Part shown: positions 1 through 64,000 of the stretch, in pieces
How positions within the stretch are numbered: the stretch's first letter is position 1
How the letters are laid out: each line of letters starts with the position of its first letter
Assembly: GCA_937625935.1 (NCBI GenBank)
Contig: OW569362.1
Span: 434,001 to 498,000, forward strand
DNA: 64,000 bases
Source of the DNA: Tetramitus jugosus
Lineage: Eukaryota > Protista > Heterolobosea
Reading direction: 5' to 3'
Program-made: the position numbers and the translations under genes
Notes under the pieces: model-generated
What the model was told of the DNA's origin: nothing
The model's database searches: none
The model's input: the letters and a program-made list of their open reading frames with translations, nothing else

Positions 1-572
1 CCCTTGTGTGCAATGGAGTGTAAGGTCGATTGTAAATGGCCTTGTACTTTTTCTTTAGTATTTGATTTTGAAGGTGCATAAAATCTGTTGTTTAAGGGAA
101 AAAAGAAATCAAGAGGTTGTAATCTCAATAAAGCTGATCATCAGGTAAAAAACAAAAACAAGCAGGAGGTGTCGGAAATGCAGTGAAGAAAACAACACTA
201 ACCTAAGAGCATGATGAGACTCATAATGTACAGAGCATTCTTGGACATGGAACCGATCAACAACACAAATTTTATGGGTGTTTTGATGGCAGAGTACAGA
301 AGCTTGGAAATGGACATATCTATGACAAAAGTGAATTCAGATCTGATAATTTGTGTGATATTTCGATCGCCCTCGTTGTTGTTTTTTTTCAGGTTGTCTG
401 AAAGGAGAATTTACTATTTTATGGAGCAGCAACTTCACAGAACTTGTGCCTTCCTCTCTTCATTATGTCATTCTAGCTCTTTTGATGAACCATCGATTGC
501 ATGTCAGGTAAAAAACTCTAGTGATGCCACAAGAAAGAGATTGATGACTGAAGTTCCGATTGTGAAGTGATA

Positions 573-992
573 TCATTGGTATGATAATTTCTCTCTGGAA
601 ACTCTCCTGGATAACAGAAGAATATCATTGTGTTTGGTCAATAACATGAGCCATCTATAGATTGTGTAACCAATATGGCTCATTTGCTCCACCACTTCAC
701 TGTCGATATCTTCCAATTGACTTCTCACTCTATTGATTTGGTTTGGAGTAACATTCTCTGGTTCAATGTTCGAAACACGCCTCGCAATATCATCCCTGGC
801 CAGAAACTTTCTACATTCCCACCAATTCTGAACTTCACTGGAATACAGGATGAAGATGAACTGGGTGATCACTTTCACAAACTCCACAGGTGGTTGAGGA
901 TAGCCCATGAACAGTTCCCATGTCGAAGCCGGGGTCGAGTGAATCAAGTTCCTCAGTGTTTCAAAGGTCGATTCTACTTGACTCAACTCCAT
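573..992 (-). CDS. Stand-alone dynein heavy-chain stalk-head (microtubule-binding domain)-like protein, 139 aa
   Basis: Motif order GYPQPPVEFVKV...W-ECRKFL...NIEPENVT...V-QMS...IYRWL follows the dynein MTBD pattern (NPP-xVxxV...WxxxKxxL...FDxxNI...VxxxS...LxxW). ATG at 992, stop at 573, and no AAA modules on either side. Confidence 0.7.
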   Translation of the reverse strand: MELSQVESTFETLRNLIHSTPASTWELFMGYPQPPVEFVKVITQFIFILYSSEVQNWWECRKFLARDDIARRVSNIEPENVTPNQINRVRSQLEDIDSEVVEQMSHIGYTIYRWLMLLTKHNDILLLSRRVSREKLSYQ

Positions 993-1297
993 CGATTAGA
1001 TTCGATTCCAACAAAGAGTTTTCGAAACGTAAATTTGTGTGTCGGGTAACGGCAACACCTCGAAAATCTGATTGGGGAATTGCGGGAATATGATAGACCC
1101 AATCAAAATTGCATAAGCTTGGGCATTGCCCCCAAAAGACGTTTCTAGGCACTTTGAAATATCGAACGAAGGGAATCACAACACGCACGAAGCCACACAC
1201 CAACGTTATCGAGCGAAAGTTTCGAGCTCTAAAAAAAACTCACCTCACATCAAAAGCTTTTTCATCCCCAAAAACCAAACACCAGCAAAAACACAAC

Positions 1298-3328
1298 ATG
1301 CATCGCGTATTAGCAAGGTCATCTTCATCTAAACCACAATGTGTCCATCATTTGAATCGTCATCATTCATTCATCAACCATAGTTCATCCTCATCACTCA
1401 ACGTCGTAGCTCAACAACAACAGCAACAACAACAACCATTACGCACCCTTGCAAGATCTAGATCCATACACACAAACCAACAACAACAACAACAACAACG
1501 AAATGGTCATGACAACAACAAAAACAACCATCACCATCACAATAAAAAGAATGTTGTGTGGATGAAAGGAAGCATAAAATTTGCATGTGCAGCAGTAGGT
1601 GCCATTGCACTGTATGAATCACTTGTGGATGAATCATTGTTACGATCCGTGTTTTTAGCTGAAGAAGCAGTAGCAGAAGCCGCAGCAGCAGAACAAGAAA
1701 AAAATCAATCATCATCATTGACTACTACGGATGCTGAAAGTGAAAAAATCAAGTCATTACCAGAGTATACAAAAGCTCAAGTGGCAGAACACAAGACGAG
1801 TAGCAATGGTATCTGGGTGACGTACAAGGACGGTGTCTACGATATTACAGAATTTGTTGGTGTGCATCCTGGTGGAGATAAGATTTTGTTGGCTGCAGGT
1901 GGTGCAATTGATCCGTTCTGGAGACTGTATGCGATACATGAAAAGGAAGATATTAAGGAGATTTTGGAGGAGTATCGAATTGGTACGTTGAAGGCTGGCG
2001 AGTATGTTGCTCCATCGGCATCTGGAGCCAAGAAGAAGAAGACAAAGGTAAAGAGACATCATCATCATCCAAGAAAAGTTGTGTTTGTTGAGGAGGAGGA
2101 AGACGATGATGATGAAGATGAAGAAGAAGAAGATGATGAGAATGATGATCCATACAGGAACGAACCAGAGAGAGAAGCTGTGCTAAAGGTCAATACACAA
2201 AAGGCGTTCAATGCAGAGACACCGCCATCGATTCTGATTGATGATTTCATTACACCGAACGAGATTTTCTTTGTGAGAAATCATTTGCCAGTCCCAGTGG
2301 TTGATCATAAAAAGTATAGTCTTCAGATAACGGGCATTGGTGTCAAGGACGTCAAATTAACTGTAGAAGATTTGAGGACTATGTTTATTCATTACTCGGT
2401 GATAACAACGATGCAGTGTGCCGGAAATAGAAGATCTGAGATGAGTGCAGCGAAACCAGTCAAAGGTATCGAGTGGACGAGTGGTGCTATTGGAACTGCA
2501 GAATGGACCGGTGTACGGTTGAGAGATGTTTTGCAATATGCAGGCCTGGATCCAGAAAAGTGTGAGAACAATCCAAAGATTCGCCACGTTCAATTCGAAG
2601 GACTGGATCAAGATATGACACACACTCATTACGGTGGTTCTATTCCGATTGAGAAGGCCATTGATTTGCATGGAGATGTTATTCTTGCATTCCAAATGAA
2701 CGGAACTGAGATTCCAAGAGATCACGGCTTCCCAATCCGTGTCATTGTTCCAGGTCACGTCGGTGCGAGAAATGTCAAGTGGTTGGGCAAGATTGTAGTG
2801 AGCAGCGAGGAGAGCAAGAGCTTCTGGCAACAACATGACTACAAGGGATTTCCTCCAACGACTGACATTGCACTGCTGGATCCGAAGAAGGCTGCATCCA
2901 TTCAAGAACTTCCCGTACAATCGTCCATCTGCGAGCCACAGAATGACACATCAGTGGACGAGGATGAAGGTCATGTAAAAGTGAAGGGTTATGCATGGAG
3001 TGGCGGCGGTCGCGATATTATTCGAGTTGATATCACTGCCGATAATGGATACAACTGGATTGTGTCTGATCTGAAGAAACCAGTTGAACAGAGACCTGGA
3101 CGTGCTTGGGCATGGACTCCGTTCAAAGCTGAAGTGAAAATACCAAAGGAACACAATGGCGGCATGAGAATATGTAGCAAGGCTGTCGATGCCTCGTACA
3201 ATGTGCAACCAGAGCATGTGGAATCAGTTTGGAATCCAAGAGGTTTCCTCAACAATGTTTGGTCATGCGTCAATGTCACCATAAAGAAGAGCTTGGACGA
3301 CGAAGAAGAAGAAGCAGATGAAGAATAA
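1298..3328 (+). CDS. SUOX: Sulfite oxidase (animal-type: mitochondrial presequence + cytochrome b5 + Mo-cofactor + dimerisation domains)
   Basis: Heme motif YDITEFVGVHPGG; Moco motifs FFVRNHLPVP, QCAGNRR, DHGFPIRVIVPGHVGARNVKW; GYAWSGGGR; WNPRG. First ATG at 1298 (MHRVLARS), followed by an R/S-rich presequence and a hydrophobic stop-transfer segment. Confidence 0.95.
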   Translation: MHRVLARSSSSKPQCVHHLNRHHSFINHSSSSSLNVVAQQQQQQQQPLRTLARSRSIHTNQQQQQQQRNGHDNNKNNHHHHNKKNVVWMKGSIKFACAAVGAIALYESLVDESLLRSVFLAEEAVAEAAAAEQEKNQSSSLTTTDAESEKIKSLPEYTKAQVAEHKTSSNGIWVTYKDGVYDITEFVGVHPGGDKILLAAGGAIDPFWRLYAIHEKEDIKEILEEYRIGTLKAGEYVAPSASGAKKKKTKVKRHHHHPRKVVFVEEEEDDDDEDEEEEDDENDDPYRNEPEREAVLKVNTQKAFNAETPPSILIDDFITPNEIFFVRNHLPVPVVDHKKYSLQITGIGVKDVKLTVEDLRTMFIHYSVITTMQCAGNRRSEMSAAKPVKGIEWTSGAIGTAEWTGVRLRDVLQYAGLDPEKCENNPKIRHVQFEGLDQDMTHTHYGGSIPIEKAIDLHGDVILAFQMNGTEIPRDHGFPIRVIVPGHVGARNVKWLGKIVVSSEESKSFWQQHDYKGFPPTTDIALLDPKKAASIQELPVQSSICEPQNDTSVDEDEGHVKVKGYAWSGGGRDIIRVDITADNGYNWIVSDLKKPVEQRPGRAWAWTPFKAEVKIPKEHNGGMRICSKAVDASYNVQPEHVESVWNPRGFLNNVWSCVNVTIKKSLDDEEEEADEE

Positions 3329-3562
3329 AGTCTTTCTGTTTTGTCTATCTCACAACTTCATCTGTTGTACATTTTCATTTTCTCCGCCGAGATCGCGAAT
3401 TCTAATTCCCGCCTGGATGAGTTCCACAACCACAATCGATCTTTCCACTCTGGGGCAGAACTCCCTTGCTCGAAAAAAAACAATCGCCAGAAACTCACAA
3501 AGAAACAACAAGTAACAACCCATCCCCCATCTCTCCCTTATCACCCAACTACATTTTGAACA

Positions 3563-4876
3563 ATGGGTTTATTCAAAAAGTCATCGTCATCTGATACCAT
3601 TGATGGTTATGGAAGCATCGCCGATGAAGAACAACAAAACAATGGTTATTTGAGTCGTGTCAAGCAATATGTTGTGCCAGGTCGATTGAACACGACACGT
3701 ATTGCCTTTTCTAGTTTCCTTACCATTGGTTTCATGCTTGCCCTACTGTTGAGAGACGGCATCTTTGGTCTCACAAGTGTACCAGGCTTCCAATACGCCT
3801 GCGATCGCTACAGCGCAAAACTCAAAGTGAGCTGTTCGCCAAAATATGCCGTTTACCGCGTTTCTTTCTCACTGGTGTGCTTTTACGGATTTTTCGCGCT
3901 GTTGGCCAGTCGGATTTTTTGTGTCGGAGATAAGACACGATTGTTCATACAATACAAGTGGTTCTTGTTGAAGATTCCAGTGTTCTTGGGATTTTTGGGA
4001 TTGCCTTGGATTATTCCTGATGCCTTCTTTTACTATTTCGCATGGGTTGCCCTGTTTGCAAGTGGACTGTTTCTGGTGATTCAAATTGTGCTGTTGATTG
4101 ATTTTGCGTATGCGTGGTCCTCATCATGGCGCTCCAGTGATAATGAAGGAACAAACATCTGGGACATTTTACAACTCGTGTCTGCAATTGTGCTATTGTT
4201 GGTTGCTGTGGCGCTCATTGTGTTGAGTATTGTGTTCTTTGGTGCGGGTAGAACGTGTCATTTGAATCGATTCTTTGCACTGTTCACTGTAGCTGTGAGC
4301 ATTGTGTTGGTTGTGCTCTCCATGGCAAGACACAAGGGATTGTTGCCTGCTGCTGTTGTTGTGGGCTATGGCGCATTTTGTGTGTGGTCTGCAATGCTGT
4401 CTGATCCTAGCTCTACGTGCAACAGACTCAAGCACATTACATCAGGTGGGAAACTTCAGAACTCAAAGGCAAGTGAAATTACAACAGCAGTGTTTGGTGT
4501 TGTGATTGCTGTGTTCAGTTTGGTTCGTTGTACAGTTAGTACTGGGCTCAGCTTCAGTTCCTTCTTCAAGTTGTCACGCGATCCTTCTGATGAATCTAGT
4601 GAGAACAGTGAAAAGTTGGACAGAGAGGAGTGCAGCGAACTATTCTTCTCGCATTTGGTGTTCTTGCTCGGTTCTTTCTACATGGCCATGGTTCTCGTCT
4701 CATGGGACGTCTTGTACTACAAGGAGAACAACCAAACCAAATATCAAACAGAAGTCAGCAAGGCTGCCATGTGGGTCAAGATTGCCAGTCAATGGCTCAT
4801 GTTTGCCCTGTTTTCGTGGACTCTGCTTGCTCCAAAGATCTTGGGCAAATACAGAGACTTTGACGGCGAAGAATAA
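3563..4876 (+). CDS. SERINC: SERINC/TMS1 family multi-pass membrane protein
   Basis: AVYRVSFSL, IQIVLLIDFAYAW, SFYMAMVLVSW, WVKIASQW, WTLLAP...RDF; about 10 hydrophobic helices. Confidence 0.93.
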   Translation: MGLFKKSSSSDTIDGYGSIADEEQQNNGYLSRVKQYVVPGRLNTTRIAFSSFLTIGFMLALLLRDGIFGLTSVPGFQYACDRYSAKLKVSCSPKYAVYRVSFSLVCFYGFFALLASRIFCVGDKTRLFIQYKWFLLKIPVFLGFLGLPWIIPDAFFYYFAWVALFASGLFLVIQIVLLIDFAYAWSSSWRSSDNEGTNIWDILQLVSAIVLLLVAVALIVLSIVFFGAGRTCHLNRFFALFTVAVSIVLVVLSMARHKGLLPAAVVVGYGAFCVWSAMLSDPSSTCNRLKHITSGGKLQNSKASEITTAVFGVVIAVFSLVRCTVSTGLSFSSFFKLSRDPSDESSENSEKLDREECSELFFSHLVFLLGSFYMAMVLVSWDVLYYKENNQTKYQTEVSKAAMWVKIASQWLMFALFSWTLLAPKILGKYRDFDGEE

Positions 4877-5301
4877 TACACATAGATCTAATTCAGATAA
4901 AAGTTTGTTGTATAGTACTACGATCATTCATATTGTTATATTATTTATTTCACGAATTTGTTGGAAATCATAGACCTAGATAAAGAGTGTTTACAAGACA
5001 CAATTTTACAAAGGAGTTTTAGGACAGTCTGGTCAACCCATCACTCATTGTCCGCCTGATGAAACAACCGCCCCACAACACTGCACACCCAATCTCCTCA
5101 AGCAAGTTTAATCCTATCCCTTTTACACAGGATAATAATAGTAATAAAAATAGACGACTCGTCTCTGAAATAACTGCGTGTGTGTGATAGTTGATTCCAC
5201 TTCTGTTGGAGGTCGGTTTGTTTCCCACGCCACACAGTGGACTCGCAAGCACAAACAAGAGAGATGGTTTCTCCAGATTGAGACAAAGTGTTTGTTTGCA
5301 C

Positions 5302-5885
<584 letters not shown>

Positions 5886-5961
5886 AAGTATACAATGACT
5901 TGTGATAAGAATAGGTACTGTAGGGAAGGGAATCGAGCAGTTGTATTGTCGTACAGTTCAT

Positions 5962-8900
5962 TTATTCAATTGTAATGCTGCTGGTGTTACGATTTGCTGT
6001 AAAGCTTTCACTTCGATTTTCTCGAAGTGATTGCAACTGTGCTTGTAGTTCGAGCTTGGCCAACAGAAGAGTGTTTTGGGATCTCTCAAACTCCATCTTT
6101 TGAGCCACCTTCCGCTCCTGTAGCTGCGTTTCTTGTTGAGATATTTCTTCGAGCCTCTTTTGTAACCGTAGATGTTGCGCTAGTCTTTCCTCTCGATCAG
6201 CACTCATTTCCTTCTCGTGCTCTAACCACTTGATTCGGAGGTCGTTCTCCGATCGCTTGAGTGCCTCTAGTTTCTCGTTCAACACTTTTTGTTGTTCTTC
6301 CAATTGCTTTGACTTGGCAACTAGTTCTCGATCGAGGGTATCTAGTCTCTTTCGTTCTTCTGTGCATTCTTGTTCTTTCTTGGCCAATTCGTCGGACCTC
6401 GTTTGTAGAGACTCTGATTTCTCCTTAAGCAACTTGTCTTCATTGTCGAGTTGCTGAGATCGTTCCTTGATGGAGTTTTCTCGGTCTGCAATTTCTTGCA
6501 GTTTCTTCTCAATCTCTAGTTCTGTTTGACTAATTTTGAGCTGACGATTGTCGAGATCGGTTGCCTTCTTCTCAACCTCAGATAATCTTTGATTTTCGAT
6601 TGCTAGTTGTTCGATGATCTCATCTTTCTTTTCGTTGTCGTCGATTAAGGCTTGTTGTGACAGATCGCTCTCTTCAAGTCTTTCTTTCAACTCTCGGGTT
6701 TGATTCTGGAAGTGGACAACTTGCTGGTTACTCTTCTGTACTAAGGATTCTAATTGTTCTACTCTAGTGATTAACTTCTGTATTCTTTCGTGTGAGTCTC
6801 GATTGTTGAACAAATTAATGTCTACCATCTCTTCCTCCTCTTCCTCGTCTGCTGATCCTTGTTCACTCTCGGATTCGAATTCATTGGATGAATCGCTGGA
6901 TTCCTCAGCTTGTGGTTGTTGGAACTCTTGATGAATTCGAGTGATGTTCAAGTATGAGCTGTTTTGATACTGCACAAACTCATCTTGTTGAGGTTCTTCT
7001 TCCTCGTACTCCTCTTCTTCAACCTCTTCCTCTTCAACCTCTCCTTCTTCGTTCTCCGCTTCTTCCTCTTGTTCATCGCCTTCTTCCTCCTCCTCCTCTT
7101 CTTCCTCTTGTTCTTTCTCTTCCTGCTCTTCCTCTGTCTCTTGCTCCATTGGTTCTTCCTCTTGCTCCTCTTTCTCTGCTTCTTGTCTCTCTAATGCTTC
7201 GATTATTTGCTCTTTTTCTTCTTCTTGTTGTTGCTCTTGTTCCTCGTAGACATCATTGGTTATAGCTTGCGGCTCATTTACCATTTCTTCCTCCTCTTCA
7301 CTCTCGCTAGCTTCGTCATTAATATCTACAATATCTTCAACCACTGGGGGTTGTTGATCATTTTCTTCGATATCCATTGGCGAATCTTCTTCAGAGTTTT
7401 CATCCTTACTAACATTAATGTCACTTACGGTGTCATTTGTGTCATTGGTGTCACTGTCCTCATCGCTTTCCATCAAAATTTCAATATCACTCTCCTCTTC
7501 ATCCTCCATTTCCTCTTCCTCTCTTTCGTTCTGTGTTTTGTCTTCTTCTTTCTCTTCTTCATCTTCTTTTTCTTCCTCTTCATCATTTCTGTTGCCTTCC
7601 TTGTCGTCTTTGTTTTCCTCATTGTCGTTGCTATCATTGTTCTTATCTTCATTGCCCTTCTCTTCTTTCTCGTCATCATTCGATTCCTGATGAAGGTCTC
7701 CATCATCATCTTGCATAGCATCATCATTATTGTTATCGTTTTGTTGAGTTGATTCCTTCTCTTCTCTCTGAGAGGTATCATGATTATCTTCCTTCTGCTC
7801 ACCGCTTTCCAAGTTGATATCATTGGAGTTGCTATTTGTTGAGTTGTGAACAACAGCACTAACTGGAGGAGGAACATCTGTCTGGCTACTTTCAGCCCTT
7901 TGGCTCGGAATTTCTTGCGATCTCTCTTCTATATGTTGACTAGGCTTATCATTTACTTCCACGTTCTCATTGTTATCGGAGTCTATTCTCATTGAAACGT
8001 TTGTTGAGATCATTTCACTGTTATTAGCAACATTGATGCTCTCTTGAAGCATATCTCTCGAAGCTTCCAAGTCAATATCATTTCTCTGTTCAGTTACAAC
8101 GGTAGATGTGCTTGGAATAGTCATTTCATTATCTGCTCGGAGATTCATCTCTTCATTGTGCTTCTGCAAATTGTGCTCAGACAAATGAGAGTATTCTTGT
8201 GCAATGACCTTTTCCAATTCAGCATGGTCATTTTCGACACCCCACTCATCGTCGTCATCAAATGACATGAGACCTCCGAAATCAAAGTCTTCAATTTCGG
8301 AACCAGACTCCAAATCGGACACTGCAGTCTCATGTTCGACATCTCGAGGACTCAAATGTGACTGCAATGTTACGCTCGAGATATCACCAAGCGACAACGT
8401 TGTATCATCTCCTTCATTGTTCATCATTAATTCATCTTGATCTTCATCATTGATATTGGGTATCTTTCCAACCAAGTGAATCTCATTATGAGCACTACTA
8501 CTACTGTTGCTAATGGATGAGAGAGCATCTTCTTTGATTATTTGGTTTCGCAGTTCATCATACTCCTTTTCCTCGCGCATTTGTTGAAGAAGGTCTTCTT
8601 CTTCCTCTTGCTTCATTTCAATAATCATTGATTGATAATTGTCAATCAAATCACCCGTTGGTGTAGATGATGGCTCCTGTGGCGTCATTAGTTTCGATTG
8701 AGCCATAACAACAGCACCACCAGGAGCAGAAGCAGCAACAATTGGACTCGATCGATCTCTAGGTGCCTTTCTCGGCTTTTTTGACAATGGTTCCATCGCA
8801 CCCACCATGTCACTCACCTTTCTCTTATGATTCTGTTTGAACACCATTTCAATTTTACCTCGCGTAGGTGCAGTGAGACCATAACGACCATAAACGAGAC

Positions 8901-9657
8901 TTCTCTTTGCCTGTGGACTTCTCAATCTCGGTAAAACAACATCACCAGAAGCAATCCTTGCCTTGTACGCATTCAATTTTGCATATTGTCCCTTCTTCTT
9001 CATCAACAATTCTCTCTTTAGTCTCATGACAGGAAACACACGCTTCTTATCATTGACAATCCATCGAAATCCTTCATTCAATTTTTGTTCGATACGATCG
9101 AGACATGCAGCCTGAGCATCCAAATGACACTTGTAACTCTTTCGATAGTGATGACCCGGTTGTGGTGAATCCTTGTGAATGCGAGTGTGCAGCGTAAAAT
9201 CATTTTCATCAATCCAGTACTCACACATGTCATTCAATTGAGCATTCTTGTTTCGACTCGTTTTTTTTAGAACAATCCATTTGGATGTTGTTGTTGTTGT
9301 TGTTGATGAAGATGCACGTATAGGTGCTGTTGATGTTGTTGTGGTTGTGGTTGTGGTTGGTGAAGATGACAAAAAGATGATTTGATTTTTCTTGTTGTTA
9401 TTCATGTTGTCATATGATGATGGGAATGTGAGAGGAGTAGCTGATGTGGGAGTAGGTGTGAGCGCAATGTCTTCAATTTCGTTATCATCTTCTTCTTCAA
9501 CTGATTCTTCTTCCTTCTTTTTGACATAGATGATTGTGGGTGTTTGTGTTGTTGTTGCTGTTGTTGTTGGTGAAGGTGATGGAAGCTTTTTTTCAGCAAT
9601 GGAAATTGTGAGTGGTGGAGAAGGTGGTGGTGGTGTAGTTGATGTGCTGTGATTCAT
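5962..9657 (-). CDS. Large protein with an N-terminal WGR-like domain, a long acidic disordered middle and a C-terminal coiled coil
   Basis: 1231-aa ORF. EYWIDENDFTLHTRI...KSYKCHLDAQAACLDRIEQKLNEGF resembles the WGR fold; E/D tracts; heptad-rich C-terminus. Confidence 0.75.
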   Translation of the reverse strand: MNHSTSTTPPPPSPPLTISIAEKKLPSPSPTTTATTTQTPTIIYVKKKEEESVEEEDDNEIEDIALTPTPTSATPLTFPSSYDNMNNNKKNQIIFLSSSPTTTTTTTTSTAPIRASSSTTTTTTSKWIVLKKTSRNKNAQLNDMCEYWIDENDFTLHTRIHKDSPQPGHHYRKSYKCHLDAQAACLDRIEQKLNEGFRWIVNDKKRVFPVMRLKRELLMKKKGQYAKLNAYKARIASGDVVLPRLRSPQAKRSLVYGRYGLTAPTRGKIEMVFKQNHKRKVSDMVGAMEPLSKKPRKAPRDRSSPIVAASAPGGAVVMAQSKLMTPQEPSSTPTGDLIDNYQSMIIEMKQEEEEDLLQQMREEKEYDELRNQIIKEDALSSISNSSSSAHNEIHLVGKIPNINDEDQDELMMNNEGDDTTLSLGDISSVTLQSHLSPRDVEHETAVSDLESGSEIEDFDFGGLMSFDDDDEWGVENDHAELEKVIAQEYSHLSEHNLQKHNEEMNLRADNEMTIPSTSTVVTEQRNDIDLEASRDMLQESINVANNSEMISTNVSMRIDSDNNENVEVNDKPSQHIEERSQEIPSQRAESSQTDVPPPVSAVVHNSTNSNSNDINLESGEQKEDNHDTSQREEKESTQQNDNNNDDAMQDDDGDLHQESNDDEKEEKGNEDKNNDSNDNEENKDDKEGNRNDEEEEKEDEEEKEEDKTQNEREEEEMEDEEESDIEILMESDEDSDTNDTNDTVSDINVSKDENSEEDSPMDIEENDQQPPVVEDIVDINDEASESEEEEEMVNEPQAITNDVYEEQEQQQEEEKEQIIEALERQEAEKEEQEEEPMEQETEEEQEEKEQEEEEEEEEEGDEQEEEAENEEGEVEEEEVEEEEYEEEEPQQDEFVQYQNSSYLNITRIHQEFQQPQAEESSDSSNEFESESEQGSADEEEEEEMVDINLFNNRDSHERIQKLITRVEQLESLVQKSNQQVVHFQNQTRELKERLEESDLSQQALIDDNEKKDEIIEQLAIENQRLSEVEKKATDLDNRQLKISQTELEIEKKLQEIADRENSIKERSQQLDNEDKLLKEKSESLQTRSDELAKKEQECTEERKRLDTLDRELVAKSKQLEEQQKVLNEKLEALKRSENDLRIKWLEHEKEMSADREERLAQHLRLQKRLEEISQQETQLQERKVAQKMEFERSQNTLLLAKLELQAQLQSLRENRSESFTANRNTSSITIE

Positions 9658-9825
9658 TGTTGTTGTAGGACGCGAATGGTTAGCTTCTTATTTGTTGGTG
9701 GTGAAAATGAACCAAGATCAAAGTTGTGTTTTTGTTGAATGAACGAAAAGAAGAGAATGTGGTCCGACGCTTCTAGTTGAAAAAAAAATGAGTTGTATTT
9801 ACATTACAGATCACTGGTGGGATAA

Positions 9826-10773
9826 TTATTGCATATTCTCATCTTGCTCTTCTAGTGATTTCTGTGGCACCGCTTCTTCTTCTTCTTCTTGTGTTGTTGC
9901 TGTTTCAACAGGAACAGGCACTGGAACAATTCGTCTGAACATGACATCAGATCTCATGACATACTTGGTTTCAGTCGAGTCCATTGGCATATCGGCACCT
10001 GCGTGAAGCTGTGAATGGACAAACAACAGAGCGGTTCCCTTCTTTGGCTTCACAGCAAATCGACATGATTCTCCGTTTTCATCTTGGGTGTCATTGTTTC
10101 TCATTCTTCTGCTCCAAGAGTCATGATAGAAGAAGGTTTCACCACCCCGTTGAACATCACTCAAGTAGAACATGAGTGTCAAATAGCTTCTCTCTTGAAC
10201 GTTTGCATTGAGTTGTTCATCGTACACAGTTTTACGCGCAAAACATCCATCATAATGTGGCTTAAAGTATTGACCGCTCGTATACTTGTAAAAACGGAAT
10301 CTTTCATTGACACCACAGGCCTTCATTGGTTCATCTTCTCCCTTCTCCTGATTATTCCTTGCTGATCTAGCTACATTGTGCAAATCAGTGTGATTCTCTG
10401 GGACGAAGCGCTTGACACGTTCCCACAAGAGCTTTGCAGTTTCTTCATCGTCCCATATCACTCTTTCATTGTTTCTAATATCGGTAGCCATGACATAACT
10501 GTTCTGTCCAACAGTCACTGGTGCATCACCGTATCTGACTTGCTCTGTTAGCTCTATCAATCGATCACATTCTTCATCTGTTAGGAAACCATCGATTGAC
10601 CACACATAGTTGTTTGATTCTGTGTCTAATTGAACGGCTTGAACCTGTGAGGAATCTTGGAGCAGAGTTCTGGTGTGTGCCTCAAAATTGACATCCATCT
10701 TGCCACTCGTAGTGGAAATGTTGCTGGATTGTTGCTGTCGTTGTTCTTCGCTATTGCTAGGTGTGTTTCCCAT
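9826..10773 (-). CDS. 2OG-Fe(II) dioxygenase, prolyl-4-hydroxylase-like
   Basis: FLTDEECDRLI, RFYKYTSGQYFKPHYDG (HxD), YLSDVQRGGET, second His (QLHAG), KYVMRSDV. MGNTPS is a possible N-myristoylation site. Confidence 0.9.
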   Translation of the reverse strand: MGNTPSNSEEQRQQQSSNISTTSGKMDVNFEAHTRTLLQDSSQVQAVQLDTESNNYVWSIDGFLTDEECDRLIELTEQVRYGDAPVTVGQNSYVMATDIRNNERVIWDDEETAKLLWERVKRFVPENHTDLHNVARSARNNQEKGEDEPMKACGVNERFRFYKYTSGQYFKPHYDGCFARKTVYDEQLNANVQERSYLTLMFYLSDVQRGGETFFYHDSWSRRMRNNDTQDENGESCRFAVKPKKGTALLFVHSQLHAGADMPMDSTETKYVMRSDVMFRRIVPVPVPVETATTQEEEEEAVPQKSLEEQDENMQ

Positions 10774-10979
10774 GTTACTCTTCTTGTTGTGTTATGTTTC
10801 AGAGAGGTTATGTTTGGGGTTGTGGTAATTTATTGTTGTTGTGATCCCGCCCAACAGGCGAAAGGTACAAAGCGAACAAGCATTTTCGAAGTGTTCGTGT
10901 TTCTCCTAGTTCGCCTGATGTTCAGATCCGGAGAAAAGTTTGTTGAATTCAACTTGAAGTCTTGAAAGGTCTTTCCGTT

Positions 10980-12479
10980 TTATTTACAATCCGCTTGCTG
11001 ACTTCTATTGATGCTTCTTTCGTGCTTCAATTGATTCTCCAGCTCTTGCACTCGCTTTTCAAGTCTTGTCACCTGAACAGTATTCAGATTTGAGTAGAGC
11101 ATATTCAACCGGTGTGCCATTTCTTCCTGTTGCCTAATTTTGCTCCGATCCATCTCACCAGCAATACTGGCATTGCCTGGAGAACTCATTGTTGTCATTG
11201 TGGACGATGGTTTGAAGAGATTAGAGTGAGACATGAGCAGAGAGGAACCAGGTGTCACAGGAGAGAGAACTGGCGAAATGTTCATCGTGCTGTTCGAAGA
11301 TTGAGAAACAGCCGATGGTGGCGTTGTCATAATCAGAGGTGACTGGCCATAATACGATTGTTGCTGTTGCTGCTGTTGTTGTTGAAGATGATGATGGTGG
11401 TGATAGTGGGAAGGAAGTGGCGTGTGTCTTGGGTTCGATTGAGCCATCTGAACCAACACTGCCAAATTTCTCTGCACGTGCTTTATCGTTTGAAAGTATG
11501 CCTGCTTCACTTGGGCACTATCCGTCTCGTGCTGCAAAAAATTGGTCCAATACTTTTGCCATGGAGAAATAAACAAGTCTTGAAACTGGGAATACATGTT
11601 CATGCCTGTGCTATTGTTGCCGAATCCCTCTGCTGCAGCACCACTACTATTGATACCACCATCATAGTCATCATCACCATCACCATCACCATTACTACCA
11701 CCACTATTGACATTACTCATACTATACAATGTGCTTTGATTATCATCATTGCTGTTCATCACATGCACATAATCAATTTCATCTCCTCGGTCAACACCCA
11801 TCATTGACGAATCAATTTTCAAGTTTTTAGCTACTCTCTTACGTGCAGCTCTCCTTGCTTCTCTTGATTTTTGAGGTGACAATGCATTATTTACAAAGTT
11901 ATTATTCTTATTATTAGTATTAGTACTAGTAGTAGCAGTATTCAAGTATGATTGATCCATATGTTGTACATGATGTTTAGCATGTAATCGATTATTATTC
12001 TGAGCAGTGTTGATAATCATTGATTCTGAACTGATATCATTATCACTAAAGTCACTCATGTTATTCCTCAACTTTCTTTGCTTACTATTGTTAAAGTTGT
12101 TTCGTTTGTTTCTGGGTTCATCATTCATGTTTGACATTTTTTTCACTGCATGACGACCACTCTTACTACTTTTCTTATGATTCAAAGGTTGTTGTTGTTG
12201 TTGTTGTTGTTGACGACTCGTGTGATGATGAATGGGTGGTGTCGTAGCTCCACTCATGGCCATGTGCATTCTCCAATGCAAATCCGATTGATCTCTGTGA
12301 TGTTTCTGAAGAAGTGATAGAGCGTCCAATGCGTTTGAATCACTTGTGGCAATCATGGCTCTACCGAACGAAGAACTGGCACGTGAACTGATGAGTGATG
12401 CTCGATAAAAGTCACACTCGTCTTCGTAGACTTCACTGTGTTGACTGTGGAGGTGACCTCGTACGAGAATGTCATTCAT
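10980..12479 (-). CDS. Hypothetical low-complexity (N/Q/H/S-rich) protein with a C-terminal coiled coil
   Basis: 499-aa ATG-initiated ORF with host-like composition; no recognised domain. Confidence 0.7.
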   Translation of the reverse strand: MNDILVRGHLHSQHSEVYEDECDFYRASLISSRASSSFGRAMIATSDSNALDALSLLQKHHRDQSDLHWRMHMAMSGATTPPIHHHTSRQQQQQQQQPLNHKKSSKSGRHAVKKMSNMNDEPRNKRNNFNNSKQRKLRNNMSDFSDNDISSESMIINTAQNNNRLHAKHHVQHMDQSYLNTATTSTNTNNKNNNFVNNALSPQKSREARRAARKRVAKNLKIDSSMMGVDRGDEIDYVHVMNSNDDNQSTLYSMSNVNSGGSNGDGDGDDDYDGGINSSGAAAEGFGNNSTGMNMYSQFQDLFISPWQKYWTNFLQHETDSAQVKQAYFQTIKHVQRNLAVLVQMAQSNPRHTPLPSHYHHHHHLQQQQQQQQQSYYGQSPLIMTTPPSAVSQSSNSTMNISPVLSPVTPGSSLLMSHSNLFKPSSTMTTMSSPGNASIAGEMDRSKIRQQEEMAHRLNMLYSNLNTVQVTRLEKRVQELENQLKHERSINRSQQADCK

Positions 12480-13185
12480 TTTCGGTTATTGTAGTTGTTG
12501 GTCTGGCTGTTGATCTCCACAGTGCAATAAATAATGATGTTTTGTTGTTGGTCTGTTTTTTTTGTTTCGGCATAGTTTTCGTTGCGGCACTTGTTATCGG
12601 AGGAATCGTTGTAAATATATATTACGACCAGCAATGACAACTCGACACAAGCTACATACAACCCAAGGGTGTTTATTGTCCTCTTGACCAGTCTTTTCAT
12701 GTCTGAATCTCTTCCTTCTTTGTCCCTCGTGAAGCAAGCGGCTCTTCAACATTTTGTGAATAGAAATTCCCCTCAAGAGCTTGTTGGTAAGTTTCTTCCA
12801 TTCTCTTCTTTGGGACCAAACAGTGTGAGAGAGAGTATTGTTCACTTTCCCTGAGTTCATTGAAAACTGTTCAAGAATCCTCTGCTCAAGGAGTGCAGCG
12901 TACTGGAATGAAGATCTTTGAATATGATGATGAGGTTTTCTAACTGATGCTTCTTTTTTCCACACGAGCACCTTGCACTCAACTGACTTGGATCATGAGC
13001 AGCGTACACATATTTTCTGGCCCAATGACTCTGGCTCTTGCCACAACCTTTGCTAATTCTGTCCTATGCATGTAACCTTGAACCAATTTACTCCCGTTAG
13101 ACTCGCAAAAAGAGAAGGGTGTGAAAGGTTATTGTGTTCACACACAGTGAATAGAGGTACATACGACTCTCAAGGATGTGCTCGT

Positions 13186-15291
13186 ATGCGATTTTTTCTT
13201 AAAGTGTTGAGACTCGAATCAGGGACTCACTTTCTTCCAGTGAACACTTATGAGTTTGTGTTCCATCTACTGTGCCAATTCCAAACATGGAATGGTTTCT
13301 CTGAGACATTGGCCAGTGAAGAGAGATGGAACATTTACTGGCGAGCAGCACTCCTCCATACAGCTTTTGAGGAAAAAATTGGTCCGTTCTTCGACATTTA
13401 GCGGACAAATAGTTTCTTTATGCAGTTTGACTTTTTCTATTGCAATACTTCTGGAGTTTACAAGCATTCTTATGGTACTTATGTCGGAGGACATGAGATA
13501 GAGCGTGCAAGAATGCGGACAAGGTTTCAAAGCGAGAACGCCAACAGCAAAATCGATGGTGTGAACCAATTGTTTGATGAACAGTTCAGAGAAACCATCT
13601 CCCTCTTCATCACTTCCAACATGAGAATGCTGATTCCCGAGCTCTTCAAAAAAAATAAAAAAACAAAACAAGAAAAAACAAATGCTGTGTTCCTCGCGGG
13701 TCTTTTGTTCAAGGACGAATCGTCTCTTCATGAACCGCAGTTCTTTCAATATCAAGACCCAGCAACGCAATCAATCACTTGAGATCATTCCAACAACCCA
13801 AGACTTCTATGACGAGAGAACACTTGGTGCCAAGTTTGTTGACAAAACCAAGATGATTGAAAGAATCATTAGACGAGAATGTGGGAAGAAGATTGTCTTT
13901 GCAAGACCAAGAAAGATGGGAAAATCTCTGACTGCTGAACAAATGAAACTTGTTGCCTTGGGAAAAAGAGAAGCATTTGGACCATTGGAGAACAATGAAC
14001 AACAATTTGAGATTTACCTCTGAGGATTTGTTCTCAAAATTGAAAAACATGCCTGTACTACATTTAGATTTTTCTGCCATGGATGTAAATGATCCCGTTT
14101 TAGGAATCACACGTGAACTCAGGAACAACTTTGAGGAGAACAGATTGTAAGTTCCATCGGATGTTGAAGAAGAGTTTAGCAAAATGAGCGGTCTTGTAGA
14201 GATGCTAAAATTGACTGTTCGATACTTTGCTAGACACTCACCATCTGGACAAATTATCATTTTGATTGATGAATATGACAGTCCAATTACGAAAGCAATT
14301 GCTGAAAATCTGACAGATCAGGCCAATATTTCACTTGCAAAGAAGAATAGAGACGTGCTCAGAGCTTTCTTCTCTCCACTTAAGGCTCTTGGATCAATGA
14401 TTCACTTGTTATTTATTTCTGGTGTGACCAAGTTTTCATATACCAATCTATTCTCATCGATGAATGATCTTGACGATATGTCAACTGATACATCATTGCA
14501 CGCTCTGACAGGATATACATTAGACGAAGTAAGAAATACATACCCGAATGCATATGAGGAACTTGAGCGAAAGTATGGTGCCAACTTGGATGAGAGAATT
14601 ATCAATGAATATAATGGCTACAAATTCTGTACTGATGCAACAGAAGGGCTTCTGAATCCTTGGGATCTGAATCAACTTCTGAAGAAACACCAATTCGAAA
14701 ATTACTGGGCAGCCTGTAGACTTGAGTGAGTTGATCAAACCCTCAACATAAAGAATGCAAAAGTTGAGACAGGATCAACTCGGAAGATTGATCAAATCAT
14801 TTCCTCACCAAATGTTCCGGACAATACAAGGAGAGAAGCTTGTTGGTAAGATTGAAGCTGTGTATGCAGCAGCATTGTATGTATCACTGCTTCATTTGAA
14901 ACGCTATTTCCCCCACCTTACTTTTTTGGCAGAAGGATCCATGCTGGACGGAACTCTGGATCTCTTCATCAAATTGAAGCGATCAGTGCATATTATCGAG
15001 TACAAAGTTGTGCAGGACAAATCAAAGAAAGGTCTGTCAGTGTTCAAGAATCAAGCTTTTGCACAGATGAAGCAGAAGAATTATGCGAATCATCATCTGA
15101 TCTTGCAATCCAGATCTGATTTGAAGTTGCATCTCACTGTTTTTGTTTTTGATATTGAAGACAGTAGATTTGGAGACAATCGAGGAAGATGATAGTATAG
15201 GTGAGGTACATATTGAAGAATTCTCCCTTGAAGAATTGCTCAGACCAGAAATCGAGAGCTCACATCACGATGCCGATAGAAAACTAAACTG
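13186..15291 (+). pseudogene. Disrupted AAA-ATPase-like + PD-(D/E)xK nuclease gene (bacterial AAA-ATPase_like/PDDEXK_9 architecture)
   Basis: FVDKTKMI, Walker A ARPRKMGKS, VLHLDFS, Walker B IILIDEYDSP, FISGVTKFS, YNGYKF, NPWDL, NYW, then GTLDLFI...IIEYKV...AFAQMKQKNYA. Broken by stops at 13399 and 14148, frameshifts near 13775, 14015 and 15180, and an apparent deletion near 14720-14750. The 5' boundary is approximate. Confidence 0.85.
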
Positions 15292-15799
15292 ATTGCGTCA
15301 ATCGAAACAAGGTGTAAACATGGTAAATAAAATAAAATGATTCTTATGTAGGTATGTGTAACTATGCTGGAGGAATGATGACATTCGAACTCTCCTCCCC
15401 CTTTCGGAAACCGATTTTGGTGTGGGTGGCTTTTGACACTTCAGGAATGTGGTACATGCTGGAGCCACAAGAAAACTGCGCCTCATTGTGCCTGTCCTGG
15501 CACTGTCACTCCCATGATGCTATACCTAACTCTCCAGTTCCTTTGGATCAACTCAAACAATTCTTCTTCTCTTGCTCGAACATTCCCACCATAAACTCTG
15601 CGAACACTCTGCCGGCGATTGAGCATCATATGATGAACAATTGTTTGGCGAACAAGGACAGATATACTTGTTTGTTGTACTCCCTCAATCCCACTACTTT
15701 TTGTCCAGAGAGAAGCACACAACTTCTCCAACATTGAGATAACAATATTACCTTGCACTTCCATAAACAGTAATCTTCTTTGATTCCACAACCTGCCCT

Positions 15800-16562
15800 C
15801 TGACAGTCAAGGTTCAACCAACACATATGCTCAAGCACTTCAGTATGCAAGAACTCATCCAAAACGTGATGGTGGTTCATGGAATCAATGGTGTGCATCT
15901 TTGATGGTTCGTGCTGGAAACTTGCCAGATGGATCTGTTCGTGAGAGTGCTATATCGTGCCAGTACAATTGTTTCAAGAGATATCAATGCTGCTCCACCT
16001 GGTGCTTTCCATTGGTGGGACATTGGTTAATATGGACATGATCCTATGGCAACTGATCGAGGTTGGGCTTTGGTGGCTTCTCGCAATGTGAGAGAATCAT
16101 GGGGAGATTCTATTGGTGTCACTCCAGTTGATGGCTACACAAGCAGAACTGGTGCTCGTTATCTCGGTTGTCCTATGATTATGTTGGATCAGAGATTGCT
16201 GATGTTCGTCGCCCAGGTCCTCGTCCTCCTGGTCCAACTCCTCCATCAGGTCCTGTACCTCAAACATTGACTGCTGTGGATGGAGTTCCCGGAAATATCT
16301 ATCATAGACGTCTGCAATTGTTTTCCAGCAAGAATGGATATACTGGACCTCTTGATGGTCAAATGGGAAAGAACTCTTGGGCTGGTGTCCAGAGAGGATT
16401 GAGACAATTTGGATATACTGGTCCAGATGATGGTGCCCAGGTGCAAATACATGCAAGGCAATGCAAGTCGCTGCCCAGAGATTTGGTTATAGCGGTCCAA
16501 TTGATGGATCCATGGGTGCCAACTCTTACAGAGGCTTCGCAAAGTTCTTAAACACCTTGTAA
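15800..16562 (+). pseudogene. Disrupted NlpC/P60-(CHAP)-like peptidoglycan hydrolase with a Pro linker and C-terminal peptidoglycan-binding repeats
   Basis: Manual frame-stitching gives YARTHPKRDGGSWNQWCASLMVRAG...APPGAFHWWDIG*YGH...GARYLG(W)SYDY-PGPRPPGPTPPSGP-DGVPG...GYTGPLDGQMGKNSW...GYTGPDDG-PGANT...GYSGPIDGSMGANSYRGFAKFLNTL*. Frameshifts near 15955, 16170 and 16436; in-frame TAA at 16028. Confidence 0.75.
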
Positions 16563-16725
16563 TGCATAAAACCCTTGATTGTGAACAACATTTTGCAAAG
16601 TTCTTGAACAACTTGAAAGATAGATAATCTTCTTTTATGAATTCGTTTTATCTGCCCGTGGTCAAGGTACTGTTAATCTCGTACCGAGTAATTGCGTAAT
16701 CAATGAAGCGTTCTTCTGTAGCAGT

Positions 16726-16810
16726 TCTTCCCGCCACCAGCTCTTCCCGCCAGGGATTCCGATAACGGCTGGTTTTACGATTTGATAAAATTTTGGTGGA
16801 CCATATAAAA
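16726..16810 (+). promoter_or_regulatory. Tandem TCTTCCCGCCA direct repeat (E2F-like) plus a TATA-like element upstream of the orphan ORF
   Basis: TCTTCCCGCCA at 16726-16736 and 16742-16752; CATATAAAA at ~16802-16810; ATG at 16825. Confidence 0.4.
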
Positions 16811-16824
16811 CGAAAAACAACAAA

Positions 16825-17652
16825 ATGAGCAACCTCAACGAATCCCCACAGTGGTCTGACGTAGATATCCAAGTTGATTTTCTTGGAGAGAGGCCCTCCA
16901 CCGTATCGGAGACAGATGGAGAGAGACCCTTCACGGCACCTCCAACCATCAACGTCTATCAACTAGCACAGCACCAACCTCAAGAATCGGACCTTCCTTT
17001 CGACATTGTAAGAAAAAGAAAAATCAGTCAAGTGGTTTATATGAACGACATGGATGAAACACCACCAAAGATGTTCAAATTGGAGAGCTGTCAGGTTTAT
17101 GCAAAAGAAGATATCCACTCATTGCTTCAAGAAATTAACCATAAAGCGAGTGAACAAGATAAGAAATTGAATGATCAAGGCAAGAAATTGAATGAGAAGT
17201 TGAGTGAACAAGCTGAGAAGTTGAGTGAACAAGCTGAGAAGTTGAGTGAGCAAGGTAAGAAATTGAGTGAACAAGCTGAGCAAATAAGGGTACTTCAAAC
17301 TCAAGAACTTGTAAACATTTTGAAATTCAAAAATGTTGAGAACAGTTTGAAGGGTGAGGGAGTTGTCTCAAATGAACTGCTCAAATCAATCCAGAATATC
17401 ATCAAAATGGGAAGAGATGCAAGTTTGGAATCCATCGGCAACGAGCTCTTTGATGAATCGGAATTGGTCTATGTTCGAGGTAATCAAATTGTTGAGTTCT
17501 TATCCGAAGAGACTCGTCCCTTCGATAGCAAATCCAAGAATGTTCGAAAAGTAGTCGCTCAGAGAGTCAAAGACTGGATCAAGTCACAATTTTACCATGA
17601 AAACCAGTCCCAAACACAAGGAGGATCCTCAAGTAGTCTGTCAGAGGAGTAA
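16825..17652 (+). CDS. Orphan protein with heptad tandem repeats (coiled coil)
   Basis: Intact 275-aa ORF with (K/E)KL(S/N)(E/D)Q(A/G) repeats. Confidence 0.7.
   Translation: MSNLNESPQWSDVDIQVDFLGERPSTVSETDGERPFTAPPTINVYQLAQHQPQESDLPFDIVRKRKISQVVYMNDMDETPPKMFKLESCQVYAKEDIHSLLQEINHKASEQDKKLNDQGKKLNEKLSEQAEKLSEQAEKLSEQGKKLSEQAEQIRVLQTQELVNILKFKNVENSLKGEGVVSNELLKSIQNIIKMGRDASLESIGNELFDESELVYVRGNQIVEFLSEETRPFDSKSKNVRKVVAQRVKDWIKSQFYHENQSQTQGGSSSSLSEE
17148..17280 (+). repeat. 21-bp coding tandem repeat (AAGTTGAGTGAACAAGCTGAG-type)
   Basis: About 6 imperfect units are visible, two of them adjacent and identical. Confidence 0.85.
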
Positions 17653-17879
17653 AACTTCATCAAGTATTTTGATCAGTCATAACTACTCTTCAATGTAAGC
17701 TTTGGATACACTGTACTCTGGGTCGAGAATAAAATTTCATTCTTTCAGATTATCTGATCAGAAAACACAATCTGTAGCTCTACAGCCACTCAAGAGTTAG
17801 CTTCATATGAACTTTTTCTTGCTTACTGCCGATTTGCGATGAACCGATATCGTACCATTTCTCATGGACTAATGCTGGC

Positions 17880-18652
17880 TTACGACTCAATCTCAGAGAA
17901 CCTTGATCTTCTGGATGCCATTGTTGTAGCTCTCTTTCTTCTTGGTGTCTTCAATTCAATCGAATACTTGTTCCTATCGTTGAATAATTCAACAATATCG
18001 AGGGATACACCAATCAAATTGTTGGTGATTGCAAACGACTGAAAAATATCAATTTGAACTGGATGGATATCATTGGATAGTTGATACTTAACTCCTGTTG
18101 ATATTGAGGATTCGAGTTCTTGGGCACAGTTTCGCCCCTATTTTTGTTTCCGTTTATGATACAATACAGAATGTGTCAATCCCTTGTGGTTTGCTAAAGG
18201 CTCCCAAACGAAGGGTGGGAGTTGTCTGAGTGTTGTCTAGCGTGGTGTTATCATTGTCTTTTGATTGAATATCTACCCTGCTGGCTCCCAACTTTGCCTT
18301 CTTTTTTAGAGCATCCTTGTACGAAGAGTACCACTGCCTATACTGTTGATTCGAAATCTCTTCTTGTAATAAAACATCAAACTATTGCTCTTGGTACGGG
18401 CCGACCAGAACAAAGATGATCATCACTCATCAACCCTAGTTTCGTATACACCCTACTCGTACAGTTGTCTTCATCGTCACTGTCATACAACTCATGAGAT
18501 ATATTGAACTCTCGATGAAGACCCAAAATATTGGAGGATGAAACGAGGTTAGATGAATGTTCATCATCCTCATCCGGGTGAACCTGGCGATCGTGACGCC
18601 TGGAGTCAGAGTGTAACGTCTCACCATCCTCTTCGCTTGAATTGTATCCCAT
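17880..18652 (-). pseudogene. Decayed ORF remnants of unknown family
   Basis: Successive protein-like frames (MGYNSSEEDG...; FDVLLQEEISNQQYRQWYSSYKDALKKKAKLG...; ELESSISTGVKYQLSNDIHPVQIDIF...) separated by stops and frameshifts. Confidence 0.3.
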
Positions 18653-18740
18653 AAAAGAAGACGCCGTTGGACTGGTCCAGTCGTTTAATACAATATCTCA
18701 CCCATCAACATGTTTATTGCTTGTTGAGTAGTACTGAGGT

Positions 18741-20624
18741 CTAGTCGTCACTAGTTTCCTTCTTCTTCTTTTTCTTCTTCTTTTCACCGTCTGCTTCAGT
18801 GTCCTCCTTGCTCTTCTTCTTGATGGACTTTTTTTTCTTGGTGGTGGAAGAGTCATCAGATGACTTCTTCTTCTTCTTTGGTTTCTCCTCTTCTTGAACA
18901 ACCTTAGTCTTCTTCTTCTTGGAGCTGGAGAAATCATCATCAGAATCACTGGAGAAGTCCATTTGATCCTCATCTGAATCTTGGTCATGCTCGTTCGACA
19001 TGACAGCAACGCGATCTTCATTGACTTCGTCTCCCAAACTGACAAGACTGGCACTTCTTGATCGTCCTTCATTGTTTACCAATTCGTCCTTTTGTACAGA
19101 GAGATTCGATGGATTGATGGCAGGCGAAGCAATCAATGGAGCAGCTAGGGCATCTTCGTCAGGAGTTTGTACGGCAGGCGCAGTCTTCATGTCGAACATG
19201 AGATTCATCTTTAGCTGTTGCTCAAACTCTTCGATAGACAGTGGCTTTGGAGGAGCGTCGTCAATGGTAAGATCTCCCAAGAAATCAGTCAAATCCTTGA
19301 CAGATGCAGCACTGCTCTTTGATTGCGGTTGCTCGTCATGCAACAAAAAGTCATACGTGGACTCAGCAGTATCTTGGCTGCCATTTGTTGTGTGATCAGC
19401 ACTACCATCAGAGCTGCTCTTGCTACTCTTGCTGCTGACCTTCTTCTTCTTCTTTTTGCCTTCAGATTCGTCAGCATCAGAAGATTTTTTGGACTTTTTA
19501 GTGGACGTTTTCTTTGTCTTTTTCACTTCTTCTTCTTCGTCCTTGTTATTTACACGTTTACTCGTCGTCTTCTTCTTTGTCTTTGAACCAAAATCGTCAT
19601 CACCACTCTCATTTTCAGCTTCTCCGCTGCTCTTGGCATCCTTCGCATCACCTACAGTTGGAGACACAGACTCGATTCCATCACTAAAATCAAACGATAG
19701 CAATGCGGTTGATCTCTTCTTCTCAGGCTTCTTCACCTTCTTTGAAGACTTGAAATCATCATCCTCACTATCATCACTTTCCTCCTCGTCTTCTGATTCA
19801 TGTTTTGCGGCGGCAGCTGCCTTCTTCTTCTTCTTGAGCTGTTCTTCCTTCAACTTTTTTGCTTGTAATTCCTCCTTTTTCATTCTTGCGTCCGTTGTGT
19901 TCAATGACAATTTGCTTGAGGATGATTTTGTCGCCTTCTTTTGTTTCTCCTTTTCCAATCTTGCTTTCTCTAATAGTTCGCTAGGTGATGACACAGTCTT
20001 ATCCACAAACTTTCGCATGACATACTTGTCTGTAATATGATTTCTCAATAGACTGTTGTTGTACGATTGATTTTTCAAAGAAGAAAAAAAAACGGACCAC
20101 GAGATCACAAGTTAGCTTTTTGTGTTTTGCTCCTTATTTTCGAAAAAATGACAATAATGTCAGTGAAAAAAGAAAAACATACTCTACACCATCAAATTCA
20201 GTTGGTTTCTTCTTGTCAGCAGGCTTATTTCGTTCATAGTACTGAGTACTCTTCACATTACCAATAGCAAACATTGTCTCCATTTGCTTTGGAGTCCAAT
20301 CATCCATTGTAATGGACCGAACAAATGATATGTGAGAGCCCAAGCTACGATGAATACCAGCACATCTCAAACAAATGAAAATTCCGAGATTGGTGCTGGC
20401 CCATGATGGTCCTATGATACATAAGCTTTTATTGTGAATCAACAAGAATTGCAAAAAAAAGAAAAATTGAAAGATGGATTGGTTTATGCAAATGGATGAC
20501 ACATACGTTGAGCAGTGCAATCACAACAAACATTGTTTCCTGGTTGCTTTGATAATTCACTGAGTTGTCTGCGATTTTCTTTTTGTAGCTTTTCCTCTGC
20601 AGCTTTTTTATTTTGTGCTAGCAT
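18741..20624 (-). CDS. ArfGAP (SMAP/AGD-like) with a K/S/D-rich tail; 3 exons
   Basis: PGNNVCCDC...PSWASTNLGIFICLRCAGIHRSLG...VRSITMDDW...GN...ITDKY. Introns 20412-20506 and 20053-20182 (GTATG...AG) restore the frame. Confidence 0.92.
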
Positions 20625-20912
20625 TGTGAAATATGATGGTTGATGATACTTGGATGCTTCTATTCGACCAATACTCTCTCTATGATACACACTCAAAAAT
20701 AATTTATCGTTGTGAAAATTTTTTTTGCTTCCAACGAGAGCTTTCTTGCATGATGTGTGCATGCGAGTCCCCTCTCCAATTCCCAAAAGCAAGAACGACC
20801 ACACGAAAAAAATGGTGTCGCACAATTTTCGGCAAATTTTTGGAAGAATACAAAAAAACTCACCCACCAAGGAAAAGAAACAACAAACAACAATCATCAT
20901 CATCAGTGTATC

Positions 20913-22091
20913 ATGCAACAAAAGAATAGACCATTTAGAATTCTAGATGACGATAATAGTGACTCGAGCAGTGATGAAATGGCTGCCATGACCAACCAGA
21001 ACAACAACAACAACAAACGTCGCATTTCTCTCTCAAAGAACAACAACAACAAATCTACGTCTAGTAGTGACAAAGCTTCAACTATAACGAATGGTCCACA
21101 ACGAAAAAGACCAAAAACAACAAATGATACGATCGTTGTTGATGATGATGATGATGATGAAAATGATTCGACTGTTCAACAGCATTCTCAACTTGACCAC
21201 TCACAGTTGTATCACTTTGATCCAACATTACTCCACACGATTCATCCACAACAATTCTTGGATGCGTCACTGGACGAGATTCGCAATCACAGAAAATCAC
21301 CATGGGAAATGGCATGGAATCAATATGTCAAAACACTCAAACAAAAATATGAACAACAGCAACAGCAACAACCAGAGATGGAAGTAAAGGACATTAATCA
21401 CTTGTATAGCAAGTGGTTACCTGCATTCGAAGAAATGAAGTGTCTAATTGCGCGCAGAGTCGTCAAACAAGTACCACTCAGTCTCACTCAATACACGCAC
21501 TATGATATTCGGATCGATGAACGAAAATGGATGCTGGTTGAGAGCTTACTGTCCGACGTGAATCAATTATTGGAGAGAAATGAACAAAGACCAGAACTCG
21601 ATGTCAAAAAGATGATTTTTCTGGCCAGGAAGCGCACAGAGAGAGAAAAAAGAGAACGGTTTGCATTGGAGGAGAGTCAGAACCAGTGGGAAACGATTCG
21701 ATCAAAGAATGACGAACAACAAATGGAGATTTTTATCATGAAGTTTGGACCAGAGAACGGAAAGAAGAATTATTTTGAGTGGAAAGAGTTGCAAAATTTG
21801 GAGAGCACGTTGACTCACATGAATAAGGCATATGGCAGTAGAGGTCGCAATCAGACGAATGATGCAAAGAGTGGTGGTGGTGGTGGTGGTATTGGTGATG
21901 ATGATGAGTATGGTGTGGGAGCACTGGACATGGCACTCAAGGAATCTGTCAATCGACTGAAACGCTTCGACATTCCTCAATCAAAGGGCAATAGCACAAC
22001 AACAACAAGAAAAACGACAATGGATAGTATCGTATTGCTCGATAAGGACGATGAGGACTATGATGAATTGTTGGATGAGAAATTGTTTTGA
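20913..22091 (+). CDS. Hypothetical coiled-coil protein
   Basis: ATG at 20913 within a long ORF, divergent from ArfGAP; AATAAA at ~22127. Confidence 0.75.
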   Translation: MQQKNRPFRILDDDNSDSSSDEMAAMTNQNNNNNKRRISLSKNNNNKSTSSSDKASTITNGPQRKRPKTTNDTIVVDDDDDDENDSTVQQHSQLDHSQLYHFDPTLLHTIHPQQFLDASLDEIRNHRKSPWEMAWNQYVKTLKQKYEQQQQQQPEMEVKDINHLYSKWLPAFEEMKCLIARRVVKQVPLSLTQYTHYDIRIDERKWMLVESLLSDVNQLLERNEQRPELDVKKMIFLARKRTEREKRERFALEESQNQWETIRSKNDEQQMEIFIMKFGPENGKKNYFEWKELQNLESTLTHMNKAYGSRGRNQTNDAKSGGGGGGIGDDDEYGVGALDMALKESVNRLKRFDIPQSKGNSTTTTRKTTMDSIVLLDKDDEDYDELLDEKLF

Positions 22092-22474
22092 ACGACTTTT
22101 CTCTGATGTCTGTGGTGGTCACATGCAATAAAACTCATCGTTACTATCGATCAAGCATTCAATAATCAACATGTGCAATGATGGTGGTTCAAAATATTGA
22201 AGGGTATGAGTGAGAAGAGAGTGAATCAAGGTGTGAACCTTCCCCCCATAGCAATACTCTTTCCTCTGCAGTTAGAACAACGAAGTAAAATGGATTAGAT
22301 CTGTAAGGCTCATATCTTCCAGTATTTCTCATGCCATCGACCCAAATTTGGAAGAATTGTTTGTTCGAAGAAGAGGCAACTGTAGTCCAAGAAGAATTTG
22401 ACCGCCGATAATTTATTGGTTATCTTCTAATCGTTCAAGTCATTCTTGGTCCAGGAAGTAATAGATTCGAAATC

Positions 22475-23881
22475 ATGAACACAATAATCACCTCTAAACA
22501 GTTTCTATCCCGCTCTCTGAAAGCATTGCGTCATATTGGTAGCCCTACTTACAAAGCACAAAACAATTCTTCGGTTCTCTCACCAAGGCCTCAATTCGTA
22601 CAACATCTACAACAGTTCGTCCCATCAGGTGCTCAAAGAACAGGAAATGAAATTATGAACACGATTGATCATCTGGCACCAGAATCAGAGCAAAAATTAG
22701 CGAAAGTGTATCGTAGTGTTAGTCATACACAAATGTACGACACCCTGTCAGTTATTTCAAATGAACTTGACATGGACCTCTACAAGGGAAAGGTCGGCAT
22801 AGCTAGTGGCACTTTAGTAGGACGGCGTGGAATTGGAATGACAACAACTCTAAAGAACTTTATGAACGTTACGCCTATCGTGTTTCCAACAATTATTCCA
22901 ATCTATATCAATTATGGCGACGTCTTAACCAACAAGTATCTGTGGAGAAGATCTATACTGCAAATTGTTGCTGATGAACTCTCTAGTCATGATGTACGAG
23001 TTGCAGGCCACAAGGGTGATGTCTTCAATCAACTAAAAGCTGCTCTTAGAAAGGCAAACAAACACGTGCTGTTGATAGTCGATGAGATAGACAAACTATA
23101 CGAAGTGAATCCTCAGCAATGCAATTGGTTTAATACATTGACTGCATCACTGGGTGAACTTGCTCTTTTGGGAGACGACAATAGTGGTTGTTTTGCAGCG
23201 ATCTTATGTGGATCATCTTCACGTTTTTCCTTGCTTGTCACCGCAAATGGAAAGAAAGATTGTGGATGTATTCAAGATTTTCCCTTGGTTGAGATTGCTC
23301 CCAACCTTAATAGCAGCAAATTTCGCACTCGCCGGATCTATTCCCCAAGTCCAACAGATCTGCTTACAGTATCAAGCATTCTATATGATGGAGCTCCAGT
23401 AACAAAGGACAATATACGAACGGTACGCGCTGTCACATTCATTACTGGAGGTGTTGTCCGTGAGATTCAAAGGCTTCTTGCTCTCGAAATGGATTCTGCT
23501 TTCTTTGAACTATTCCGACATGCTGAATCTAACACACAAGCAAGTCAAACATTGTCCACTCCTGCTGTTGATCTTTGTAGACTATTATTTGAACTTATGT
23601 ACAAGAAGAACGAGTCTCTGATGACAGATTTGAAAAACACTGACGGGACTATTAGTATGGACAAGGTGATGCGTGTAAACTGGGAAGAAAGATATCAACC
23701 TATTAAATTCGCTGAGATTCGAACATTGTGGAATGGGTCAGACGTACAGTGTGGAAGTCTCGAACATTGGCTCTATCATCTTGCTGACAACGATTGTATT
23801 TCAATTGATGGAATCCGAGATAATCGTCCTGATAAAATACATCCTTCCTCGATGTTTATGCTCGCTTGTTATCAAGTCTAG
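22475..23881 (+). CDS. P-loop NTPase (STAND/Crinkler-type-like) with a degenerate Walker A
   Basis: GTLVGRRGIGMTTT (Walker A with K>M), IPIYINY, LLIVDEIDKLY (Walker B), ILCGSS (sensor), ITGGVVREI. Intronless and without host-type low-complexity tracts. Confidence 0.75.
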   Translation: MNTIITSKQFLSRSLKALRHIGSPTYKAQNNSSVLSPRPQFVQHLQQFVPSGAQRTGNEIMNTIDHLAPESEQKLAKVYRSVSHTQMYDTLSVISNELDMDLYKGKVGIASGTLVGRRGIGMTTTLKNFMNVTPIVFPTIIPIYINYGDVLTNKYLWRRSILQIVADELSSHDVRVAGHKGDVFNQLKAALRKANKHVLLIVDEIDKLYEVNPQQCNWFNTLTASLGELALLGDDNSGCFAAILCGSSSRFSLLVTANGKKDCGCIQDFPLVEIAPNLNSSKFRTRRIYSPSPTDLLTVSSILYDGAPVTKDNIRTVRAVTFITGGVVREIQRLLALEMDSAFFELFRHAESNTQASQTLSTPAVDLCRLLFELMYKKNESLMTDLKNTDGTISMDKVMRVNWEERYQPIKFAEIRTLWNGSDVQCGSLEHWLYHLADNDCISIDGIRDNRPDKIHPSSMFMLACYQV

Positions 23882-24616
23882 GACCTTTAGGAACTGTGGC
23901 AATTACCTCCACCTAACAAACTAACGCAAGTAAAACCATGGATCAACCAGTTTTCTTTAATGACCTTAGAATTGGTGGTCTACTTGCCATTCACAATGAT
24001 GACGGATCAACACAAGAAGTTTCACTGGATCACCTGTGGAAATTGCTGTACCCTCGTACAACAGATGCACCACAAATCAACGTTACAGTAGCTCAAACCT
24101 TGGAACAGTATGGGTGTCACCATACCACCGATTCTAAAGACTGTGGTGAGCCTCCCAACAAACAACAATTTCTTTGCCCCATGTACCTCCAGATACAGTA
24201 CGACATTGGCCTTTGGTCCAACCAAATGTTGTTTCATCCATTCCTAATGTGACACACATGGTTCGATTCCTCAATGACAATCAATAATGAGAAAATTCAA
24301 TAAATCATCATTTGTAACAACATGGCCGTACATTTTGAGCTATCATCACACAACCTATTCTAAATACATTGTTCAGTCGTTCCACTAGAGGGAGTGAGAT
24401 CGATGTGAATACAACAAACCCATAATCGTAAACAACCAGCGGGTTATCCAGAATTTCAGTGTTCCAAGGCTCACCATTTGGAACCTGAAAAATTACAACA
24501 TTAGAATTTCTCCTCCAGGGACTATTTTTCCCACACAAACTTTTCTGGAGGTTCGTTCGCAAAAAAAAAAGCAGCAAAACACGCACACATCTCCCACGAC
24601 ATTTTATATAGCATAA

Positions 24617-25338
<722 letters not shown>

Positions 25339-25995
25339 ACTCTGTTGCCATCCGATTCCATCAAAAGCGCACGCACAATCACCGACCATTATTGCTGAAT
25401 GACAACACTGCAATGACAATGATCCAAACAAGTATCGAGTTTGACAGATTTTGGGAGCAGAGATGTGCCATGACAGGATGTCAACAGTACTGTCAGAGCA
25501 CGAACCAATGTAGACAACTGTTGTGTGATGTCATCTCGAATCCTCAATTGTTTTTTTCTGTCTCCTTGTGATGATGATTTATGTCGCGTGTTGTGCTCGT
25601 CAGTTCGGTAGTTGTGGATGTGAATGTGTGTGCGTTTGTGTGTGTTCATGTATCAGATGCGGGAGGCGATCTCTCTTTCATCTATCATTGCACAGTTGAT
25701 GACCGCGATATTGGAAGGGAGAGATGAAGAATTCAGGGAGTCACTCTCCTTCGCTCTCTCGCAGTGTCCGTGTATATAAATCATTCCTTGTTCTTCAAAC
25801 CTCAATGATTTTTAGCTCTTCCTTCAAAACAGATTACGATCCCATAACGCCGATTTCGTTTTTCGTAGAGCTCACTGCGAACGGAAAATTTTTGTTCCTT
25901 TTCGGCATGGAAAAAAACTCTTGCCACGACACAACACAGATCAAAGACACTTGTCTCTCAATCTACAACAACATCAACAACATTTGATATATAGC

Positions 25996-27857
25996 ATGTC
26001 TCTGCCAACAATCACCCCACTCTATACACTCTTCTCAGTTGCTCTGTCTCTCGGCACTGTCCTATACACTTATCAAAGCAAAAGTTGGGAGAATTTTATT
26101 ATTGCTCTCTCGTCCAAAATATCCATCATTGTTTGTATCAAATAACGTGTGTGTGTTTGTTTGTTTATTTTGTCAGTTCGATCATCCATTTTGCTTACGC
26201 TGTCTGCTTGTGTGATCATGTGTGTATTTGATTGTATATTGCCTGTGTGAAATAATAATGGATATGTTTCACATAGATTCATATCAATGCAGTTTATGTA
26301 TTATTGTTCTTTGTAGGACGGATTGTCATGGTCTATTTCATTGGAAAGCTCCGAAAGAAGGAGTTCAAGGTATGTCTAGCCTTCTGTTGTTGGTTGTTGT
26401 TTGTTGTTTGTTGATGATCATGATTCAATTGAATTTGTAAAATGATGACGATGATTAACACTTGATCTGTGTTATCTGTGATTGTTGATCATGTGTGTGG
26501 ATAAACATTGCACTCAAATTATATGCATGTCAATTTGAATAGCAATTTCAAGAGAAAATGGTAGAATACAGTGGTTTGAATCTCGTGTTTGTGTTCTATG
26601 TGTTGAATATGGACATGTTTGGTACGATACTGTGGATTACGTGGTTCACTGTCCTTGGATTCTTCAAAGTGTACACTGTTGTTGCGAGAGAACGGTCGCG
26701 GTACTACATGACTGCCCCTGCCATTGACAATATCCAAACGAAACATGGTCGATTGATTAGCTTGTTGCTTGTGATTGTGATTTGTAATGTAGTTCTTGTG
26801 CTTTTCAGTGCTCTCGTACTAGGATTTTCGAACATAGGAATGCTTTTGTTCATGATTTATGAGAGCTGGATTATTTTGTTGGAGTCGACACAGACCATTT
26901 TGAAGTTTAAAATGTTTTTGGACGAGTTTTATCATTTGAAAGCTTGGGAGGGACGTGAAGAGATTGGATATCAATTAGGTGAGTATATGATGAGACACGC
27001 GATGATTACGACTTGTGTGAAGGAGGAGATTTAAGTTACTAACGCTATTATATTCTTCATATGTGTGTGCACAACTGCATTGACTATTATTACTGTTAGA
27101 TTTTCTGTTGGAGATTGTACGATTGAGCTCTTTGATTGCACACTACTTCCACATTTGGATGGTGGATGATTATTCGTTCTCTGCAATTGACATTGCCATG
27201 TTTGTATTTGCAAAGTCGGCACTTTCAGAACTCTGGGTTCACATCCAGCGATTCAATGAATACATGGAAGCTACGCACTTGATCAATAAGTATTCGTGTG
27301 CCACAGAGGAAGAGTTACATGGAATCGAATGTATCATTTGCTACGAACCAATGACTGTTAGTACGTCCAAAAAGCTCGGCTGTAATCATATTTTCCACGT
27401 ATCCTGTATCAAAAAGTGGATGCAAAAAGCGTTCAATTGCCCTGTGTGTAGACATCCTCTAGTAGAGTCACACAAACACTTGAAACCCTCCCAAGAACAA
27501 CAGGACAGTACACCATCGAGCACTGAGTCGACCCAGCAGGCATCTACTGCTTCTGTGCAAGTCAATCCTAATGAAGAGGTGGCTCCAGTCGAACACACTG
27601 TACAGTCCACGGACAGTGGTGACAACACTGAAACATTACCCTCGACTGAAGCAGCCGAAACTACCAGTCAACCTGAGCTAAGACAAGATCCAACTGTCTA
27701 CCGAATTGATCAAACGACTAATCCATGGATGAAGTGGTTGCCCTTCTCTGTTGAGCTAGAGGAGTGGCCTTCGGCATCCAACAATGAGCAAGAACAAGAA
27801 ACCACCCTCCGGAATAGATCTCAATCACAACAGCAACCCACAACTCCCTCTCAGTAA
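25996..27857 (+). CDS. HRD1/AMFR(gp78)-family membrane RING-H2 E3 ligase; exons 25996-26130, 26277-26369, 26543-26978, 27100-27857
   Basis: Spliced transmembrane region (FIGKLRKKEF, WFTVLGFFKV..VARER, WEGR) plus RING-H2 CIIC...LGCNHIFHVSCIKKW...CPVC; splice phases are consistent. Confidence 0.88.
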
Positions 27858-27935
27858 ATATGTAGCTCACTTTAGTCGTCGGACAATTGCGCAAATTGCC
27901 GTTCCAACTTACGACAAGTTTCAAGAAAGCATCAA

Positions 27936-30004
27936 ATGCATATTCACAAGAGTGGCAACGGCAACAACGCCACATGCAGCAATGACAATGATGAAGATGA
28001 TTATCATTGCAAATATTGCTCTAATTTATTTCATGAACCTATCCTGTTACACTGTGGTCACAGTGTCTGCAAGCGGTGTGCCATCGAGCTCTTTTCTCTT
28101 CAACAACTCAAGAGATGCCTCAAATTATCAAATCGTGCCAAACAAACTGTATGTATTCACTATTCAAAAAGGAAACATTCAATCCTGTTGTGCATCATGG
28201 AATGTCATTTCTCTCTGTTCTTTGGTTAGTGATGTGAACGAACTGAATTCTTATAAAAATTCATTGCCTCCAGGACATGTTAGATAAGGGGGAAGATACA
28301 AAGGTTGATGATAGTCCAACGGTGTCTATCATATGTCCTGTGTGCTTCAAGCAAACACTTGTGGACAAGAACTTGGGTGTTGGAATGTTAAAGCAAAACT
28401 TTGATCTGAGAGATGCGATACAGCACTTGAGTCAGAAGAAATGTGGCAATGAGTGTGGTAGAGATGCAACGATTGGCTGTAAAGAGTGTCAAACACTGTT
28501 TTGTGACGAATGTAGAGCACTTGCGCATAAAATGCCATTTATGAGGAATCACATATCCATTCCTCTTGAGCAGCTCGAGCAAAATCAAGCCAGGACTTGT
28601 TCCACACACAATATTGAATCAAACGTATTTTGTATAACCTGTGGATCATTGGCTTGCCTGATGTGCTACAGCTTCGGGGATCATAAGTTGCATGAATGCC
28701 TGCCACTGCACGAGTATGTTGCTAAATGTAAGCAAGAGATTCAAGACATGAGTAGTAGTATCGATCATATAAGTGTCCGTGCGTCCTCGGCAATCGAAGA
28801 AGTGAAGCAAGAGATTGAATCTATTGACCAGGTAAGGGAACAAAACAATTTGGTCATTAATGAAGAATTCGATAACTTGTTGGAGAAGGTGAATGAGAGA
28901 CGAATTCAACTTGTGGCACTTAATCAAAGTGTTTATGAAACAAAGAATAGTTCCCTTCAACAGCAGTTGCGTGCTCTTCAAGTCATCCATCAAAAGACAG
29001 TTGATATTGTGTCAACCCCTATCACAACCAAGAATCCTATGAGTCTCTCAAACACCAAACAAAAGATTTCTGTCATAATATCTGAATTGAACAATGACGT
29101 GATCTTCAAGCCCTGTTACAACTCAAAACTCCATATGAGTATTGATATCAACAATATTGCATATGATATCCTACAACTGGGAAGGATTAGCAGTACAGCC
29201 AATTGCCCCGATCGCCCTTTACCTCCAACAGTACAATTCAAGAATGGTAGTCTCTGTATCGAATATACGGAAGCAGCTGATAATGGATCTCCAATCACTG
29301 AGTATGTTCTCTATGGTAGAAAGAATGGAGAGCCATTTGATGTGCTATACAATGGTATGAACATGTCCTATCATCTGAATAAGTTGGTTCGAGCGAAATA
29401 TGAATTCAAGGTTTCCGCCAAGAATAGCGTAGGTGAAGGGCCTCACAGCAGCATTGTCTCTTTCGAAACAAAACTGACTCAATTCAATTATGTTTCAGAT
29501 TTTGATGAAAATGGTCTGCTTTATTGGATTGGTACAAGTGGAAAAACTAAAGAATACTCTAATCCTGCATTTGATGGCAAGGTTGAAGTCAGTCGTTCAT
29601 CTAATGATCCTTCAGGAAAGGATGACGTCAGGCACGCTGCCGGTAGAGACACCAGAAGATGTCTGACAAATAATAGACCTGGTCAATGGTTTATGTTCGA
29701 TTTGAAAGATTACTCAATCGCTCCTTCTTATTATTCAATACAGAATTGGGAGACTGGAAGTCATACTCTTCGGAATTGGGAGCTTCAGGCTTCCAACGAT
29801 ACTCAACATTGGCAAACTATCAAAGCACATGAAAACGATACGTCATTGAAGGAACGGAAGGGCGCTACAGCATCGTGGCCCGTTGGACCCGTTGACAATG
29901 CTTTCCGCTACTTTAGAATCTATCAAACAGGAAAGAATTCCTCAGGAAACCACTACCTGATGCTCTCTGGATTTGAAGTATATGGCACTGTATTTGATCG
30001 ATAA
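27936..30004 (+). CDS. TRIM-like protein: RING, two B-boxes, coiled coil, FN3, discoidin/F5-8C-like domain; intron 28149-28273
   Basis: CKYC...LHCGHSVCKRC...CPVC; CGNEC...CKEC...FCDEC...H; CSTH...FCITC...CLMC...HKLH; FN3 DNGSPITEY...YEFKVSAKNSVGEG; FDENGLLYWIG...LRNWELQASND...FRYFRI...LSGFEVYG. Confidence 0.88.
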
Positions 30005-30043
30005 CTGCAATAAATATCGTCTCTTTTATTTCATCTCACATCA

Positions 30044-33037
30044 TTAGAATGTTAAAAAGTTGAACAGAGAGTTCGAATCTATGTTATCTGCTGCGTCCTC
30101 CACCAGCTTGTCTACAGATAACTTTTGATTGTATTCATCAATTTCTGTCGATGGACTTGAACTCCGTTCGTCTTCCATATGATCTAATAAAGAAATTGGG
30201 TGATCGTCTCTCATTTCCGAATCTAACAAGAAATGGCTGGATGCTGAATCATGCATGACATCATCAAAATAGTCGAAGTTGTCATTATCATCTCCACTAT
30301 TCAGTATGTCGTCATTATGATGATCGTTATCTACATCGACTTCATCACTTGTATCCCTGTTGGTACTTGGTTGTATCAGATCAGTAATGTCGCCTGACAT
30401 TGTTATGCTGGAGTTGGAGATGGTTTGGTGATGTCCGTTGTCAAACGAGGAAACACCCTGTGTGTTTGACATTTCAGATAATGGACGATGCAATGGATGG
30501 TGATTGAATGATCCTGTGAATCCAGCGTTGGCGGTTGGATTGGCATTTGCTGGGGAATACATGTCCATTCCAGAGTGCATCATTTGTGGAGCATAATAGG
30601 AGGTACCAGTGGTCGAATCGTAATAAATTTGCGATGGAGATGAACCAAGGTAGTGATGATGTGCTGCGGAGGCAGATGAATTGACAAGCGCTGCCGTCAT
30701 GCCATATCGAGATGTTGACATTCCCAATTCATCCGATGTTGGTGAACCAACAAGCACTTGCTGTTGTTGTTGAATGTTGTCGCTCAATGAAGAGGTTGAT
30801 TGAGGTGATATTCCTCTGGTTGGCAAAACACCTGATGCAGCTCTCTTTCGACTCCTCGTAGTAGCAGATGTAACAAATGAGTTCTTTCTCTTGGTTAAGA
30901 GACTGCTGGGCGACGAAGGTGAAGAGGACAGCGAGATGGAAGGAGATGGAGTCGACATGGACAAGCTTCTGGCAGTGCGCTGAAGTGACGATGGAATGGC
31001 AATTGCACCAGGAATCACTCTTCGACCAGCGACATTGAGACTACTACTACCATTGCTTCCATTGATCAAGCTCTGTGATTGCTGCTGTTGTGATTGAGAT
31101 TGCAGCTCTGCAGAATCACTGACCATGGATGCAGAGTTGGAACCACCAAGCAAATGAGTAATGTTGTGACTGGTTGGACTGGCGGTCGATGGACTCGTGA
31201 CAGCAGTACCTCCCGTCATCACAGCACTAGTAGGAGAATTGGCACTCATGAGCAGAGAATTAATGGGAGAGGAGGCACCACTGCTGCCACTCACATTTGC
31301 AACACCATCCTTCTCCTTCTTTTCCTTTCTCTTTGTCCTGAGACGAGTGTTTGAGAACCAATTGTTCAGCTGAATCATCGTAAGGCCAGTTAAGCTACTC
31401 AAATGCTCCTTTTGAGTCTGAGATGGATATGGATAAGCTCTGTGTTCATCATACCACTGATTCAAGATGGCTGTAATGTGCTTTGGATAACCCTTTCTCT
31501 TCTTTGATATCTTTGCTTGTTGCAGCGTTGTCTCCGTGTATTGAGACTTTAGCTTTTGTAGAATTTCTTGGTCGGACTGGTCGCTCACTCCGCTGTTGTT
31601 GGCGCCATTATTATTCACCGCATTGTATGCATTGTAATCGACCATGGCGGAAGAGGACGAAGGGGAAAAGCTACGAGGAGAGGAGGAAGTAGGTGATGCT
31701 CCATTGTTATTCAACCGCTGTTGGTGTTGTTGCTGTTGTTGTTGCTGAGCAAGCAAAGCATTGGAATGATGATGAGCATCAAACAACGATCCATGCACGT
31801 GAGTTGAATTGACAACTCCAGCGCTACTGAAACCACTGTTGGGTGTGGATGGTGAATTGAGAGTCATATCATTAAAGTCAACGACGAGTGGAGTCGATGG
31901 AGAAGAACTCAGCTGATGATACAAGCTGTGTTGCGTCTGAAGACTACCACTGTTGAAAGCAAATGGGTTACGAGCTTGAACACTTGTTATTCCATTGCTG
32001 TTGCTATTGCTGTTGTTGCTAAAGCTATTGACAGCTGTAGCTGCAGAGACTGGAAGTGGAGAGGATGAGAGAACAGTATGCTGCAACTGAGAAGCTGAAG
32101 AACGAATAGGAATGCCGTTAGTTGATGATGAACTGACAGTAGCTTCATCCTCAACTTTTGTAGTAGGTGATACAGTTGTGGTATTTGTATGAGTGGTGGT
32201 AGTTGAAGATGGAGTAGTAGTGGCAGCTTGATTGCTTGGTGAAGCAACCGTTGCAATATTCACTTGTTCGGATTGTGCTGATGTACGATCTGCTGCTGTT
32301 GGTGCTGACTGTTGTTGTTGTTGTTCAGTCTTGATAACTGAATAGAAACCCATATTGTTGTTGTTGTTGTTAGTGGTAGCATTCAAGAGTTGACTCTGTA
32401 GTGTTTGGAACGAATCATCAAACGTGTGATTCAACATTTGAATCTCTTGTCGCTGTATCGTGTTGAGACATGACATTTTGACTAGAAGTTCCATGACACT
32501 TCCACCAGCAGTAGCAGCAGCATTGCTGTTATGATTGTTCATATTAGTAGTAGTAGTAGTAGTATTAAAATTGTTGTTATTGTGTTGTTCAACAGCACAA
32601 TTGTTGTTGCTATTGTTGACATAAATGTTGTTCAAAATGGAGTGTGGTTCCATGTCAACAATGGGCGTCGTAATGGCCGTTGTACTCGTACTGTTGTGAT
32701 GACTGTTGAGAACAACATGAGAGGGCACAGTGGATGCGCATGCAGTGTACACGAGAATGTTTGGCGTGTTCACAGGAGAATGACGATTGTTTGTGGAAGT
32801 AGTGATGGTAGAGGTGGTCGTAGTAGTAGTCATAGTGGTGGAAGTGGAAGTGGTAGAGGAGGTTGTCGTGTTGGTGGGTGATGATGCGCTAGTGCTGCTG
32901 CTTCCAACAGTGGATGAAGGTCCTGTGGAAGTGGAGGAATTACTTGTTGTTGCTTGTTTGTTGTTATCAACATTGTTATCGCTCATCATGGATGGTTGTG
33001 CTTGAATCGATGTGGATTCCGTTTTGATTAACATCAT
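30044..33037 (-). CDS. TALE-class homeodomain transcription factor
   Basis: KRKGYPKHITAILNQWYDEHRAYPYPSQTQKEHLSSLTGLTMIQLNNWFSNTRLR (PYP loop, WFxN) at ~31330-31505, within long S/T/N/Q tracts. Confidence 0.92.
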   Translation of the reverse strand: MMLIKTESTSIQAQPSMMSDNNVDNNKQATTSNSSTSTGPSSTVGSSSTSASSPTNTTTSSTTSTSTTMTTTTTTSTITTSTNNRHSPVNTPNILVYTACASTVPSHVVLNSHHNSTSTTAITTPIVDMEPHSILNNIYVNNSNNNCAVEQHNNNNFNTTTTTTNMNNHNSNAAATAGGSVMELLVKMSCLNTIQRQEIQMLNHTFDDSFQTLQSQLLNATTNNNNNNMGFYSVIKTEQQQQQSAPTAADRTSAQSEQVNIATVASPSNQAATTTPSSTTTTHTNTTTVSPTTKVEDEATVSSSSTNGIPIRSSASQLQHTVLSSSPLPVSAATAVNSFSNNSNSNSNGITSVQARNPFAFNSGSLQTQHSLYHQLSSSPSTPLVVDFNDMTLNSPSTPNSGFSSAGVVNSTHVHGSLFDAHHHSNALLAQQQQQQQHQQRLNNNGASPTSSSPRSFSPSSSSAMVDYNAYNAVNNNGANNSGVSDQSDQEILQKLKSQYTETTLQQAKISKKRKGYPKHITAILNQWYDEHRAYPYPSQTQKEHLSSLTGLTMIQLNNWFSNTRLRTKRKEKKEKDGVANVSGSSGASSPINSLLMSANSPTSAVMTGGTAVTSPSTASPTSHNITHLLGGSNSASMVSDSAELQSQSQQQQSQSLINGSNGSSSLNVAGRRVIPGAIAIPSSLQRTARSLSMSTPSPSISLSSSPSSPSSLLTKRKNSFVTSATTRSRKRAASGVLPTRGISPQSTSSLSDNIQQQQQVLVGSPTSDELGMSTSRYGMTAALVNSSASAAHHHYLGSSPSQIYYDSTTGTSYYAPQMMHSGMDMYSPANANPTANAGFTGSFNHHPLHRPLSEMSNTQGVSSFDNGHHQTISNSSITMSGDITDLIQPSTNRDTSDEVDVDNDHHNDDILNSGDDNDNFDYFDDVMHDSASSHFLLDSEMRDDHPISLLDHMEDERSSSPSTEIDEYNQKLSVDKLVEDAADNIDSNSLFNFLTF

Positions 33038-34243
33038 TTGCTTTTGCTTTTGTTGTTTCCTTTGAGAAAATAATGTTGTTGCTGTTGTTGGGTCGAATCC
33101 AAGTGAACAGACAATTGTTTCCTTGCTCTTGTTGTTGCTGTTGCTGTTCCGTTTTGATATCTCAGAGAGTACTGGCTGGCTACGCGAGTGAGAGATTGTG
33201 TGTGAGTTGAAGAATACTTTGAAGTGAAAATTTGGGTGGAACGCTCACTCTAAGAAATGGTCTAAACCCGTGGTTGGTTGTTTGTTTTTGTAGTTGTTTG
33301 TTTGTTTCTGGCAAATTCACCTTTGTGGGTATCTGGTGGGTGCGACTGTGGTTCGAACGAATCTCTGCCTTTGGAATTGCTCTTGATTGGCTTTGTGTGC
33401 GTGCAAGGAATTCGTGTGAGTGGAAATTGTTTCTCCCTTGGGGGCTGCGCAGTTATTGAAAGAAGGTGGATAGGCACAGAGTAAGCTCTTGAGTAGTTGG
33501 TGGAAATCAATTTGTTTTTGAAGGGCTTGAGTGCAGCCAAAAGCAACACTCTTGAAGAACAATCGTATCCAACGTTTAGTAGATTGAGCGCTGCCGATGA
33601 ATAAACTGAAAGGTGGTGCGAGGTCGTAGCGTCCGGCAGTTTTTTATCATAGTACCCCATAAATGGGACGTCGTCTATAAAAAATCTGACGTTTCTTGAC
33701 AGGTTCATCCTATATATGGACGCAGAATTTTGTAAAATGATTCCTTGTTCCTTGTTTGTTATAGAATACCCCTTGGTGAGAAATGTGTGCACACAACTGC
33801 CCGGCCCAAGAAGAGAACACTTCTCTCGTTGCAACGAAAGAGACCAGTGTTGGTCGAATCCTTCTGGCAGTGCGAATTTTTCGGGGGCCATTCAACCAAG
33901 GGCCCTCTTGGATTTTTGAGTCAACCACGCTCCATTTCTCCTAATGCGTTTTCTGATTTTCGTTCTTTGTTGAAACTTCAAGTACATATTAAACTCCGAA
34001 AGGAAGTGGAACCAACAGAGAAGCGTCAAGGAACGTCAGTAAACTTCAAGGTTTCTCCTGACGTTCTGATCAGTAATGTTTCAAGGGCTAGTCGTTTATT
34101 GAGCTTGTTCGTGCATTATTGCCTGTATGCCCCATCTGGAAATATCCAAGTATTACTGAGATTTTTGTTGCATTCTGCCAGTTTCATGTGACGTCAGTTT
34201 ATTATCAACGATATGAGCTCCTTTATCTCTGAAAGCTAAACTC

Positions 34244-35377
34244 CTACAAGTTGGCGAAGAGAGAGATGATGACAGAGAGAACAACAATCCATCCACCAAC
34301 ACTGGTCATGGATGCACCACCAATGTAGGCATCAGCAACACCATATTCACTCTTCGTGGAGACCTTGTGGCAATCGTGCCATGAAACAAGCTCATCCAAA
34401 CACTTTCTCTTGTAGCAGCTGTCTGGAACAGCAAAGGTATATTGAGTCACGGCTCTTCTACATTTGGTAAGCACACAAGCTGCTGCCTTAGCATATTGTG
34501 GAGCACAAGAGAGCAAATTCAATGGGGAAGTACACTTCTTAGAGTTACACAAGCAATACAATCCAGGTACAATGGAGCTGCAGTCACTTTGAGTTTCACA
34601 TGCGATACGATCAGCACATTGGTTCTTGTAGCAGAAGAGACCAGATCTGCAAACCTTTGAGAGGTCTGAAGTCACAGGCTCACACAGGTCACCACGTCCA
34701 GCAAAATTACGACACTTGTTCTGACTGTCGCAATACATGTTTTCATTACAGTTGTTACCAAGGAGACTGATCATACAGCTTCCACCTTCGCTGTTTTGTT
34801 GAGCAACACACTTGCTGCCGAAACAGTATCCACTCTTACATTCACCACCGACGTTACATACTTCACCATTGTCGAGGAATGGTTGACAGGAGAGAGAAGA
34901 AGACTTGCAGTACAAATCGTTGCCACATGAACCCAAAAGGTCGCTAAGAATTGGGATGCATGTGTCACCCTTTTGCAAAGCAGCACACTTGCCCTTGTTA
35001 CATGGAACACCGACTGGACATTGAGCATCCAATTCACAAGAGTCACCGAGACCCTTCATCCACTTGCACTTTGAAGCCAAACACTTGAGCGCAGGTGTGA
35101 CCTGAGAGAACAATGAATTGACAGCATAGCAATCTTTGTTTGTTTTGCAGGTGGCACCAGCATAAAGTTCTTGAACCTTACATGTGGCAGAGTCAATGTC
35201 ACACTCAGCAGGAAGTGCACAAGGTGGACGCAACAATCCACAAACATCCCCAACTTTGGTAAAGCCGTCGCCTTCTGGGACACACACAGCCTTTGCTGTC
35301 AAAAGTTCAGCATGAACAGTGAAGCAGCTCAAGAGAGCAGCAATTACAAGAACAACGAGCGCAATATGTTGTCTCAT
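34244..35377 (-). CDS. Cys-rich secreted, probably GPI-anchored surface protein (paralogue A)
   Basis: Signal peptide MRQHIALVVLVIAALLSCFTVHA; repeated G-x-x-C...C...GLYC modules; small-residue omega region followed by a hydrophobic C-terminal tail. Confidence 0.85.
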   Translation of the reverse strand: MRQHIALVVLVIAALLSCFTVHAELLTAKAVCVPEGDGFTKVGDVCGLLRPPCALPAECDIDSATCKVQELYAGATCKTNKDCYAVNSLFSQVTPALKCLASKCKWMKGLGDSCELDAQCPVGVPCNKGKCAALQKGDTCIPILSDLLGSCGNDLYCKSSSLSCQPFLDNGEVCNVGGECKSGYCFGSKCVAQQNSEGGSCMISLLGNNCNENMYCDSQNKCRNFAGRGDLCEPVTSDLSKVCRSGLFCYKNQCADRIACETQSDCSSIVPGLYCLCNSKKCTSPLNLLSCAPQYAKAAACVLTKCRRAVTQYTFAVPDSCYKRKCLDELVSWHDCHKVSTKSEYGVADAYIGGASMTSVGGWIVVLSVIISLFANL

Positions 35378-36105
35378 TTTTATCTATTTACTAGTAGTCT
35401 ATTAATTATGTTTGTTTTTTTGATTGGGACCACCAGGTATTCGCCCTGTCACCTCCAGTGTTAAATCATGGGGCAGCCAAAATTCCGGCAGCTGAACTGA
35501 CATTGACGCTGAGGGAACGGCCCCCAAGATGATATTTGACCATGTTGGTAACTTCCGATAGACTCTTGACTTAGGCAAACGACCAACAAAGAGACAAGTG
35601 ATGCTAGATAGGCTCTGAACTCCCAGAATCATCAGTCGGTGATTCCGCTTGTTCCACATGATCGTTCGCAGGGAGAAAATCTTCTGAACTTTGGTTCTCA
35701 AAATTCGCCTGTTTAACCTCTACAGCTAATTGAAAGATTCGAAACCACAGATTTATGATTTTCTCCGTGGGACACAGCGATTGTGCAATCGTAAACCTTT
35801 GTTACAAGCAACAAGTTGGAATTTTTACTTCTCGGTTCGGTCAACTGAGCAGAACATCAGACCGAGCTTTCTGAGGCCGTGTGATGATGTTGCTGGTGTT
35901 GAAAATACCGAACAATTGATTCTTAAGTCACTGACAGCGACTCTCAGACCAATAGAGATGTTTGTGATTCAAGGCATTCAGTTAATAAACTAAACAATTT
36001 CTGGCCGTTTGTCCTCTGGAAACATAATAAGCGATTCAGATCTCGTGCGACAACAAATAATTGTTTACTATCATGTGTCAGTTTACTCTGCAAGGAGCTA
36101 GCCTC

Positions 36106-37242
36106 CTACAAGTTGGAGAAGAGGGAGATGATGACAAAGGGGACAACAATCCATCCACCAACACTGGTCATGGATGCACCACCGATGTAGGCATCAGCAA
36201 CACCATACTCGCTCGTAGTGGAGACCTTGTGGCAATCGTGCCATGAAACAAGCTCATCCAAGCATTTTCTCTTGTAGCAGCTGTCTGGAACAGCAAAGGT
36301 ATACTGAGTCAAAAATCTTCTACACTTTGTCGTCATGCAGACCTCTGCCTTAGCATATTGTGGAGTACAGGAGAATGAGTCCAATGGAGAAGTACACTTC
36401 TTGGAGGTACACAAGCAATACAATCCTGGTGCAATGGAGCTGCAATCACTTTGAGTTTCACATGAGAAACGGTCCATACATTGGTTCTTGTAGCAGAAGA
36501 GACCCGATTGCGGATTGCAAAACTTGGAGAGGTCTGAAGTCACAGGCTCACACAAGTCTCCGCGTCCAGCATAATTTCGGCACTTGTTCTCACTGTCGCA
36601 ATACATGTTTTCATTACAGTTGTTAAGAACCCTCAACTTCATACAGCTCCCACCTTCGCTGTTTTGTTGAGCAACACACTTGCTGCCGAAACAATATCCA
36701 CTCTGACATTCACCACCGACGTTACATACTTCACCATTGTCGAGGAATGGTTGACAGGAGAGAGAAGAAGACTTGCAGTACAAATCGTTGCCACATGAAC
36801 CCAATAAGATATCAGCAACTGGGACGCATGTGTCACCCTTCTGCAAAGCAGCACACTTGCCTTTGTTACATGGAACACCGACTGGACATTGATCATTCAG
36901 TTCACAAGAGTCACCGAGACCCTTCATCCACTTGCACTTTGAAGCCAAACACTTGAGCGCAGGTGTGACCTGAGAGAACAATGAATTGACAGCATAGCAA
37001 TCTTTGTTTGTTTTGCAGGTGGCACCAGCATAAAGTTCTTGAACCTTACATGTGGCAGAGTCAATGTCACACTCCGCAGGAGATGCACAAAGTGGAAGCC
37101 CCAATCCACAAGATGCCCCAGCCTTGGAATAGCCAAGGCCTGTTGAGGCACATACGGCCTTTGTCAATACTTCAGCATGAACAGTGAAGCAGCTCAAGAG
37201 AGCAGCAATTACAAGAACAAAGAGTGAAATATGTTGTTTCAT
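36106..37242 (-). CDS. Cys-rich secreted, probably GPI-anchored surface protein (paralogue B)
   Basis: Colinear tandem duplicate of 34244-35377 with the same Cys spacing. Confidence 0.85.
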   Translation of the reverse strand: MKQHISLFVLVIAALLSCFTVHAEVLTKAVCASTGLGYSKAGASCGLGLPLCASPAECDIDSATCKVQELYAGATCKTNKDCYAVNSLFSQVTPALKCLASKCKWMKGLGDSCELNDQCPVGVPCNKGKCAALQKGDTCVPVADILLGSCGNDLYCKSSSLSCQPFLDNGEVCNVGGECQSGYCFGSKCVAQQNSEGGSCMKLRVLNNCNENMYCDSENKCRNYAGRGDLCEPVTSDLSKFCNPQSGLFCYKNQCMDRFSCETQSDCSSIAPGLYCLCTSKKCTSPLDSFSCTPQYAKAEVCMTTKCRRFLTQYTFAVPDSCYKRKCLDELVSWHDCHKVSTTSEYGVADAYIGGASMTSVGGWIVVPFVIISLFSNL

Positions 37243-38847
37243 TTTATCTATTTCCTGGTAGGTGTTTGGTAGTAGTCAACCAATTCAATTAGTTTTGTGT
37301 TTTTTGATCGAGATCACAGGTATGTTACTGTAACATCCAATGTTAAATGCTGTAGGATAGGACTTTGGTTTAAGGATCAAGAGGTCCTTCTCACTTGTTC
37401 TTTATTGGTTATTTTGCTTTCCGACATGGTCTATGACAGGTGAAGAAAATTTGTGTGCCTCGAAATTCGCCTTTTAAACCATGTTTTTGTTTGGAGGTGT
37501 TTGGGTGCCCATCATACATCTTCTAACGGCTCAAGAACCATCTTCTTCATCGATGCGAGTGGAAGTCAATGTCGGCCCAAATATCGTTACACTTCAACCG
37601 TAGATGTGAGAAGATTTTTTTCATGGGAAATCAAAATGAAAATTTCCAGCAGTTTGCGGGTGCGAAGCGCAAACTGTTCGTCCTTCCAACTGCAGTTCTG
37701 GCACATCATCACACCTGACACACTCAGCAAGTCTACAATAAGAGAGTGCAAGTAACGACATAACAACAACAACAAAAAAACAAAACCACACGCTACCTAC
37801 CTACCCCTACCCCTTGCAGTAAAACCCACAAGCCAACCTCTCAACCGCTTTATTACTCTCTGACTGGTGCTCGATCTCAATGCTTAATCTTATGCTCTAT
37901 CGCCAAAACACAATGAAAAAGAGTCATGAAATCCACACTACCACAAAAAAGCAACAACAACCATCATTCTCTACTACCTCTTCCAGAAGCAGCAACAGCT
38001 CATTTGAGTCCATCTCTCTCAGTCCTCCATTTTTTCATCATGGTGAAGGACCAGCCAGCACAGTGGCAATTAAGGGTGCCTTATCATGGGTCATTGGAAA
38101 GTCTCATTAGTAGATTCCATGAAAAAACCAATGACAAAATGTTGCTCATTCTGGTCATCCTCTTGTTTAGCTATATAGCTTTAGCAAACGATTGGTCGAA
38201 CCATGAGCTTCTGCTTCAAAGCTTGTCAAATTATTACTATTCTATCAAGACTATTATAAAGGATACATTGAAAATTGAAACTACTGTGGTGTGCGCACCT
38301 CGTTTCATTTTTTTTGCGTAAGCTTACGTCTTTTTTGAGAGAGAGAATATTCAAATGTGTGCTCTGTAGCTGAGGACTGGACTTTGAAAGAGTGATTTTT
38401 TTGGAGGCGATTCGTCTGTGGAATGAGTGAGAAAGAGATTATTGTGTGTGAGTGGATATCACTGTGGTGCTTTGTGTTGTTGGCGCATTGTTTTTGTAGG
38501 GCCTATTTACAGCACAAGAACAAGGGTATGAATGTTGCTATCTAACAACTTTTATTTTTTATTCATTGTTTTGTTTTGTGTGTTATCCTGTCATCGTATT
38601 CTTGTTTCATTGGAGAGTCGTTGTGTGTCCAATACAATAAATAAAATGTCCTTGTGTTTGCAGTTTCCAGTGTTGTTTCATTCACTCGTTCGCAGTGCGG
38701 AAAAACACTTTTGAGGGGAAAAAAACCAAATCACACCCCTCCTAATAACTTATTACAAACAACATCATATTATCATCTTTATCTCAACAACAACAACAAC
38801 CAACAAACAACAAGATCAATAACATGCACAAGACTACAAAAAAAAAT

Positions 38848-41800
38848 ATGAACAGCAATCGCAGGTTCAATCTCCTTCTCCTGCAAGAAAATGAAATCTA
38901 TTACAATGACTACTCTGCTACACTATTCTCTTCTCGTACAGGTAGATCCAAACACAATGGAAGACTTCATTTTTGTTCTCATTCATTGATATTTGTGCCA
39001 GATGAGACAAGAGTGCCTATTCTGAGCATGGAATACTGTCACATGGATCCAAAAGAGAGTTTTCAACTGTATTCACCTGTTCGATCACTAGAGAGTTCAT
39101 TTCGATCCTTCTTGTCCAATGGTGAAGATCACTTGTTCACTATCAAGTTGAATCAAGTGACACAAATGAAGGTTCAAAACAGAAATCATCCATATATTGT
39201 TAAAAAATTGAGTGAAGGTGGCAGTGGTGGAATGAGTGATGATGATTCTCTGTGGGATGATGGTTCATATACTAGTAGTAGTAGTAGTAATAGCAATAGT
39301 GCCATTCAGAGTAATGTCATTGTGATTGGATTGACGTACATGACAGCTCAAGAATTGATTCAAAAAGTGAAACCGATTTTTCAATTGTGGACACCGACGT
39401 TTAACAGCAAGAGCAATTCGTTTGTAAAGCAATCAAAGCTTCAAATCATTGACCGAATCAAAAAAGAGTATCAAAACTATCAGAATCAGTTCACGTTCGA
39501 TGTCACGTGGTTGGAAGACTTTAGAGAACAGCAAGTATATGAGACGAATGGTGTGCGTGTGACTCCACTGGTCGATACACCTGGTAGGATCATGCTCACT
39601 ACTGCACGCATCTATTTTCAACCGTTTAACAACATTAGTTCAAAGCCTGTCAAGAAATATGACTTGAGAGATGTTGTGCGTGTGATGAAGAGAAGACATG
39701 TGCTGCGACATACGGGTATTGAGATTTATATGAAGAGTGGAGAGTGCATCTTTTTCAGTTTTAGGAGTGCAATCGAGAGAGATGAGATTTTCTTGAAAAT
39801 GTTGCAACAACCGGTGCTCAATTCGATTTCCGCGGACGATTTGAACAACATGACACTCAAGTGGCAGAGTGGACTCATTTCAAACTTTGATTATTTAATG
39901 TATTTGAATTTCATTGCTGATCGATCGTTTAATGATTTGACTCAATACCCAGTGTTTCCTTGGGTGATTGCTGATTATACGAGCAGTGTGTTGAAACTTG
40001 ACGGAGATGAGACGAACACGTTCAGAGATTTGTCCAAACCGATTGGTGCATTGAACGATAAGAGATTGAGGCGTTTCCAGGAGAGATATCGTGAGATGCC
40101 TGATCCTAAATTCCTTTACGGAACACACTATTCTACACCTGGTTACGTTCTCTATTTTTTGATTAGAGAGGCTCCCGAGTATATGCTCAGACTTCAGAGT
40201 GGTAAATTCGATGCACCCGACCGTATTTTCAACGGTATTGCTCAGTCATGGAACGGAGTGTTTGAGAATGATGCTGACTTGAAGGAGTTGATTCCAGAGT
40301 TCTATCAGGGAACAGGTGAATTCTTGGTCAATACTCAGCAACTAGACCTGGGAGTGAAGCACAATGGACAGCGAGTAAATCATGTGAGTCTGCCAGCATG
40401 GGCCGACAATGAAAAGGACTTTATTTTTAAGAATCGACTGGCTCTGGAGAGCTCTTATGTGAGTGACAATTTGCATCACTGGATTGATCTTATCTTTGGT
40501 TATAAGCAGAGAGGTGTCGAGGCAGCCAATGCAGACAACTTGTTCTATTATCTAACTTATGAGGGTGCTGTGGACATTGATAAGATTCATGATCCAATGG
40601 AAAGGAGCAGCATCGAGATGCAAATTCGAGAGTTTGGTCAGACTCCAAAGCAAATATTCACTAGACCTCATCCTAAACGTAGAGCCGGTACAGACATGTC
40701 ACAAATTAATCTTTCATCGGTTACTGATGACAATATTATCCAGATGCATTCGATTCAAACAGCTCAGAATGATCTATCAACTGATTTTTCTGAGCCAATC
40801 AAGACTGAGAAGTCTCACACGAGAACATGGAGCGATGATATATTCAATTCAACTCTCGAAAGCATCGGTTTGAACTCAAAGATTTCTTCGCGTCCATCTA
40901 CACCAGTTTCCTCATCATTAGGAAAGGCGGCTAAGAATAATACTGCTGCCGATGACGATGAAATGAGCATTGATGATCTCCTTGTTACGAACTTTTCTCG
41001 AAAGTCATCATTCCGGACACCTACTAGCACTTCTAGAGCTGAGTCTACCCCAGCCTCGCCTACTTCTCCACTTTCTGGCAGACGATTGAGATTGCAAAAT
41101 GTAGCTAATTCACGCATTAGTTCACCACAGGCTGAAGTTCTGAATGATTCTGGTCCAAAATTCAAGAAACTTGACCAGTACCGTCAGTTTATTACAGCCA
41201 AACTGCATCGCGAAACCATTGGCGGTATCGTCATATCTCCAATAGACAACCGGGTATATACTGCGAGTCATGACGCGAGTGTAAAGATTTATTCGACCGA
41301 TAGTCAGAGACAGTTGAGAAGGATTGCAGATATGGGTGATATGGCTCTTTCGTCTCTTGTATCTATGCCCAGCAATTTGACTGGTGAGTCTCGTGTTCTC
41401 ATCGTGAGCTCATGGGACAACAATGTGTATGCTTACTCTGTAGATTATGGGCGCATATTAGACACCATACATGGTCATGAAGATGCTGTGTCAAAGATTA
41501 GTATTAGTGGCGACGTTTTTATGTCCAGCTCCTGGGATAGCAGTGTCAAATTCTGGAAGTGTATCCCTTCTGGCTTCAGCAAGGTACCAATCATGGACTT
41601 TAGTGAGCATCAATCACCAATTCATACATGCTGTATGGATAACAGCGGTACGATGGCTGTGTCTGGAGCAGAGGACGGTGATATTACAGTGTATGATTTG
41701 CGACAAAAGAAACAAGTGTGTAGCTTCACTGGTCACATGGATTCGATCACTGATGTTTGCTTCTTGGGTAATGATTCAAGAAGGATAGTTTCATGCTCCA

Positions 41801-42072
41801 AGGATCAAACAATCAAATTGTTTGAGATTAATGGTGCCGAGAGCTTTAGTTATGCACCAAAGGAAATTGTTCGATGTATTGCCTCTGATGGTGATTTGCT
41901 CTATTCAGGAGGTGATTCAGGTGTGCTCAAGATGTGGAACGCGCGTGATGGATCGCTCGTCGATACAAAGGATTCTCATCCAGGATCTTCCATCACCTGC
42001 ATATCCTTCTCTGGAGACCTGCAGAGTATGGCTACGGGAGCCAAGGATGGCAGTCTTTCATTCTACAGGTAA
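38848..42072 (+). CDS. NSMAF: FAN/NSMAF-like GRAM-BEACH-WD40 protein
   Basis: RFNLLLL N-terminus, GRLHFCSHSLIFVP, KWQSGLISNFDYLMYLN..ADRSFNDLTQYPVFPW, LYGTHYSTPGYV, KELIPEFY, WIDLIFGYKQRG, FGQTPKQIF, C-terminal WD40 repeats. Confidence 0.92.
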   Translation: MNSNRRFNLLLLQENEIYYNDYSATLFSSRTGRSKHNGRLHFCSHSLIFVPDETRVPILSMEYCHMDPKESFQLYSPVRSLESSFRSFLSNGEDHLFTIKLNQVTQMKVQNRNHPYIVKKLSEGGSGGMSDDDSLWDDGSYTSSSSSNSNSAIQSNVIVIGLTYMTAQELIQKVKPIFQLWTPTFNSKSNSFVKQSKLQIIDRIKKEYQNYQNQFTFDVTWLEDFREQQVYETNGVRVTPLVDTPGRIMLTTARIYFQPFNNISSKPVKKYDLRDVVRVMKRRHVLRHTGIEIYMKSGECIFFSFRSAIERDEIFLKMLQQPVLNSISADDLNNMTLKWQSGLISNFDYLMYLNFIADRSFNDLTQYPVFPWVIADYTSSVLKLDGDETNTFRDLSKPIGALNDKRLRRFQERYREMPDPKFLYGTHYSTPGYVLYFLIREAPEYMLRLQSGKFDAPDRIFNGIAQSWNGVFENDADLKELIPEFYQGTGEFLVNTQQLDLGVKHNGQRVNHVSLPAWADNEKDFIFKNRLALESSYVSDNLHHWIDLIFGYKQRGVEAANADNLFYYLTYEGAVDIDKIHDPMERSSIEMQIREFGQTPKQIFTRPHPKRRAGTDMSQINLSSVTDDNIIQMHSIQTAQNDLSTDFSEPIKTEKSHTRTWSDDIFNSTLESIGLNSKISSRPSTPVSSSLGKAAKNNTAADDDEMSIDDLLVTNFSRKSSFRTPTSTSRAESTPASPTSPLSGRRLRLQNVANSRISSPQAEVLNDSGPKFKKLDQYRQFITAKLHRETIGGIVISPIDNRVYTASHDASVKIYSTDSQRQLRRIADMGDMALSSLVSMPSNLTGESRVLIVSSWDNNVYAYSVDYGRILDTIHGHEDAVSKISISGDVFMSSSWDSSVKFWKCIPSGFSKVPIMDFSEHQSPIHTCCMDNSGTMAVSGAEDGDITVYDLRQKKQVCSFTGHMDSITDVCFLGNDSRRIVSCSKDQTIKLFEINGAESFSYAPKEIVRCIASDGDLLYSGGDSGVLKMWNARDGSLVDTKDSHPGSSITCISFSGDLQSMATGAKDGSLSFYR

Positions 42073-42135
42073 TTCATCGCTCAGGATATCATCCCACGAA
42101 TAAAACCATTCCATGAAATCATAGCATAACTTAGT

Positions 42136-42984
42136 TTATAGGATAAATTGGATTCTCTGGGATAGAACTTTCATTTTGATTTCACTCAACCTGGACCGCT
42201 TGGGCAGTTCTCTCGAGAGGAGGTTCGAGAATTTTAGAGGTGATTCCATGATATCATCATCACTATCTTCCACGTGTTCATCGAGTGATTGGTGGGAGGA
42301 TACACTTTGATTTTCACTGCTCTCGTGATTCATGCTATCCAAGTTGATTAATACATCACCTAGCAACACAATTGAATCAGTATCGGTATCAGATTGTGAA
42401 TTCTCAGATAGTTGGGTAATAGCCACAAACTCGACAGTAGAGTCATTATCTGGTACTTCAGCATTCAATGTCAAGGTAGTATCCTCCAGGCTCAACAGTG
42501 ACGCTATTGAACTTCTAGATAGGAGATCACTAGTTAGTGTCTGGCATGTTGTTTCACTACTATGTTCACTATCTGTTGAGTTCGTGTGGCTGCTGTGGCT
42601 CAACTTACTCTTCTCATAACTGAGAGACTTCTTGGAGCTCTGTATGGAGATATCACTCAGCGATTGTCTTTCATTTTGGCTCGAAACGCTTTTCTTGGTG
42701 GTGCTGGATGCTTGCAGAGGCTTGAGTGCAGTACAGGAAGTAGATGACGGCTTGGGATTGATGTTCTCCTTGTCCTCATGTGATTGGAAGGCCTTATTTG
42801 AGAGTTGGCGTTGTTTTTCATGATTATCGTGACATGAATTGAACCAAGAAGAGTTATTGAGACTGTCCCGGTGGTTCAAAGAGTCTCTAGATGAGAAGTC
42901 ACAGTACTTTGGAGCATTAAACTCATAGTTGGGATCATAGAAGTATTGATCAGCAGTCCCAGAGTTCAGTTGGTAATGGTCCAT
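42136..42984 (-). CDS. TPX2-like Aurora-binding-motif protein with a KEN box
   Basis: N-terminal DPNYEFNAPKYCDF...SWF resembles the TPX2 Y-x-F/Y-D-A-P...F...WF motif; DKENINP; the remainder is S/D-rich and disordered. Confidence 0.65.
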   Translation of the reverse strand: MDHYQLNSGTADQYFYDPNYEFNAPKYCDFSSRDSLNHRDSLNNSSWFNSCHDNHEKQRQLSNKAFQSHEDKENINPKPSSTSCTALKPLQASSTTKKSVSSQNERQSLSDISIQSSKKSLSYEKSKLSHSSHTNSTDSEHSSETTCQTLTSDLLSRSSIASLLSLEDTTLTLNAEVPDNDSTVEFVAITQLSENSQSDTDTDSIVLLGDVLINLDSMNHESSENQSVSSHQSLDEHVEDSDDDIMESPLKFSNLLSRELPKRSRLSEIKMKVLSQRIQFIL

Positions 42985-43087
42985 AATGGTATTGATAATA
43001 AATTAGGTGGATTTGTTTGTTGGTCGTGTACTATCTATCATTCGCCTTCTGAAATTCGGCCCTGAAATCTCTGAGCGGTAATTCGTA

Positions 43088-43125
43088 ATTGGAGTAACGT
43101 TTATAAAATTATTGGTTTTGGCGCG
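43088..43125 (-). promoter_or_regulatory. Two CCAAT boxes plus an E2F-type element upstream of the TPX2-like gene
   Basis: ATTGG at 43088-43092 and 43111-43115; TTTTGGCGCG at 43116-43125. Confidence 0.55.
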
Positions 43126-43156
43126 AGGCAAATAAGGGGAATTCCAGGAGAATCTC

Positions 43157-44774
43157 TCAAAGAATAGACAGAACGCTTCTTGTGTACAACATGAGCTCTG
43201 GTATCTGTTCATACATGACTCTGGCATGAACAGCATACAATGTTCCATACAAGAGCGACTCAATGCTGCTGCCATGAGAAGGAAGCATCTCGAAATGTGT
43301 CTTCTTGGATGTAGTAGCTGCCAAATCCTGCAAATGCCTAGCTGCACACACACAATACTTGACAATGGTAATCACTTCATTGATCACACCCTTGTCCAAG
43401 TGAACTCTTGGTGTTTGATGCATTGGTTGTTGATTCTTTCGAATGTTCGTATTGTTCAACACAATTTGCAAGAGTTGCATATGAGACAACTTCTCAATTG
43501 CACTCCGCTGAGCTACCAATGACATGTGAGTTTGCTCTTCTCTCTCCGTGTACATTTGTGCTTGATTGCTTCCACTTCCATTGTTCTTGGTTTCCTCCAG
43601 AGTAATCTGCTCTGTCGAAATGACCTCTGAGGTCGAATTCTTGTTCATCAGTTTAGAAATGTATTGCCATGATGGTACAATGTACGGCATCCCACCACTC
43701 ATGACTCTATACATGACATGACACATGTCCAACAGCACATTGACATCAAACACGTCCAAATACTGAATAAACACTTGCAATAGAACTCTAATGACTGTTT
43801 GGAATGAATCATTGGCGTTCATGCTATTGAACAATGGTAATTTACAGTCTCTAAAGTACGTTCCTCTCAACTCGAGTGAAGACACTTGTTGATTGCGATT
43901 GAACGATTGAAGAGCAGACGATGTCAACGCACTAGGTGAGCTATAATTGTTTTGTGAAGCAAGATCGTTGCTTGATGAACCACCATTACTCATATTTGCA
44001 GCTGTAGCAGCAATGGGACTCGTAGTAGCCGATGCAGCTGCAGCAGGAGTCGACACAGTGCTCGTGGGTGCATTGAGCAAATTACTGGATGAGGCACTGT
44101 GAACAGATGCATTGCCATCAGAGTGACTACTGTGTGAGTGATGCACTTCAGCAATGTTATAAATGGATTTTTGATTATTGAAGAGTTGAGTCAATAATCG
44201 AAATTGATTACTCTTATTGTTACTATTGTTGTTACTACTGTTGATATTGTTTCTTTGATAGGCTTCACAATTATAAATGCACAACAATACAGCTTGCACT
44301 ACAATACGATTATTAAGTATGTGTGTGTGTGTGTGTGTGTGTGAGTAAAGCTACTACTATTGTGTTGTTGATGATCAAACACGAAGAAAAAAAAAATTCA
44401 TCAACAATAGACAAACAGACAAACATACCAATTGGATTTTTTTGATGAATGAGTTCAGTGTACAAGCAAACAGGCAAATGATTCAACAGTGGAAATTTGA
44501 GCAAATCATGATTCGTCTTGTACCATTCACACAAGACGAAAAAATAGTCTTGAATTTGTTCATCAGATACGTTACTAGTAGTAGTAGTAGTAGTAGATTT
44601 GTTATTTTTCAGTAGAGATTGATTCATGACATGATAGAGCTCATGATTGGAGATGACTTGACCAGCAAGTGCAATGTAAGAGTCATATGATGAGGATGAT
44701 GATGATGATTGTTGTTGTTGTTGTTGGGAGATTTGTTTCCTTAGATTGGAAAGCTGATTTAATACTTGATCCAT
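43157..44774 (-). CDS. FAM126: Hyccin/FAM126 (PI4KA complex subunit); intron 44299-44428
   Basis: LLNHLPVCLY...VQAVLLCIYNCE, RVHLDKGVINE, TLYAVHARVMYEQIPELML match hyccin helices; the GT-AG intron restores the frame. Confidence 0.75.
44320..44343. repeat. (TG)n microsatellite inside the hyccin intron
   Basis: About 12 TG units seen directly. Confidence 0.9.
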
Positions 44775-44895
44775 TCTTCTCTTTTTGTTTTAGTTCCCTT
44801 GGTGGAAAAGCTTTTGGTGGTGTTTTTTTTTCGCTTGTTTTGCTTTTTTCACTTTTTCCAATTCGCCGCTTTGGGAACAAGAGAAGCAGAGAAAC

Positions 44896-45561
44896 ATGGC
44901 GATAGAGAAGAACGAATCAGATGAGGTGAGGATCAGTGATGATCATAAGATAAGAACTCTTGGGGTTATTGAGGAAAAGTTGAGGAATATGTCAAGCAGT
45001 GACCAAGAATTTCGATTCTTGCATAAACTGTTGCACAAGACTCGTTATTTTGAAGAGGAACTGAAGCATCTAGCCAGTTCTTCTTCTTCTACATTTGGTC
45101 AGGTTGATGACGATCGTCAATTTGAATTACAATTGCGAAATAAGATTCAAATGGCGAAACAAAAATTTTTATCGTCGACGTCAAACAAAAGAAACAGTGG
45201 AACACTGTCCAATAGCAATCACCAGCTAGCAAACAAGAATGAGAGTCAAAGCTCTTCACTCAATTTGAGCTCTAAACTTGATCAGTCAAACAAAAAGAGT
45301 GGTCAGACAGGTAAGGAGACGGCAACTGCTGTTCAATTGTATCGTCATATTGATACGATGAAGTGGATACGGTTCTTGTCAAGGAATACTCTGGGAAAGA
45401 TGGATCCTTTTTGGAGTATATTGTTGTTGGTTGGTGGTTCATCGATTGCAACGTTTGGTCAATTGTTGCGACTCTTGGCAGCCAATCGTCGAGTTTCTGA
45501 GAGAAATTATGCCAATTCGAGTGGTCCTAATGGACAGGTACTGTTCAGGAGTCGATTATGA
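44896..45561 (+). CDS. Hypothetical protein with a C-terminal hydrophobic segment
   Basis: 221-aa ATG ORF, divergent from hyccin. Confidence 0.6.
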   Translation: MAIEKNESDEVRISDDHKIRTLGVIEEKLRNMSSSDQEFRFLHKLLHKTRYFEEELKHLASSSSSTFGQVDDDRQFELQLRNKIQMAKQKFLSSTSNKRNSGTLSNSNHQLANKNESQSSSLNLSSKLDQSNKKSGQTGKETATAVQLYRHIDTMKWIRFLSRNTLGKMDPFWSILLLVGGSSIATFGQLLRLLAANRRVSERNYANSSGPNGQVLFRSRL

Positions 45562-45857
45562 GGCAAATGATGATAGATGTCAAAGTATACAATCCACTAT
45601 TTGAATCATGGTCGAGTTTTCTTTGCAACATATAATTGAATGCCCATTTTTCGTTCGAACTAACATCACGGATGACTGATTTGAAGTTCTGAGTGTGATG
45701 TTAGATCCATATACAGTATACGAGTCGTATGATCACAATTATTGTAAATAGAAATACAACGGTCACCGATGCCAGCTTCGGGCAAATACGCCATCTCCTC
45801 AGCATCCGATAAAAATTGATCGCACCGAAGAATTGAATACAAGAAAAATACGAAAAG

Positions 45858-46262
45858 ATGTTGCTGTATCGAGTTGCCTCCATCAAAAAGTTGTTGATCC
45901 CACACAAGAGAGCATATTGTTCCTTGAACTCTGTTGATCAGAGGAGAAATCATGAGAAGGCAGAAAGGAAACTTTACAATGACAACAAGAAGAACTCTGA
46001 CAACCGTATGAACAAGATTGTTGACTACGCATCAAAGATTGAAGAACAGCAATCTCGTCCAGAATTTGTGGATGAGCACGTGGCCAAAGGAACACAAGGG
46101 CTCAGTGAAGAAGAGTTCCGAAGGGAGATTTTGGAGAAGAGATTGGATATCGAGTTTGGTACAAATGGTCAACCAGAAGTTGCATCCACTTCAAAAGAAA
46201 GAATTGTTGATGAAGGAGAGTATGAGAAGCGAGTACCATTGAATCAAGATCTAAACTTTTGA
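45858..46262 (+). CDS. Small hypothetical protein, possibly mitochondrial
   Basis: MLLYRVASIKKLLIPHKRAYCS is a presequence-like N-terminus; AATAAA follows the stop. Confidence 0.6.
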   Translation: MLLYRVASIKKLLIPHKRAYCSLNSVDQRRNHEKAERKLYNDNKKNSDNRMNKIVDYASKIEEQQSRPEFVDEHVAKGTQGLSEEEFRREILEKRLDIEFGTNGQPEVASTSKERIVDEGEYEKRVPLNQDLNF

Positions 46263-46328
46263 GTTGAGGAGCTTTGTAATAAACATCTTCATGTAAAATA
46301 AAATCCTAAAAAGTTGTGAACCGGAACT

Positions 46329-48581
46329 CTAATTAAATAGCAGATCAGTGAACCGTCCACTCTCTGGCAGTTGTGGAGAGTCAGTGGACGAAGGAGTTGT
46401 AGGTAAATACTCTATCGTCACACTTGATTCATTTTGGGGCATGTACTGAACATCTCTACCTGCCAGCAAGTCCAAGAAACTTGCAGTCGAAGGAGAACTT
46501 GCAATGGGAGTCGTATCTTGTACTTGAATCTCTTCGGAAGGATGAAAAGTGCTCACACATGGATCAATCTTGAATTTCGGTGGTTCCGATTTCAAGCCAT
46601 GTGACTTACTTGCCTGTTCGATGAGAACAGGTTTGGCTTCCATAATTTGACGCAGGTGATCAATAGTTTGCATTCGCTTTCTATTCAAGTCCTGATCCAG
46701 CAACAGCGTCTTGCTCTTGAATTGCCACAGTGCTTCTAAAAATTTTTGAAAACTAGTCTTCTGATATATGGGATAAAATATCGAATGCCTCTGTTCGTAT
46801 GGTATAGCATATGTCTGTGGCACAGTCAAATGATCAATAATAAACTCATCGTTCATGTAATCGACCCTCTCAATCTCTACCCAGACAAATGAACGCTCAG
46901 CATTTTGTCTCACTCTCACAAAGTGATCCTTTTGGTCATTGAATACACTGACACTGTGACTGGACACTAGTCGGACATCGCATTGAAGAATCCACTCGAG
47001 TAACGTGCGCCATATAGGTTCCGTGTTCTTTGGAACCAGTTGCAATATGGAGAAATTGTTCTTGAGTGTGTCCAACGAGTATTGAGATAAGTTACGAAAT
47101 GCTTCATTGCATCCAATGAGATTAAATGTCCGCGTGTCCCACACAACAATAGGCTTGCCTAGATTACTCACACCTGCTCCATTCCTATCAAACAGCATAT
47201 CCCACATATCAATTGAGACTTCGTTTCGAACAGGACGCTGTCCCGTTCTATAATACAGCATGATTTGATTAATCGAAATCATGCGATTGTTGCTTCTTTG
47301 ACGACTCCGATTCTCAAGCACTCCACCCTTATTCCTATTGTTCTTTTTGTTGACGACAATCGTTGTTTCTTTGCCATCCTTCTTCTCGGTACCATTATCC
47401 TCAGCCTCATCATCATCACCGTCAAGATTATCATTCCGTTGGTGATATGTCATCCCAGATGGCAACAAAACCTCCATCGGAGGAGTAACAATCACTCGTT
47501 TGTTCGCAAGTGCATCCACCAGTTTCCTATTCTGCTCCACGAGCTTGTTCAGTGATCGCTGAGCCATTTCGAGCTCAAATTTCGCATCATGCAACAAAAC
47601 CGACTGATAATACTTGTTCTGTTCCGGATTTTTGTCATTCTTTTTAATTTTTTCAATCATGGAGCGTCGAAGTCTCTGCTTAATCAACCGTTCTTCCTCT
47701 TCACTCACACCATCATTCTCTTCACCATCATTTTCATTTTCATCATTTTCATTCTCACTTACAGTAGCTCTACTACTACTTCTACTACTACTACTAGAAG
47801 TCAAATGATCCCCTATTGGTTGTTGTTGTTCAACAAGGTTATTGAACAAGGATGAAAAATAGGGATCTACTAAACCAGTGGATGACGAAGAAGATGACAA
47901 TGAAACTTCTGAATCAAGTAGAATATCAAAGCAGTCATTATCATCATTATCTTCTTCATTGTTATTAACACTATGATTTTTATGCTTATTCACATGTATC
48001 GTATCATGTGATGAATTTGTGGTCCAATTGAATCCTGGAAAGAGAAGCATTGATGACTTCTTGTCATCATTTTCAATATCATCATAGTTACCTAGTTCAC
48101 TCAAATGATCAAATGTTTCGTTATTGTCATATTGAATGATATCTGATAATATTTTTTGCTTTTGTTGCTTCTTTTGTAGCTTTTGTTGTTGTTGTTCGAT
48201 GGTCGTAGAAGAAGTTGAACCTGCTGATGATGATTTTTTACTTGTTTGATAAAATGGGATTGCTTCTTCTTCTGCTTCTGTACGTTTTCGCTTCATTGAT
48301 CCACTCTGACTACTATTGTTATGAGTATTAGTATTTATTATTGTTGTTGTTGTTGTGCTGTGCGAAGGAACAAGCGGTTGTTGTTCCATACTAAAATAAT
48401 GAGATGACGACAGTTGTGGAATCGTGTTGTGTGGCAGTGGAGGTTGTGGTTTTTTGCTTCTTTTGCGCTTGGGTTGCCACGGTACAATGTTGCCCAGAGG
48501 CAGTGAAGTGGTTGAATTCGAGTGATGTCCTTCCTTTATCTTTTTAGTTGTTTTTGTAGTACCGTCGTTGTCCTTTTTCAT
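46329..48581 (-). CDS. Putative nuclear regulator with a coiled coil and a PAS-like domain
   Basis: NLS-like KRKRSKK and MKRKR; heptad segment AKFELEMAQRSLNKLVEQNRKL; KPIVVWD..TFNLIGCNEAFRNLSQYSLDTL matches the PAS start motif (NxAFxxLxGY). Confidence 0.7.
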   Translation of the reverse strand: MKKDNDGTTKTTKKIKEGHHSNSTTSLPLGNIVPWQPKRKRSKKPQPPLPHNTIPQLSSSHYFSMEQQPLVPSHSTTTTTIINTNTHNNSSQSGSMKRKRTEAEEEAIPFYQTSKKSSSAGSTSSTTIEQQQQKLQKKQQKQKILSDIIQYDNNETFDHLSELGNYDDIENDDKKSSMLLFPGFNWTTNSSHDTIHVNKHKNHSVNNNEEDNDDNDCFDILLDSEVSLSSSSSSTGLVDPYFSSLFNNLVEQQQPIGDHLTSSSSSRSSSRATVSENENDENENDGEENDGVSEEEERLIKQRLRRSMIEKIKKNDKNPEQNKYYQSVLLHDAKFELEMAQRSLNKLVEQNRKLVDALANKRVIVTPPMEVLLPSGMTYHQRNDNLDGDDDEAEDNGTEKKDGKETTIVVNKKNNRNKGGVLENRSRQRSNNRMISINQIMLYYRTGQRPVRNEVSIDMWDMLFDRNGAGVSNLGKPIVVWDTRTFNLIGCNEAFRNLSQYSLDTLKNNFSILQLVPKNTEPIWRTLLEWILQCDVRLVSSHSVSVFNDQKDHFVRVRQNAERSFVWVEIERVDYMNDEFIIDHLTVPQTYAIPYEQRHSIFYPIYQKTSFQKFLEALWQFKSKTLLLDQDLNRKRMQTIDHLRQIMEAKPVLIEQASKSHGLKSEPPKFKIDPCVSTFHPSEEIQVQDTTPIASSPSTASFLDLLAGRDVQYMPQNESSVTIEYLPTTPSSTDSPQLPESGRFTDLLFN

Positions 48582-48783
48582 TGTGCTTCGAGGTCACGTC
48601 GCTGTTGTTTCTGAACTAATGGTGGTTTGGTTTCTCTCGGTTTGGATTTTTTTGAGTGTTTTGGACAAATGACAGAAAAGCAATGTCCCAGTGTCCCGGT
48701 ATCTTTTTGTCCGCTGAGGAATTTCTCTGTTCCCGAACTGTTCTGATTGGAACTGATATCGGACAAGAGTAACTGACCCGAGT

Positions 48784-51700
48784 TTATTCAATGAGATAAC
48801 TGTACACCAAACGTGTTTTGGCTATGCCGTGCAAAGAATCGTCAATCTCTGCTGTGGCGTCATCTGATCGTTGTTCCGCATCAAGTGTCGCTTTTGCCAC
48901 AAGTTCATCAAATGCGGTCATGCTGCTCATGCGGGAGTGGAGGATAGACAGGCAACTATCTTTGAGCAGTGTTAACATCTCTCGCTTCTCCTTCATTGAC
49001 TCGACAAGTGATGCCAACATTCCTGGCACCCAAGACCTCCAATAACTGCTTCTCTCTAATTTACAAAATATATATACAATAGCAGATATCACTTCCTTGT
49101 TGCTGGTCAAGTTATTGTGGTCTACGCTCTGAGTAATCGAACACAGTTGCTCCAATCGATAGAAACAATTCTCTGAAAAAGCAAGTTCTCTCTTCAAGTC
49201 CTGATATATCGTCTCTCGTACTAAATGAATCAGAATATTGAGGAATTGGTGAGTCGTTGAATGACTAGATTGACCATATTCTTCATTCATGATATTACTG
49301 GACAGCGAGTCGCAATTCGTTAATCGCATTGTTGTTTCCTGTATCATTTGTAATCGGCGATAAATACTTAATCCTGCAACAATTGTGTGCAACAATCGAT
49401 AGCCAGATGAACTTGCTCCTGAAAACTTTCCCGTTGTCGAATCAATCAAATGATCTAAAATATTTGAGCCTTGGTCCTGTTCGAGACTGAATTGGTCGAT
49501 TCTGACGCCAAGAAAATGATCGAGAAGACTTATGGGCGATCTGTACAACGAAGCACGCCCAAAGGAATATTTCCAATTCATCTTGTACCAACTCGCAAAT
49601 TTTCGATCCACAATCTCTTCCACTTTGAGTTCTTCAATTTTAACTCGATATCGGTAAAGAGGTGTCAACAGTTCATTTTCTTGCTCGATTTCACGGCATC
49701 TTTGTTCTGCGTACTCCTCGGATGGATCAACATAGCGGAAGGAAGCACTGAATTCAGAGATTGGATCTAGATCCCTCAGTCGATACTTGGTACTCTCCTT
49801 CGTCATTGTTAAATACTGAATCAGTCTTTGTTTGTCTTGATGTCTGAGTTCGTCTGCTGTGAGATTAGATCCATCCGATTCATCGAGTACAACCAAAAAG
49901 CCCGATGAGTGCGATAAGCGCTCTATACCTTCATTGCTAAAGTGAGATATAATGTGTGGGGCGCTGAAATCATTCACCATCTGCTCAATGCTTGGTGTAA
50001 AGAACAGTATGAGTTTTTCTCGAAAATTGTCAAGCCATTCATATGAATGAGACGTATTATCGTTATTAGTCGATCGTCGATCCCACCACTGTACCTTCAG
50101 AGAAAGAAGTTGAAATATTGTATTGTACGTCTGATATCTCTCCTTTGAAAAATCGTTCGAGATGATCACTAAGGCATCTGCTTCTGAGGATTTTTCTAGG
50201 TTGATACCAGGTACAGCCTGAATGGAACAGCTTGTCTCACGAATCAAAAATGATCCATAGAACAATAAGATGTTCCAATGATAATCTTCATAGAAATTCA
50301 CTTCATATCCCATATTGAAATCGGTTGTTACATCGACAGATTCTTGTGCTTCAATAGTATCTAACTCGTGTACTACTCCTCCGTTCCAATTGGTTCCGTT
50401 TATAAACTCGATGGGCGCACTGCATTGAATTCGTAATTGCAGCTTAGATTTGGTCCTTCCTTTGGTCATACCATTGAATAACGTTATTTTCAATTGAGAG
50501 CTATCACCACAACTAACTTGAGGTTGATGCGACACATCCATTTGGATAGGAAAACCGACACTAACTACAGCACTCACACAACTTCGAGGGAAGAGACGAC
50601 CGAAAATATCAACTTGAAGTTGAATGTTCGTGTCTAACTTTGTACTCCAATCGTGTTGAATTTGGTCCGAGATGGTAATTTCGAGAGCGCTAGGTGAAGT
50701 ATAGGTATGATATGGAGCAATATCTGGCAATATGATTACGTCATCACTCTGCACGAACGGATTGGATTTACAGGTGATTCTTGCCCCCATTGGCAACACT
50801 AGTCCTCCGTCATTACTGACTTTGATGTTGTCAATGATTAGATGTTGTCCTGGCTCGATAACTCCACCGTCCTCGTCCTTTGAGCGAATATCAAACGAGA
50901 GTATTTTGAGATCGTACATTGAAGATGCTGATTCGATAATATTTCCATCTCTATCAATGATGTTGTAGGTAATTGAACCATCGAATCCCTGTAAACCATC
51001 TCTACATTCATTGCCATCACTTCCTCTTCTACCATTAGCTCCACTTTTACCATCTTGGCCCGTCACTCCAACCGAATCTGAGAAACCCAATCCACCCTTT
51101 CCGCCTGTGAAGAAATGTTAAAGTTAGGTCATTAGAATACTTAATAATTTCAACTAAACACACATACCTTTGCCACCTTGACCAGCACTCAGGACAGTAC
51201 CAGCTGAGCCAGCTCGACCCGACTTGCCTCCCGAGCCACCGGATACACTACAATCCACTAGAGCAAGCAAACGAGAATCACTTGTCGTGAGTGTGAGATG
51301 GCCACCTGAACCACCATTACCAGCAGCTCCTGCATTACCACCGTTTCCAGAATCACCGCTCGCTCCACCATTTCCTCCATCTCCTCCGTTTCCAGGCATA
51401 ATAAATTCATCGCCATTTGAACCATTACCACCTGTTCCGCCATTACCACCATTTCCAGAATCACCGCCCTTTCCACCATGACCGCCATTGCCTCCCCGTC
51501 CACCATTTGCTTTCACCAATAACTTACCCATCTTGTTCTTGACATTTAAATCAAACACTTGGATATTGGGACTGGGCACATGAGATTCATCCAATTCTGG
51601 AATGACTGACACTCGGAGCAAATCAGGTGATCCAGAGAGTGAAATGGTGCTCGATGTCGCATCTTTACCATTCTCACCATCACCACCGTCCATTCCATCT

Positions 51701-52077
51701 TGGCCATCACCTCCACAGCAACCTCTTTTGCCCTTTTTTCCATTCTGTCCTAATTGTTGTTGTTGTTCAGCATTTTGTCCATTAGTGTGACTATCATCAG
51801 TCATGGCTTGTTGTTGTTGTTGTTGTTGCAGAGGAGCTTTTGAAGCGTGCTTACCTGATGCACCATCAGATCCATCTCTTCCATTCAACCCTGATCGACC
51901 ACTCATATCAATCATGAACACATAATTGGATGACAATTGTTCATTAAAGTAGCCTTGAGTGATCCAAGAGGAATTATCATCTTCACTCATTGACGATGGT
52001 GGACACTTGTAATGTATGCTTGTAGTTGTTGTGTCGCTGTTGTTGACCACCATTTTTGTCCAAACAGGAGAGGACAT
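48784..52077 (-). CDS. Gly-rich (G-G-x repeat) protein with downstream Ig-like and alpha/beta domains; intron 51105-51167
   Basis: GGxGGxG runs alternating with short beta-strands; [25 protein letters not shown]; the GT-AG intron joins the two ORFs in frame (KG|GKGGLG). Confidence 0.8.
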
Positions 52078-52332
52078 GACTAACTAACTCGATGTTGTTG
52101 ATTGATATGTATTATTTTACTTTTGTTATTTACAGGAACGATATTATGTTACAAGGATTTTTCAGATAATAATGATGAGTGAACTGTGATCGCAAGTTCT
52201 TTCATTCATGCAGTGAATGTTGTTGTTGGAAGCTGAGCGTGTGTTTTTTGTGTGTTTGCGGAAGCTAAAAATGAACTTTTCAGTTCAGCAGAAAAGAGCC
52301 AAGTCGAAAACACACAGCACGCGTTGATTTGT

Positions 52333-53464
52333 TTATTCGTCTTCTTCGGAACCGTCATCATCACCATCCACTTCCTTGTTCTGTTCCTTCAATTGTTCCA
52401 ACAAGACACTCAATGAGTGGTCATCCTTTTCGTTGACAACTCTTGGTGCAGCCTTCACAACCAAATTACCATCATACTCCTTCATCGTTTGTTCAATGGT
52501 CTTAATTGCCTTTTCTAGTGTTTCGAGACCACGGGTCTTGTCATGTGATGTAGTCACCATGACATAGAGTGGTGGAGCGACAAGAGTAATCTTGATTGGC
52601 ATGTCATCAGTGCTCAAATCTTCTCCCTTGTGCAAAGCTTCCTTGATCGCATCGATACCAGCCTTGGAGAAGCATGTGACTTCAATATCAGCACGCATCT
52701 TGACTGGTTGAGGCTTCAACTTGTGTTGAATAATTTCCAACAGTTCCTTCCTGATGTTCTCATTAGGGAATTCGATATTTTCCAAAACTTGATCAGGTTC
52801 AGTGATGGCAGCCTTGAATGCATCAAAAGCATGACCATACTTTCTATATAGTGGCCAACCAATCTTCTCATACAAGAATTCAATATCATTGTTTGTTACT
52901 TCAGCCAAATGACGCATCACAGAGTGAACAGCCTTTGATTTGTTGTATTTTTCTTCCAACTTTGGAATGTCTTCTGGTGCAACCTTACTCTTGGACAAAT
53001 CAATGTAGCCTATTGTTATTGTTATTGTTGTTGTTATGATGAGAGTCGATATTTTTTCATGTGATATGTGTTATGTGAAAATGATCATCATGGCGATCAA
53101 TCAAAAAAAATCATTGCGTCAAGTCAAAAAAAAAACAAGCGTGTCAGAGAGAGGTGAAGAACACGAATGATCAAAAATGTGTTGAGCGCTCACATTAGAA
53201 AACAGATAAAAACGTACCCTTTTCAGTATCGACTCTCAGGACAACGACAGCTTCTTGTCTACCGACACGAATCAATTGGGAAACAGAACGAATTCTCTTT
53301 CTGCTCAATTCACCAGACAAGATCAAACCTTCAATACCATCGTACTCCAATAGGGAAACATAGGCACCAATTTCAGAAATACTCTTGACACGGACCATGA
53401 CCAAATCGTCATTTTCTGGGTACTTTTGCTCGTAGAATCTGCAGTTCAAATTTTTTTTGCTCAT
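52333..53464 (-). CDS. EIF2S1: Translation initiation factor eIF2-alpha; intron 53010-53217
   Basis: [67 protein letters not shown]. Confidence 0.97.
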
Positions 53465-54792
53465 TATTGTGATTTGCTATTTGTTGTTGTTGCTTGAGAA
53501 GTTTGTGTGATTTTTTTTCGTTTTTGCGATAATACCCCTCTTGCAGCTGGAGATTGAACCGGAGTGGAGAATCAGAGAATTTTTTTTGAATCAAAAAACA
53601 CCGACAACGATCATACAACGGCAAGTGATTCAGAGTGTACGAAGGATGACGATACAATCTTATTTCAAATTGATCAGCTGCAATTTCCTTCAAAGTTGCT
53701 TCTCGAACAGCACCGAGGTGTAGATTGCGCAGATGTCAAATTCAATTTTGAGTATCGATTGTTTTCTGAAGGAGATGTCGAAGGAGATGTCGCCACCAAC
53801 CTAGCGTAATCCATTACAAAAAGGAGTGGTCGAGAAAAACTTTACCAAACAAATGAAAAAGGTTATTACACTGCTGTCTGTGCGGTCTATGGTTTCATGA
53901 TTGTTTCTCTTTGAGATCCCACTTTCTTAGACTTTCATTATCCAACTCTGAGCCCTCTCCCAACTTAGGATCATACTTAAGTATTACTACTTTCAGGAAA
54001 TGATTGCCTTCCTCGCCCATGGGGATGAATGGGAATACAACTGACGAGTCTTCCTCGAAATACTAAGAATTGTACATAATAAAATCGATCCTCTGCAACG
54101 GATTGAGGGACCCAAGAATGATTTTCCTTGAAGGAGCTAATTCTAAATCAGAAATTAGTTCAATTACTGCGGTAATGAAAAACTTTTGATATTTCCTGGT
54201 GATACATACCCTGCGTTGGGTCACGACCAGTCGTAGTTCGGAAAAACAGGAGTTTTTTTGGATCAACTAACGCCGACAGTGACAAAACTCCAACAATCAT
54301 GAAGCTGAAGATTTGAGTGGGCTCACGTGATGATGACGAGTGATCATATTTAAGAAGTCACTTTTCTCTCATCTTCACACAGTGGAATGATACTATTGGA
54401 TGATCATAACCTCTCCAAAATTTCTTGATAATCCAGCTTTGTCAAATTAAAATTAGATTATCCAAAATAAGATACTCCTTGAACGTTGACCCACGTCCAT
54501 ATCTATCCATCTGACAACGTTTGGATAGATCTCGAAAGACAATAAATGGCTCGCTCACAGTTCTCTTTTGAAAGCAGCAAGAACACTCATAATAACACCA
54601 ATTATTTGTCTGCTTCTTCCTCTGTCTCAGACAAAATAATAGAATAAGAACAAACAACCATAATATTAGCTATTATCAAAGAAGAAGTGCTCCTACCTCG
54701 GCGAATCATTTTCTACCACACATAACTAATAGAAGAACTAACAACAAGATCAACTGAACAATTACCACGTACACACTACCATATCTCATTGC

Positions 54793-56175
54793 ATGTCTCA
54801 ACCAACATCTGCTCCTCCTCAATTATCCAACATGAATCACATGTTTGCTCCTTCTCCTCACCATCACCATCCTCACCATCATCACCACCAATCCCATGAT
54901 AACAATAACAATAATAGTAATAATGCTAATAGTAGTAGTAGTAGTGGTAGAGCGATAAACAATAACACGACAAGCATCAATGTTGTTGGAACTTCATCTT
55001 CGAGAGCTCTTCCTGGCATTCTCGATGATAATAGTAATAATAATAATAGACCTACAATCTCCGCCTACAATCCAATGACCAAGAATCAATTTCTGCAGCA
55101 CGTCATACACAACCATATCCAACAAGTCAAGGTTGCACTGGATCATCAACCTGATCTTATCCATGCCAAAACAACAGATCATTTTCATTACACTGCACTG
55201 CACAGGGCATCTCAGTTGGGGTTCATTGAAATTGTGGACTTGTTGTTGAACAAGGGAGCTGATATCAATGAATTGAGTGATAGAGTCTCATGGAGAGCTT
55301 GTTTGTTGGCTGCCAAGCACGGACATGTTCACGTGGTCAAGAGTCTGTTGGACGCAGGTGAAGATGTGAACGTTCAGTTGGCCTACACGAAAAATCGGTT
55401 CACTTGTCTCCATTTTGCTGCACAGTATGGTCACTCTGACCTTGCGCGCATGCTGCTACAGGATTACAAGGCAAGAATCGATATTGTGAGTGCGAATGGG
55501 TTGCGGCCGATTCACACTGCGGCCAACTTTGGCAATTTTGAGATTGTTGACTTGATATTGGCCGCTGGAGAGAACATTAATGAACGACATAATTCACCAT
55601 GGAAATATACACCATTGCACTGGGCTGTGCAAGAGAATAAGACTAACACCGTAGAGCTTTTGTTAAAGAGAGGTGCCGATGTGAATTCAGTGACGGGCAA
55701 CACAAACTTGACTCCGTTGATACAATCCGCGACAAAGAATTTTCCTGATATTGCGCGGTTGTTGCTGGCGTACGGTGCGGATTATCGTATCGCCAATAAG
55801 CATGGTCTGAGGGCTGTCCATATTGCTGCCAGTAGCAACAGCGTGGAGGCATTGCGTGTCATACTTGATCATGCTTCTCCATCAGAGCTCTATGCTCTCG
55901 CCAAGAGCAATGCCAGAGAGTGTGATCCTCTGCGGTTTGCGATCACAGCAAAAGCCAAAGATTGCGTACTAGAGTTGATCAATCGAGGAGTGAATACGAA
56001 TGGAGTGTTGGAATGGATGGAAGAGTGGGATCTCATCTCCAAGAACCCCTGCCCGATACTAGAAACAATACGAAATCATGAGGCCTCCATCGTTTACCGT
56101 CGTGGAATCGTGATGCAGAATTGTGCTGCCACTAAGAAATTTGTAGATATTGAAATCATTACCCAAACAATGTAA
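54793..56175 (+). CDS. Ankyrin-repeat protein
   Basis: About 8 repeats: TALHRAS..G..EIVDLLLNKGADIN, TPLHWAV...LLLKRGADVN and similar. Confidence 0.93.
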   Translation: MSQPTSAPPQLSNMNHMFAPSPHHHHPHHHHHQSHDNNNNNSNNANSSSSSGRAINNNTTSINVVGTSSSRALPGILDDNSNNNNRPTISAYNPMTKNQFLQHVIHNHIQQVKVALDHQPDLIHAKTTDHFHYTALHRASQLGFIEIVDLLLNKGADINELSDRVSWRACLLAAKHGHVHVVKSLLDAGEDVNVQLAYTKNRFTCLHFAAQYGHSDLARMLLQDYKARIDIVSANGLRPIHTAANFGNFEIVDLILAAGENINERHNSPWKYTPLHWAVQENKTNTVELLLKRGADVNSVTGNTNLTPLIQSATKNFPDIARLLLAYGADYRIANKHGLRAVHIAASSNSVEALRVILDHASPSELYALAKSNARECDPLRFAITAKAKDCVLELINRGVNTNGVLEWMEEWDLISKNPCPILETIRNHEASIVYRRGIVMQNCAATKKFVDIEIITQTM

Positions 56176-56240
56176 AATATAAAAACAAGCTAGAGCTACT
56201 TTTTGGTTTATAATTCCTCACTTGTTCGTTTTCTTTCGAG

Positions 56241-58649
56241 CTAGAAACTTGGAGATTCCGGCTCCTTGGCGTCAGTCTTTGATGGGTCTTGACTGAGCAG
56301 CATCACATCGTCTTCATCGACAATACTGGAGCTGCTCACGTTCTGTGACGGAGGTCCCATTTGGTGTGCGAGTGAAACAAGTTGTTTCCGTATGTACTTT
56401 CGCTTCCGGCTCACAGTTGAAGCAAGGAATAGTCTACTGTTGTTCACCGGTAGTTCAAACAGCTCGGTTGCATCGTCATCATTCGTTCTTGCTTCCTTGG
56501 AGTCAAAGTACCGTCTGACAATTTCCTCCGTGTACTGCAATATATAGACTCCACAGTCACAAAAGTTATCTTGTTGAGGAAGTTGAGCAGAGTGCACCGG
56601 GATATTGTCATCTGTCAATTGAATTGCAGGACGATCAGGGTATTCGAATTTGTATCTCTGCTCCAGAAAGTTTCTTAGGTTGGATATGACGCGCCGATTT
56701 GGATGGTTACCTAATGAATCACAGTACATGATCATGCACTGATCATCATCGGTTGCAACTGTGTTATCTCTGTATTGTGGTGGAATAAGATTCGTGGGAT
56801 TGCAGATGACAAAAAGTGTCCAATGAGCTGATTCACAAACAGGAACGAAAATCAACTCACTCTCAAACAGTTTTTCTCCACTTGCAGTTCGTTGTGAACA
56901 TCTGACAACATCGTTACGTAGCACTGGATAGAATTGGGAGTTCAATAGAATGAATTTTCCCTTGTGTTTTTGTCCGAGCTCGCTGTGAGAGATGTGTTGG
57001 TACCAATAATCAATGATATTGTCATTCAGAAACTCTCCATCATTCAATCTGACTAAATCTCCATTCGTAATGTGAATATTGTATTTCTTTACGATAACTT
57101 CACTCGGATTCTGCCAAATCATGCAGTCATCTGACTGGTCGCTAGCCTGTTTTGTTCTATTTTCAAGCAATACCATACTCTGTTCCTCTTCATCTGTATC
57201 CACATCATCATCCAAGATGCGCTTTTTCCGAGCGGTAGTTAAACGAGGACTCGGCGCTGATCGATGAGACAACGAAGATAGTCGCTGAACTCGGTCAGGC
57301 TTGAATGAGTAATCAAACGAAGGATTATTGAAATCTTGAGAAATGGACTTGTTGTTGGTTGGGCTAGACAGAATAGACGAACACTCGTGGTGTGGACGCT
57401 TGAGCAACTTCTCCAAATCGACATCCATCTTTTGAATCAACTGATCATGCGTGATCTCTGTGCAATTGCTTTCACCGAACCAATCATTCATTGAAACATC
57501 TCCCTTCGTGTTCACAACCACAATACGGTTCTTGCTCGAATCACAATCAAAATACGTAATATCAACACCACAAATATTCTCAGAGTATCGAAATGCAAAG
57601 CACTCGGGCATTGATTTGGTTTTTTTCATGTGATATCGCTCAATGGAGTACTTTGATGAAAATTGAATCAATTGCCATGAAGGTGCATTATTGCACGTAA
57701 TATAGGAATCAAAAATGGACAATTTCAGAGTACTAGCATCACAAGACAAAAATTTGCATTTCGTGGCAGAGCACATCATATAGATTGAATTTGAATCATC
57801 ATCACTAACATGTGATTTTCGTTTAGTTTTGCTATTGCTATCCAGTATCGTGCTTTTCGTCTTACTCGTTGGTTTCTCCTCTGCAAACAAATCTTCATCC
57901 ACTTCCACACGTTTCATTGACACGAGTGATGAATGATAAGTCTTGTTACCATGTTGTGCATCGACCGCTGCACTTTTCGAATGAATTTTCGGTAATCGCT
58001 CAAATTTTGTTTTTGAATGAACGTCCAACATCGATGTGCCACTACTACTACCTGTTCGATTGACAAGATTCTTAATGTTGTTGTTGCTACTCGATGTTTG
58101 TTGCTTGTTTCGATGCTTCCTCACTGATATAATATCATTCATCTCTTTAAAGTCATCATCGTCATCGTCATCATCATTATCGCCATCATTCACATCATTG
58201 TCATACGTTTCATCAAATAAGCGAGTTCGTTCTCTGACTAGTAGTTTCTTTGGAGCAGAATGAAGTGATTTGACTTGAATGGCTCTTCCTGCACTTGCTC
58301 CACTACTATTATTCGTTGTTAATGGAGAGAAAAGACTATTTGTTGTTGATGTTACTCTATTCTTGTTTGGTGACGCAGCAATATGTGTTTCTCTGAATTT
58401 TTTCAAGACAGATGGAACATTGTTTCTTGTTTCTTCAGCAATGAGTGATGATCTTCGATTGATTGTACTACTACCACTTGAACTACTGCTACTACTATTT
58501 GTCATTTTTAGTGGTACTTTCATGTGTTCGTTTGGACGTGATTTCAATGATGATGATGATGATGACGAAGAGGAGGAGGAGGAAGATAGGGAGGATGATG
58601 ATGATGAAGAAGAAGAAGGTGGAGAAGATGAATCATGATGAGTCGACAT
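56241..58649 (-). CDS. Ulp2/SENP6-7-like SUMO protease (peptidase C48)
   Basis: RLNDGEFLNDNIIDYW, IFVPVCESAHWTLFVI (His), YCDSL (Asp), PQQDNFCDCGVYILQY (Cys). First ATG at 58649. Confidence 0.92.
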   Translation of the reverse strand: MSTHHDSSSPPSSSSSSSSSLSSSSSSSSSSSSSLKSRPNEHMKVPLKMTNSSSSSSSGSSTINRRSSLIAEETRNNVPSVLKKFRETHIAASPNKNRVTSTTNSLFSPLTTNNSSGASAGRAIQVKSLHSAPKKLLVRERTRLFDETYDNDVNDGDNDDDDDDDDFKEMNDIISVRKHRNKQQTSSSNNNIKNLVNRTGSSSGTSMLDVHSKTKFERLPKIHSKSAAVDAQHGNKTYHSSLVSMKRVEVDEDLFAEEKPTSKTKSTILDSNSKTKRKSHVSDDDSNSIYMMCSATKCKFLSCDASTLKLSIFDSYITCNNAPSWQLIQFSSKYSIERYHMKKTKSMPECFAFRYSENICGVDITYFDCDSSKNRIVVVNTKGDVSMNDWFGESNCTEITHDQLIQKMDVDLEKLLKRPHHECSSILSSPTNNKSISQDFNNPSFDYSFKPDRVQRLSSLSHRSAPSPRLTTARKKRILDDDVDTDEEEQSMVLLENRTKQASDQSDDCMIWQNPSEVIVKKYNIHITNGDLVRLNDGEFLNDNIIDYWYQHISHSELGQKHKGKFILLNSQFYPVLRNDVVRCSQRTASGEKLFESELIFVPVCESAHWTLFVICNPTNLIPPQYRDNTVATDDDQCMIMYCDSLGNHPNRRVISNLRNFLEQRYKFEYPDRPAIQLTDDNIPVHSAQLPQQDNFCDCGVYILQYTEEIVRRYFDSKEARTNDDDATELFELPVNNSRLFLASTVSRKRKYIRKQLVSLAHQMGPPSQNVSSSSIVDEDDVMLLSQDPSKTDAKEPESPSF

Positions 58650-59625
58650 TGAAATTCGTTGTCTCTTGTTTTGATGATGATTTGATGTTGTTGTTGTTGA
58701 GTCAGCAATGTTGCTTCTCAAGCGTTTTCTGTTATCATTGTGATGGTGATTGTTCGTTGTTGGGACAGAAGTCTGATGTCAAATAAATGTGTTAGCTATT
58801 GTGGTGATACAATACAAAAAAGGCACATGGAGCAGAGTTGAATGGAGGAAGAGCTTTGCTTACAGTTTTAGTCTTGTACTCTTCGATAGAGCTTGCGATA
58901 AAAGCATTCTTTGGCATTCTATGGCAAACGTTGTCAACGATTGACTTTTGTTGTTTCTTTTTTTGCGCAGTTTCTGATTTTTGTGGAAGCTGCTCAAGAA
59001 AGACCATGGTGTTCACACTGTTTAGCAAGAGCTCTTCGAAAGAGAACAGGTGCTTGGAAGCAAGTGAAAAGTTGGTGAGTGTTCTGAACTGGTGAGCTGA
59101 ATGCTCTCGTCTCTGCATTGTCAAATGGATCCAACAAGAAGCTTCCAAAAAACAATTTTCGCTGGTTGGTACATTGCTGGAGCAGTGTTAGTGTTGATAG
59201 GATACCCAGGTCGACCTGTTGCATGTACGTTCGGAATGGGATCTCAATCCAGTCTGCTTGTTGTGCATTGGATTTCCTAAACACAAGTCGTACTTAACTA
59301 TCAACCGTACTTTCCGCAGGAGGCGGAGAAAAAAATTCGTTCAAGTTCTCATGCAACCACAGCAGCAACGAATGCCAGAACCACCACAGGTACAGGCACA
59401 GGCACAAGCACAACTGACAGTTGTTCAACAAATTGGCGATAGTCAGCAGCTGAACAGAAAAAAAAGTGTTAAATCTCCTCAAAGTGACTTGCTTTTTGAC
59501 AAGAATCCATCTTCTATGCCCTTTAATTTAAATTTTGAATCAATTATCCACTCTCTTGCTCTTCCCTTCTTGTTCAGATTTCCCCAAAATTCTTCCGACA
59601 ACAAACACACAAAAAACAACAGAAA

Positions 59626-60490
59626 ATGTCATCAGATGGTATGTGAGCTAATCAATCATAATCACTGCTGGTACCATATGCAACGTCTCATTCACCGCCC
59701 CTTGTTCTTTTTCTTTGAATTTATGATAGATAGTGGAGAAATTCTATATGTCGTCTTGGCCAGACAAGATCAGATTCTAGTGGAGCATTGCAACCCTAGT
59801 GTACGTTCAGGCAATTATCAAAAAACAGTTCAATCCATGCTGTTAAAAATGCCAAAGTCCAACTCGAGAATGATCTTTACACATGACAAGTTTAATTTCA
59901 ATTGTGAAGTGTTTAACGGCTTCTGTATCATATGTATGTGTGACGCGAATTTTAGTGCCGGAGTCACATTTAATTTCATTAATGATATCAAGACAAAGTG
60001 GTTCGAAATGTATACTAGTAAGAATAATGGTGGAGAAGAGTTGAATGATATGAATGATAGTAGTAGTGGTAGTAGCAGTGGTAGTGGTAATAATAATATT
60101 GGACTCTCTCAGTCCAATCTTAAATCGTTCAAGTCTGTTCTTCAAAAGAGAATGCACTTTTTTAATACGGATCCGTCGGCAAATAAGATTAAGAGACTGA
60201 AGAATCAAATTGCAGATGTCAAGGAAGAAATGGTGAATAATATTGAGAAGACATTGTTGAGAGGAGAGAAGATTGAATTGTTGGTTGATAGGACGAACAC
60301 ATTGAGAGATACGGCGACAAATTTCAAGGGCAAGAGCAAAACGTTGAAGAGATCCATGATTGGAAAGTGGATTGCTGTGGCTGCTCTCATAATCTTCTTG
60401 TTTCTGGGCTTGGGTTCCGCACTTTTCTTTTATTTATGTGGTGGAATCAAATGCATCGAATCACTAAAGAAGAATAAGAACAGTGGATAA
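59626..60490 (+). CDS. VAMP7: VAMP7-type longin R-SNARE; intron 59639-59729
   Basis: Longin ILYVVLAR...; SNARE motif VKEEMVNNIEKTLLRGEKIELLVDRT; C-terminal transmembrane segment ending in CGG. The short first exon ATGTCATCAGATG|GTATGT splices in frame. Confidence 0.92.
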
Positions 60491-60526
60491 TGACAACAAT
60501 TTTTCGAAGCAATAAACAAGAAGTTT

Positions 60527-63500
60527 CTATACGTTTACGAATTGACTCTGCAGTTGTTGGTCTATCACCACGGCACTTGTAGACTTCTGGTTGTTGCCCT
60601 TTGGAAATGTTAGTATGCCCAAGTTATGGTCAGGTGGTGTTAAGATTGCAGCTTTTGGTGACACACTGTTTTGTGACTGATAATTCATGAACGAGAGCCA
60701 AACTGAGGCGTAATCAACCTTGGAGATGCTGTGAATTATCTTCTGTGCCATCGTTTGCATATCGTTTGGCAATCTATGGTCAAGCAGCGGTAACACAAGG
60801 TCACAAATCGCATACGCGTGTAGGCATTGTTTGGTACCTCCTGTCGACAAGCGTCTCATAAAAACATTCGAGGTGTCCTCTGTCAGCGCATGTATGAAGT
60901 GCAATAGCGAGACATGCAACTTGTACTCGGGAGTAGTTCGTACGTATGAGTATGGATCACATGTTAATAATTCTCTTTGGTGTTTTGTTCTCTGGTTGTG
61001 TTGTTCGAGAGTGTTCAAGTATTTCAGACATGCCTTGTTGTGGACTATACCTGGGGTGTTGTCTCTTTGGAGTAATGGATGTGACTGTATTCGAGGCCAA
61101 ATATCCTCAATGACCTTACCATACATAAAGTCATCGCAGTATTTAATGAGGTGCTCCATGAGATCGAGAACCTTTTGTTGAACTGGTATTCTCTCAGAAT
61201 TCGACATGACTCTCGATAAGATGGATGGCCAAATGGAGTGCACCAATGGGAGAGCTTTGTCATCTAAGGTATCATCGTTCATGAAAACTCCTAAACTATT
61301 CTTCAAAATGTCGATTATATGTATCTGAATATGCATGTCGCTCATCGTAATAAAATTTTTGCACCGACCCAATATCTGCTGAACAAGATCGCGTTCCCTC
61401 AAAATATAATCTGGATGTTGAATACCATTCTCTTCCTCATAATTATTCTCCATATTGGGGTCCGTTTCATCTTCAGATTGATAATCGTTTTCATCATCTT
61501 CAACTATCGGGCTTATATTAACTGGAGGAGTGTCTTTCATTTCATTCTTTGTTTTGCGGTCATAGCGCTTCTTACGTTCAACAACTACATGCACCACACT
61601 GCTCAGAATTGAGAAGAAGACAGGCATGAAACTATGCGAGTAGGTAGTACTCAAGTGATAGTCATCCAGAGCTGAAAATATACTGTCCAGCGTATCTTGC
61701 ATAACTGTAACTATGCTGGTGTCATTCATCTCGTCGTCCGAGATATAACTCTCTCTCAATGCCGCATAGTCAAACATTGTCCGTAATAAGCGAGGAGTTG
61801 AAGGATAAAGATTTAAATACTTCATCCGTTTTCTGATTTCATCAATGATGTAGTCCGAGTTCAGAACAATGAGGTTCGTAACACGCTGTCGCTGTGTTTG
61901 ATTATCATACGAGTCTGTTTTTGCTATTCTATCAAGTGTGAGAAGTGCACTATGAACCACATGTTGATAGGGTCCACCAATATGCTCGAGAATATGAAAC
62001 AAAGCGCGAAGTAAATATGAATTTCTTGTGGACTGATGCCAGGTTTGCTCGTTAGGATGAACTCGGTTGAGAACCTCAAAAAATGTACCCACGCTCTCTA
62101 GAAGTAAGCAAGCCAGCAATGCATTATTTTGAGTTAATTCGACAGATACATTGTCCTGTACAATTGCCGTGTTCCACAACCTTTCATCAAAATAATCCAA
62201 AAAGAGTTCATCAATAATATCCATCAGTACATATCTTTCTTCCATACAAGGATCACTGTTTGTTTCAATTTTCTCTGCGAATCCCATGATAATGTACTCT
62301 AAAATCAATACACATTCTTTGTGAAATGATGCAATTATGGAAGAAGGTGGTGCTTTTCGCTCGTTATTGGAGTATTGGTTGATCAGTTGTCTTAAATGAT
62401 GTACAAATAGATTAAATGTTTCTATTGTTGAGTACTTTCCAATGTTCCAACAAATAGAAACTGCTGCTCTCAATGTACTTTCATCTCTGAAATGCTTCAT
62501 GATTCTTTTGGGGTAATCGTAAATATCAGCATGAGAATTCGCAGATGAGATGCTTTCTTCGATAATTTTTGAATATGTTGTATAATCCAACTCGAATACA
62601 ATAAATAGAGCATATGAAATCTTCTCTATCATAGAATCTGATGCCTCTAAGATTTTGCGAAGATTGTTATGTGGTAACACTAATCTAATGTAAGATCCAG
62701 CAAGAATAAATACAGCTCTTTTCTCATCTTCGTTCACATTCAACATGCAAGAATTGGGTAATGAATGGATTAGAGATGAGAATCTCTCCATTATTAGACC
62801 TTGAATCCGCGCATCACTAAAGTACATGGATTGCTGATACTGAGAGAACACTTCATTCGCAATATCTGCATAGCTATTAGCAGGAGCGGATTCATCATTC
62901 GCGCTGATCATAATACACTCTATTGTTCTTGGTACACTCATCCATAATGTTTGATCACACTTCTCCAAGATAAGCTGACACGTTCGTACTAATTCTATTC
63001 GCATTTGAGGGGATTTTAAATGAGCGTAGTTCTCTGCACTGAATATGCGCTGAAGAAATGAATCAACATGCTTTCTCATATTTTGTAGTTTTCTAATTTG
63101 ATTTGTTATCGTAGTTTTCTCATCAGTATTAGTATTGTTGCTGGTTCTTAGATTCTGGAGCACCAAGTTGTATTCTGTTTGATTCATTTGCTCACTAATA
63201 TGACTATGACGGGATTCATCCTTCTCACTTGTTAGTACTTGCTGATTTCTTTCGTTGGAACACACCAACTCTAATATCACCCGAAAAGTTTTAAAGCTTT
63301 CACATATTACTCCCTGACTTAGTTTTGTACGGTTCGCAGGTCTATTGGATGGTGTAATTCCGTCTTTACTCATAGTGATACCAGGCAAAGTGTACAATAA
63401 TTTAAACAAGGAGCTCACAATACCCGGGAAAACACTCGTTAAAACATCTACATTATTAACAGCTTTCACCAAGACAGCAATGGTTATTAGACATTCCTCT

Positions 63501-64000
63501 CGCAATCGAGTTGACTTCTCATTCATCAGAATGTCAATAATTTTGCTCAAAAATAAGGCGGCAAGTGGTTGTAGCTGCACGCGTGACAATAATTCGTTTC
63601 TCTTTTTCAATATATGCAATTCAACCAAGGAACGAAAACATGATACAAGTATGTGCTTAATTTCTTCTGTCGAATAAAAGACTGAATTGTTCTCATTGTT
63701 ACTCGAACTACTATCGTTATTCATCATACTTGCTTGTTCATCTGAATCATATGAAGCATAGACAATAAACATGGATTGAAACAATGCCATAAATTTCATC
63801 AATTGATCATCATTCAGTGCAATCACCAACTCATCAACACTCTGAAACAACACTTTAAAGCATTCAACAACTCGTTCTATTATTTTCAATGGTATTCCTC
63901 TCGATATCGCAGTACTTGTTGCCTGTGTTGTCGTCACCATCATCATCTTTTTCCGATTCACAAACAACAAATAATCCTTTTCACACAACAGGAGCAATGG
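60527..64000 (-). CDS. TTI1: TTI1 (TTT complex HEAT-repeat protein); 5' end at or beyond the window edge
   Basis: FPGIVSSL, LIVLNSDYIIDEI, YPSTPRLL, LPLVHSIWPSI, CDDFM..KV..DIWP, KVDYASVWL. The frame is open to the window end. Confidence 0.85.
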   Translation of the reverse strand, partial: PLLLLCEKDYLLFVNRKKMMMVTTTQATSTAISRGIPLKIIERVVECFKVLFQSVDELVIALNDDQLMKFMALFQSMFIVYASYDSDEQASMMNNDSSSSNNENNSVFYSTEEIKHILVSCFRSLVELHILKKRNELLSRVQLQPLAALFLSKIIDILMNEKSTRLREECLITIAVLVKAVNNVDVLTSVFPGIVSSLFKLLYTLPGITMSKDGITPSNRPANRTKLSQGVICESFKTFRVILELVCSNERNQQVLTSEKDESRHSHISEQMNQTEYNLVLQNLRTSNNTNTDEKTTITNQIRKLQNMRKHVDSFLQRIFSAENYAHLKSPQMRIELVRTCQLILEKCDQTLWMSVPRTIECIMISANDESAPANSYADIANEVFSQYQQSMYFSDARIQGLIMERFSSLIHSLPNSCMLNVNEDEKRAVFILAGSYIRLVLPHNNLRKILEASDSMIEKISYALFIVFELDYTTYSKIIEESISSANSHADIYDYPKRIMKHFRDESTLRAAVSICWNIGKYSTIETFNLFVHHLRQLINQYSNNERKAPPSSIIASFHKECVLILEYIIMGFAEKIETNSDPCMEERYVLMDIIDELFLDYFDERLWNTAIVQDNVSVELTQNNALLACLLLESVGTFFEVLNRVHPNEQTWHQSTRNSYLLRALFHILEHIGGPYQHVVHSALLTLDRIAKTDSYDNQTQRQRVTNLIVLNSDYIIDEIRKRMKYLNLYPSTPRLLRTMFDYAALRESYISDDEMNDTSIVTVMQDTLDSIFSALDDYHLSTTYSHSFMPVFFSILSSVVHVVVERKKRYDRKTKNEMKDTPPVNISPIVEDDENDYQSEDETDPNMENNYEEENGIQHPDYILRERDLVQQILGRCKNFITMSDMHIQIHIIDILKNSLGVFMNDDTLDDKALPLVHSIWPSILSRVMSNSERIPVQQKVLDLMEHLIKYCDDFMYGKVIEDIWPRIQSHPLLQRDNTPGIVHNKACLKYLNTLEQHNQRTKHQRELLTCDPYSYVRTTPEYKLHVSLLHFIHALTEDTSNVFMRRLSTGGTKQCLHAYAICDLVLPLLDHRLPNDMQTMAQKIIHSISKVDYASVWLSFMNYQSQNSVSPKAAILTPPDHNLGILTFPKGNNQKSTSAVVIDQQLQSQFVNV

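Follow-up and report, generated by a model that had tools for sequence, protein, structure and literature searches.

The question raised by this locus is whether the tip of a dynein stalk can exist as a gene of its own, separate from the motor, and what a protein of that kind could bind. Nearly all work on the dynein microtubule-binding domain (MTBD) has treated it as the regulated tip of a motor of 4,500 residues. In the heavy chain, six AAA+ domains form a ring, with the MTBD inserted between AAA4 and AAA5, and the affinity of the MTBD for microtubules is set by the registry of the stalk segments CC1 and CC2, which is driven from the AAA ring. The DNA analyzed here (the window) is a stretch of 64,000 nucleotides from Tetramitus jugosus (contig OW569362.1, positions 434,001 to 498,000), in which an earlier note, made from the sequence alone, had described a dynein MTBD encoded by a small free-standing open reading frame (ORF). 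Comparisons of sequences and predicted structures support the view that this ORF presents a known domain in a new architecture, namely a paralogue of the cytoplasmic dynein-1 MTBD that has been conserved and kept under selection.

The positions of the ORF and of its predicted parts are listed in Table 1. As the earlier note had stated, the ORF is small and complete, stands head-to-head with a sulfite oxidase gene, and has no AAA ring nearby. Its predicted product has a mass of 16 kDa, and the reading frame is closed by a stop two codons before the Met. Sulfite oxidase, with cytochrome b5 and Mo domains, is encoded on the plus strand from position 1299 onward and diverges from the ORF; the interval between the two genes is presumed to be a bidirectional promoter. 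No AAA or dynein motor domain was found within 7 kb downstream of the ORF or in the window flank on either strand, and no coding-like sequence was detected in any minus-strand frame of the ~250 bp that follow the stop codon. The ORF therefore departs from the architecture of a heavy chain by its length, by its own start and stop, and by the lack of adjacent AAA domains on both strands. A search of the source genome (eukaryotic, 26.35 Mb in 56 contigs) revealed a single copy.

Table 1. Window coordinates of the MTBD-like ORF, its predicted parts and the adjoining intergenic region
Feature	Position	Strand	Basis or remark
Stand-alone MTBD-like protein	573..992	minus	Complete ATG-to-stop ORF, 139 aa, stop codon included
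N-terminal helix, residues 3-18, corresponding to the last ~16 residues of stalk CC1	939..986	minus	AlphaFold helix; aligns to mouse DHC1 DLDKVEPAVIEAQNAV
Globular helical bundle, residues 22-120, corresponding to MTBD H1-H6 (P34-P35, W57, R61, R66, W114)	633..929	minus	Alignments, AlphaFold, Foldseek
C-terminal helix, residues 121-137, corresponding to H6 running into the CC2 stub	582..632	minus	AlphaFold helix 106-137; conserved to about residue 134
Variable tail, residues 133-139	576..596	minus	70-aa acidic tail instead in P0002; absent in P0003
Divergent intergenic region, about 306 bp	993..1298	.	Between the MTBD ORF and sulfite oxidase

The short orthologues in relatives that the earlier note had envisaged were found, all of them on metagenomic eukaryotic contigs and with the same start as the ORF. 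A word search yielded P0001 (94% identity, 139 aa), and an exhaustive search of 1.84 billion representatives added P0002 (57% identity, 204-205 aa) and P0003 (31% identity, 135 aa). The sole addition from a scan of metagenome DNA was a second contig of the P0002 organism. The resulting four-member family, three members of which are metagenomic, shares the Met, is conserved through residue 134 and has 35 invariant positions; P0002 carries a strongly acidic, low-complexity tail of 70 residues. Short MTBD proteins of this type (135-205 aa) thus appear, so far, to be confined to T. jugosus and three metagenomic relatives. Three further candidates (P0004, P0008, and P0014) were rejected as relatives, as their scores were merely summed from short, repeated low-score stretches.

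The identification of the ORF as an MTBD was approached with sequence profiles and with structure prediction. The Pfam search proposed in the earlier note did not recover the domain: no family matched the ORF at E ≤ 10, PF12777 included, and a six-frame PF12777 scan of the genome returned 12 heavy-chain loci, with the ORF not among them. PF12777 (MT) models the whole stalk of 344 positions, of which the ORF covers about 130. Compared as a single sequence with solved MTBDs, the ORF gave weak, positionally consistent matches (E 0.1-0.9). A profile built from the four short proteins alone matched dynein MTBDs in the PDB much better than by chance, at E values of 6.7e-6 to 1e-4, and its positions 2-128 aligned with residues 10-138 of 6RZB, a mouse MTBD construct of 149 residues. 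Dynein chains accounted for 28 of its 29 PDB matches, the remaining one being a designed repeat protein at E 0.96. Additionally, phmmer tied the ORF to PF12777-positive proteins with tandem MTBDs (E 1e-12 to 5e-4).

The hallmarks of the domain follow one another in the ORF in the expected order, with a PP motif opening H1, a Trp in H3, and a Trp in H6. In 24 aligned MTBD-type sequences, P34 and W114 never vary, and the conservation of W57 is at least 90%. In the C-terminal helix, conservation within the family extends through R129, R130, and E134. An AlphaFold model based on the mixed alignment of 24 sequences reached a pLDDT of 92.3, and its top Foldseek match was 3ERR (TM 0.81, rmsd 2.3 Å over 135 columns). 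A second model, which avoids circularity by using only the four family members, had a pLDDT of 88.2; its top 42 PDB matches were all dynein, the best being the microtubule-bound structure 6RZB (TM 0.70). Every confident Foldseek match of the two models was a dynein MTBD. The ESM Atlas, searched by language model and by shape, likewise pointed to PF12777 clusters. On the basis of these profiles and models, the ORF protein is established as a true dynein MTBD homologue with a predicted MTBD fold, as the earlier note had proposed in calling it a motor-less MTBD with the motif order of the stalk head and only short stubs of CC1 and CC2. As modeled, the product is shown to be the dynein stalk tip alone, comprising ~16 residues of CC1, the six-helix MTBD bundle, and ~17-30 residues of CC2.

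We then compared the ORF with the dyneins of its own genome. The 12 heavy-chain loci detected by the PF12777 scan would imply that the organism has flagella. When the ORF was searched against the genome, one heavy chain (G000:C33) was retrieved at E 4.6e-15, and the next dynein followed at 0.04; BLASTP of the ORF against this chain gave 25% identity at E 5e-20. The chain is cytoplasmic dynein-1 (DHC1): it scores 1933 bits to human DYNC1H1, and its score to the best axonemal chain is about 836 bits. The DHC1 locus (L023 22-9825, plus strand) is highly conserved overall. Its stalk and MTBD are the most divergent of the 12, with PF12777 scores of 73.6-78.6 bits compared to 97-296 bits for the others, and the MTBD is still of dynein-1 type (E 4.5e-13 to yeast and 4e-12 to mouse). 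An in-frame stop that six-frame scans show in DHC1 was considered as a lesion and rejected, as it belongs to a GT-AG intron (roughly 80 nt) that comes right behind the AAA3 Walker A motif.

A maximum likelihood tree (LG+C20+F+G4) was calculated from the short family, the 12 MTBDs of the genome, and 18 tandem-repeat MTBDs. In this tree, which was built without canonical DHC1 MTBDs of other taxa, the short family groups with the organism's own DHC1 MTBD with 100/99 support. Both share a Pro at the position of mouse K3298 followed by 'TW', the motif '(E/K)PE(N/D)' after H4, and the lack of an insertion before H6. These comparisons show, at the level of sequence, that the short family arose from a cytoplasmic dynein-1 MTBD and that its nearest relative is the divergent DHC1 MTBD of the same genome. 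The simplest reading is that the DHC1 stalk tip was partially duplicated in an ancestor of these protists.

The residues by which the ORF protein might contact microtubules were examined next. Dynein reaches the intradimer groove between alpha- and beta-tubulin with its helices H1, H3, and H6. Redwine et al. (2012) reportedly placed mouse K3298, R3306, R3342, and R3382 among the contact residues. In the family-profile alignment, R3342 in H3 is kept (ORF R66), as is R3337 in the same helix, which corresponds to R61 and is invariant in the family. The equivalents of K3298/K3299 (P21/A22) and R3306 (M29) in H1 and of R3382 (Q103) in H6 are lost. Of these positions, K3299 and R3337 are named microtubule contacts of the mouse dynein MTBD (bioRxiv 10.1101/590786). 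On the former microtubule face, the family-invariant residues P21, T24, W25, E102, S105, and H106 differ from canonical dynein.

The domain has also changed in charge. The acidic stretch EDIDSEVVEQ occupies ORF residues 94-103, and the domain has a pI of about 5.4; the four family members range from 5.0 to 5.6, with a core pI of 5.0-5.5 and a core net charge of -4 to -5. The organism's own DHC1 MTBD has a pI of 8.6, and the tandem-MTBD repeats have values of 9.3-10.1. The suggestion, made earlier from the acidic H5-H6 region, that the binding partner may have changed is therefore reasonable, given the acidity of the domain and the loss of two out of three basic contact clusters. The own DHC1 MTBD departs from canonical dynein as well, by the Pro at K3298, the 'TW' motif, and an Asn at the position of R3382. 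Because these losses are also present in that presumably functional domain, they are compatible with microtubule binding, and some of the contact losses need not abolish binding to the microtubules of this organism. A prediction of the complex of ORF residues 1-137 with the organism's canonical alpha-tubulin (1-435) and beta-tubulin (1-427) scored 0.00 and gave no verdict either way.

The genome contains two sets of tubulins, a canonical one (alpha L031, beta L033) and a divergent one (alpha L034, beta L035), whose alpha and beta have about 69% identity each to their canonical counterparts. In the divergent set, H12 of alpha is unchanged, beta differs at several positions immediately ahead of H12, and the C-terminal tails of both have changed. 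The divergent tubulins may be of mitosis type and may explain the odd DHC1 MTBD. That the DHC1-type MTBDs co-evolved with a special tubulin is a testable idea and not a result.

From the fold, the lost and kept contacts, and the missing motor, we infer that the protein either binds tubulin weakly and free of nucleotide control or has acquired another partner. We lean, tentatively, toward the first reading, in which the ORF protein is a non-motor ligand at the dynein-1 site. It would dock at the dynein footprint, the alpha/beta-tubulin intradimer groove, via H3, where both arginines are kept. As there is no AAA ring or long stalk by which the coiled-coil registry could be shifted, its affinity would be fixed and independent of nucleotide; this affinity would probably be low, since the domain is acidic and has neither the H1 Lys-Lys nor the H6 Arg. 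Such a small microtubule or tubulin ligand could compete with dynein-1 or tune its access. The relevant microtubules would be those used by the organism's own dynein-1, perhaps built of the divergent tubulin pair. Against a tubulin ligand speaks the acidic domain, which is a poor fit for the acidic surface of tubulin.

A more far-reaching version of this proposal, which we consider rather unlikely as a whole, is that a copy of the DHC1 MTBD became a separate 16-kDa protein in this amoeboflagellate lineage and would serve as an endogenous competitor for the dynein-1 site or occupy it, perhaps on the divergent, mitotic-type tubulins; that the MTBD is a reusable module independent of the motor; and that the tandem-repeat proteins arose independently elsewhere as microtubule-associated proteins (MAPs). 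If true, this would constitute a natural 'MTBD-only' regulator of a motor.

A near-equal rival to the tubulin ligand is a fold with a new function, a possibility to which we give slightly less credence. The MTBD bundle would have been kept and microtubule binding lost, and the acidic former face would bind another partner, such as a basic protein, a dynein subunit or regulator, or an LC1-like leucine-rich-repeat (LRR) protein. The acidity of all four members, compared to the basic MTBDs elsewhere, fits such a change, as do the loss of the equivalents of the H1 Lys-Lys, R3306, and the H6 Arg and the strongly acidic tail gained by P0002. The new family-invariant residues on the former microtubule face could define the surface for the new partner. 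However, both H3 arginines are retained, and the own, presumably functional DHC1 MTBD shows several of the same departures, which are hence compatible with microtubule binding in this lineage.

The surroundings of the ORF bear on whether it is a whole gene or a part of one. A small gene with two exons lies 255 bp downstream on the minus strand (exon 1 at 203-317, exon 2 at 1-84 plus 64 bp before the window start; L010 6936-7317). It has a GT-AG intron of 118 nt, and its product of about 87 aa is membrane-like; Pfam returned no match for either exon. The highly conserved stretch downstream of the ORF, considered as an RNA, was rejected as such and corresponds to this small protein gene. The genome is poor in introns, short GT-AG introns being present (roughly 80 nt in the dynein-1 gene and 118 nt in the small neighbor), and spliced genes were searched exon by exon.

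We take the ORF to be a free-standing single-exon gene because of the stops of its own in the family, the upstream stop, the conserved ATG of the downstream gene, the unconserved spacer, and the arrangement at the P0003 locus (L025). The alternative, that the ORF is one exon of a larger gene, spliced for instance to the small membrane-protein gene to give a membrane-anchored MTBD, appears improbable. It draws on the short GT-AG introns that the genome does contain and on the two-exon gene that comes next on the same strand, a neighborhood kept in the 57% relative, where the small gene is also found behind the MTBD orthologue (L024/L027). Yet each of the four orthologues has a stop of its own behind the conserved core, at the end of a tail that differs in length, and the downstream gene starts with a conserved ATG of its own; the spacer before this ATG is unconserved and bears indels. 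Moreover, the single visible donor/acceptor pair is out of frame. In L025, the MTBD gene lies 106 bp from a divergent neighbor and has its own stop, after which a different gene follows, encoding an unrelated secreted-type protein.

As judged from codon comparisons, the ORF encodes a protein under purifying selection. Between the ORF and P0002, pS is 0.80 (saturated) and pN is 0.25. The core of the closest pair, the ORF and P0001, has a dN of 0.016 and a dS of 0.050, and few changes underlie the resulting omega of about 0.32. Across the entire ORF, four synonymous and nine nonsynonymous codon changes separate the two, and the seven variable codons at the end account for four of the nine. The orthologues with the same start at 94%, 57%, and 31% identity, together with a saturated pS and a low pN, argue for a real gene, and the unconstrained fragment with dN/dS near 1 that the earlier note had weighed does not agree with these values. 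A non-functional relic or chance ORF, in the form of a decaying fragment copied from a dynein gene, could be suspected from the decayed F-box gene in this zone, the missing Pfam match, and the excess of nonsynonymous changes in the close pair, but is strongly disfavored, to the point of being hardly credible, by an ORF that is intact in four lineages, by the ratio of pN to pS, by orthologues that are not contaminating copies of one sequence, by the clustering of replacements in the last codons, and by the confident predicted fold.

Set beside the cytoplasmic dynein-1 MTBD (mouse DYNC1H1; 3ERR, 6RZB), the ORF product is likewise predicted to be a six-helix bundle between CC1 and CC2 (TM 0.70-0.81, so that the comparison with solved structures proposed in the earlier note came out in its favor), and it shares the hallmark Pro, Trp, and Trp positions and the H3 arginines. 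It differs in being acidic rather than basic, in having the basic contacts of H1 and H6 replaced, and in scoring below the PF12777 threshold. As the stalk, AAA ring, linker, and tail are missing, an ATP-driven change of registry could not take place. The closest functional analogue is the engineered isolated MTBD, made with short coiled-coil stubs or as a fusion to seryl-tRNA synthetase (3ERR, 3J1T, 6KJN/6KJO), the boundaries of which are almost those of the ORF. Isolated constructs of this kind fold and bind microtubules alone, which is established (bioRxiv 10.1101/590786). They are artificial and fixed in registry, whereas the ORF is a natural gene that selection has retained.

The statement in the earlier note that MTBDs normally exist only inside heavy chains of ~4500 aa is contradicted by complete non-motor proteins with tandem MTBDs and by clusters of the ESM Atlas outside dynein heavy chains. 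The tandem-MTBD proteins (P0005/P0016, P0006, P0007, P0009-P0013, and P0015) stem from metagenomic eukaryotes, contain 2-5 repeats and no AAA domains, and pass the PF12777 threshold. P0005/P0016 (L038 5001-7241) is a complete single-exon gene of 746 aa with five repeats, located among ordinary eukaryotic genes on a 678-kb contig. Like the ORF, to which they are similar at the phmmer E values given above, these proteins are non-motor and built solely of MTBD units. Unlike the ORF, they are basic and repetitive, and they stand apart from the short family in the maximum likelihood tree. The two groups are probably of independent origin, and the tandem-MTBD proteins look like an undescribed class of candidate MAPs.

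In the ESM Atlas, clusters with a predicted MTBD-like fold occur in contexts other than heavy chains (TM 0.76-0.90 by query). They comprise hypothetical proteins of 214 aa (TM 0.90), EF-hand proteins of 751 aa in molluscs, and proteins combining Impact_N and MT in oomycetes; these architectures are known from automatic cluster labels alone, and some of the clusters could represent pieces of heavy-chain genes. Their predicted fold resembles that of the ORF and is embedded in other architectures.

In the searchable literature, we found no description of natural MTBD-like non-motor proteins, whether stand-alone, tandem, or other. The ORF and the tandem-MTBD proteins together suggest that the MTBD is an independent evolutionary module, a view that we likewise did not find described there. 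A natural protein consisting of the tip only could serve as a minimal natural reagent for the behavior of the MTBD free of allosteric control, and the ORF protein might prove to be a dynein-1 inhibitor or a small MAP of a new kind. The relationship of this protein to the divergent DHC1 MTBD, together with the two sets of tubulins, makes the co-evolution of motor and track directly testable.

Some minor observations concern the surroundings of the ORF. Two plus-strand ORFs were rejected as genes, one at 211-570 (119 aa), which is antisense to the conserved small two-exon gene, and one at 675-1049, which is antisense to the MTBD ORF. An Rfam and tRNA scan of the flanks detected just a tRNA-His, 1.7 kb away. 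The dynein light chain LC1 is an LRR protein and binds an axonemal MTBD. In L025, an RNI-type LRR protein gene (3476-4342, minus strand) stands head-to-head with P0003 (4449-4856); an LC1-like synteny was considered and rejected, as this neighbor is confined to L025 and is absent at the T. jugosus locus. Finally, an F-box/LRR gene on the plus strand (L010 6501-6790, 500-211 bases before the window start) is truncated by an internal deletion of roughly 1 kb. The same gene is intact (ORF of at least 434 aa) in a ~97%-identical metagenomic relative (L011), and in T. jugosus it has decayed recently beside an intact gene.
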